From Octopus vulgaris (Eukaryota): 64,000 nt of DNA. The stretch is taken from positions 15,128,001 through 15,192,000 of the forward strand of contig OX597825.1 in NCBI GenBank assembly GCA_951406725.2, read 5' to 3'. The notes below the pieces were generated by a model, which was given only the letters and a program-made list of their open reading frames with translations, had not been told where the DNA came from and searched no databases. Each line of letters starts with the position of its first letter. Within the stretch, counting starts at the first letter, position 1. Positions 1 to 64,000 of the stretch are shown one piece after another. The translations under genes and the position numbers were made by a program.

Positions 1-130
1 GCGTCTTAACATTTTGTGCTCAGTACGGTTTAGAGTCAACTTAGAATGGTGGCATACTAAACCTCACGGCGTTATACTAAAACTGAACCATTGTACCTCC
101 AGCAATAAATATAGGTTATTTCGACATTAC

Positions 131-724
131 TTATTACCTCCGCCTTTACTAAGACGAGAAGTGTTCTTTTCAGTCGTGTTTGTTTGTTTGACCGTGGGCA
201 AGATATCTCAAAAACCGCTAGATGGATTCGGATGAGACTTTCAGAGATGTATGGCATCGTGGCTAGCGCGAAGTGCTACATTTTGGGATCGATCCGGCCC
301 AGACAAAGATAATGGATTATTTGTTATATTTATTTTACTTAAAATGATTACGATCTTACATTAACTTTCGAGTCTTTCTCAATCATCTCCCTATAGGCTG
401 TAACTATTTTAAATGGAGAATTTGGTAACTTTGGCTCATATCAATTAAGGATAAAATATTTATTATTACTAAATTTTCGGCTGCCACCTTCAAATTTCAT
501 GACTACCATTAGGGTCGATTACGCACCGGACAAGGATTCTGGATTATTTCCAAGGGTTTTTTTAATTAATTTTTGAGAGCGGTCGGGTTCATGTTTAGTA
601 TTCTTGTTTGTAAGAGCAGTCGAGGTCATTTCAGATATTCTAATTTTAAAAATCATCTCTGGCTAACCGTTGAGAGGACGTTGTTGTTACTTTGACGGAG
701 GTTTGCACTCTGAGTGCGTTTGTT
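131..724 (+). mobile_element. Non-autonomous Helentron-associated (HINE/DINE-1-like) element, copy 1
   Basis: 5' TTATTACCTCCGCC subterminal motif and a (GTTT)n core. 3' GACGGAGGT (inverted match to ACCTCCGCC) is followed by the hairpin GCACTC-T-GAGTGC and T-rich ends. Both halves align in reverse to 2890-3262, with about 225 bp extra at roughly 300-525. Confidence 0.7.
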
Positions 725-896
725 ATATATTGTATTTGTCAAGAAGGTGCATTTGCAACCACGTCGTTTCGTATGCAGTCGTAGTGCGCGATACCATGGG
801 CAAACGTATTCTACCATTAGTCACGGGACAATCATTGACCTGTAGATGAATTAATGGAGGAAAAGTCTGTCGATTCCCACCGTATTTATATATGTA

Positions 897-900
<4 letters not shown>

Positions 901-936
<36 letters not shown>

Positions 937-1091
937 TTATATATATATATATATGTATGTATATATATATATATATATGTAAGTATATATATATATGTAT
1001 GTATGTATATATATATATGTATGTATGTATGCATTTATATATATATATATACATATATATGTGTGTATGTATATACATATATATATATGGG

Positions 1092-1152
<61 letters not shown>
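901..1152. repeat. Compound (TA)n/(TG)n microsatellite
   Basis: Directly visible; explains the YI/CV-repeat ORFs. Confidence 0.95.
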
Positions 1153-1545
<393 letters not shown>

Positions 1546-2023
1546 AAAATGTCAACTAATTTAATTATTTTGGAGCTGATTAAACTTGAATTAGCTCTGA
1601 GGAGCATACTTGCGGACAGACGTTTTTTCTTTGTGATCATTTTGCCGTAATTAAAGTATCTCGGAAGAATATTTAATCAAGTATATCCTATTAGACGTAT
1701 GATTCGGAGGAAATATAGCTGCCTACTTTTGATAATTTTTAGTGTATGTCTACTTAAACGAACTACTAGTAATGTTGCTGCATCTTTAAGTATTCCATTA
1801 ATCCTATTAACATTTAATAATTAGTAAGAAAGTGGAGCTTAGAAGGAAAACTGGTGTTGTCCCCGCAAACTACTACCTGCATACAATTTCATTACACGGT
1901 TGAAAAACTAAAAAATATTTCCAAGTGTTGAACGTACTAAATGACTAACCTGCACGAAAAAAATATGCTTCGCCGTTGCCACAAAGTACGGAAGTATCAA
2001 TTACTATTACAGCTATTTCTACT

Positions 2024-2405
2024 TGGAAGCACTCCGTCGGTTACGACGATGAGGGTTCCGGTTGATCCGAATCAACGGAACAGCCTGCTCGTGAAATTAA
2101 CGTGTAAGTGGCTGAGCACTCCACAGACACGTGCACCCTTTAGTTCTCGGGGATATTCAGCGTGACACAGAGAGTGACAAGGCCGGCCCCTTGAAATACA
2201 GGTACAACAGAAACAGGAAGTAAGAGTGAGAGAAAGTTGTGGTGAAAGAGTACAGCAGGGATCACCACCATCCCCTGCCGGAGCCTGGTGGAGCTTTTAG
2301 GTGTTTTCGCTCAATAAACACTCACAACGCCCGGTCTGGAAATCGAAACTGCGATCCTATGACCGCGAGTCCGCTGCCCTAACCACTGGGCCATTGCGCC
2401 TCCAC
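2024..2405 (-). mobile_element. tRNA-derived SINE family A, full length
   Basis: Minus-strand head GTGGAGGCGCAATGGCCCAGTGGTTAGGG...GTTTCGATT (A/B boxes, tRNA-Arg-like). TSD GCTATTTCTACT at 2012-2023 and 2406-2417. Near-identical to three other copies in the window. Confidence 0.95.
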
Positions 2406-2472
2406 GCTATTTCTACTACACTTATTACAACTATCTATTACTATTACTTCTATTAATATTGGAACACATAAT

Positions 2473-2889
2473 AATAGACCGGACATAATGGTGATGGACA
2501 AGATGCACCACACATGTTATATAGTTGATGTTGCATCAACTATAGTCAAGACGGAAGGCGAAAGGACAGATAAATACAACGCTCTTATGTACGAAATAGC
2601 CCGGTTATGGAAAATGAAGACGGTGAAAATAGTGTCAATTATTGTTAAGTCCTTGTGAACAGTATCGAAAGGCATCGAGCGGAATATAAAGGAAATCGGA
2701 AAAGAGTGTCCAGTAGAATGTTACAAAAGGTTTACCTCCTTGGCATTCCCAGAATAATCAGGAAAGTAGAAGATAGCTGGAAAAAAAAACGATTAGCACG
2801 GCGACGTACGCTGCATGTAGTAAACCCGCTACGCATGCAAGACTCCAGGTGATACAACAAAACACGTGATAAAGAGAAATAATAAAAAT
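2473..2889 (+). mobile_element. R4/Dong-clade non-LTR retrotransposon 3' remnant (restriction-like endonuclease plus 3' UTR)
   Basis: Manual translation NRPDIMVMDK...CYIVDVA...EGERTDKYNALMYEIARLWKMKTVKIVSIIVKSL*, then LQKVYLLGIPRIIRKV after a frameshift. This is the PD-(D/E)xK RLE signature. Ends in AAT-rich sequence. Confidence 0.85.
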
Positions 2890-3262
2890 AACAAGAGCAC
2901 TCAGAGAGCACAAATGTCTGCCAATGCGACATCATCGTCCTCTCAACGATTAGCCAGAGATTATTTTTAAAATGAGATTATTTGAAATGACCTCGACTGC
3001 TCTTACAAACAAGAATACTAAACATGAACCCGACCGCTCTCAAAAATTAATTAAAAAACCCTTGGAAATAATCCAGAATCCTTGGCCGGTACTGGATCGA
3101 TCCCAAAGTCTAATCAGTTCGTATCAGTCACGATGCCAAACATCCCTGAAACTTTCATCTGAATTCATCGAAGAGATCTTGAGATATCTTATCCACAGAC
3201 AAACAAACGAAGAAACACGATTAAAAACAATACCTTCACCTTCACTAAGGCGGAGGTAATAA
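2890..3262 (-). mobile_element. HINE/DINE-1-like element, copy 2
   Basis: Reverse complement of 131-724. Ends are AACAAGAGCACTCAGAGAGC and AAGGCGGAGGTAATAA. Confidence 0.7.
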
Positions 3263-3272
3263 TGATGAAAAA

Positions 3273-3334
<62 letters not shown>

Positions 3335-3336
3335 AT

Positions 3337-3420
<84 letters not shown>
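3273..3420. repeat. (TAG)n with an internal (CAG)n block
   Basis: Directly visible. Confidence 0.95.
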
Positions 3421-3421
<1 letters not shown>

Positions 3422-3636
3422 TTTGATCTTTGCATTAGCAATAGTTTGTACGCTATAAATTTTCGCTTACGATAATCGACAAAAAAATAGTATCTGCTCA
3501 AAATATCTGTTTCGGCGCTTTCATTACGCAGGGTGTTACCGCTGAAAGTCATTTAAAGCGCCAAGGAGTCTATTGTATATTTGCATGTGCTGATCCGGTA
3601 ATAGTTTAGCTGTTGCAAGATTGGAACTAATGTGCT

Positions 3637-3686
<50 letters not shown>

Positions 3687-4115
3687 CTCATATAGACATA
3701 ATACATGTGTGTGTGTATCAGCAGCTGGTATTCAATTTGTAGTTTGTTCAGTTTAAAAAAAAATGTTAAAATTACCAATTATTTTCAAATGCGTCAATCG
3801 TTTTTTAATCGTGAACTCAACTCTATCCAATACTAATGACAGAAAATGCAACAAATCGTATTATGATAACGGCTTTAATGTAAGAAATAGTGGAAATTAT
3901 TGATATTAATGATTTATGCCATTATTTACATTAGTCTTGATATTTGTTTCTGCTTTATTGAGGTTGGGAATATTTTCCAGAAGATTGTTTAGAACGATGA
4001 CATAAAATAAATATGATTCTATTGATTTTCTTTGCTTGTTACTTTACAAAAAAAATCGCATTTATTTATAACAGAAAAGAACATTTTATCGCTTTATCTT
4101 TCTCTGATTTCCTTC

Positions 4116-4516
<401 letters not shown>

Positions 4517-6338
4517 ATGTTATTTTCAATTACCATAAATGTATTGAACAATTCTCATAACCCAATTTGCTAATGTATAGATTTTACATCAGATTATTTA
4601 TTGTTGCCCAAATGTATCTCATTATTTGAAACATTCAAATTCCCCATTTAAACTCAGGGCCAACAGAAATATATGGGCATTTATATCTGAAAGGTTAAAG
4701 TGGTAACAACATGCAAGTAGAAAAAAAAAATCGTTTCCAATTTATTGCTTCTAAATTATGAATGAATCTGTGTTGTTCAGGAAAGATAGCTGCTCAGATA
4801 CTGCTAAGTGATTGTTTGTTCTGGGTTGTTTTTGTTTTTTTCATTTTGAATTAAGTACAAGAATTGGATTTATATAAGTTTTTTCTGATTAGAATAAGAT
4901 ATTTGTCTATTTCCATTCATTCTGTTGTTGTTGTTGAGGTTGTTGTTCTTGTTTCAGTTGTCAATACTGATGTCTCTGTTAATTGAAATAGTATGAAATA
5001 GCATATTTCCTTACAAGAAGGATGCCTTAACGATTTAACGATTGAAAGTATTTTCATCGTTTAAAGGCGACAAAATTCCCTTAAATTGATTTCATATTTT
5101 ACACTGTAAAACTAATTGTTTTCTGTAAATTAAAATGATTTTTTAGATGTGTTTCTTTTTCGTACCTTTCTACTATTCTCTGATAGTTATTCAAACAGGT
5201 TAGTGTGTATTGGCATAAGTTAACACGAACACTATGCTAGGTTCCAAGGAAGTATTTCATATTCATATAAAATACTTCTAATTGAAGGAAGTATTTCATA
5301 TTCATATACCACTGAATTTCTGTAATGACATCATCTTAAGGAATGTACAGTATAAAACCCAATACGAAGTGCTACATAACCAATGAATATATACAAACTA
5401 GTTCCACGTGCATTAAATACTTTAATGACTTAGGGATAAGATGAATTGCTGATAATTTAGTACAACCACTCAAATTGGTATTCATGTTCGATAATTTATA
5501 ATCCAGTAGTTTACGTCTATCGGTATGTTTTAGAAGAATATGCCGACTAAACTGTAGAATCGACATAGCAATCTGGTTTATTTTACCATTTGAATATCAC
5601 TGAATGCTTAACAGTGTCCAAGAACATGACATAACTTTTAATAACCCAATCTACATTGATGTGAGGAGATGCCTGTTTGTAGTGGAACGTGTTAATTATT
5701 TATTTCACTTATAGTACTAAACATAACTTCTCCTATAGCTATATCGCGTGAGAGAATATCATTTAAGGACACATTGCTCTATCGACAGATTAATACTTCG
5801 CAACTAGTCATTGGTGATTCGAGAAAGATAAGCATTAATGTTGAGCATTTGAAACATTATTCCATGTACAATAACTTATCTGCTTATAATCATTTCTAAA
5901 ATTAAATGAGAAATTTAACGCCCATCCACTTATTTCGTGTAAACTGGCGCCTAGAAACAAGTTATATAATTTCATCATAGACAGTCTAAACGATATTCAT
6001 ATTTCCAAAGGTTTCTTATGGGAGACGTTGGATAGAATTAAGGTCCCTTTGTATAAATGATCATATTTTCTATTTGAAATCAGATCCAATAGCTAACGAT
6101 TGCTGCTAGTAATTTGTGTATTTTCTGAGACTAATAGGCGAGGTTTAAATGTTCAATAATTGTTTCTGGAGTTCATTGAATGCAGTAACTCATACTTGAT
6201 ATGCCTCGGAATAAATACTGAAAAATATTTCTCGTTTCTAACGGCTATGATTCCCCATCGTCCCTGAAGAGCATTGAGAAGAAGACTGTTAAATTCTACT
6301 AATTTTAATTATCTGGATACATGCTTACATAAATGTGA

Positions 6339-6525
6339 TGCGCGGGCGTGTCTGTGTGGTAAGACGCTTGCTTCAAAACCACATGGTTCCGGGTTCAGTT
6401 CCACTGTATGACAACCTGGGCAAGTGTATTCTACTATAACCTCGAGCCGACCAAATCCTTATGGGTGGATTTAGTAGAAGGAAGCTGAAAGAGGCCCATC
6501 GTATATATATATGTATGTGCGTGTT

Positions 6526-6563
<38 letters not shown>

Positions 6564-6787
6564 TGTGTATCTGTGTGTGTTTGTTTCTTTGTGTCTGTGT
6601 TTGTCCTCCATCATCGCTTGACAACCGATGTTGGTGTGCTTAAGTCCCCGAAACTTAGCGACTCGGCAAAAAGGACCGATCGAATAAGTGCTAGGCGTGC
6701 AAAGAAAAAGTCCTGGTGTCGATTTCTTCGACTAAATGCTGTGCTCCAGCATGGTCACAGTTACATGACTGAAACGCGTAAAAGAGT
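6339..6787 (+). mobile_element. tRNA-derived SINE family B with internal (TA)n(TG)n microsatellite, full length
   Basis: Head GGCGTGTCTGTGTGGTAAG...GGGTTCAGTTCC, internal microsatellite at about 6502-6580, tail GCTCCAGCATGGTCACAGTTACATGACTGAAAC...AAAAGAG. Homologous to copies at 24468, 43247, 50066 and 57014. Confidence 0.9.
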
Positions 6788-7558
6788 ATGAATATAAATA
6801 TGCTACAAATAGATACATGCTGACTATAAAAGATTCGAGATTTATAAAACACGAAGGCATTCTGAATTCAAATTTTACGACAATTATGTGAAATCTCGTT
6901 TCAAATGACTAAAAGTGTGAATGGTATTTGGATGTGCAATATCGTGCGTCTATTAATGTTTTCAAGACATTCGTAATGAAATTTCTGTCAGGCTCAGTGA
7001 AATTTAACAAAATGTACTTCTTAATGCCTCACCGTCCCAAAACGAAAATGATTTTAATAAAGAAACAAAGACCAAATTTTAATTCTCATCCCTAAGCGTT
7101 AACTTGTTCTTTGTGAGTGGATACGATGACAAAATGTTTTTTTTGTTGTTGTTTGTTTTATTGGAACTCATCAGAAAAATGCCATCAATGCGAAATCGTA
7201 TAATGTTTTCAAATACAGAAAAAAAATGTTACTAAAAATTTTACTGAAATCTAATTAACACAATGAAAACAAAATTGAGCTGAAGGAGATACATCGAATT
7301 AAAAGCATGGATTGATATTGATCATTTATGCAAGCATTCATCCGTACGCCTCATTCGTAGTGAAGTTGATTCGTATTACTCTCAGATGGTGGAAGAGAAC
7401 GAAAGTCAGCATCTTTCCCTAACGATTTACAAAAAAGGAACTCGATGTGAATTATGTGATAATTTGATGAACAAATGTGTTTGTCGTGCTTATCCAAAGA
7501 TAGGATATTTATAGCAAGAATCGTTGGTAATTGCACAGGATATTTATTTTAATACATT

Positions 7559-7946
7559 GTGTGGAAGCACTCCGTCGGTTACGACGATGAGGGTTCCGGT
7601 TGATCCGAATCAACGGAACAGCCTGCTCGTGAAATTAACGTGTAAGTGGCTGAGCACTCCACAGACACGTGCACCCTTAACGTAGTTCTCGGGGATATTC
7701 AGCGTGACACAGAGAGTGACAAGGCCGGCCCCTTGAAATACAGGTACAACAGAAACAGGAAGTAAGAGTGAGAGAAAGTTGTGGTGAAAGAGTACAGCAG
7801 GGATCACCACCATCCCCTGCCGGAGCCTCGTGGAGCTTTTAGGTGTTTCGCTCAATAAACACTCAGAACGCCCGGTCTGGGAATCGAAACCGCGATCCTA
7901 TGACCGCGAGTCCGCTGCCCTAACCACTGGGCCATTGCGCCTCCAC
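7559..7946 (-). mobile_element. SINE family A, full length
   Basis: TSD TTTAATACATT at 7548-7558 and 7947-7957. Intact B box GGTTTCGATTCC on the minus strand. Confidence 0.95.
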
Positions 7947-8599
7947 TTTAATACATTATTACTTATATGAAATTAACAGCCTATTTACGTCGGAATCGCT
8001 TACAAATTTCGGCAGCTTAATCATTTTAATTCCTACAATACGAGAAATAATTCAATCCATTTCGATATTTTATGCGTATAACTTAGCTGATCTCTGCGTG
8101 CCAAATTAATCTGAATGGACGCTATTTGTATTATGTTATAATTACCTCAAATTCATTACAGCAAAACACATTCTCTTTATTGATGTATATTTAACCAATC
8201 GAAAAAAGTGATCTTTATGTGGTCGTACGACTGGTAAGCTATTGCAGCTAAATCTTCTCCAAACTTCGCCCGACTAAGATGAAGACCAAGATGGTATATT
8301 GTATCGTAATTGCTGGAATATGTCCTATCATTGATCAAATCGGGCAGCGCCGGCTGTTTACGAAACAACAATGCATAACTTTCTATTGACAAATATCCGT
8401 ATGTATCGATGTAAGTATGTGTTTGTATGAATTTTCGTGTGTATGTATATGTGTATAGGTATGTACGTATGTATGTATTGTTTGGTTTCAAAATAGACAG
8501 TGATTCATCCAATAATTTGCTTAAATAGCTGTAATGTTACAGAAAGCTTGAGAGCCAACAAATTGCCGCTTAAATCTACAGATTATTCAGTTTCCATCC

Positions 8600-9190
8600 G
8601 GCTTAATAGTTTGCTGAAGCAGAGGGTTGCCTACCAGAGAACGGAGTTGGAACATATCTGCATCTTTTCATGAACCTGTTCCAAAGTAATTGCCTGATGG
8701 TCATGATTGAATGCAAACAATTTTTTAATGTTCCCGCTAACAACATCTTGGTTTTCAGGAAAATACACCATATGATTATCTCCATTAAAATAGCACAAAA
8801 ATATCTCGGCTTCTAGACATCAAACGTAGTTCACCAAAAATCACTTAATACTAGGGTACCTATAAAGGACTGTTTGAACAACGATGAATTTGAGAACGGT
8901 CATAAACCATGTTTAACCAGAGGATTGGGGGCTATTTTTTTCGTGATATGGTTGAACCTTTCTGTTATTTAGATGGGCTTTAATGGATAAATCCCTTCGA
9001 AAACGAGAAGCTTCTTAAAATGGACAATCACCTACTGTTCCCCTTCCTATTCCGAATATGCGTCCACGTTAATCAATGGCAGTAAAGGTATTCTGTAAAT
9101 GGGCATAGAACAATTAGCAATCCTCTTTGTCAGCGTATCTACAATAGACGTGGAAGCAACAAAAGCACTACAGCAACAAAGTGGTATTGA
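8600..9190 (-). mobile_element. Highly decayed hAT (Charlie/Buster-like) transposase remnant
   Basis: Frame-broken minus-strand stretches recall, in the expected order, LLVxxRY..., K.IAPN...H, VNYV, SR.F and a degenerate TEVRWLSRG-like segment. Seen by eye only. Confidence 0.4.
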
Positions 9191-9456
9191 TTAAAAGAGA
9201 AATAATCTTAACAGGGAAATCAAAATTGCTGTGGGGCAGATAAAATAAGGGATAAACAAAATGGAGTTGGTGTAGCATCTGAGGTATTTCAGTAAGGTGG
9301 GTGTATTTCGTAGATTTTTTTTTAATACTACGTTTACTAACGTGATCTTTCTGTATTGAATAATCTTCGTTGAGATTTGAAATCATTTCGCTGCTACTTT
9401 TTATAGCTCGAGTGAAAACGTAAACGTTTTATCAAGTTCTGGTCACTAGTGTGTGA

Positions 9457-9502
<46 letters not shown>

Positions 9503-10034
9503 GAGAGTATGACAAACCCGCCGCCATATGAGTTTGAACAATATTTCAAAATTAATGAACCCATAGATTGTTTTTATTATAACGATTTAAAATATCTTCA
9601 ACCAAACTCACAAAACATGATATATTGCATATGTTTGTCGTTCTCAACAACAGTTGAGACAAGTTTATGATTATTTTCAGATGTGTGTTTTACATAGATA
9701 TTTATTAATGAGTCTAAATCTCATCTTTGTTGATGATAAATCTGTATTTCCAATCGTTGGTCTTATGCCAAGTGAAACGGAATCTATATTTCCTAACATC
9801 GAATTGAAATGTTCTTCCAACTAGAATAGAAAATGCGAGGTGGCGTTAAATTTCATTTGAATATGTTTGAAGATTTGTTGAAGCCCTTTACACAAATATT
9901 GGAAATATTGACGAAGTATAACATTTAAAACTGAAACATTAGCAAATATTGATAATATTTGATAACTATGCAGAGTTAAGTACAACATACTGTCAGCTAT
10001 GGAGTTACTGAACTATATTTGATCAACTGCCCGA

Positions 10035-10398
10035 ATAATAATAATGATAATAATACTAATAGTAATAGCAAGAAGAAGAAAGAACAACAATGATAATATC
10101 AATATTAAGAAGGAAGAGGAGGAGGAGGAGGAGAAAGAACGAGAACGATAATATCAATTTCAATAATGATGATAATGATGATAAGAAGAAGAAGAAGAGA
10201 AAGAAGAAGAAGTAGAAGAAGGACAAGAAGAAAAAATAACAACAATGATAATATCAATATTATTATTAACGATGATGATGATGATGATAATAATAATAAT
10301 AAGAATAATAATAAGAAGAAGAAGAAGAAGAAGAAGAAGAACAACAACAACAACAGCAACAATAACAACAACAACAACAGCAACAACAATAATAATAT
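10035..10398. repeat. Compound triplet array (AAT/AAG/GAT/AAC)n
   Basis: Directly visible; lies immediately 5' of the Dong remnant. Confidence 0.9.
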
Positions 10399-10404
10399 TC
10401 ATGG

Positions 10405-11645
10405 TGACACTGATATGAAGATGGAGTTTGAACTTTCAAATTTGGTGATGAGAAGAGGAAAGCTTGTTAGGACAGAAGACGTACATATGTATTCCAAGTG
10501 GTAAAATGATGAATGCAGTTGAACCTGAATCTAGAATACTTGAGGCAGACAGGATTAAGCACAATGATATTAAAGAAAAAGAGAAAGAAAGAATGCCTGC
10601 GGTGAGTGAGAAAAATATTGTCTTCAAATCTGAATGCTAGAAACATAATTTCGGCACTAAATTTGAGTTTTGTCGCAAAAGTTCTGTACGGCGCTGAGAT
10701 TCTGAAGGGGGCACAGGATGAGCTAAAGAGTTGGACAGAATGACATGAAAGTTCCCCACGTTGCAATGAGCCCGGCGTTCACGTACAAACTCTGATCGAC
10801 TATATAATGAAGAGATCAAATAGCGGATGGGGACTGTGGTACACTGAGTACGTAGTCTTACTATGATACCTATCCCAAAATTAAAAATACCTTACTAGAG
10901 TCATTTAGCATTGAAAGCAAGAAGTACGAAAAGAACACGAAGAATCATTACGCAGTAACGTACTATACACAGTTTATGTAACCACAAGTGAAGGAAAACA
11001 TAGGTGGAATTGGCTGAAGAAAGGAAAGCTGAAGAAAGAAACTGACGGCACCATAATAGCAGCGCAAAACCAAGCTTTGGCCACAAGTTGTTAGAGGGTC
11101 AGGTTAGGGATGAGCAAGTTTCTCCATTGTGCTGCATGTGTAATAGATAGGACGAAGCCATTGCTCTTATTCAAACGAATGCTGCAGATTTGCTCAAAAT
11201 CATTACAGGTTTTGGCGACACATTGAGGGTGCGAAAGTGCTACGTTGGAAATTGTGTGTAAAAGTGGGATCTAGGGAAGGTAAGACGTAGTATGAGCACA
11301 TACGACAGAGTATAACGGGGTCAGAGGCTGCAAAATACTGTAGGATTTCTGAATCAAAACAGATCAGGTGCTAGAGAATAACAAATCAGACCTAGAAGTT
11401 GTGGACAACATGCGCAACAAGTGCAATATAGTTGATGTTGCGTACCTATTTGCCCCACGGACTGTCAAAAAGGAAGGTGAAATACAGATATATACTATCC
11501 TCGTAAGTGCGAAATAATCCAGCAATGGAAAATGAAATCAGTTGAGATAATAATAAATATTGTTATGTCTTTGAGGACAGCATCAGAAGGAATCAAGATG
11601 AATATAAAGCAAATTAGAATAGAGTGCCCAGTAGAATTGTTACTG
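10405..11645 (+). mobile_element. 5'-truncated, decayed R4/Dong-clade LINE (RT thumb, CCHC knuckle, RLE)
   Basis: DMKMEFELS..MRRGKLVRTED; LKKETDGTIIAAQNQALAT at about 11029-11085; degenerate Cys/His knuckle at about 11125-11210; KIL*DF*IKTDQVLENNKSDLEVVD...CNIVDVA. The 3' part is homologous to 2473-2790. Confidence 0.85.
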
Positions 11646-12927
11646 ACACAAGTTATATGAGACATTTCTTTGATACTTTGTGAAGGGTAGGTTCGATTAC
11701 TGTTTTCACATGCTGATCATTATAGGCGGATGGACGTCCTATACCTTCTTGATATACAAGGATCTTATCTTAACCAGCTTATACTAGTTATGGCATAATA
11801 CTCACTCCTATCGCTTTTATTCCCTTCCTATAAGTTAAAACATCATTTGTACGCAATCGAAATAAGCAATTAATTTACATATTCCTCATATATCTACATA
11901 CTGCCTGATGGAAACTTTCTCTTTATTGAAGTAATGTCTGAGAAAATTCTTAACTTTCAGTTATATATAAAACAAAAAGCTTGCCAATAACTGAATAATC
12001 TAAATTCGCTTATATTAGCCAATTTTAACAATTTTGTGATCTATCATATAATACGATACCACGAAACTACCTCTGAGAAAATCAAACTATTTATATTTGA
12101 TATATTCCAACTAAAGACGTATTTTTCTACTGGAGAGCATAATATGCTAAAATTGATAACATCCATCAAAATGTTTAAAGATTAATAGGAAATGAATTTA
12201 GAGAATTTAGACAATTACTTAAAACGTTCTTGTGATGTATCATTAGACTTCTGATCTTCAGTTATTTCTGATTCCATAAATTAATTCAGTATGGTTATAG
12301 CATCTTTAATTATGAAGGAGGATAGTATAATAAATACGGAACATACAGATTTGAATTGGTAACTTTTATATTACAGAAAAATATTTCTTAAGATGTCTTG
12401 TTTCAACAAATAAAAATCCGTTGAAAAAAATAGACATATGCAAGCAAGAGCTAAAGAATTATTTTAAGCATCATACATCTTCATAGATTGAACAACAATC
12501 AGGCATTCGCTATTTTTTCTCTATTCTCTTAGGTTATCTCTCTGGCAATAGTTTTATATTATACGCTGAACTAGGTTACAATCTTTTTTACGTATTCGTA
12601 CGTAAATGCGTGCATATTTATGCAAACATCTGTATGTGTAGTATCATTTATCTAGTTGCGTGCGTCAGTGATATAACTATATGATCAACAGTGTCTAGAA
12701 AGATATTATGTAAAAAGATGTACAACGCAGAAACATGTACAAACAATCTACTCAATGGTAGTTTATGTGTAGTGTTATACAAATGAATTAGATTCTAAAT
12801 GTTTAATTAAGGTTTTGCTTTTGATAGTAATTAGTATGTCAAATAAGCAAACAAGCTTTATAATAAATAGATATCTCAGTGCCCATATGAGCAGCAGTTT
12901 GAAATGCAGATTTTTTTAGTTGTGTAA

Positions 12928-12959
12928 ATATATATACACACATATATATATACACACAA

Positions 12960-13030
<71 letters not shown>

Positions 13031-13109
13031 TACATACATACATACATACATACACACATACATACATATATATATACATGCATGCATACATACATACTTA
13101 CATACATAC

Positions 13110-13164
<55 letters not shown>

Positions 13165-13441
13165 AGAGAACGGCATGTATATGTGTATGGGTGTGTGTAT
13201 AAATTGACATGTATGCATATATGTATGAAAAATAAGTATATGTGTACATACAGATAAATAAGTGTATATATGAATAAAGGGATATGTAATGTACAAATAT
13301 ATCTAGATGTACGCATGTAATATACATATATATAATATATATATATGAATACACACATATATATATATATATAGTATAGGCATAGATATATATGTATATA
13401 TATAGATATTTATGTATGCATATATATAAATTCACACACAC

Positions 13442-13472
<31 letters not shown>

Positions 13473-13485
13473 TATATATATATAT
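12928..13485. repeat. Compound dinucleotide/tetranucleotide microsatellite region
   Basis: Directly visible. Confidence 0.9.
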
Positions 13486-14079
13486 ACGTTCTTGTATGTG
13501 GGGGTGTGAATCTTATATTGCCTCATGCATTTATTTCAACTCAGTTTTCAAATTAAAATTCGTACAAAACACAAGCATTTGCTGTTATATATAGGATAGT
13601 TAAATGCATACGAACGACTTCATCAATATTTGTTCAAGAGTTCAAAGCCTCATTGCTTTATTAAAGAGGTTTCTCCTACACATACATCAACCTGAATATA
13701 AATAAATGTATTGGTTTGATGGTTATCACTCTAATATACTTTGTACAAGCTGCATTTTTTTTTACATCGCAACACAGTTGTGGTTTTGTTTACATGCAAA
13801 ACTACGACACGCTGTGATTATGTATATTCTGGGCTAATATTTATATTGTTGACACAAATATATTTTATCTTTTACTACGCTCTATGCAGCTTGGGGTTTT
13901 TTGAGAACGCAGTGTTTTTAATAAACTGTTTCGATACGTTCATATAAAATATTAATTCTGTAGCACTTAATGACTACAAGTATTGGTTTTTATATTAGAC
14001 TAATCATGCTATAACGATATTTAGTTACCAATGGTTGATTAGTTCTTGAAGATGCTGATAAAAACCACTTATAACATCA

Positions 14080-14477
14080 CTAGCAGTATCGCCCGGCGTT
14101 GCTCGGGTTTGTAAGGGAAATAACTATAAAGCATTTTTAGAGAGTTATAGCCGCCGAAAAATAGCAAAAAATGCATTAAAAATGGAAAAAATATGATGGT
14201 AAATTTTTGTTTAAATCGTTGACTCATCGTAGACATTTTTAGAGAGTTACGTCCCTTATATTTAAAAATAATATGCATTAAAATGGAAAAAAGTGATGGT
14301 AAATTATTTTTAAAATCGTAGACTCATTGTAGACGCGCGCTAATACCCAGAAGGGCTCGATATGAATCACGACTATAAGATACCCGGTTTTGGTTAAACT
14401 GCACCGCAAAATGTGGGAGTAGTTAGGAATCTAAATCGGAGTAGACAGGCACACAACCTTACTTTTATATATAAAGA
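14080..14477 (-). mobile_element. Non-autonomous Helitron
   Basis: On the minus strand it starts TCTTTATATATAAAAG and ends CCCGAGCAACGCCGGG (GC hairpin)-CGATACTG-CTAG. Inserted between A and T with no TSD. Contains an internal ~100-bp tandem duplication (14131-14234, 14235-14334). Confidence 0.9.
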
Positions 14478-15111
14478 TATCAACTCCTCTTTTCATCCAG
14501 CTTCCATTGATCATATAACGTAATTGTCTTTGATTTGTAGGTTTGAAGTAGGAGCAGACAAATCTCAGCCTATTTAATTTGACTAGTCATTGTAGAGTGA
14601 AGAAAACCGACAAACAGTTGAAAAGCTGCATTCCGTTTTCCGAACTTTGGTATCAGTGGCAAATGGACTCCTTTTCACTGAATCTAATTAAGTTTATAAA
14701 TTTCTATTCGGAAAACTGTTGCTTTACGAATGCATGTGGCGTTAAATTAAGGCGTTATTGAGGCATTGATGATTCGGGAAATCAGCCGGAAACCATAACA
14801 GCAATTTACAAATATGACTTCGAACGTATTCCTGACAAGGCATTTCACAATATGGCTTTTATAAACAATACATTTTATATTCTTCAGACATACACAAAAT
14901 ACAAGATTATTTTTTTTTATCTTCCCTCAGTTATCATAAATACAATAGTATAAATAATTTCTGTTGAAATACGCCAAGTAGAGAAAAATACGTGTCTTTA
15001 GGTCCATGCGCTATATATGCATACGTGTGTGTGATTATGCGTGTGTGTGTGTGTGTGTCTCTCTCTCTCTCTCTGTGAGTGTGTTTGCGTGTGAGTGTAT
15101 ATATGTATATA

Positions 15112-15150
<39 letters not shown>

Positions 15151-15162
15151 CAAGTGTGTATC

Positions 15163-15206
<44 letters not shown>

Positions 15207-15501
15207 GGAGGCGCAATGGCCCAGTGGTAAGGGCAGCGGACTCGCGGTTGTAGGATCGCGGTTTCGATTCCCAGACCAGGCTTTGTATGTGTTTATTGAA
15301 CGAAAACACCTAAGCTCCACGACGCTCCGGAAGTGGGTGGTGTACTCTTTCACCACAACTTTCTCTAATTCTTTCTTCTGTTGGCCTGCTCGCTTAGCCA
15401 GCGGGGTGGCGTCATTTGAAGGCTAAAACAATGCAAAGCACATTGTGACCAGCGATGTGTAGCAACATCTGATAGCCTGGTCAGTCACGGTGATCACGGT
15501 G

Positions 15502-15503
<2 letters not shown>
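15207..15503 (+). mobile_element. SINE with the family-A head/body but a different 3' tail
   Basis: GGAGGCGCAATGGCCCAGTGGTAAGGGCAGCGGACTCGCGG...GGTTTCGATTCC matches family A to about 15380. It then carries an unrelated tail ending (CACGGTGAT)2. Embedded in (TA)n. Confidence 0.85.
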
Positions 15504-15535
<32 letters not shown>

Positions 15536-15549
15536 CGTAGATTTCTCTT

Positions 15550-15630
15550 AGCAATTTGAAACGTATTCCTTTGAGTAATAACTCAATAAGGAGACAAATT
15601 GATGAAATGGCAGATAATGTGGAACAAATG
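15550..15630 (+). mobile_element. hAT Charlie/Buster (ZBED5/SCAND3-like) transposase fragment
   Basis: ORF text KRIPLSNNSIRRQIDEMADNVEQ matches the family motif IPLSNNTV.RRI.EMA.DV. Confidence 0.65.
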
Positions 15631-16055
15631 TCGTACAGCATATCAAAATCACGAAAAGATTTGACTTCGATTTCTAACACGGCCTGCTACCATGTAACAG
15701 CTATTTGCGATAAAGGACCCGCCGTTATGGCAAATAGCTACCAATGCGGGTGCACTTGTAAAAATTTACACAAACACATACTAATACATTAATATAGCAA
15801 AAAATAATAAAAAACATGTCTTTATAAGATATTTATCTTTATTTAGAAACCTACAATGAACAGGTCACCCAGGAAACAATGTAACACTGGATACAGCCTT
15901 ATACAGGGTACAACCTTAAAGTTGACACCGTTCGGTGCAACGAAAGTTTATTATTGGCTAAAAATAGATAGTTTTTTGATTTTGAAATTTTTCGTCAAAT
16001 AACTTCCTCCACATTGTGCCACTCATCTGAAGTACATATGTATTTCAACAATTTT

Positions 16056-16472
16056 TTATTTCTTTATTGCTCACAAGGGGACTAACATAGAGGGGGCAAA
16101 CAAGGACAGACAAACGGATTAAGTCGATTACATCGACCCCAGTGCGTAATTGGTACTTAATTTATCGACCCCGAAAGGATGAAAGGCAAAGTCGACCTCG
16201 GCGGAATTTGAATTCAGAAAGTAATGGAAGACGAAATACCTATTTCTTCACTACCCACAAGGGGCTAATCACAGAGAGAACAAACATGGACAGACAAACG
16301 GATTAAGTCGATTATATCGATCCCAGTGCGTAACTTGTACTTGTTTAATCGACCTCGAAAGGATGAAAGGCAATGTCAACCTCGGCGGAATTTGAACTCA
16401 GAACGTAACGACAGACGAACTACCGCTAAAGCATTTCACCCGGCGTGCTAACGATTCTGCCAGCTCGCCACC
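16056..16472 (-). mobile_element. Meta-domain tRNA-SINE (family C), dimer
   Basis: One head (GGTGGCGAGCTGGCAGAATCGTTAGCACGCCGGG) and two bodies carrying GAGGTCGACTTTGCCTTTCATCCTTTCGGGGTCGATAAATTAAGTACC. Junction at 16240/16241. Imperfect TSD TTTCA(A/G)CAATTT. Confidence 0.9.
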
Positions 16473-16971
16473 TTTCAGCAATTTCTATGAAATACACTCC
16501 TTGAGCATAAACAAAAATCCTCTTCCCGGTTGACAATAACGTATATGTCAGATTGTTGCATAAGTTCTAACCGTTTTGATAAAAGAAACCGGAAAGGTTT
16601 CAAATGATTTCATCAGCATCTGCTTCTCCCAAAAAGCATTCTTTCGATAAAAACACGTTGATCTCATAAGTGTAACGTGGTGGAAATATACGTAATTACC
16701 AAACTTTTATTCATAAGACCATTTAGTATTTCCCTTTTTTTTGTTTTTTTCTTTGTTTTTTTTTTTGCATTTCAGTTAATACATTTGTACCCCAAATTGC
16801 GCACAAGCGCATATGTAAAATGACGTTCATTATTATTATTTTTTTATCATTCTTTCCTGATATCAAAATAAGAAGTATATTGAAAAATTAAATATAAAAA
16901 TTGAGCGGGGAGTTGTGATACTAAGGGTCAAAAATGGGCGTTTGGCCAAAATGGGTGGAGAACCTTTGGAC

Positions 16972-17082
16972 TAGAATAACATGAAATAAAGTGTCTCGCT
17001 GAAGAACAAAACGTGCCACCGGGAAACGAACTCACCACCCTACGATCATTAGCCGAACACCATATCCACTAAGCCAGGAACC
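16972..17082 (-). mobile_element. Head fragment of tRNA-SINE family D
   Basis: Minus strand TGGCTTAGTGG...GAGTTCGTTTCC...TGTTCTTCAGCGAGACACTTTATTTCA resembles 57420-57712. Confidence 0.6.
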
Positions 17083-17122
17083 TTCTACTGCAATAACGAT
17101 AATATTGATAATGCTGCTGATG

Positions 17123-17511
17123 GGATGGAAGCACACCGTCGGTTACGACGATGAGGGTTCCGGTTGATCAGAATCAACGGAACAGCATGCTCGTGAAATT
17201 AACGTGTAAGTGGCTGAGCACTCCACAGACACGTGTACCCTTAACGTAGTTCTCGGGGATATTCAGCGTGACACAGAGAGTGACAAGGCCGGACCTTTGA
17301 AATACAGGTACAACAGAAACAGGAAGTAAGAGTGAGAGAAAGGTGTGGTGAAAGAGTACAGCAGGGATGACCACCATCCCTTGCCGGAGCCTCGTGGAGC
17401 TTTTAGGTGTTTTCGCTCAATAAACACTCACAACGCCCGGTCTGGGAATCGAAACCGCGATCGTATGACAGCGAGTCCGCAGCCCTAACCACTGGGCCAT
17501 TGCGCCTCCAC
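17123..17511 (-). mobile_element. SINE family A, full length
   Basis: TSD TAATGCTGCTGATG at 17109-17122 and 17512-17525. Confidence 0.95.
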
Positions 17512-17795
17512 TAATGCTGCTGATGATAGTGAGGGTATCCAGAGTGTTGAATGGGTTTGATGTATGGATGTTTATTGATCGTAATAAAGGTAAGAGCTGT
17601 TTAAATCATAACAGAGGTTGGTAATGTTGCAGCAGTTGACATCGATTCTATTGGATGAGGATAATGAAGATTTAGAGAGAGGGAGAGTCTTGAGGCGAAG
17701 TTTATGACAAACGATGTCGATAGGTACCGTGGGGAGGACGAGAAGAATGTTAAATAACGAATGGTTGTGAGGATAATCATGACGCCAATAGAGGA

Positions 17796-18600
17796 GTGGT
17801 AGTAGTAGTAGTGGTGGTGGTGGTGGTGGTGGTGGTAGTAGTAGTAGTAGTAGTGGTGGTGGTGGTGGTGGTAGTAGTAAGATGAGGAGAAGGGGAGGAG
17901 GAGAGGGGAGAGGAGGGCGCGGACGAAGACCACAACGAGAAGGAGGAAGACGTGGAGGACGAGGAGGACGTGGTGGGCGAGGAGGACGTCAACGATGAGG
18001 TGGGGCAGGAGGAGAACGTGGACGACGTGGAGGACGACGAGGAGGAGGAGGGCGAGGAGGAAGACGAGGAGGAAGTGGAGGAGGAGGAGAAGGAGCGGGA
18101 GAAGGGGGGAAGAAGACATGGAGGCGTAGGAGGACGACGACGACGAGAACATGGAGGAAGGAGGAGGAGGAGGAGGAGGAGGAGGAGGACAAAGTGGAGG
18201 TGGAGCATGAGGAGAACGTGGACGACGTGGAGGACGACGAGGAGGAGAAGGACGTAGAGGAGGACGAGGACGAGGAGGAAGACGAGGAGGAGAAGGACGA
18301 GGAGGAAGACGAGGAGGACGAGGACAACGAAGTGGACGAGGAGGATCACGCGGGGGAGGTTGAGGAGGAGGACGAGGAGGAGGTTGAGGAGGAGGCTGAA
18401 GTGTTAGAGGAGGACAAGGAGGAAGGGGTACAGTAGTGGCAATGGAGTGGTTTGTGAATAATAGCCTCCGAAGGTAGTAAACTTATGTTAGCAATGATGA
18501 TGATCACCATCATAATGATGATAATGATGATGGCAACGACGAAGACGTCGACGACAATGACGACGGTACAGGTCATGATGATGGCGTACATAATGAGGAT
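17796..18600. repeat. Degenerate GC-rich triplet low-complexity tract (GTA/GTG, GAG/GAC, GAT)
   Basis: Triplet periodicity. Internal 38-bp repeat at about 18009 and 18209. Confidence 0.85.
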
Positions 18601-18899
18601 AAAGGGGGAAGTGGAGACTGAAGAGGGGTTGAAGAGGATGATACTGGTGATCGAACTGACGCCATGAAGCGTTCATCAAAAATTGTGGAGAAGAGGAATG
18701 CTCTTTTATGGAAATAAATTCAGTGGTTGTGTTATTTATGTAATTTTCCAGAACAGTCCACGAATATCTCCGGTGCATGACCGACATTCTGCCAAGAATA
18801 GAGAAAAGTTCACACATAATATCACCTAAATATTTGCTTTCACAGCAATATTTACGTATATTTACTATGATCATGCATATATGCACCCAGACACATATG

Positions 18900-19220
<321 letters not shown>

Positions 19221-22082
19221 GTAAGTACGTGTGCACATACGTAGGTACATAGACATGTATAAAAATACTTTCCCTAATATTTTCTTACATCCTCTGATCA
19301 TAGATGTAAATATGCATATACATATATGATATGACCACACACACGTGTGTAACTACAGATGCACATATTCCATACGTTGATGTTCTGCATATGTGTGTAT
19401 GTGTGTGTGTGAGTCTACGTGTTTTGCTGTGTGTATAACTGTGTGTGTCTGTTTTGTATGTTCGTGTATGTTTGTGTTTGTGTCTGTCTATTTGTGTATT
19501 TGTGTGTGTATGTGTGTCTGCGTGCGTATGTGTATGTGTGTGTGTGTAAATGTATTTTTCCATATGAAATAATGTTCTATAATTTTTGCTTTATTACTCC
19601 AGAAAGATTATGTTGCTCATTCAGTGGTGACAGGTTTTACTTCGGAATTTATATTATTGGTAGATATATCAGAGGTCTTCTTGTAAAAGACTTCAAAGTC
19701 AACTTGTAAAGAACTCATCTAATTGAGGCCATAAATGTTTCGTAAAGGAAGTCGCTGGAATGATTGATAAAAGAATGGCTTAGCTTGTACATTTACAAAC
19801 CAAGCCGAAACAATACTAGATGCAGCCATTGTATGGATATTCTGTCCACTTTTATCACATGACCTTTTAACCTTGTGCCATATTTTGTCTGCTTAACGAA
19901 ATATAAGTGGCAGCAGTGTGAGAATCGAATGTGTGAAGAGAGTTATTTTAGGGAAGTACATGTGAGGGGAAATATTCGAGCTATTGAGACAAATAATGTA
20001 AGGGAAAGAATGTAAGGTGAGAGAGATAGAAACTCAGAATGAAATAGAATGCGAGATTGGGAGTGAGAGAGATAAAAGAAATGAATATATAACGTAAAAG
20101 AAACTAGAAAAGGCAAGGAAAATAGAATGCCATATTGTATGTTAGATGTGTATGGTAGAAATAAAAGTTATATGATAAAAGATCAGAAAAAAGAGAGACA
20201 GAGAGAGAAGAATATGGATAAAGAGGCTAAGGTATCAGGAGAGAAGTGATTAAAATATATGGAAAGAGGAAATATATCCAATAGGGATAGAAGGTGATAA
20301 AGATATAAGGAACATATGAATTGATTCACTTTGAAATAAAGAAAGTGTGTGATAAATGACAAATGAGACCAAGGGAACTTTAAAGATGGAGTAAGAATAA
20401 AATTGAAATGTGAATGCAATAAAAAGTGAGACAGGTTGCAAAGAATTTCATAATTCAACTGAGCACGAGACAAATGTAGATATTTCAGTGATCCTACTTC
20501 AGGCAAACTAATTTTTGGAGAATAACTATAATCTACGGAAGAGAATGTTCTTTTGTTGAATACATAACTTTATACAATATTTCAACATATCTTTGAACTC
20601 CTTTTCGTAAGTTTGCTACCGTCAGATGAGAGAATTTTACAAATAACATAATATTACTGAATCGTGTTAAATTCATTTATCGTTTTAATGTTTCTGTGTC
20701 GTAACATCTCTTCTATAGTTTAAAAGATAAATAAATGAAACCTTTTATGGTGACCATACATATCGAAGGATGTGGTGGAACATTTATAGCACGAAACACG
20801 ACTTTTGTTTATAGGAAGCATATGTATTAATCTACAACGTGCAACACAATTTTTGTTAATAGTATTATTTCTCCTTGAGTCTCACAGTTGCGTAGTACTG
20901 TAAATATTTAATCTTAAACTTCTTTAATTTGAAAATATTCTAACGGCTATTGATAAAGGTAAGCGGATCAGAATATTTCATTTCTTTTTGTCTTAGTAGG
21001 AATGTCTTATGTAATGCTTCAAGTCATAGAAAAGAATTCTTGTCGCGACTTGCTAGAGAATTTTCCACATATACAGAATAGACACAATCTGTCGAATCAT
21101 TCGCATGAATAACAGTCCCGAATTCGAAAATGGTCCCTTCTATTTTTTTTACTTTTGCGAGTGCGTTGCTTGAAGGATAACAGAAATATGTTTTATGGCG
21201 CAACAACGCTGTAAGTATAATTCCAGTATTTCGAGAAAAAAACTATTGTAAATAATTCATACAATTTTGTTAGAATTTCTATCGGCCTAATCTAACAAAA
21301 ACGACATGTTCTCGTGTCTATGAACAATACCGTAAGTAAACATTGCCTCATAGTTCATAGAGGGAGAAGTACTATCATGCTAATCTAAGTTAAAGCTGAT
21401 TAGAGAAAGTTACCAAATAAATAAAATATTTATTAGCACCATTTGTATTAGGATTCCATATACACAGTGAATGTATTGTGGCATATGTTAGTGTATAATT
21501 TCTGAGACAAATATGGGAGTGCTATAATACATCATTTCATGTAGCTATTTTACATAATCGTCCATACGTTCTATATGAATTATTGATATCCACTTCAAAG
21601 AAGGATTTGTTTCTATCATATGATACGTACCAGGAGATCAGATTGTCTTATCTATGAAACAAATAAAGTAATTATTTCTAGAGAACACAAAGGTTTCTGG
21701 TGTCTAGGTTTTTAATTATTTATAAGAAAACTTCTGATTTTATTTATTTCTCTATAATCTCTCACGATATATCCAATGAGGTTTATAATAGTTTATGATA
21801 TTTTAAGCATTTTTACAACTGATATGAGACTATGGATGTAGATAGAACTTGTACAGTCGTAAAGAAAATATATTTTCACATTAATTTTGCGCCTATATAG
21901 CTCCTTGTTTCAAATGCCAACGTAGCGGAAATAGCTTATGAAAGTCACAAGCTTACCACATTCATAAACAGATAAAAATAGATTAAAAGGATTATATTCC
22001 CTAAAAATATGGTGTCTTGGGAATATCTCAGAAATTATAATGGTCAATATTTTAGTTAATACGGTACATCCTTATTATCACT

Positions 22083-22472
22083 GGATGGAAGCACTCCGTC
22101 GGTTACGACGGCGAGGGTTCCGGTTGATCCGATCAACGGAACAGCCTGCTCGTGAAATTAACGTGTAAGTGGCTGAGCACTCCACAGACACGTGTACCCT
22201 TAACGTAGTTCTCGGGGATATTCAGCGTGACTCAGAGAGTGACAAGGCCGGCCCTTTGAAATACAGGTACAACAGAAACAGGAAAGTAAGAGTGAGAGAA
22301 AGTTGTGGTGAAAGAGTACAGCAGGGATCACCACCATGCCCTGCCGGAGCCTCGTGGAGCTTTTTAGGTGCTTTCGCTCAATAAACACTCACAACGCCTG
22401 GTCTGGGAATCGGGATCGCGATCCTACGACCGCCAGTCCGCTGCCCTAACCACTGGGCCATTGCGCCTCCAC
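22083..22472 (-). mobile_element. SINE family A, full length
   Basis: TSD ATTATCACT at 22074-22082 and 22473-22481. Confidence 0.95.
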
Positions 22473-23020
22473 ATTATCACTACAGTTGAATATTTAATAG
22501 TTAAGAGAAATTTCATGATAGGTTTATTTGAAATGTAGATGTGAATGATGAATATTTGTGTAGGTATCCAATATCAAGTTAGAATAAGTTGATTTCTGAT
22601 CTCAAGTGACAGTTTAAAACTGATTTATTTCAAACAGCGTGTACTTTTCTGAGAAGAAACACAATACTGTCAAAGTATTTGATTGGATAACACGAATAAG
22701 AGTTAGGTAGCCTCGTATCTCAACCAGTATGTCTTCTCCTGTCACGTATTTGTATTTGCTACATACTGGACCGCTTGTCTCAAACTATTTACAACATTAA
22801 CAGGAAACAACTGAAAATAAATTTCATACGCCATTAATGTGCATCAAAATATAATAGATATGCATATCAGATATACATAATATATACAGTATGTTAAATA
22901 TATTAAAACAAATTGGATTAAGGTTAAAAAAAAATTTACTCATTAACTTTAACAGAGAGCAATGTTAATAAACCTAACCCATAGTCACATGACAGGTTCA
23001 AATCAAAATATATACATATA

Positions 23021-23184
23021 TACGAAGGGCTTCTTTCAGTTTCCGTCTACCAAATCCACTCACAAGGCTTTGGTCGGCCCGAAGCTATAGTAGAAGAGAC
23101 TTGCACAAGGTGATACGCAGTGTGACTGAACCCAGAACCATGCGGTTCGTAAGCAAGCTACTTACTACACAGCCACTCCTATGC
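23021..23184 (-). mobile_element. SINE family B, 5' half only
   Basis: Runs from the head to GAAAGAAGCCCTTCGTATAT and stops at the internal microsatellite. Confidence 0.85.
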
Positions 23185-24467
23185 ATATAATGTCCATGTG
23201 TGTGTGTAAGCGTGCGTTCGTGTGTATTTATGTATATATAATTCATGGTCTCATAACACGGTCCGAAACGGTTTTCTGTAACGAACACAACGTGCTCAAT
23301 AATAAAACTTTAAAAGTCAAGTATTGAATCACGTTTAAAACAAATACACACTTGTTAGATACGTTAGAATTTACGTCAACTGTTCCAGGATTCGCAAAAG
23401 TGTATCAACTACATTTTCCATCTCAGCTGTGTAGTATATATTAGTGTAAATCGTGTAAACGCGATGTAGAGGAGAGACTATAAGGCAGTTAGCATTTTGT
23501 CAGAAGTCCAAATCACTATTCTGTAACAGATTAAGCTGCCAAGAAGCAAAACGTTCACTCCCTTTGCCTAACTGAGAAAACCTTGGATCAAGTAACAAGC
23601 ACCGTGGCTTTGTTACGTCGGTTCCCCGATGCATTCTAAGCTTTAACGTTCAGGAATTAAAAACTGTTATGCTTTCAGAAACACGTGATACTTGTTAGGG
23701 TGGAGGAGAGAATCAATGCTTTGAGCTGGTCTTATTGATGTCACCAACGTGACAAACGTTTCTTAATTCAATTAGGCCATTAGATAGGGATTTTTACAAG
23801 CAGGAAAACAACCATGATTTTTTTTTACATTGCATAATTGAGTCTGCTAAGTTTATAAAGCTATAATTTATATAATTCATGGAGGTGATGAACGGCAAAC
23901 TCTTAATGGATTGATACACGTCACTCTGATTTACAGGGGCAAGAAACAGGGGCAAATTTTTGTCACAGAAAAAGTAAATAGTTTGCAGGGTTTAAGAATT
24001 CATTTCAGAGAAAAAAGAATTACAAGCTAAGGGGCGAAATCGGATCATTGTTTACACGAAATGTGATAAGTTTCAATCTCACAAGACGTCATCAGATTTA
24101 CAAAATTGTCTCGAACTAATGGACCTCTAACTTCATAAGTCAAAATAGATTTATTAATAATTTATGTTATAGTAATTGGCATAATTACATAAAAATAAAA
24201 CGCCGATAGGAAATAATTACAGGTTTCCATAAATAACCATGAAAATATTTGATGTTGTTATTTTGGGGCAAAATTAGGCCAAATACCAATACAAAAATCG
24301 CTGTAACTCAATTTCCTACTGTTTCAAATTATTTCTTGCCAACGAAAGCAATTTCGAGCAAAATGCTTAGTGGGATGTGCGGAAGTGCCGTAATACCTGG
24401 CAACAAAAATATGTCTAAAATTATATTTTTTTTTGTAAATTATTTACCGGCATGGAAACTTGTTCGA

Positions 24468-24626
24468 GGTGTGGGAGTGGCTGTGTGATAAGTAGCTAGC
24501 TTACGAACCACATGCTTCTGGGTTCAGTTCCACTGTATGGCACCGTGGGCAAGTGTCTTCTACAGCCTCTGGCCGACCAAAGCCTTCTGAGTGGATTTGG
24601 TAGACGGAAACTGAAAGAAGCCCGTC

Positions 24627-24680
<54 letters not shown>

Positions 24681-24878
24681 ATATATTTGTGTGTCTGGGT
24701 TTGTCCCCCTAACATAGCTTGACAACCGATGCTGATGTGTTTACGTCCCCGTAACTTAGCGGTTCGGAAAAGAGACCGATAGTATAAGTACTAGGCTTCC
24801 AAAGATTATGTCCTGGGGTCGATTTGCTCCAGCATGTTCACAGTCACATGACTGAAACAACTAAAAGAGTAAAAGAGA
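24468..24878 (+). mobile_element. SINE family B, full length
   Basis: Head, internal (TA)n at 24628-24668, tail (TAAAAGAG)2. Confidence 0.9.
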
Positions 24879-26899
24879 ATTTTTTTCGGTGAAAGTTATC
24901 AACCATGACTTAAAGAGTTCTTTTTCAATGTAATTACAAATTATAAAATATTGCCTACTAACAGAATTCCACAAGTCAAAATTTTTAATGAACGTACTCT
25001 ATCGCACCGTATAAAATATATCAAGAGAAAATCCATTCAATTTTTTATTTTTTCACTCATTTAATTACTTATGCTAGAATCCTGTTGTTTAAATTTTTAA
25101 TATGTACCTAACCTGTTAACATAATAAACTTAACCTAATATCACTTCTTAGTAATGTCCCTATTCCTGCAAAAATAACCCCATCCTTTATGAATTTAGTA
25201 TCGACGTTAATGAGGTTATTCTTCAGTGTAGGTATTGTAGATCTTTAAAATTAATATTAAACCTTGTGTAATCTATCATATATATTGCGAATCAGATTTG
25301 TACCATTTTTTTATTGACATTTATTGGCAACATGCTGTAACTGGGCCATGATCTTCATATAACTTTTAGCAGCATAAGTTCAAAACCATTCAACATATCA
25401 AATCAACAGCTTTGAAATTCCATCATTATTCATAATCACAATAATGGCAGAAACACCCAATGCAATGTACCTTATTATAGGCAGGAATTGAATCAATAAT
25501 CTATGCCATATAAATCCCATAACTGAACCAAGTAGTCAATACCCCATTACAACGAATTAAATATTTTGCAAAATGGCCAGGTAATAAATCCAATTTGTAT
25601 TTCTTTTTGTATATTTGTTATTCGTTGTTTGCATTGAATTTCATTTCCATTTTAATATGATAATATTATGATGCAAAATAATAGAAATAAGTGAAACATT
25701 AAATGTAAGAAATGGAAAATAAATGATGTATCAGTAGGAATATTATAAATAAATAACAAATTAAATGGAATCCCTTTTCTATTCGGGATTTCTAAATTGC
25801 CTTCATTAATCACAATATAATGTTAGAATTATTTTCTAACAAATTATTCAGAAAGAAATATTTCTGAATGTTTCTCGTTCCTTTTCCCGCTAATATTGAA
25901 TATTTTTAATATAAATTTCATGAACTCTTAAATCATTTTTCTTTCATGTTGAATCCCCATCAAATAAAACGAAAGTGCTTAAAAAATTGATTTAAAGTTA
26001 AATAGTGAAAGTAAGGCCACTTTGCTGATTATGATGAAGTATTCAATGTAATATATCATTCATTAAATTGAATTGTTTGGCCAAAACTTCTAAAATAAAC
26101 GCAAGCCAAAAACGAAAGCATCCATAAATACAAACGATGAATCAACGTTAACGATGTTATTCTTCAATTTATGTATTGTAGATTTTTAAAATTAATATTA
26201 AACATTCTATACTAGAGTGCTTCAGTTTAATGGACATTTGCTTTTTATTTTTCATCTCAACATCCCGATTTGTATTTTATTGCCGTTTCCGAGACCTATA
26301 TAAATGGGTCACCTGACTGCTAGACAGGTAAGATAAGTGATAGCAGTTCGAATAGCAGCACTGGCTTAGCCACAAGCTCAGATTTAATATATTTGCGGTT
26401 TGATGATTAATTCATCCTTGATTAAATAAAGTTGTTACATAAGGAAATCACTGGACCAAGCAAAGCAACAATAAATTGTATTCCGTTACGAAATAACGCT
26501 TCCATATCCAAACAGTCGGCGTTCAATAGCAGTCAATCTGTGCGTAAAGCGCATTTAAGTTGATATCACGTGCCATCCGCCCGCCACTTGCCATTCGCAT
26601 CCTTAGCGATTCCCCGCTAAGTTGATATGGAAAATGCTTATAGCCGTTGGAATGATAGGAAGTGAGCGAAAGGTAATTGTGCGAAGGATAGTTATAAAAT
26701 ATGAGAGACGAGTTGAGGTGGACATCAGTAGGAAACGATGAGCAGTGATTTAGCCGCCTCTACTGACCCACCAACGGGTTAGAGTTCAGTGTCGAAACAT
26801 CCGACGATTGTTGGATACCGTCTGATGACATCAGTTCCTTTTCACTAAAGTCCATTCACTTTGGTGATGGCAAAATTAGCAACTTCTAGGTATTGTTAA

Positions 26900-27042
<143 letters not shown>

Positions 27043-27121
27043 AGACTTTAGCTCTTCTTTCCAGCAGTTGAATGGTTTTTAAGCATCATTACGCTTCGTT
27101 CAAAAGTATATATATATATAT

Positions 27122-27335
27122 AAAGTTTATCCAAACAAGAAAATACAAAAGAACACAACAACGCGAGGACGTGGAACAAATATAGTATTATTGGACGCTC
27201 AGGAAAGAAGGGAAGAAGGAGGTTTTAACGTTTCGAGCGGAGCTCTTCGTCGGAAACATAGGAGAAGGAAACATCCCGAGAAGGGAAGACAGAGGAAAAG
27301 AATAGCCAACGGTACACACGAGGTCACATTTTGAA
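27122..27335 (-). mobile_element. Penelope-like pLTR-type fragment carrying a hammerhead-like motif
   Basis: Abuts (TA)n and contains the motif at 27222-27257. The right boundary is uncertain. Confidence 0.55.
27222..27257 (-). ncRNA. Minimal type-I hammerhead ribozyme-like motif (U4C core)
   Basis: GTTT-CCGACGA-A-GAGC-TCC-GCTC-GAAA-CGTT-A-AAAC. Confidence 0.6.
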
Positions 27336-27496
27336 AAAAAAAGCAATCACACTGACACACACAGGTCAAACAGGGTGCTTTGAAACCCAACACGTGACTA
27401 GAGATCGGGATTAGTGGGTTCGATCCTTCGCTGCAGTTACCAGGGTAGTGGCCGTGTACGGTATACAAACCAAATAATAGAAATAATAATAATAAT

Positions 27497-27832
27497 AATG
27501 AAAAGAAACGGATACATTCTCAAAATACAAAGATCAAGAAATCGGGATAATCCGAATGTGGAGACTAAAAACGGAAAATAAATCCCTATAATATTTGGGG
27601 CATTAGATATGATTAAAAAACTTACAGAGAAGTGCATAACCAACACATCAGCACTTACGAATATACAAAACATACAGAAAATATCACTTCTAAACATCGC
27701 CCGCATCCTACGTAAAGCACTTTCGATACACTGAAAATAACAACACCAGAATAAATCACAGCACGTATCCGAGGCACACAGTGCCAGCGCTCGGTGGTTT
27801 TATGACATCACGTAATAAAAATAAGACTACTA
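27497..27832 (+). mobile_element. R4/Dong-clade LINE 3' end (second family)
   Basis: SKYKDQEIGIIRMWRLKTE / IPIIFGALDMIKK...IQKISLLNIARILRKALSI, then a 3' UTR running into (TAA)n. Triplet arrays on both sides. Confidence 0.85.
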
Positions 27833-28190
<358 letters not shown>

Positions 28191-28194
28191 GTTT

Positions 28195-28424
28195 TACTAT
28201 AACTGGCGCATTAGGTATGATAAAATGTATTCAGACAAATACGTAACTAAAACATACATATTTTCTGTATATAACATACATAAAATAACACCACTAGGTA
28301 CCACACACGTCCTACGTAAAACACTTTCAATACAGTAAAAGTAACATCACCACAAGAAACCACAACACATATCCAAGGCACTCAGTGGTGCAGAGAAAAC
28401 ACCTGATAAAAATAAAACTACTGA
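28195..28424 (+). mobile_element. R4/Dong-clade LINE 3' end, paralog of 27497-27832
   Basis: ITGALGMIK...LGTTHVLRKTLSIQ*, with a 3' UTR ending ATAAAAATAAAACTACTGAA, followed by (TAG)n. Confidence 0.8.
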
Positions 28425-28441
28425 ATAGTAGTAGTAGTAGC

Positions 28442-28511
<70 letters not shown>

Positions 28512-29582
28512 ATGATAATAATAAACGGAAAACGTGTCATTCCCTGCTTTATATGACGTGCGCGAGCTTCATAAAAATGCCTTAAAATACCTCATTTTAT
28601 CCTAAAACTATATTTGAAAGAGATATTTAGTAGAAACACATACACTACTGCATACATACACGAAGACATATATTTATGCATATTTCTAAAGAGGTATTGT
28701 GATGTATAGTCTCTATGTAATGTTGTATATTTCTTTTATTATTATTATGAAACAAATTTATAACTATTTTGAATATTAGATATTCAACGTGACATAGACG
28801 ATGAAAAGAAGTCACGGATGAAGGTGTAAACATGTTGAGATATGGAGCACGTTAAATTGAAAAGAAAGTTAGTATTACGGAGATGGAGTGTATCATTACA
28901 AAACAAAAGACGTTAACAAAAGTAGGCGGCCATTGTGTTCCGCAAGGAGAACAAACTTTCCTGTCAGCATAATAGTCTAACAGGAGACATCAAATCTATT
29001 GAAACCAATATCTTGAAGACTTTACATTGTGTTCTTGTAGGTTTGCAAGGAAAGGAGCTTAGCTTTTCTTTCTTTAGCAAATAGTAATCATGTTTCTCGT
29101 GAATAGACGAAGTGTAATTTTTACAATGATTTTGGGAACAAACAATGGTAATTTTCATCTCTACATACAACATACAATGACAGTTACTATTATGAAGAAT
29201 CTTAGTTTCAAGGAAAAAAGGTGTGTTAATATTTGAGTAGCTTCCTTAGTGTCCTTATCCAAGAAAAGGACACTTTATTTTTGAAGCTGTCATACGCTCC
29301 TCCTTGGAATTTCACACAATGCAGCTGTGACAAGAATCAGTCAGTAAATATTAGGCCGAATGTGTTTCCTAAATCTATTTGAGTCTATGAAAAAGAAAAT
29401 AAACACTAAAACTTCTGCAGCTTTCATTGTACTAACTATATATTTGCCTTAGGCTTTTCTGATTAATTATGGAATTTGATTTGAACGGGTGTACTATACC
29501 ACATGAATGCAATATCATACACGGAAACTGACTGATATGTATATATATACATATAGATACACATACATATACATTTATATAC

Positions 29583-29627
<45 letters not shown>

Positions 29628-29632
<5 letters not shown>

Positions 29633-29805
29633 AAAATATTAGGGAATAAATCCAAAATTACAGGGAAAAATCAGATTTAGGATTAAATCCAATTTTATAG
29701 TAAAATATTATATAATATTAATTCGAGACAAAACCACTATTTTGCAAATCAAACAAGGAAAGACTTAATCAATACATAAAAAATTTTAATATAAAGTAAA
29801 TAAAG

Positions 29806-29836
<31 letters not shown>

Positions 29837-29930
29837 ATATTTACTTTATATTAAAATTTTTTATGTATTGATTAAGTCTTTCCTTGTTTGATTTGCAAAA
29901 TAGTGGTTTTGTCTCGAATTAATATTATAT
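29628..29930. repeat. (TA)n-embedded element with a perfect 93-bp inverted repeat
   Basis: Arms 29710-29802 and 29838-29930 are exact reverse complements with a 35-bp (AAAT)n spacer. A related single arm lies at about 63875-63950. Confidence 0.9.
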
Positions 29931-31602
29931 GTATATATATATATATATATATTTATATGTCGATCTCAAACACCATAAATTTACACAGCCCTAAACTCTA
30001 ACAACTGATTACTCCCAAATTTAGTTACATGCCTCCCTACCTTATTTATTCCATTACACATAAACTTTGTAACACGCTGCATCTACATGAAACGGAACGC
30101 TACTTTGGCGATCATTTTCTCAAAGTTTTCAGAGTTCCGGACCGAATTCAGAATAAACCTCTGGACTAATTCTCCAAATCATATGCCCCATCTTCTTTGT
30201 GTCTGAATTTTACTAAACATTATGCTCCTTTATATTAGCATAGCTTCAAACTTGGCGCTGTGTCACTCATAAAACTTAGTTTTTTTCAGTTTAATAATTT
30301 ATGTGTAAAAACAAAACGCGGCACATTAACATGCACAGTAATATAGTTTAAGGCATTCACCCAAGTAGAATTTACCGCAGTATATTACTGACCCATATAT
30401 ATTCTACTAGCCACATAAAAAAGGGAACATATCCCTCCATAAAGATTTGTATGTAATAGAACTTAAGTTTTAAAAATCTTTAGGTAGTTTTATTAAACGG
30501 AATAAAACATTACCATACGTGATTAGAGATGCTGATGAGAACGTTTTGAATTATTTTCTGCGAACGGTTGAACCCAACACTATCGACCGACATAAATTAT
30601 GGAGTTGATATGGCATCTAGCATCGCATATGTTTACATCTGGCATCTGTGTTCCTGATGGAAGATATTCAAGTTCATTTTTGTGTAGGTTTTGCATCAAA
30701 TACCTATGAATTTTAGACCCAACAACAATTAATCAACGAACATAACTCTTCGGATTATACCTAATCTGAAGACACAATACAACCTTCACCTTGATATGCA
30801 TTATGTAGTTCTTATTTTTTTTCTAGTTTATGTAAGACGGTAACATTCCGAGTAATACTTTTGCAATCAATCATCCCAAAAGAATATTATCCCATTTTTG
30901 AAACAATACAGGGAAAAGAGATGAAACGTAAATACAATACTAACACAATATATTACAACTTCTAACAACATAAGTTATATTGCCTGTTATAGTGTAGATA
31001 CTGCCTTATCATCAGCAATGTTCTTTTTGAAGTATGGAGATAAGGTACGGCCTCAGTCGGGAGTCACATTCCATGATATAACTCGATTTCCCCTCGTTTT
31101 ATTTTTACTTTTTAAAATCATTGAATAACGTCCACTTGTATCGCCGTTATTTTCGTTATCCCGTTGCTCTCTGGTATATGCGCTTCACCTTTGACATGTG
31201 TTCAATATTTCATTTGAATTACAGCAACAAAAATTTTATTTTCCTCATCAATTGCTCTTGATAAGTTTTGCAACCCAATAAAGATTCACACTTACTCTCC
31301 AGCTTACAATTTGAAAGTGATGTGTGTGAAATTTAGTAAGTTCAATGATATATCACACATGTAATGTTATAACTTTACTCATATTGAAAATTCCTAAAGA
31401 ATTCCCAGACATGCATAAATATGATTATGCAACCATCTGCAACATGTTTATCGCAAATATAGCTAGTTATCTCTAGCAAAATTTTATAGCTGTGTTGTGA
31501 AATAGTTTTGGAATTTCATTAATAACGACAATATGTACTCCAGACGCAGTTTCATTTTCCGAATGCATTTTCACAATCAGGAACACAATGTTCAGTATAA
31601 CC

Positions 31603-32100
<498 letters not shown>

Positions 32101-32836
32101 TGGTTGTGTGTGAGTGTTTGTTTGTGTCTGTGCATGTGAGTGTTTTCACAAATTTTTCGTCAGCATAGAATATTATATACAAATTGACAAATTTAAGTTG
32201 CATTGCAATAGATATACTAAAACAAGGGGGAATCTTCTAAACATTCACAGTGACTAAAATAGAAATTAAAATTACTGTTATGAATAAAATATTCTTCCGT
32301 TATATGTAGGAAGAAACGTCAAAACCAGAAAATATACGTAATAATTGATTTTCAGCATTGGCAATTCTACCTAATTAGACCTACATACCATTTCTGCACA
32401 GTTCAATTTATATTATTACTAGTTGCAAGTACAGCATAAATAAATTATGTCGTGACCAAATGTCCACACAATAGACAGAGATATCACCTTCGATTCATTA
32501 CTAAATAAATCAGGAAAATAGCACCTACAGCCATAATGCATATTATTGTGTTCCCTTGAAGGAGAGTAGTATATAAAGTCGACCACTGCTTTATTCGATA
32601 TTAGTCAATAAATGCAATAAACCGATCGTGTATCCGCAGTAGACCAATATGTATATCATACGTATAAGCTGAAGGAATATTTGACCTTTTAGAACTATAA
32701 TATCGATGTTTTATACTAATGGCTTTCATTAGGTTATGAATCAACCTTTTGTACGCTTGTCAAATCACTCGAAAATTAGAGAACGACTGTCCTAGAATTT
32801 ACACAAACTATCACACAGCTTGTGTTTATTCATACC

Positions 32837-33079
32837 TATTTATTTATTTATTTAGTTATTACCCACAAGGGGCTAAACATAGAGTGGACAAACAAGGACA
32901 GACATAGGTATTAAGTCGATTACATCGACCCCAGTGCGTAACTGGTACTTATTTAATCGACCCCGAAAGGATGAAAGGCAAAGTTGACCTCGGCGGAATT
33001 TGAACTCAGAACGCAACGGCAGACGAAATACGGCTACGCATTTCGCCCGGCGTGCTAACGGTTCTTCCAGCTCGCCACC
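32837..33079 (-). mobile_element. Meta-domain SINE (family C), monomer
   Basis: Head, one body and an (AAAT)n tail. TSD TTGTGTTTATT(C/T)ATAC on both sides. Confidence 0.9.
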
Positions 33080-33826
33080 TTGTGTTTATTTATACACCAC
33101 ACTATAAATAAAATCGCTGAACAAAATAGTGGCGATATAGAATTGGATGATATGCGATGGATCTTTACCAATGGATCATTGATGTTTATAAATTCATCAT
33201 TTAATGTGATGGTTACGTATTCTTTGAAATATCTAAACAAAAATATATTCGGGAAATATTTCGGAGAGATTTCGATTCGTTGCTTCCTTAAATTACTTGG
33301 AGTGGATCTTCACTTAACACGTTAACAAAATTGCAAATACAAATCCTTGTATTTGCAGGAAGACGAAATAAGTAACAAGTATATTAATTCGCGATAGAAA
33401 ATTAACATGCATTCAGAGGCAGAACTATCCTTTAAACATAAATGCGTCATGTTTAATGGATAAATATAATTGTAATTGTATTTTTCAGTGAAAAACCATG
33501 TTTATTAAATGTAATAGAAATATATTTACATGCATCTAATCAATAATCGCTTCAACGTTTCATAGCTACCTCATAATCTTCGTGTATTTTTTATTAAAAG
33601 ATATTATGGAAATGACGTTTTACGTATATTGTTGACACGTTTATTTACAACCCAAACACGTGACGGATTAGGTGAAACTGACATTGGCAATATGCTCAGA
33701 ATCGCATTTCAATACAAAGATTGTTTTGATGTTTTTGAAATTGCTACTAGTGCCACCTACATTCTCTCTTAACGAACGCGCTTGCACAAAATTTGAATTC
33801 GTACTTTATTATTTCTGCTGATTTAA

Positions 33827-34400
33827 CGTAGCGAATTGGCAGAAACGTTAGCACGCCGTTAGTATTTCGTCTGCCGCTACGTTCTAATTTCAAATTCCGC
33901 CGGGGTCGACCTTGCCTTGCATCATTCCGGGGTCGATTAAATAAGTGCAAGTTACGACTGGGGTGGATATAATCGACTTAATTCGTTTGTCTGTCCTTGT
34001 TTGTCCAATTTGTGTTTAGTCCCTCGTGGGTAGTAATGAAATAAGTATTTCCCCTGCCGTTATGTTCAGAGTTCAAATTCCGCCGAGGTCGACTTTGCCT
34101 TTCATCCTTTCGGGGTCGATAATTTAAGTACCATTTACGCACTGGGGTCGATATATTCGACCTAATCCGTTTGTATGTCCTTGTTTGTCCCTTCTGTGTT
34201 TAGCCCCTTGTGAGTAGTAAAGAGATAGGTATTTCATCTGCCACTATGTTCTGAGTTCAAATTCCGCTGATGTCGACATTGCTTTTTATCCTTTTGGAGT
34301 CGATTAAATAAGTACCAGTTACACACTGGGGTCGATGTAATCATCTTAATCCCTCGTTTGTCTCCTCTATGTTTAGCCCCCTGTGGGCAGTAAAGAAATA
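33827..34400 (+). mobile_element. Meta-domain SINE (family C), trimer
   Basis: One head and three bodies, with junctions at about 34043/34044 and 34227/34228 (unit about 184 bp). Confidence 0.9.
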
Positions 34401-34538
34401 AATATGCTCATAATTTCATTTTGATACAAAGATTGTTTTGATGTTTTTGAAATTGCTATTAGTGCCACCTACATTTCCTCTTAAAGAACGCGCTTGCACA
34501 AAATTTCAATTCGTACTTTATTATTTCTTGATATTTAA

Positions 34539-34798
34539 GGTGGCGAGCTGGTAAAATAGTTAGCACGCCAGGCGAAATGCTTAGAGGTATTTCGTCTGCC
34601 GCTACGTTCTGAGTTCAAATTCTGCCGAGGTCGACTATGCCTTTCATCCTTTCGGAGTCGATTAAATAAGTACCAGTTACGCACTGGGGTCGATATAATC
34701 GACTTAAACCGTTTGCCTGCCCTTGTTCGTCTCCTCTGTGTTTAGCACCTTGTGGGTAGTAAAGAAATGTGTATTTCTTCTGCCTTTAATTTCTGAGT
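34539..34798 (+). mobile_element. Meta-domain SINE (family C), monomer plus start of a second unit
   Basis: Head GGTGGCGAGCTGG. After AAAGAAAT the body restarts with GTATTTCTTCTGCC...TTCTGAGT. Confidence 0.85.
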
Positions 34799-35448
34799 AG
34801 AAAAGTCGCTGAGGCTGGTCCCAAAAATCTAAAGTAAGAGCATTAAATATTTTGGGAGAAAGCAAACGAATATCTACGACAAGAAAGACAGAAGAAAAAC
34901 GGAAAAATATTACTCAATTCCAAATACAAACAACAAGAAAATAACAACAGGTGTTTTTCGACTAAGAGAGACAAATCAAGTTGAGCTTGCGTGTGTAGAG
35001 TGAAAGCCTTGAGACAGGAACATAGATGAACAGTAGAGATGAAAATCAAGAGACAAGAAAAAGTAATGCTTCGTGTCTGGCAGTCGAACCAGGAAAAGCT
35101 TGGTCGAACACCTGTCACGTGGAAGGAAAGGAGAAAAGTAGGGCGCAGATGAATTGAAGAATAAGGGGGAGTACGAGAAGGAGAAAAAGATCAAAGAGAC
35201 ATGGAGAAAGTACAAGGGAGATAAACGACGAAAATGTGTAGATTAAAGAAAGTGAAGGCCAAGAATTGTGAGAGAGGGGAAACGTGAAAACGAAAGGAGG
35301 AAAGAAAGATGTAGGTAGATGGGAGAAAGGAAAACTATGAGGGGGATTAAACGAAGGAGTAAAACAGTTGTACAGGATTTAGATATATACATACAGGATT
35401 AGGAAAAAATGTACGTACACCTCAATATATATATATATATATATATAT

Positions 35449-35516
<68 letters not shown>

Positions 35517-35649
35517 AAAAAGAATGGAACAAAAATATAACAAAGGACAATAAAACATCCGGACAGATAGAGGATACGAAGATGAACAAGAAAGAGAATA
35601 AAAAGACGGCCAGGTCAAAACAAAGACGGGCCATCCGTGGCCTTCTCTC

Positions 35650-35729
<80 letters not shown>

Positions 35730-36060
35730 ATGCCTGTGTGTGTATGTATGTATGTATGATAAACGGTGTTGACAACACAGCAAAACAAATTGATGAATTG
35801 TGAGTAACCAAGTGTCATGGCGCGATTTGGCAAAAAAAAAAATGGATTAATTAAGGTGATTTTGAGTGGTTTTGTTTATGAACATTTTTGTTTATGAACA
35901 TTCCGATAATATTTAAAATTCACTACAAATGTCACTAATGCTAGTTGCAAATGTCTGTTTCTTTGAATGTTGCTTTAGGTTGTCTTTGCCTTCCAACGGT
36001 AGTAAGTGAAATATAAACTTGGAAATATTTTAAAATCCATATTGTATCAATGGAATATCA

Positions 36061-36097
<37 letters not shown>

Positions 36098-36846
36098 TCT
36101 GTAATTATATTTCCAAATTCAAGCATTTGGGTGGCAAAATACTACCCACATCCCTTGTCAAGAAGAGTTTATCAAAATATTATTGTGTTTACTTGAGCGT
36201 CCAAGTCTCGATGAAACAACAACTCAAATTCACTATGGAAATAATAGATACCTTAAATTTACCCAATCACATTATGGTAGCGATATTATATCCCGCTATA
36301 ACAGAATTATATTCTTTCACTTAACAGAAGACATTTGCCTATAGTGATCTGATTATTGTATACCCAATACATCAGCTGTGCACCCGAAGGTGAATATCAC
36401 TCCTATCCTTGTTTATACGTGTTAAATTAGAGGTGACAGTGGCATTCTGAGCTGAAAGTCATATCATATTCTTCTATAATTACATCCTATGTAAACTATG
36501 TTAATGCTCAAAAATACAGATATACCGAACGGAAAAATACAACCAAAAAAGAAGGCTACGCCCTAATCCATGTTAAAGACGTGGGGTCATAGGCTTCAGA
36601 AGACATTGTCCATTTAAAAATTAAAAAATGTTACAGTTGCGAAAGAACTGGACACAAGAGTTCACACTGCAGAACAAAATTATAAATGTCAGACCTTAAA
36701 AATCCTAGAGTGCTCTCAGTAGAAACAAAAATTGACTCCCAAATAAGAAAAGCTAAAAACAAAAAGAGGGAGAGATGCTGGAAAGAAAAAAATAAATAAA
36801 AAAAAAATTCACTTTTTCACAGTAGTTGAACTCTCAAAAGGGGAAA

Positions 36847-37114
36847 TGTTATCATAAGCGTTGCAACACCTCTTTGCGAGAGATAGACTGGTCCGAGTAT
36901 AGCATAGATGGTAACGATCCAAGTCAGTTAAACTTTCAGAGTTCGGCGTCGAGTGAAGTTCGTGTTAGTTCGCAGTGAAGTATGAAGGTGTCGCTTGGTT
37001 CATTTACAAGGAATATTGATTGTTTGTTCGTAAAGAGATTTGTTAGTTCGTTACATTGTTTTTACTGTTCTCTGGTTATCATATTCTTTGTACGTAACAA
37101 ATTACGTTACAACA
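36847..37114 (+). mobile_element. Possible solo LTR
   Basis: Bounded by TGTT...AACA, locally CpG-richer, with an Inr-like TCAGTT at about 36925. No TSD seen. Confidence 0.25.
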
Positions 37115-37316
37115 ACCATATGTACCTATACTTCTCGAATACATCTTAATAAACGAATAAGATGGCGTGCATATCAATTTGATTCCAAGAAGCTACACAT
37201 CAACAAAATTCATGGTTACCATGGCTTCAATTCCTATGCAATTCCTGTCTCATTTCAGTTATAGATCTCTAAGCATCTATAGCTCTCTACACACCTATGA
37301 TTTTCTGCGTTTATAG

Positions 37317-37408
<92 letters not shown>

Positions 37409-37797
37409 ACGCATATATAGTTCTCTATGTATTTATAGTTCTCTACGAATCAATACCTCTCTACCTCTCACATAATTCTTCGAACTATTTTCCTCTTTCT
37501 CTTGTATCTAAGTGCCTGCCACTTCATGTGTAAATCTCATTTATTCACGTAAATTATTATTTCTCTCCATTGCGTAATGTATTTGACATTTGTCGCTAAT
37601 GTTCTACTTCTCTATCCTGTTGAAGTTATACCTTGATTTTAAAAAATTACAGAAAAATTAAAGGAAAGATTAAATTTGAAAATGTTGCTGTTTTGTATTT
37701 CAACGCACGCTATAATGCATACACACATGCATATACACAAACACGAACACATGCATATATATATATATATATATATATATACAAACACACGAACACA

Positions 37798-37844
<47 letters not shown>

Positions 37845-37915
37845 ATACACATACACACGCAATATATATGTATATGTATACAGGCACAAATTTATACATA
37901 TATGAGTGTATACGC

Positions 37916-37954
<39 letters not shown>

Positions 37955-38019
37955 GACATAGACAGGGGAAAGAGTGACAGCAAAATAGACACAGAAGGAA
38001 AGAAAGAAAGAAGGAAGGA

Positions 38020-38055
<36 letters not shown>

Positions 38056-38722
38056 ATGAAGGAAAGAAAGAGAGAATGATGTGAAGAAAGGATATTTTTA
38101 AAGGAAGAAAGGAAGTGGGGAAGAAGAATGCAACGACGAATCAGAAAGGAAAAAGATAGCGAGAAAAAGAAACCAATTCCAACATTTGAATTAGCTACAA
38201 AAAGTTTTCAAAGATGTATCGCTACTTTGATATTATATTTCTGATCCAATTACAGTATCCACAGAGTAAAGTCAGCTGGAATCCATCAACGTTGTTTAGA
38301 CATTTATTTTACCACTATTGAAAATCAGTTATTCAAATATTAATATTTCACTGAATTCATACAAGATAAATCAGTATAATTAAGAAAGCTAATTAATGAA
38401 AAGAATCGTCGTTTTCAGCGGAATTCACTGCTAACACATCTGATTTATGACTTCACGGTTTAAAGATTATAACCCGTTGTGTAATATTTCCGGTTGATTA
38501 TTAATGGTTTTGTCCATCTTACCAGGATATGTAATGAAGTATTAATATATTTCAGGTGTAAATACTGTGTATAAATATCTACACACGCACGCATTTTTAT
38601 ACGAATTACTATCTGTGAGTATTCCTACCACTATCAGGTTTCTCGACGTTTGGTATCTGGTTCTGCGATAACTGGTTCTGAAGCCACTGGATTTTCTGCG
38701 TATATATATATATATATATATA

Positions 38723-39011
38723 TTAGAAGAAATGAGGTAATCAGAAGATCGGATGGTTCATATTTATAGATATTTATTTATATATTACAATTTTTACATA
38801 TATATATCATATCATTCAGATCATATCATTCGGATTATTAGCGCTTTCTCCCATTCCAGTGAGGTTTTCAATTTTTTTATTTGAAAACCCAACTGGAATG
38901 GGAGAAAGCGCTTATAACCTGAATGATATGATATATATATATGTAAAAGATGTAATATATAAATAAATATCTATAAATATGAACCATCCGATCTTCTGAT
39001 TACCTCATTTC

Positions 39012-39017
<6 letters not shown>
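38723..39017. mobile_element. (TA)n-flanked long hairpin element (inverted pLTR-like)
   Basis: Arms of about 140 bp (38723-38871 and 38881-39017) are near-perfect reverse complements with (TA)n on both sides. Each arm carries a hammerhead-like motif at the centre. Confidence 0.85.
38877..38917 (+). ncRNA. Hammerhead-like motif with compensatory U3-A8 core
   Basis: TTAT-TTGAAAA-CCCAACTGGAATGGGA-GAAA-GCGC-TT-ATAA. The mirror copy in the left arm reads GAAA-GCGC-TA-ATAA. Confidence 0.45.
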
Positions 39018-39078
<61 letters not shown>

Positions 39079-39240
39079 ATGAGAAGTAATTGTGTCAAGA
39101 AGACCCAAAGGTGTCGGGTAATGCTGAGTAAGTGCTATGGATAGACTATAGTTAAGCTCCAGGTTCAGTGATTATGCGAATAAGGAGTCAAACGCCAGTC
39201 ATATATCAGCATGCGTACGTATAAAGAATTAACAGAATCT

Positions 39241-39294
39241 AGCAAAAACTGTCCGATGAACAGCAACGGGAAACTCAGAGTAACAGGTTTTGTT
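39241..39294 (+). ncRNA. Minimal type-I hammerhead ribozyme motif (U4C core, GUA site)
   Basis: AGCAAAAACTGT-CCGATGA-A-CAGCAACGG-GAAA-CTC-A-GAG-TA-ACAGGTTTTGTT. Stem I pairs 11 of 12. Lies in a ~240-bp insert (39078-39320) between (GA)n and (TA)n. Confidence 0.7.
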
Positions 39295-39319
39295 GAATTT
39301 TCTGCTGCATTAAATAAAG

Positions 39320-39320
<1 letters not shown>

Positions 39321-39383
<63 letters not shown>

Positions 39384-39564
39384 GCAGAAATAGTATAAGA
39401 ATATATGATATAATGATATCTAACCAATGTTAACCATGCTATCTTAAAGATACCGTATTCACACTTGTATATATAAATGTATGTATATGTGCGTGCGCGC
39501 GTGTGTGAGTGTGTGTTTCTGAGTGTGTATGTACGTCTATGCATATATACATATGTATGTGTGC

Positions 39565-39659
<95 letters not shown>

Positions 39660-39740
39660 TGTATGTATGTATGTATGTATGTACGTATGTATGTATGTAT
39701 GTATGCATGTATGTATGTATGTATATATATTTATGTATGC
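39321..39740. repeat. Compound microsatellite region
   Basis: (TA)n, (TG)n and (TATG)n blocks. Confidence 0.9.
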
Positions 39741-40222
39741 ATGTCTGTATAGGCATGTGTGTATGTGCACTGTGTGTTTGCTTCCCATAAATGAGGGTAT
39801 GCGTTGAAACACTTTTCTACAGTCATAATGGCTTCTATTCCTACTCAAAAATTATCTATTACCCCTGTTAGTATCTATTTTAATATAATTATTGTAGTTA
39901 GTGTTTAAATTGTATTTTAAAAACTATGTAAAGTAAATTTATTTAAGTGCACATTAATCCTTTACGTGATTTATGAAAAAAACCTCATAATTGCATGCTG
40001 ATATTTAAAGTGCTACCGTTAAGTATGTAGTATAATTGCAATATTTTAATATTTGAGTTTGTATAGTTTTTTGGAAATCCCAATATAAGTGCGGTTTTCA
40101 TTTTAAGAAGGTATGTTGCCTCGAGTGAGTTTGTTAATGATATTACAGAATTCATGTTTCATAACGCACTACAGCGTGCACAATTGTTATTAAAACACCC
40201 TTAATTTAGTTTTGAGGAATCA

Positions 40223-40261
<39 letters not shown>

Positions 40262-40262
<1 letters not shown>

Positions 40263-40546
40263 ATTTACAAGATAAGGGCAGAAGAAAAATTCTAATGCCA
40301 AATATGCCGAAACAAAAAAATTGTCGATAACCATTAAAATTTATGCGTCTCGAAACAAACCGATAGAAATCTCAAAAAATTCGTTATTACCGTACTGGTC
40401 CAATTTCGGGGTTATTTCATAAGAAATTTCCCCCTTTTCAGCGGCAAATACGCGAGATATAAATGAAATACTTACTCATACCCATGCCATTTTTTGATAT
40501 GCTGGCCATTGATAAAATTTTTCACCGAAAAAAATTTTATCATATA

Positions 40547-40552
<6 letters not shown>
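40262..40552 (-). mobile_element. (TA)n-embedded short element carrying a hammerhead
   Basis: Unique ~290 bp between two (TA)n tracts. Contains the motif at 40387-40447 and a hairpin TGATAAAATTTTT...AAAAATTTTATCA at 40510-40542. Confidence 0.65.
40387..40447 (-). ncRNA. Type-I hammerhead ribozyme motif (G8A core substitution, GUA site)
   Basis: TTGCCG-CTGAAAA-GGGG-GAAATTTCTTATGAAATAA-CCCC-GAAA-TTGG-A-CCAG-TA-CGGTAA. All three stems pair. Confidence 0.75.
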
Positions 40553-40584
<32 letters not shown>

Positions 40585-40987
40585 GATAATAACACGGGGA
40601 TGGATATTCAATGGCGTAATTAATGCTCATAGCATATCTTGCATATCCTCATGTTCTATGTTCATTAGTTAGGAAGTTTTCATATTCATAATTTGTCATT
40701 TAATATTATTCTCAATATCTACGAATCCAGATTAAAACATATTAAGAATAATCATAAATAATATCTTTTGAATGTGAAACATGCTTAACTAATAAATATA
40801 TGGAATGCAGAAACATATGTTGTAAGCATCAATAAAACCATTACATTTCCATCGACATGGTATTATCGTTATCATGTAACAATGAGCACAGAAGCTTTGA
40901 AGACCTAATTCTGAGGCTGTTTCCCAAAAGACACACACTCACATACACTCTCTCACTCACACACAAACACTTATGTATACACACACA

Positions 40988-41018
<31 letters not shown>

Positions 41019-41025
41019 TTATGTA

Positions 41026-41173
41026 TACGCAGTCTGATCAATAAGTATCCGGACTGTTTCCATAGTACCGAAGCTAAAGCACGCAGAGTGACCTCGATTA
41101 GCAAAGATTGACCTTGAACTCCGCTATGTATGCGCAATAAGTTTTAACGTTCCTGATCACCTTTGATGTTTAT
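41026..41173 (+). mobile_element. Duplicate mariner left end
   Basis: TACGCAGTCTGATCAATAAGTATCCGGAC... is a diverged direct copy of 41223-41372. Confidence 0.8.
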
Positions 41174-41222
41174 AATACTTATGTATAACAGACACTATCC
41201 TTCTCTTACACACTTATATATA

Positions 41223-42090
41223 TACGGGGTCTGATCAATAAGTACCCCGCTCTTTTTCCATAGTACCGAAGCTAAAGCACGCAGAGTGACGCCGATAAGC
41301 AAAGATTGAGCTTGATCTATGCTGTATATGCGCACTAAGTTTTAACGTTGTTGCTCACTTTTTATGTTTATAGCAGTGCTTGGAAGAAAGGTGTGTAGCG
41401 TGTGATCGTCTCATTGACCGTAACAAAGTTGTCATGTCGTCACCTACTCAGAAGCCTACGCAACGTTGCAGAAAGTGTATGGAGTAGAGGTTTTGAGTTT
41501 CACACAAGTGTACGAGAGATTTAGACATTTCCAAGATGGCCAAAAAATGTCGATATTGACGAATGTTCTGGGAGATCAGGAACTATAAAAACTGAGTGAA
41601 ACATCGAAGGTGTGCATACGGCTGTGAGGGGAAATCATCGAATCACCATCCATGAGTTATCAGAGGATGTGCAGATTAGTTACGGTTCAGTTCCGTCCGT
41701 TATCACTAAAGATTTGGTTATGAGACGGGTGTCTGCCAAGTTTGTGCCAAAACGGCTTTTAGTTAACCAAAAACTCACTCGGGTTTCAGTTGCGCAAGCT
41801 CTCGTTGATTGTGTAAAAAAATTTGAAAAATCTTTCAAAACTTTGCGTAGGCCTCTGACCTGATATTCCCACGCATTTGGCAAAGTTTGATGCAGATTCT
41901 CTGCTTAACTTCTTCATGTTCAATGCAACGATCACATGCTGCACACCTTCCGTCTTAGCACTGTTGTAAACAGCGGAAGCGAGCTAGAACTTTAAAACTT
42001 AGTGCGTATGCATAACGGAATCTATCTGTGCCTAGCGGCTTTACTCTGCAAGTTTTAGCCTCCTAACTATGGCAACAATCCGAATACTTA
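41223..42090 (+). mobile_element. Non-autonomous mariner with long inverted arms
   Basis: TA-CGGGGTCTGATCAATAAGTA terminus. Transposase N-terminus SEAYATLQKVYG...QVYERFRHFQDG and NHRITIHELSEDVQISYGSV...MRRVSAKFVPKRL (WVPHEL-like linker). 41860-42090 is an inverted copy of the left end. No DDD domain. Confidence 0.85.
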
Positions 42091-42128
42091 TATATATATG
42101 CAGAGATAGAGAGAGAAGATCAGAGAGA

Positions 42129-42278
42129 GAGTTGCGGTCAAAGGTTTGGAACATAAGTTTGAAAATTAGATTTGAAACATTAGATCACTTGTAGATAGGT
42201 ATATCTTTATGTTGTTTAAATCATACTTGGGCATAACTTTAATTCCTTTTAAATGTTCCAAGCTTTTGGCCACAACTG
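42129..42278. mobile_element. Tc1-like MITE (~150 bp)
   Basis: TIRs AGTTGCGGTCAAAGGTTTGGAACA and TGTTCCAAGCTTTTGGCCACAACTG, followed by TA. Confidence 0.7.
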
Positions 42279-42402
42279 TATATATATGCATGTTTGTATG
42301 TATATGAGTGAAACTGCTTCAGAAGGATAAATGCGACCCTTTAAAATATTAATTCATGTTCACTCATAATGCTTAAACACTTTGGATTATTAAAAGAATT
42401 TA

Positions 42403-42560
42403 CGTCTTCCCCTTCTAAGTTCAAATTCCGCTAAGGTGGACATTGAAATTAATCATTTCTTGGTCGTTAAAATATGTACCAATCGATAACTAGGATTGAT
42501 GTAATCAACTTATCCACATCCCACGAAATTGCTGGCGTGGTGCATAAATTTGAAACCAAT
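42403..42560 (+). mobile_element. Old Meta-domain SINE fragment
   Basis: TTCTAAGTTCAAATTCCGCTAAGGTGGAC...GGTCGTTAAAATATGTACCA...GATGTAATCAACTTA, degenerate, with a different 3' end. Confidence 0.55.
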
Positions 42561-43246
42561 GTTAAGACCTTTTTTTTATGAAAAATAAAATGAAGTATTG
42601 AATATTCAGTACGCTTTCTTCTTAACTCCTACGGTAGCTGAATACAATAAGCAAACGTTCTATCTAACACTTAAAAGATATATTTACTGTAGCAATTTCT
42701 CATTTTCTGTGATGTTTTGGTGAGATTATTACAACATATCAATATGAAACAATAGGTTAAGACATGCTTATATTGTACTAGGCTATCATTTAATATTATT
42801 GATTCGGATGTTCAAATCATTTTTCTGTATTTATGTTTCGTCATAGCAAAATATATTAAGAACATATTTGTCATAAACGGAATAGATTTATTGCTACATA
42901 TTACAAACGTATTTTATATATATTCATAATTTTACTCTAGCTTTATTCGGCATTAATTACACGATGAATTTTTGTAACGCTCATTTCATTAAAAGTCAAT
43001 TTTGCTCTATTTATCAGACAGCAAAATGATCTTAATATCTGTATAATGTACAAGTTGCATACAATTATTAACCTATACTTCAATAGTAAAGGAAAAATAT
43101 TATGTATCCGAAAACAGATGTAGATGCTTATACAAGACAGAGCGTGTGAGTCATACAAAGCACACGGACGCATAGTATTTGTGTTTGTGCGTGTGTATGT
43201 GTGTGTGTTGTCTATGTATTCAGTATGTATATGTGTGTATATGTAT

Positions 43247-43640
43247 AGGAGCAGGCATGGCTGTGCGGTAAGAAGCGTCCTCCCAGCTACACGCTTGTGG
43301 TTTCCCTTCCACTAAATAGCATCTTGGGAAATTGTCTACTATTGTTTTGGGAAATTGTCTTGGGAAATTGTCTACTATAAAGCCTTGTCCAGTGGGTATG
43401 ATAGACAGAAACTGAACAGAGCCCCTCGTGTGCGTATATATATATATGTATATATGTACATGTGTGTGTGTTTGTCCTCCATCACCGCTTGACGACTGAT
43501 GTTCATCTCCTGTAACATCGCGGTTCGGCAAAAGAGAACCAGTAGAATAAGTACTAGTCTTACAAAGAATAAGTCCAGGGGATGATTTCTTCAAGTAAAA
43601 CACTTTAAGGCAGTGTTGTAAGATGGTGGCTATTAGATGA
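43247..43640 (+). mobile_element. SINE family B, diverged
   Basis: Head GCAGGCATGGCTGTGCGGTAAG. TTGGGAAATTGTCT is triplicated at about 43324-43375. Confidence 0.8.
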
Positions 43641-43683
43641 GAGGAATATATGAAAGAATATATGTATGTGTGTGCTTGTGTGG

Positions 43684-43744
<61 letters not shown>

Positions 43745-44441
43745 TGTGTGTGTGTATGACATTTGCGTGCAAAAAAGTCTTCAATATGATCCTCGTTCTA
43801 AACATATCGCTAGAATAATTACTACGAACTGTTTTTACATCTACGTATCATATAGTTTTAAAATCTTTATACCATAGCGAACTAAATTCCGAAATCACGT
43901 TCCTTTTAGTAATGTTGATCTCATCAGTACCATAAATTAGTCTAGAGAAATAGTTCAAGGTAGATTAAAATTTCTCAGCTACATATTAAGTATCTTATAA
44001 ACCTGAAAGCATGTAACTTTATGCTAAATCTAAATATAACCTAAATAGATTATTTAGCAGTTAGACTGATTCATCTCAAAACATGAAAATACATGGCAAT
44101 CTTTTATTTGTGTATGGGTTTGTTGCGTTCAGAAAACCTATGTAATCATCATTTCATTCAAAGACGACAGAGCAGGTTTTGCATGGACTCAACTGTTAAA
44201 TTTGCTGCCGTCGTTAGAATAATCATTATGCTCAATTCAACGTATAGGAAAAACGAAAAATAAAGAGCAACATTCATTCGTGAAAGGACGGATGATTTTC
44301 TGTTTTCACACATTTTCCTTAAATAACAGGGCATTTATAAGCGTTGATACATCTGCAATAAGTCTAATGGCATTGTATGTAGTTACACAGAAACGCAAAG
44401 ATATACGTACACATACTCGCACGCACGCACACGCTCGGGCT

Positions 44442-44481
<40 letters not shown>

Positions 44482-44767
44482 GAGAGAGAGAGAGAGAGAT
44501 TCAGATGGTATTTAAGTTGATACACCAGAATTTAGTACTGGAGTGAGACAGCATTTTCCTTGTCTATCTTCTTAACTTCTTGGAGATCTTAGGTATAATT
44601 ATACCAAATGTGTCCATCTGTTCTAATTTAATTAAAAACTATGTCTCTGTGCAGCTGAAGATTGCTCCGCATTTTAAATTAATGTAATGATTGCATTGTT
44701 CAATTAAATGGTGTTGAATGAAACGATCGTACTGCATTAGCTCTGGATATCCTTGTTGCATATTTTG

Positions 44768-44810
<43 letters not shown>

Positions 44811-44901
44811 CTATATATATAAACAACTTTGCATTAATCTTAGGGGATACGCTATATATTTGTAGAGTACAGGTTTATTGTTGAAGAATAATATTGCTGA
44901 A

Positions 44902-44944
44902 TAGTGACTTCGAAGTTTCGGCTAGTTAAGCCGCCGTCCGACTA
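44902..44944 (-). ncRNA. Hammerhead-like motif (GUC site, degenerate core)
   Basis: TAGT-CGGACGG-C-GGCT-TAACT-AGCC-GAAA-CTTCGAAG-TC-ACTA. Lies in a ~190-bp insert between (TA)n and (GA)n. Confidence 0.6.
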
Positions 44945-45007
44945 CAGTTCAATCATGACTTACTTCGAAGTCCCTAGTCAGCTATATTCTTGATTTAGAA
45001 TATGTTT

Positions 45008-45232
45008 GAGAGAGAGACAGACAGAGAGAAAGAGAGAGAGAGATAGGGAAGAAAGAGAGAGAGAGAGGGAAAAGAGAGAGAGAGAGAGAGAGAGAGAAGA
45101 AAGAGAGAGAGAGAGAGGGAAGAGAGAGAGAGAGAGAGGGAAGAAAGAGAGAGAGAGAGAGGGAAGAAAGAGAGAGAGAGAGAGGGAAGAAAGAGAGAGA
45201 GAGAGAGAGGGAAGAAAGAGAGAGAGAGAGAG
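45008..45232. repeat. Polypurine (GA)n array with a higher-order ~20-24-bp unit GGGAAGAAA(GA)n
   Basis: Directly visible. Confidence 0.9.
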
Positions 45233-46444
45233 ATCATGCTGAGAGAAGAAGATTCTGAGAATATACATACGAATTATCCCAACGCAAAATTCGATTAAAC
45301 TTGCATCAGCACTCATATCTGATAGTATACGTATCTCGAATATTTTCACGTCACATCTATTAATATGCAACACTGCTTCTTAGTAGTATTGATTGAAGCA
45401 AAAGTAATTACGTGCATCAACAGTGTTTAAACGCTACAAAGTACGTTTGTCGATTTCTTTTCATTTTAATAACTAGAAAAAGAGATTCAGAATGGATTTT
45501 CAATATCAGAAAATTGATTCAATTTTTCTTTTCTTTTCATTATACAAGTATAGTCAATTAGACACAGAAATATAATACAAAAATAGATAATTGCGCTGAG
45601 TAATATACTTGAAAACTATGAATACAAATGTCAACAACACAGAAGAATGAGTCATTAGAGGAGAATAAATGACAAACGTATATTTCAAACTAAAGTCAGA
45701 TAACAGACATAGCAAAAAATGTTAAAGCTAACATTTTTATATTGCAGTCAATTATGAGTAAAATTAAATATCATTGTTTGATAAATCATTAGTATTTATC
45801 ACGTCTTGGTTTATTAAATTTTGAGACTGAATGTGGAGAACATAGCTCAAGAGTTAGCGCCAGAATATCTTTGTTATTGAATATCTTATAATCAGGAAAC
45901 TAATGATACGATCGTCATTTGTACACTTGCTTTCAGCACTTCCATCTTCCTCTTTAATTTACGATTTTCGTGAAATATACAGAGTTTAATTTTGCAAGTT
46001 TCATCCTATGATTATGGAATTTATCATTCGTTGTCTTTGGATATTTTTTCTTCGCTATTACAAAATCCTCACTGAGTGCTTATAAAATCTGAAATAATTC
46101 TGAATACATTCTTGTCAGAAACATAATTAAAAAATTGCCAAACGGTAATTCTATACACCCGTCTATGTATTTTTCTTTCTATTCTGTTTTTTTTTTTTTC
46201 ATCCAAATTTTGTATAACTCAGAGAATAAATCTGTTGAATTTTACAAGGGTACCTCCATTTTGACATTATCTCCCCTTGTCATGTGATGCTTGCTTTAAT
46301 TGGCATATGGTCTAACGGTGAAAATAATTTTCTTAAATTAATAATTTAATTTCTGATATGTCATACACCTATATTTTTCTATGTCTGAAATACATTATCA
46401 ATTATCAAGGTCACCGTCAGTTATCTCCATCTCGGCATGTATAT

Positions 46445-46516
<72 letters not shown>

Positions 46517-46849
46517 GAGTGTATATATATATATAAAGTGAGAGAGAGAGAAGGAAAGAAATAGAGAACGAGAGATTTGTAGCGTAATCATGTGGCTATC
46601 AGGCGAAGTTCTTCTAACGGATCACATAGTAATTCAATACGGAAGAATATAATGCAGATTTCTATGCATTTGAAATCCAGGAAACCTGATCAATAAAATT
46701 ATTTGAAGAGTGCTATATAAACCATAAAATACAAGGAAGTGTGAGAGGTGAATATATTTACTTAACTACTTGTCAAGTTAACTGATGAAGGGTCGTATTT
46801 TATGTTACTTGTCTTCTTTTCCATTTGTTTATCTCGTTGTTCACATACC

Positions 46850-46932
46850 CAAGTACTGTGGTCGATTTGTTCGACTAAAGCGGTGCTCCTGCATGGCCGC
46901 AGTTAAAGGACTGAAACAAGAAAAAGAAAGAA
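46850..46932 (+). mobile_element. SINE family B 3' tail fragment
   Basis: GGTCGATTTGTTCGACTAAAGCGGTGCTCCTGCATGGCCGCAGTTAAAGGACTGAAACAAG. Confidence 0.8.
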
Positions 46933-46965
46933 TAAAATATATGTATATATATACTTAGCTATCTA

Positions 46966-47020
<55 letters not shown>

Positions 47021-48029
47021 TTACATACATGCATATGGATTAATAGATATATAGAAACACCGACAGACAGAGAGACAGATCGATGGACTGATAGAATGTG
47101 TTATACACATTTAGACATGCCTGTATGTTAATATATATACAGGAATAGAGCTTTGTGTGTTTGTGTAAACACCACTGTTTGCATGTGCTCTTTCTGCGCC
47201 TATCTGTGTTTTGGCAGGACTGCTATAAGATATATGGCAGTGGAAAGTTATGAAATACGAGTTACGTGTTCGTTATAGTTTAAGCAATATCTCCAGAATT
47301 CACTTCTCACTCCATTCGTATCTTTCTGCCCACAAAGAAACATCCACCATTACACGCCCCTCCATCCTTTTGAGGATGTATAATCTATCTACGTTTTTCT
47401 TTGGATGTTGCATGCAGTGCAGTGTGAGTGGCTTGTGTGTTTCTCTATCATTTTTACCGATCTTTATGATGGACCATTTTATGACGTTCTAACTATAGGT
47501 CGTAACACGTATAGCTAAGGTATTGATCATTTCAATCCTGTCTCTCGCATTAAGCTCGCTCTTAATGGAAGCTCTAACTCTACAGTAACATTCTTTCCGT
47601 GTTTTATTTTTATTGCTTGCGGATTATGAATTCTGGATGCCATCCCATTTAGATACACGCAAATATTTGTTATTTTTTTTAGGATCTAATTTCTTGAAAA
47701 TGGTAGACTTGTCCATCTGCATGTTTTTACATTTCGGGAGTTTTCGCTTGACGGATATAACTTTAGTCCATTTATGAAGCCCGTATTTCATTCCAATATC
47801 GTCACTGAACTGTTTTACTACAGTTAAAATTCGTTCTAGTTTTTGATTATCTGTCGTGAAAAGCTTTACATCATCCAGATTGTTCTGCGTTTTGAATTTT
47901 GAATTTTGGCGCGAGAAAAATATAGCCTGAAGTACTTTTCATTGGTTATGAAAAAAATAACGACCGTGTGTTCGAGTAGCCAGGGGAAAATTATATACTC
48001 ACAGAGCATAATATAAAGCATAATTACTA

Positions 48030-48115
48030 CTATCATTATTATTATCAATATTGTTGTTGTTATAAATTATAGTTATCATTATTATTATCATTATTATTAT
48101 TATTATTATTATTAT

Positions 48116-48170
<55 letters not shown>

Positions 48171-48185
48171 GGTGGTGGTGTGGCT
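48030..48185. repeat. (TTA)n(GTA)n(GTG)n compound array
   Basis: Directly visible. Confidence 0.9.
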
Positions 48186-48796
48186 ACTGCTGTTTTTACT
48201 AGTGCTATTATTACAAGAGATGCAACCAGCATATTGAGGAGAGTGACGATTTTTAAGGCCTACCGCCATGCAATTTGAGAGACATAGTATATGTATCATC
48301 ATTTATTTTGTTTATTTATACATTTATACTTTATTTTCAAGAGATCTACTCTAGAATACTTGAAAAATCTGTACCGCTTGTATTTCTTCATGGTAACCTC
48401 TCAGCACGTTTAATCGTCGGCTTATCATATTTTCATACGATTTCTAGGAGGCATCCTTCCATATAGACCTACATACATGTAAAGGTTCATAGAGCCACAG
48501 ATTTATATAATTTTGCATAGATTCCCATTATCGTATAAACTCAATTCATTCCCAGATGTGTACTTTCCACATTAGAATATTTTGTGTGTTCGTTGTAAGA
48601 TTTGTTTGCCTCAGGGCATCATTTTCTTTATCTTGTTCAGCGTCTACTAAAAGGAGCGCCCCTTGTATTGTGCTCATACGTAAATGCATGCTTCTTATAT
48701 AAATCTTTAAAAATTTAGTTTCCGATACTGGCAGATGAAATAGACATACAACACCTCTGGTCAAATGAAATAGCTTTAAAATTTGTTAAGAGTATA

Positions 48797-49394
48797 TATT
48801 TCTTTACTACCAACAAGGGGCTAAACATAGAGGGGACAAATAAGGACAGACAAAGTGATTACGTCGATTACATCGACCCCAGTGCGAAACTGGTACTTTA
48901 TTTATCGACCCCGACAGGATGGAAGGCAAAGTCGACCTCGGTGGAATTTGAAGTCAGAACGTAACAACAGACGAAATATCTATTTATTTACTACCCACAC
49001 GGGGCTAAACACAGAGGGGACAGACAACGACAGACAAATGGATTAAGTTGATTACATCGACCCAGTGCGAAAATGGTACTTTATTTATCGACCCCGAGAT
49101 GATGAAAAGCAAATTCGACCTCGGCGGAATTTGAACTCGGAACGTAGCGGCAGACGAAATATCTATTTCTTTACTGCCCACACGGGGCTAAACACAGAGA
49201 GGACAAGCAAGGACAGAAAAACGGATTAAGTCGATTACATCGACCCCAGTGCGTAACTGGTACTCATTTAATCGACCCCGAGAGGATGAAAGGCAAAGTC
49301 GACCTCGGCGAAATTTGAACTCAGAACGTAGCGGCAGACGAAATACCACTAAGCATTTCGCTGGGTGTGTTAACGCTTCTGCCAGCTCGCCGCC
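48797..49394 (-). mobile_element. Meta-domain SINE (family C), trimer
   Basis: One head at the right end, junctions at 48980/48981 and 49163/49164. Imperfect TSD ATTTGTTAAGAGTATAT / ATTTGTTACGAATATAT. Confidence 0.92.
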
Positions 49395-50065
49395 ATTTGT
49401 TACGAATATATTGTAACCCTAACTTGCGAAAGTATGTTTCCTCTCTGAAATATATTTATATTATACATATTATATGTCAATGTTTGTAGACAGTGTTAGA
49501 TGTTAATTATATTTTTTCCATTTTTAGAGGATATTCATATATCATGATTTGTTTATATTCGGTAAGACTCAATGTGCGCTCATGGGAATATTTTGAAATT
49601 CTTCGGTCAAATTTGTTTACCAAAACACGAATGGAAATGATTAATGTATCATCTTTTGGAGAACATTTTCAGGTTAAACTATGTCTTCCAGGATATTTAC
49701 AATATGCATTTCTATTCTTCAGGTCTCATATATATTCTTGCTTTGTATTCTTTATCATTCTGTTTTTAAATAATCAAATGTTCTATTTGCTTCTAATAAA
49801 GCAGTAACAACCTACTATTCCTCACAGAACTAAGTAGAAAGGTTGTTCATTTAATAGCATTTCTTTAATCTATATTAACAGACTAACACTGGAAATGTTT
49901 ACATTATTACTTTGGCTTTGATTACTGATTTTGTTTTTCACACTGACTACCAAATTTTCTAATTTAACAGACAGTTATTTAGTATCATCTAGTAGTCAAA
50001 TTTAACTGAAACCTAAATATAACATTTGAATTATGCAGGAAACAATATGGTAATCCCAGCAATAT

Positions 50066-50476
50066 CTCTCTCTTTTAGTCTTTTACTTGTTTCAGTCATT
50101 TGACTGCGGCCATGCTGCAGCACCGACATTAGTCGAGCAAATCGACCCTACGACTTATTCTTTGTAAGCCCAGTACTTATTCTATCGGTCTCTTTTGCCG
50201 AACCGCTAAGTGACGGGGACGTAAACACACCAGCATCGGTTGCCAAGCAATGCTAGGGGGACAAACAGAGACACACAAACACATATATATCTATATATAT
50301 ATATACATATATACGACAGGCTTCTTTCAGTTTCCGTCTACCAAATCCACTCACAAGGCATCGGTCGGCCCGGGGCTATAGCAGAAGACACTTGCCCAAG
50401 ATGCCACGCAGTGGGAATGAACCCGGAACCATGTGGTTGGTTAGCAAGCTACTTACCACATATTCACTCCTGCGCC
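50066..50476 (-). mobile_element. SINE family B, full length
   Basis: Reverse complement of the 24468 copy, with internal (TA)n at about 50284-50312. Confidence 0.92.
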
Positions 50477-51764
50477 TATATATATCAGTATGACTTTAAA
50501 TTCTTTTCAGATACTCATTGTCTGCAAGTATACATTTGTTTAAAGATGCAGTTTTCTTATAGCTTCATTATTAATATTTGATATATTCTGTTTCACACTA
50601 AACTAGATTCTAATAGCGTTGCACTCACATGTGTCATTGTATTGTAATTATTACGCAGAGGTCATGACCAGAAGGCTTTGTTACCATCAGAAATTTAAAA
50701 CTTGCAGAAATTTAGAACTGCACCTACAAAACATTAATATTCATAAGAGATTTATTCATATCAAAAATATTTCGTGAGGACGAAAACATACATGTCATTT
50801 TTACACAATAATAGCATATTCATTTATACTTTATATGCAATAGGACAAGTATTAAGCTGACAAATTTTCATCAACCGGAATCTCGTCTGACCTCGTTGCC
50901 CTAATGTTTCTGATATCCTCGTAAGCTGGTGCTCGGGCGATTTTTGTCACCCTCCGATATATACTGTGTTTTTGAACAGAATGCGTCCATAAGAAATGTT
51001 ATTTCTGGACGAATACAACAGTAAATTTGCCTTTCCACGACGTAGTTAAATTAACTACAACCCAAATCATGCTTATTTTCGTTGATATACTTGGTAATAT
51101 GCGGAAAAAATTGAACAAGCGTTGGCATTTGTTGCTGTCAGAATATGCAAATTACAAAATCTACTAAAAACAACTTTGTGTTTCAAGTCACTTGGGGTGG
51201 ATAAAAAACCAGATGCCATGTATTTATAGCGTTCCTTCTTCTTTACAAGTGTTGTTAAGCCTAACCAATTAAAGTAATATTTATTTCAATATCAACAATG
51301 TTGACGCCTGATTCAAACAATCCAAAATATTTGGAACCGAAGGAAATATAGTTAAATTAGAATTCTAAATTTACGAATTTGTTTAGAACACAAAGGAAAT
51401 GTAATCATGGAAAAACTAAATATAAGAACAAATATAAAGATTGATGCTAGGAGCCTAAACTATATATTTCGAGAAAACTGCATATTTTCACAGAGTTAAA
51501 AGAAAAGGAAAATGCGTACAAAGATCTCGAAATTTACATTTTAACAACGTGTTATTTTTACGCAAACAATTTGAGGATCATTTTTAAATGATTTACAGAA
51601 CAATCTGTTTTCATTTTTATATAAAGTTAAATATTAACAAGTAGCACTGCCACACCTATTTAAATTAGTGTTGTCAACAATTGATATCGTAAAGCCAGTT
51701 GCGTTTTATCAACTAAAAATATATATTTAATCGAAGAAAAACACTAATATGTTTAACAATATGT

Positions 51765-52163
51765 GGGAACCTTAGCACGCCGGGCGAAATGCTTAGCAGT
51801 ATTTCGTATGCCGTTACGTTCTGAGTTCAAATTCCGCCGAGGTTGACTTTGCCTTTTATCCTTTCGGTGTCGATTAAATAAGTACCAGTTACGCACTGGT
51901 GTCGATGTAATCGACTTAATCCATTTGTCTGTCCTTACTTGTCCCCTCTGTGTTTAGCCCCGTGTGGGTAGTAAAGAAATAGGTATATCGTATGCCGCTA
52001 CATGCTGAGTTCAAATTCCGCCGAGGTCGACTTTGCCTTTCATCCTTTGGAGGTCGATTAAATAAGTACCAGTTACGCACTGGGGTCGTGTGATCGACTT
52101 AATCCATTTGTGTGTCCTTTTTTGTGTCCTCTGTGTGTAGCCCCGTGTGGGTAGTAAAGAAAT
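51765..52163 (+). mobile_element. Meta-domain SINE (family C), dimer, slightly 5'-truncated
   Basis: Junction at 51981/51982. Perfect 18-bp TSD ATATGTTTAACAATATGT at 51747-51764 and 52164-52181. Confidence 0.92.
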
Positions 52164-52180
52164 ATATGTTTAACAATATG

Positions 52181-52530
52181 TACGAGGTTGTATCAAAAGG
52201 TTCTCGTACCAGTTACGTTTAATAAAAAATAACTTATTTATTTAAGTTTTAATATCATCTCCTTCCGGTCATCTTGTGCAACAATACACCGGTCCCAGTG
52301 CTCTTGCATCTTTGGGAACCGACCTGGATGTTGTTTTCCGTATGCGAGCCGAGGACCTTTTTGCGATTCGCTCTGGATCTCGACAACGGTGTTAAAATGG
52401 CGACTGTTGAGCTGCGTTTTTATCTTGGGGTGGAGACGGAATGCTGCAGGTGCTAAATTCGGTGAAGAGGGCAAGTGCAGAAGCGATTTCGTGTTGCTTT
52501 TGGTGAGAAACACACGAGCGAGGAGAGCAC
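52181..52530 (-). mobile_element. Mariner 3' remnant (TIR plus catalytic C-terminus)
   Basis: TIR TACGAGGTTGTATCAAAAGGTTC. ORF 52238-52513 LLHLPSSPNLAPAAFRLHPKIKTQL...HWDRCI is a degenerate HPPYSPDLAPxDFxLFPKLK. Confidence 0.85.
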
Positions 52531-52989
52531 ATTGATAAATCCAATTAATAAATCAACTTATATAAAAACAGGATCATCAGGAATGTAATATCTGTGATTA
52601 GTTATTATCACATAATATTAAACACTGAAACAACTTTTAATTATTCCATTTAGAAATTATTCAGCTTATCGTATACAAAATCGACTGGAATTTCCATTGG
52701 ATTCTCACTCACCTTCTATTCAATTTCTTCGATCATATATTTCTCCTGTCAGAATCATGGGGAAATTTTCTTGATATCCAATGCCTTAATTTTGCTTTGA
52801 CTGACATTTCTCAGTCAATCAGTATTTGCTGGTTAACTATTTCTTATGAAAGACGTGAGCATGACCGGCAAGCCAAGGGTAACTAGCCGACGATAAAGAT
52901 GACTCAATACTAACCAGAATAAAATGATATACATATGTGTTTGACGGTTAATACACATAACACGCACACATACGTCTTTCTCTCTCCCT

Positions 52990-53161
52990 CTCACTCTATC
53001 TATCTATCTATCGATCGATCTATCTATCTATCTCATTCTCATTCGGTGTATATAAATATATATATGTGTGTGTATGCATATATATATATATACATATATA
53101 TATGCAGACACACACACATATATATATGTATATATACATATATATGCACACACACACGCAC

Positions 53162-53203
<42 letters not shown>

Positions 53204-53350
53204 GAAAGAAAGAATAAAAATGGCATTTCTGACACAAACACACACACACACAGAAATATATGTTATGTATGTGTGCATCAGAGAAGCCATATCTATTCAA
53301 TTTTTCAAATATGTAAATACTGTACAAAGGACTTTTATTTTTTATTCTAC

Positions 53351-53408
<58 letters not shown>

Positions 53409-53460
53409 TGTGTGTGTGTGTACATATCTCTCTCTCTCTCTATCTATCTATCTAACTATA

Positions 53461-53520
<60 letters not shown>

Positions 53521-53525
53521 TATAC
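52990..53525. repeat. Compound microsatellite region
   Basis: Directly visible. Confidence 0.9.
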
Positions 53526-55075
53526 ATGTTTACCGTATGCGATACATGATATAATGTCTTCGGTCACTGGTTTCCCTTAATACAAATAAAATTATATATA
53601 CTCTGTAGCAAAGCGAAGTTCACATAAAATACTCTGTTACGTAGAGACTAATAATGCGAATGAACTGGTTTCATTATAGCTCATTAATCATTATGCATAC
53701 ATACACACAAATACACACACAATCACACGCAAACACACACATACATACATATGTTGTAGGGTAAGCAATTTTTTAAAATCGGAGTTTCAGGAGAAGAAGG
53801 CCATGTAAGTTGGAATTTGTTCGTTTTGTCAATGATTTTTCGATTTGTTTTTCACTACAGCCTTGGAAATATTTGGAGTGGGAGCGGGGGGCATCTTTTT
53901 ATAGAAAAAGTTTTGAATATTTTTTCACTTCCTTTTTCACTCACCATCGCAATCTGGGCCAATTATATCCAATATTTTTTGCACATAAAAATCATTGAAA
54001 CAAAAGATAAAAGAAAAAAAAAACGAAAATGTCATTTTAGAGGAAAAAATTCGTGATTTAATGAATATTTGGGTGTTATTTCTAGCACATCTGTGGATCG
54101 CCTTCCTGGCTTTCATTCTCACATGTAATAATGTTTTTTAATATTTGCTCCCCATAAACACATTTTATGAAATTACGATGTGAGAGACACACATGAGTAT
54201 TCGATTAGTGGGATATAAGCAACAATAACCATGCAATCGGTAATTTAAACTTTTGACAATACCTCAGTCTTGCGAGGTCCAGTGTGTGTATGTGTGTGTG
54301 TGCGTGTGTGTGTGTGTTTGTGAGAGTACTAAAAATTATTTTGTAGCATGAAAGTATGCTATTAAAATAAATTATCTTTTAAATAGCCCCTCGCCAATTT
54401 CTTTTAATCAATGTGGATAAATGCCAGAAATGACATTGTCAGTCTGTCCAATATTGAAAATTATAAGGAGAAAGAATGAGGGGGGCGGGAAATGTGGTTA
54501 AAAAAATCATAAATTTTCAAATATTTTTTTTATAGCATGAATGTGTTTATGGAGAGAAGAATATTTAAAAACATAAATACATGCGATTAATGAGAAAGGA
54601 AACGAGTAGGGCGGTCTTGAGATGTGCTTGAAACAACAGCCAAATTTCCCTTCAATTCTCTGAAAATATTTACAGTTTTTTTGTTTTAGTACCGAAAAGG
54701 CTCCACCCATAGCTTTTAAGTGCAAAAAAATCGCGAAAATCAAGAGTGGGATGGTGGGATGAAGTAAAGAAAAAATAACTTATATGGAATTCTTGATCGG
54801 AAACTCCATTTGTTTCGAAACTCCTATCCCGCCCCATCGGAGAACATTTTATCCACAAATTTCTTTATAATCGTAATGTATGCAGTTTGAAAGACAATTG
54901 TATGAACTTACATTCAAAGACACCCATTTTCCTGAAAGTTATGAGGGGGAATATTGGGGTCGTGTGAATTTTCCGAAACACTTCTCCGACCCCTTGGGAA
55001 AAAGTATTTTCCAGAAATCTCTATATACTCTGAATGTACAGCATCCAAGCGGGATTTCTTGAACATTTCTGTCTG

Positions 55076-55460
<385 letters not shown>

Positions 55461-55469
55461 GTTACCTAG

Positions 55470-55630
55470 ATACAACAGGCTTCTTTCAGTTTCCCTATAC
55501 CAAATTCACACACGATGGCTGGGTCGGCCCAAGGCTATAGTGGAAATCACCTGCCTAAGCCGCCACGCACTGGTACTGAACCCGGAACCATGTGGTTGAG
55601 ATGCAGGCTTCTCAACACGCAGCTGCGTCT
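55470..55630 (-). mobile_element. SINE family B, 5' half only
   Basis: CAGGCTTCTTTCAGTTTCC...GAACCCGGAACCATGTGGTTG; ends at the (GATA)n array. Confidence 0.75.
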
Positions 55631-56191
55631 GCACTTCTGCATTATTCACACACGATTCCAAGGATGCATGACTGTATGTGTGTACGCCTCTTTCACCAAC
55701 GTCTGACTATAAACAACGGAGGGAAATTCAATAACCCGATGTTTTCGAACTTGAATAACCTGTATTGTTTGTTTACAATAATTTACACATACTGTCAGAT
55801 CCGTCATTACACAATGATTGACCCATGATTGTCCCGCTGGGCACCTCTAACCATCAGCAGCATTATTTACAATATATTGATATGGAATATGAAAAGAATA
55901 AGAAGTAAAACTTTAGCATTCACATGCCCAAGATTATATACTTGCCAGTAGAAAGATTGAGAAACTAAAGGAAAAAGGTTTTTTTTTTTTTCTCTCCAGT
56001 TTCCAATCACACATAAAAGAACACATATTGTGTGTTTATAGATGAAAATATAGAATCTTCCTGGGGCGTTTCACACATTCTTACAACATGTTACCAATAT
56101 ATTTGACAAAACCGGTAACCTCTTTTATTTATTATCGATTCAAAATTCCTTTCTAAATACTCTGTAGATTGGCAGCTACAGAATATACATG

Positions 56192-56255
<64 letters not shown>

Positions 56256-56295
56256 AATACTCTGTAGATTGGCATACAGAATATATATGTATATA

Positions 56296-56408
<113 letters not shown>

Positions 56409-57013
56409 TCCATCACACATAAAGAGAGACATATGGGAGAAAGAGAAAGGAAACGAAAGGAGGGCTTAAGAGAGACAGCTAGATAGATAGATATGCAATA
56501 GATATGCATTACATATGCATACCAGTGCATATTTATATATGTGTGTGTGTGTGTCTGTATAAACCTTTGTTCATTTATATGAAACCATGAATGGCAGGAG
56601 ACAATAGAAATGTAGAGTGTTCTTTAATGCCTTATGAGTTAAAGTCTCTGATATTCAGTACTGAGAGTTATTCGATTCCCTTCATCAGCTGGTAAATTGA
56701 GTCTGACGCAGTTTCTTAACAAACATAGAGTTTGGATATCTTTTTTGAAATACGAAATGAAAGTTTGAAGAAAACTCTTACATTTAGGGTCGTCACATGT
56801 TTCAAAACATTTCTTTCAAATCATCTCCCCATCACAGAAAAAATTTTAAATATTCAGAGCGTTGATATTTTTAAAGAAAACCAGTCTCGGTTTACCAGCT
56901 AAGAATTGGGAACGAATAATTCTGGGTACTAAATATTGGTGCCTTTTAGTTATGGTGTACACACATACACACACACAAATATATATATGTGCGCCTTCAC
57001 TATATATATATAT

Positions 57014-57407
57014 GCTCTCTCTTTACTCTTTTACTTGCTTCAATCATTTCAGTCATTTGATGCGGCCATGCTGGAGCACCGCCTTCTAGTCGAGTAAATC
57101 GACCCCAGGACTTATTTGTAAGCCTAGTACTTATTCTATCAGTCTCTTTTTCTGAACCGCTAAGTTACTGAACGTAAACACACCATCATCGGTGTCAAGC
57201 AAAGGTGGGGGACAAACACAGACACACAAACATATACATACATATATATATACGACGGGCTTCTTCCAGTTTCCCTCTACCAAATCCACTCACAAGGCTT
57301 TGGTCGGCCCGAGGCTATAGTAGAACACACTTGCCCAAGGTAACACGCAGTGGGAATTAGCCCGGAACCATGTGGTTGGTAAGCAAGCTACTTACCACAC
57401 AGCCACT
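57014..57407 (-). mobile_element. SINE family B, near full length
   Basis: Homologous to 50066-50476. Confidence 0.9.
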
Positions 57408-57419
57408 ATATATATAGTG

Positions 57420-57712
57420 AGGGCGCATACTTCAGTGGTTAGCACGTCAGGCTCAAAATTATGAGGTAGTGAGTTTGATTCCTGGACCAGGCTGGGTCTT
57501 ATGTTCTTGAGCTAGTCACTTAATTTCACGTTACTCCAGTTCACTCAGCATTAGGTATGAAGAGCGACGTCATTGGTGCCAAACTATATCATTCTTTGCC
57601 TTTCCCGAGGATAACATCGGCGGCGTGGATAGTGGAGCCTGGTATGATGGGTAACTACTGGTCTTCCAAATACAATCTTGCCCGGACTTGTGCCTTGGAG
57701 GGGTACTTTCTA
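57420..57712 (+). mobile_element. tRNA-SINE family D
   Basis: Head ...CAGTGGTTAGCACG...GAGTTTGATTCC, followed by TGTTCTTGAGCTAGTCACTTAATTTCACGTTACTCCAGTTCACTCAGC (CORE/V-type central-domain-like). Confidence 0.65.
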
Positions 57713-57724
57713 ACCGAAGCAAGT

Positions 57725-57785
<61 letters not shown>

Positions 57786-57822
57786 TTGTGTGTGTGTGTG
57801 TATTTATATTTTTTGTTGTTGT

Positions 57823-57982
57823 TGTACTTGTTTCAGTCATTTGACTGTAGCCGTACTGGAGCACTGCCTTAGCGGGTTCTTTCAGCGAAACGCTAGGTTT
57901 CGGGGACGTAAACACACTAACTTCGGTTCTCAAGCAATGGTGGTGGGAGACAAACACAGACACAAAAACACACATAGAAAAA

Positions 57983-57985
<3 letters not shown>
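57823..57985 (-). mobile_element. SINE family B, 3' half only
   Basis: TACTTGTTTCAGTCATTTGACTG...GACAAACACAGACAC, running into microsatellite. Confidence 0.8.
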
Positions 57986-58240
<255 letters not shown>

Positions 58241-58475
58241 TTAATCAAAGGACATAGTTAGTATGTCTATCTGCTGGAAATAATAGTAAAAACGCTTATT
58301 TAAACCGCCGGAAAACAAAATATAAATCCTTCAGCTATTTAATGCTTTTTGGGGCCTGTAATCGCCTATATCATAAATTCTGTTATAATCAATTTACTTA
58401 TATTCCCCTAGATAATAATATAGTTAATAATACCTTAGCAAATATTCACTCCAGAATTATTTGCTCCTTATTGAA

Positions 58476-58576
<101 letters not shown>

Positions 58577-60231
58577 CGTGTGTGTATGCAGAGAAAAACG
58601 GGGGCAGAGAGTGATGAATGACACGAAAGCACGTGTACATATATTTCAATTACGAAATAAAATAAGGAAAGAAAGCCCGTTGGGTTGCAATGAAATTGAG
58701 AGGAAATAAGTGTTTATCTGCGACAATGTTCCATTTAGAATATTCTCCAATATTATGATTCGCTAAAAAAAAATTCTTTCGTTTCTATTTCAGGTATAAT
58801 GACAAATTTATTCTGAAATAGTTCACTGTTGAGTTGAGCAAGTTCACTGAAAGGACCCCCAATTGTGATTCATCATGAGCGCTATTATTTCATTGTAACA
58901 AACATCACTGGAGTCAGACGTACGAACAAATATTTCTGCGGCATTGAACTTAACTTATGTTTATGATAATTTATGATAATATATCCAAGTTTAAGGGATT
59001 TGAAATATAGGTGTCACTTACAACATATCAATTATCTTTTAAGAGCTATCTTTCTGGCATGGGATTTAGTGCATCATGTCTTCGGACGAACTCCCTTTAT
59101 TAAACATATCATATCTAAAATTCTTTGTCATGTATGTATGCGCGCCTTCGATGAACATTTCCAATAAACATGCTTCTCCAGTTATTGATATACGATTCTT
59201 TAAATTAAATTTTAAGAATAGAATTAATCTAATCTAAATTAATTGATATATTCTTCGCTATATATATATATATATATATATTAATCTATTTCTATACAAC
59301 CTCTTCTGAATTCTTGTTAGATCTAATTTTAAATAAGCGTAATTATTTTCGAGCACTTTGTAGATATCCACCTAACATTCACACACGCACATAAACCGAC
59401 CTGCAACTGTATCAGCGTTAGAAAGCTTCAATATTTGTTTTTACTTTGACAAGAGATATTACAATCCATAACGTTATTAATGAAGTTTAATAGAATTTGA
59501 CTGCAGGGAATATTTCTTTTACAGAATAAAATCATCATATTTTATAAGATACTTGCAGCAAGTTGTCGGTGTCGCCTGGTTTCATAAAATTCTTAAACAA
59601 ATTATACAACTGATTAAAAAATATTTCTGTCTGCTTTCTCTTCCAATTTGATTATCCTTTCGATTAGAGAAATATCTGTATACATATCTGAGGGAGGATT
59701 TAAGTGCGTGTTAAAAAAAAAATGGGATATTGAAAGAAAAATTTTCAAAGCTAAAAATGAATTAAATATCGCACTAATTATGAACGTGTGTTAATTAGAG
59801 AAATATCACGTGAAAAAAAAGCGTATGCAAGTGAAATGATATGGTAAAATTATAAGTTAACAAATAAAACCATATTTAAAAATGTCTACTCTGGCAAAGA
59901 AAATTGTATGCGATAGTTGTAAAATATATAGAAATGTGAAGTATAACAATTGAAACTTAACTGCAGAACCGTAAAATAACTCTGTCTCAGCTCGATTAGT
60001 CTTTATTCACCCATATATAGGTGTCAGTTTTAAAACAAGCCTAAATTACAAATACATATTTTCGGTTGTAAACATCATATATTTTCATTAAAAAAAAAAA
60101 AAAGCAAAGTATCTATTTTAGAATTCCCAGTTGTCGATTTTGATACAAAGATAAACATCGATCTCTGTTAGTTCAACCAGTAACCTGTGAAAACATGACA
60201 GACGCACACATGTGCAATCTCTATTATTTAT

Positions 60232-60232
<1 letters not shown>

Positions 60233-60300
<68 letters not shown>
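60233..60300. repeat. (AAT)n microsatellite
   Basis: Directly visible. Confidence 0.95.
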
Positions 60301-60301
<1 letters not shown>

Positions 60302-60660
60302 GGAATTGAGGATTTGAAAAACAATTCGCTATTAATCACTTTAAAATATTTCAATTTCTTAAATGGTAAACTCAGAACGTAATTTATATCGTCACTTGCA
60401 ACATATATTTACACAACACATTAGAACAATTTTGCGCACGGGGACTTTGCAATATGGCAGGTCAGGAATATTCTAAAGCAATATATCAATGTTAACTATG
60501 AGGTATTATTTCTTCGGTATTTATTGTAACAATGCGTTATTCATTTTCTCTTAGGGAAGTTTCCATTCTTCTAAAACCGAGGCGCAAACTGAAATTAGGT
60601 GTTGCTCAAATAAAATACAGAGCCTTATGAAAAAGTAAGGTTCGTCTATGAATGGTATAT

Positions 60661-61005
<345 letters not shown>

Positions 61006-61898
61006 TTAGATATATAGATAGATAGATAGAAAATGAGATAAAACTTACTTGGAAAAGGATGCGCGGCGTTTGATCATATAATAATATAAATAATATATAT
61101 ATGTGTATGCATATATACATGTATCTATATTCCTCTCTTCTCCCATTATTCTATCCTATTACTCTTTCGTTTCCTCCCAGTTATTCTTCTACCTCTCCTT
61201 CTCCACTCCTGTCTTTTCTCACTTATCCTATCTCCAATCTTTCCGTCTCCCCTTCACAATTCTCTGTCTGTCACTCTCTCTCCCTCGCTCTTCCTCCCTT
61301 GCTCAGGTGGCTCACACGTGACCATCGACCATCTTTCTTCTTCTAACTAGTGTTTCTTTCTTTCTCTCCGTTGTTCTTGTCTGTCTCCTGTCCATGCTTG
61401 ATTTACGCGTTCGCCACCACAACCTCATTTAGGCTAAGCAGCCCTTCCTGCTTGTTTTCATTGTCTTGTATGGTTGGTTTATTTGGTGGGTAGTGTTGAG
61501 AGACTTAATAGCAGTAACTTGAACGGACTGATCGGGAAGCTGTCCAAAGTACTAAATGTATATCAAAATCACAATTTCGGATGCATTGTCAGTATTCTAA
61601 TTCAAGGTATGCAGTGTATTCATCAAACATCTTACTTTTTCAAGTAATAATTACAGTTGTATGCATTACATATTTGATATGACATTTTGTATTCAGCCAC
61701 ATAAGCCTGCGAGTTAATTTGTAAGTGGTCGTTCGTCTTGTGAAAATAGCAGCTTAAATTCCCCTTAAATTGTGCTCACTCATCTTTGTAAATATCATCT
61801 GGAGTCTTGTTGATGTTTGGAGCCCGACCATATGAAACTACTAGTCGGACGTTATAAAACAGACCTATAATCAAAAGTGTTGGAAGGAAGTCCATTCT

Positions 61899-62351
61899 TA
61901 TTTCTTTATTGCCCACAAGGTACTAAACATAGAGGGGACAAACAAGGGTAGACAAATAGATTCAGTCGATTATATCGACCCCAGTGCGTAACTGGTACTT
62001 AATTTATCGACCCCGAAAGGATGAAAGGTAAAGTCGACCTCGGCGGAATTTGAACTCAGAACGTAACGTCAGACGAAATACGGCTAAGTATTTCACCCGG
62101 TGTGCTAACGTTTCTTATTTCTTTACTATCCACCTGGGGCTACACACAGAGGGGACAAACAAGGACAGACAAACGGATTTAGTCGATTATATCGACACTA
62201 GTGCGTAACTGGTACTTATTTCATCGACCCCGAAAGGATGAAAGGCAAAGTCGACCTCGGTGGAATTTTAACTCAGAACGCAGCGACAGACGAAATACGG
62301 CTAGGTATTGCACCCGGCGTGCTAACGTTTCTGCCAGCTCGCTGCATTAAG
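61899..62351 (-). mobile_element. Meta-domain SINE (family C), dimer with an alternative junction
   Basis: TSD GGAAGTCCATTCT at 61886-61898 and 62352-62364. The second unit restarts at GAAACGTTAGCAC (junction 62114/62115). Confidence 0.92.
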
Positions 62352-63874
62352 GGAAGTCCATTCTGCTTTATTCCTAAGACCTGTGTTTTTTTTCTTCTCT
62401 GATATGAGAGACGTGTGTCTGCTATATTATGCATATTTAACAATCAAGTAAAATATTCATACATGACACGCATCCAAACCGCTCCCTTTGCGTCTTTAAT
62501 GCTTTTTTAATCACCTATAACATCATTGCTGTAAATATATTAATTCACCTTTCATTTTATGCTAATAAAGTGTTATTGTATATTAGTAAGTGCCTTCTGT
62601 TCTGTTTCAATTTTCTTTTCACTTTTTCCATTCTTATTGTTACCACATTCTTCTTTCCCCCAGATGAATATTTTACATTCGCATTAACCCCACCTTCTGC
62701 TCACCCATTTCTTCTTATTTTAATTAAAACTATTTAATAGTCTCAAGTGTTTATTATTAATGCATTGTTAAATATTGTCTATTTTCTATTATCAAACAAT
62801 CTTTTTTTTTTCTATTTTCTTTCATTATACATTTCGCTTGTATTTCTCAAAAAATTCTTCTGAGGCATTTACAATGCTTAATTCATTATTAGAATTTTCA
62901 TGTTGTATATTCCAATTATACAATAGCCACAGAAAAAGAAGGAAGAAAAAATGAATTGTATGAATTCTATCGCAATAATAGTTTTCTATTTCGGAAAACA
63001 AGCACAATGATTACAGTACATTAAAAATTTTGAAAGAATCCTTTCTAATAATTGCAGAAACAACTTCCGTAAATAACAAATCAAGCGTTTAGAAAATAGA
63101 AGTGCCTATATTGGTATGCAAAATATAGGTTTGCAGTTGCATTAAATTTTATAAATGAAAATGAATAGAAAATTATAAAGAAGTTTAATCTAGGAGAATG
63201 TCGGAGAAAAAAATGTCAGGATTGTATTTTTCTGATTATTTATTGTATATTCAAAACATTGATCGACCAACTTATATGACACTTATTTAAATACACACGG
63301 ACAGACACTTCCATATTCACACAGATATATTGGATCAGGAATACATATTCACACAATGTCTATGAATATATGAGTATCACTATGTGAGTGCACGTGTGTG
63401 TATGTAAGAGCTAGAACGATATACAGATGTATATTTATATATACGCTCATATATCGATTTATATGTGATTATCTATACGTACAAAACATTGTCACACTTT
63501 CGGATTTAAAGACAAAATTTACAATCAGTTGAAAGACGGTGCTATCGGGGTTCGAATTACCAGCGATATTGCCACGTAGGTCTCTACTATCATTGTTTGT
63601 TCCCAACTTCGATCCTCCGTAAATCCGAAATATTATTTTAGAGTTTATGCCATATATTGTTGTTGAATGCCGGAAATGAGGATTAGATAGACGGCCGACA
63701 ACGGATGAAGGGTCCCTTATCTGTGCTTCCTTGTCCTGTTTTCCATTTTTATTGTTAATTACGTATTTCCCGTTTTTGCACTGTTGGTGGGTCCTGTACC
63801 CATATATAAGTGTGTGTATGTGTGTAGATAGATACATAGATAGATTTATTATTCATTATATATATATGTATATA

Positions 63875-64000
63875 TATAAATTAAATTAGAGATAAAACCA
63901 GTATTAGGCAAATCAAACAGTGAAAAACATAAACCAAAACATAGAAATAAAAATAATTAATATAATATACAAAATATATAGAATACAAAATTTAAAATTT
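63875..64000. mobile_element. (TA)n-abutting element related to the 29710-29802 arm, cut by the window edge
   Basis: AAATTAGAGATAAAACCAGTATTAGGCAAATCAAACAGTGAAAAAC versus AATTCGAGACAAAACCACTATTTTGCAAATCAAACAAGGAAAGAC. Confidence 0.6.

Follow-up and report, generated by a model that had tools for sequence, protein, structure and literature searches.

A likely inactive hammerhead motif of type I between two (TA)n tracts of Octopus vulgaris, resembling the ribozymes of Hydra-clade PLEs

The window analysed in this work, a stretch of 64,000 nucleotides of Octopus vulgaris DNA (contig OX597825.1, positions 15,128,001 to 15,192,000), is AT-rich and dense with microsatellites and SINE-like repeats. 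On its minus strand, a unit of 289 bp with 31% GC (40263..40551) lies between two (TA)n tracts, and inside this unit positions 40387-40447 have the architecture of a type I hammerhead, a genuine motif in which three helices are arranged around the core and the structure is open at helix I (Table 1). The unit contains a piece of 104 nt upstream of the motif, and on the downstream side it continues for 130 nt beyond the cut. Helix I pairs 40447-40442 with 40392-40387 (6 bp, one of them G·U), and helix II is built from a G run (40434-40430) and a C4 stretch (40411-40408) that enclose an inner hairpin (40427-40414). U4, G5, A6, A9, the G10.1-C11.1 pair, G12, A13, A14, the A15.1-U16.1 pair and H17 are all present. 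Each of the elements named in an earlier sequence-only reading of this DNA (the stems, the core, the GAAA and the GUA) was found on the minus strand at the position given for it. The same reading had described helix II as four G paired to four C and prolonged by a second stem; the G/C stem and its extension do exist, but the run has five G rather than four and an A-rich internal loop intervenes, leaving no direct stacking of the two parts. The unpaired U1.7 and the terminal A of loop 2 sit at the positions of canonical tertiary contacts, and a possible role of U1.7 in such contacts has been described (PMC11875169). As both bases are frequent in the surrounding DNA, the case for them as tertiary-contact bases in this motif is weak.

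Table 1. Elements of the hammerhead motif and the (TA)n tracts on either side of the 289-bp unit (window coordinates).
Feature	Position	Strand	Numbering
Helix I, 5' arm (2.6-2.1), with G2.4·U1.4 wobble	40442..40447	-	hammerhead numbering
Core C3-U4-G5-A6-A7-A8-A9	40435..40441	-	hammerhead numbering
Helix II: G run/C4, 4 bp, G10.1-C11.1; A-rich internal loop; inner 5-bp hairpin	40408..40434	-	
G12-A13-A14, intact	40405..40407	-	hammerhead numbering
Helix III: 11-nt odd-length quasi-palindrome, U15.2·G16.2 wobble	40394..40404	-	
Predicted cleavage site after A17 (40393), GUA triplet	40392..40393	-	hammerhead numbering
Helix I, 3' arm (1.1-1.6), and unpaired U1.7 at 40386	40386..40392	-	hammerhead numbering
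(TA)n tract, downstream of the unit	40222..40262		
(TA)15 tract, upstream of the unit	40552..40581		

In this motif A8 (40436) faces C3 (40441) and no Watson-Crick 3-8 pair can be drawn, while in the active fold of the hammerhead C3 and G8 form such a pair (PMC3884650; PMC11167929). G12 and the 2'-OH of G8 have been proposed as the general base and acid of the reaction. Since A8 is unable to pair with C3, the hammerhead at 40387-40447 is likely to be catalytically inactive, and given the lack of a 3-8 Watson-Crick pair we file it only as hammerhead-derived, not as an active hammerhead. It had been claimed earlier that G8A alone should inactivate the ribozyme. In a hammerhead from a Penelope-like element (PLE) a single G8C or C3G change abolishes cleavage and the double change partly rescues it (PMC11167929), which is in favor of that claim, but the inactivity of G8A itself is reached by analogy with these mutants: no assay of G8A in a hammerhead was found in the literature searched.

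The core is equally one change away from the published U3-A8 variant of PLEs, from which it differs in carrying C at position 3. Two sources, with counts made by eye, help to choose between these routes: the table of 56 metazoan PLE rows of Cervera & de la Peña 2014 (PMC4209133), and Files S1 and S2 of Craig et al. 2021 (PMC8557442), where we considered the 25 Hydra-clade families with a listed ribozyme, counting a family listed twice in File S2 once and leaving out the Chlamys and PLE-X rows. Because C3/G8 occurs in 53 of the 56 metazoan rows (the others being two U3/A8 and one U3/G8, with C3/A8 in none) and in 25/25 Hydra families, G8A is likely to be the core lesion, rather than U3C. These counts agree with the earlier proposal that the motif has decayed from a repeat bearing a hammerhead, with G8A as its likely lesion; "decay" is read here from other families and not from the motif's own, since no paralog was found in the window or in the collections searched. 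There are also softer departures, namely the wobbles U15.2·G16.2 (40403/40395) in helix III and G2.4·U1.4 in helix I. As C15.2-G16.2 is present in 25/25 Hydra families, U15.2 probably represents another lesion. The description of the motif as one substitution from canonical thus holds for the invariant core alone, and not once this likely second lesion and the wobble in helix I are considered.

The architecture is beyond chance. A strict descriptor applied to both strands of the window matched 40387-40447 and nothing else, and among the 78 candidates of a relaxed scan this motif was the best (score 10 vs 8 for the next) and shared its sequence with none of the others. When a literature-style descriptor was used, which tolerated a single mismatch to either of the known cores and scored the G8A and U3C routes alike (one mismatch each), two matches were obtained in the window, 40387-40447 and another with its core starting at 27253. 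An equally complete match appeared in 0/100 block-wise dinucleotide shuffles of the window. In 3045 dinucleotide shuffles of 500-nt blocks, any match was obtained in 304 and at least 14 paired positions, the count of the motif, in 8; these rates flatter the motif somewhat, because the descriptor was written after the motif had been seen. The stability of the 61-mer is unremarkable (z -1.49; 20/200 shuffles fold equally well), and its minimum-energy fold is not a hammerhead, C3-U4-G5 being paired in it with helix III's 3' strand. An Rfam search of the 289-nt region at E<=10 returned five matches and no hammerhead, and none was found either among the 150 of 240 matches listed for the whole window.

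Helix III can be drawn as 5 bp closed by a single nucleotide, the central A (40399), or as 4 bp with a 3-nt loop. In the monomer, the predicted energy of the hammerhead fold is -14.3 kcal/mol vs -15.8 kcal/mol for the minimum, and helix III of the genomic version is predicted to form with a probability of 0.06, as 4 bp with a 3-nt loop. When two copies were cofolded, the predicted minimum was a strand-swapped hammerhead dimer at -42.3 kcal/mol, compared with -31.6 kcal/mol for two separate molecules (2 x -15.8), a calculation that leaves concentration outside the model; helix III by itself is predicted to form a self-duplex of -8.9 kcal/mol, mismatched (A·A) at its centre. Dimeric PLE hammerheads have been described by Lünse et al. 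(through the review PMC6765202). The idea that a 1-nt loop implies dimeric folding is right in so far as the predictions favour the dimer, but not in that it would be forced, because helix III can open to 4 bp with a 3-nt loop, as 6% of the monomers are predicted to do; according to these models the dimer is not strictly required. The repair of A8 to G alone, suggested as the assay for this motif, does not seem to be the right test: with G8 restored alone helix III of the monomer is predicted to remain at about 0.04, and it is C at 15.2 that raises it to about 0.55-0.6, as 4 bp with a 3-nt loop.

Among known systems, the closest likeness is with the ribozymes of Hydra-clade PLEs (PMC8557442). 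Helix III in the 25 families consists of 4 bp and a 1-nt loop in 16, 4 bp and a 2-nt loop in six, and 3 bp and a 3-nt loop in three; it opens with A-C and closes with G-U in 25/25, and the cleavage triplet is GUA in 11/25. The pattern A-C...G-U over 9-10 nt is our own reading of File S2, not a criterion stated by its authors. As 4 bp closed by 1 nt is the form seen in 16/25 families, such a loop probably reflects a trait of the clade and not damage, and its origin by deletion from an even palindrome, which we had considered, was dropped on the same count. The target is (TA)n for 26/27 Hydra families, one from Octopus bimaculoides (Hydra-1_Obim). Measured to the end of the element from a point 20 nt 5' of helix I, the distance is 87-210 nt in 23/25 families (the outliers having 425 and 2680), in a column whose meaning was checked against one element; the matching distance in the 40263-40551 unit is 205 nt, taking the TA tract as the end of the element. 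In the two displayed Hydra 3' ends, judged by eye, the stop codon precedes the ribozyme by more than 100 nt, with which an upstream piece of 104 nt that has no ORF is in keeping.

The motif is then like the Hydra-clade ribozymes in its type I topology, its odd-length quasi-palindromic helix III closing to 1 nt, its GUH triplet, its (TA)n context and its location no more than about 210 nt from the 3' end. It is unlike them in having A8 and not G8, U15.2 and not C, and a helix III of 11 nt vs 9-10, one pair longer (5 bp with 1 nt is found in 0/25); its helix II is in two parts separated by an internal loop, as in 0/25 of those listed, its sequence matches none of the 25 by eye, the octopus family included, and no ORF is attached to it. 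The motif resembles a Hydra ribozyme, and we do not file it as a proven member of the clade. The (TA)n flanks are weak evidence, because gaps of similar size between TA tracts are frequent here (11/39 of those in the window span 150-500 nt).

The single ORF of Hydra-clade PLEs encodes a RT with RWK and DKT motifs and, at the C terminus, an endonuclease of the GIY-YIG type without CCHH. No recognisable ORF was present in the 289-bp unit, as expected for a 5'-truncated copy. From the 233 complexity-filtered ORFs of the window (at least 50 aa), the 82 longest were compared with Pfam and gave no credible match, apart from one weak DUF below cutoff, and no RT or EN remnant was seen among them. Eight Hydra protein motifs, searched across the window, produced three unconvincing matches with one mismatch, all distant and none near the ribozyme. 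ARAGORN found 0 tRNAs in the window. A second copy of the unit was looked for in the window with blastn and nhmmer, which returned only the unit itself and short chance matches, and no head-to-tail tandem repeats of the unit were present there. A degenerate 20-nt pattern had 38 matches in GTDB genomes, vs about 35 expected by chance, with the upstream core in 0/38; blastn of the unit against plasmid and phage collections gave no match. A frame of 44 aa across the core, chosen since spurious ORFs of paralogs would reveal bases 3, 7 and 8, had no matches in the protein sets searched. Short motifs of the unit had no meaningful match in the supplements of PMC8557442 and PMC13282606, files in which line breaks can conceal matches. 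Literature searches, few of which were aimed at cephalopod hammerheads, turned up no account of the family of this unit, nor of a hammerhead with a natural C3·A8 core or of one gated by editing. The family of the unit may already be listed in the O. vulgaris repeat library (Zenodo) or in other supplements.

Our findings suggest, with fair but not full assurance, that the motif is the inactive, decayed ribozyme of a 5'-truncated PLE, probably Hydra-like, that was likely inserted into (TA)n. If so, it is likely of a kind already known, a solo, decayed PLE-derived hammerhead and an ordinary genomic fossil; solo ribozymes left by truncated PLEs are the common state (PMC4209133). With the minimal and variant PLE hammerheads of metazoans (PMC4209133) it shares dispersed single copies, a palindromic helix III, a predicted dimer and AU-rich flanks, and it differs from them in that helix III is absent or very short in most, which also have a base other than G added after A9; C3/A8 occurs in 0/56. 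We hypothesize that a parent transcript carrying two 3' ends of the element would use its palindromic helix III to fold as a strand-swapped dimer, in which that helix would comprise 10 bp flanking an A·A mismatch at the centre. Given an intact C3-G8 pair, G12 and the 2'-OH of G8 would catalyse the cut after GUA17 and trim the retrotransposon RNA, which the RT/GIY-YIG protein of the parent would then copy into (TA)n, starting at the 3' end. Copying may have halted early, leaving about 290 bp of 3' non-coding sequence, in which position 8 would later have changed from G to A, position 15.2 from C to U and perhaps also position 2.4, all by neutral transitions. The role of the ribozyme in PLE mobility is itself unsettled, as catalytic mutants still insert in vitro (PMC11167929). 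Having no nearby partner and bearing neutral lesions, the present copy most likely does nothing.

Other origins have to be weighed against this one. The unit could stem from a non-LTR retrozyme, as a solo monomer that has decayed, and not be the 3' end of a PLE, an unlikely origin in our view. Retrozymes are tandem repeats of 170-400 nt that spread as circular RNA (PMC7229834), and the length of 289 bp and 31% GC of the unit would fit; the 6-bp helix I, the 4 bp of helix II before the loop, the lack of an obligatory base after A9 and U1.7 resemble the canonical type I hammerheads of these elements (S. mansoni type; about 300 bp, low GC), and solo monomers have been reported (bioRxiv 2026.07.22.740005). 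The motif is nevertheless not tandem, with no tandem copy in the window, its core is broken, and its long helix III is unlike the canonical metazoan one of 1-2 bp with a loop of 2-4 nt (PMC4209133). As the same preprint derives retrozymes from PLEs, the two origins partly merge. It is likewise unlikely, to much the same degree, that a PLE of another clade (Neptune, Penelope/Poseidon or Nematis) left the motif, even with 3'-end hammerheads in all canonical PLE clades, a (TA)n bias proposed also for Neptune (PMC8557442) and 190 Penelope-like families in O. vulgaris, making up 6.83% of its genome (supplement of PMC13282606): as judged by eye from the table in PMC4209133, helix III outside the Hydra clade is short or of even length, and the only odd-length one read in its 56 rows is that of Hydra magnipapillata. 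Naiad PLEs, which target TA and occur in cephalopods, were also considered as a source and rejected, canonical hammerheads being absent from them.

The remaining alternatives concern the core, or the reality of the motif. A parent family with U3-A8, so that the lesion here would be U3 to C and not G8 to A, is improbable. This core is natural in PLEs, with about 1,300 matches in S. mansoni, one tabulated example has a core that differs by one base from that of the motif (PMC4209133), and the descriptor rates both routes at one mismatch; against it, U3-A8 appears in only 2/56 metazoan rows and 0/25 Hydra families, and those two are minimal and without a long helix III. A further possibility is that C3·A8 is functional throughout its family, being weakly active or switched on when ADAR converts A8 to inosine. 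Inosine pairs with C, and RNA editing by ADAR is heavy in coleoid cephalopods. Some activity is retained by rare natural core variants (PMC7151607). We hold it to be very improbable, given that C3/A8 is seen in 0/56 and 0/25 published examples, that a second departure exists at 15.2 in a solo copy, and that A8 is unpaired in the predicted folds, which would make it a poor ADAR substrate. More speculative still, and only barely credible, a lineage of PLEs or retrozymes not described before, possibly of cephalopods, would have C3·A8 as its consensus, along with the longer helix III and the two-part helix II; its hammerhead would stay silent until ADAR edits A8, an editing-gated ribozyme. A chance look-alike in AT-rich DNA is very unlikely as well: the descriptor was post hoc and loosely matched 304/3045 shuffles, the fold is ordinary (z -1.49), and neither a Rfam hammerhead match nor a paralog was found, but the pairing count of the motif was reached in only 8/3045 shuffles, and features outside the descriptor (the palindrome closing to 1 nt, the GUA and the distance to the end) are Hydra-like too.

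As it stands the motif matters little, because solo degenerate hammerheads from truncated PLEs number thousands in animal genomes (PMC4209133); in the giant squid, 235 Rfam hammerhead loci have been reported (PMC6962438). Its value is modest, as a handle on a possibly unlisted Hydra-like family missed by Rfam. Since its helix III is one pair longer than in any of the 25 families, such a family could serve to test whether dimerisation is obligatory. The motif would be surprising only if the C3·A8 core were family-wide.

Some minor features of the unit and the window deserve mention. A 13-bp AT-rich hairpin occupies the 5' edge of the unit (40510-40542), and a splice-donor-like hexamer lies at about 40470-40480 on the minus strand, about 25-30 nt upstream of helix I; introns are possible in PLE terminal repeats, and the hexamer is not significant because it occurs 30 times in the window. 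Adjoining the (TA)15 tract, 40582-40870 is a palindromic element of 289 bp with terminal inverted repeats of 10 nt, MITE-like in appearance. At 41020-42091 there are three related segments with inverted ends and a frame of 87 aa (41600-41860), which had no Pfam match and which we take to resemble a mariner transposase fragment. Other palindromic units of about 200-300 bp stand beside or between (TA)n tracts, at 29719-29921 and 38724-39016, with no hammerhead match inside them. The motif at 27220-27260 on the minus strand, with its core from 27253, is a second and unrelated one that resembles the minimal PLE hammerheads; it combines a U4C core, an extra A after A9, a 4-bp helix II, a 4-nt palindromic helix III, GUU and a 3-bp helix I, and has a (TA)n tract about 100 nt away. 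With its eight paired positions, it is not above chance by the descriptor alone (304/3045 shuffles match). Three repeat families, presumably octopus SINEs, were also apparent in the window; a translated frame of the main SINE had no homologue. One family, SINE-like and with tandem internal units of 184 bp, is present in eight segments (16053-16480, 33689-34814, 48793-49401 and 61895-62350 among them), and the other two have 14 and 5 segments.
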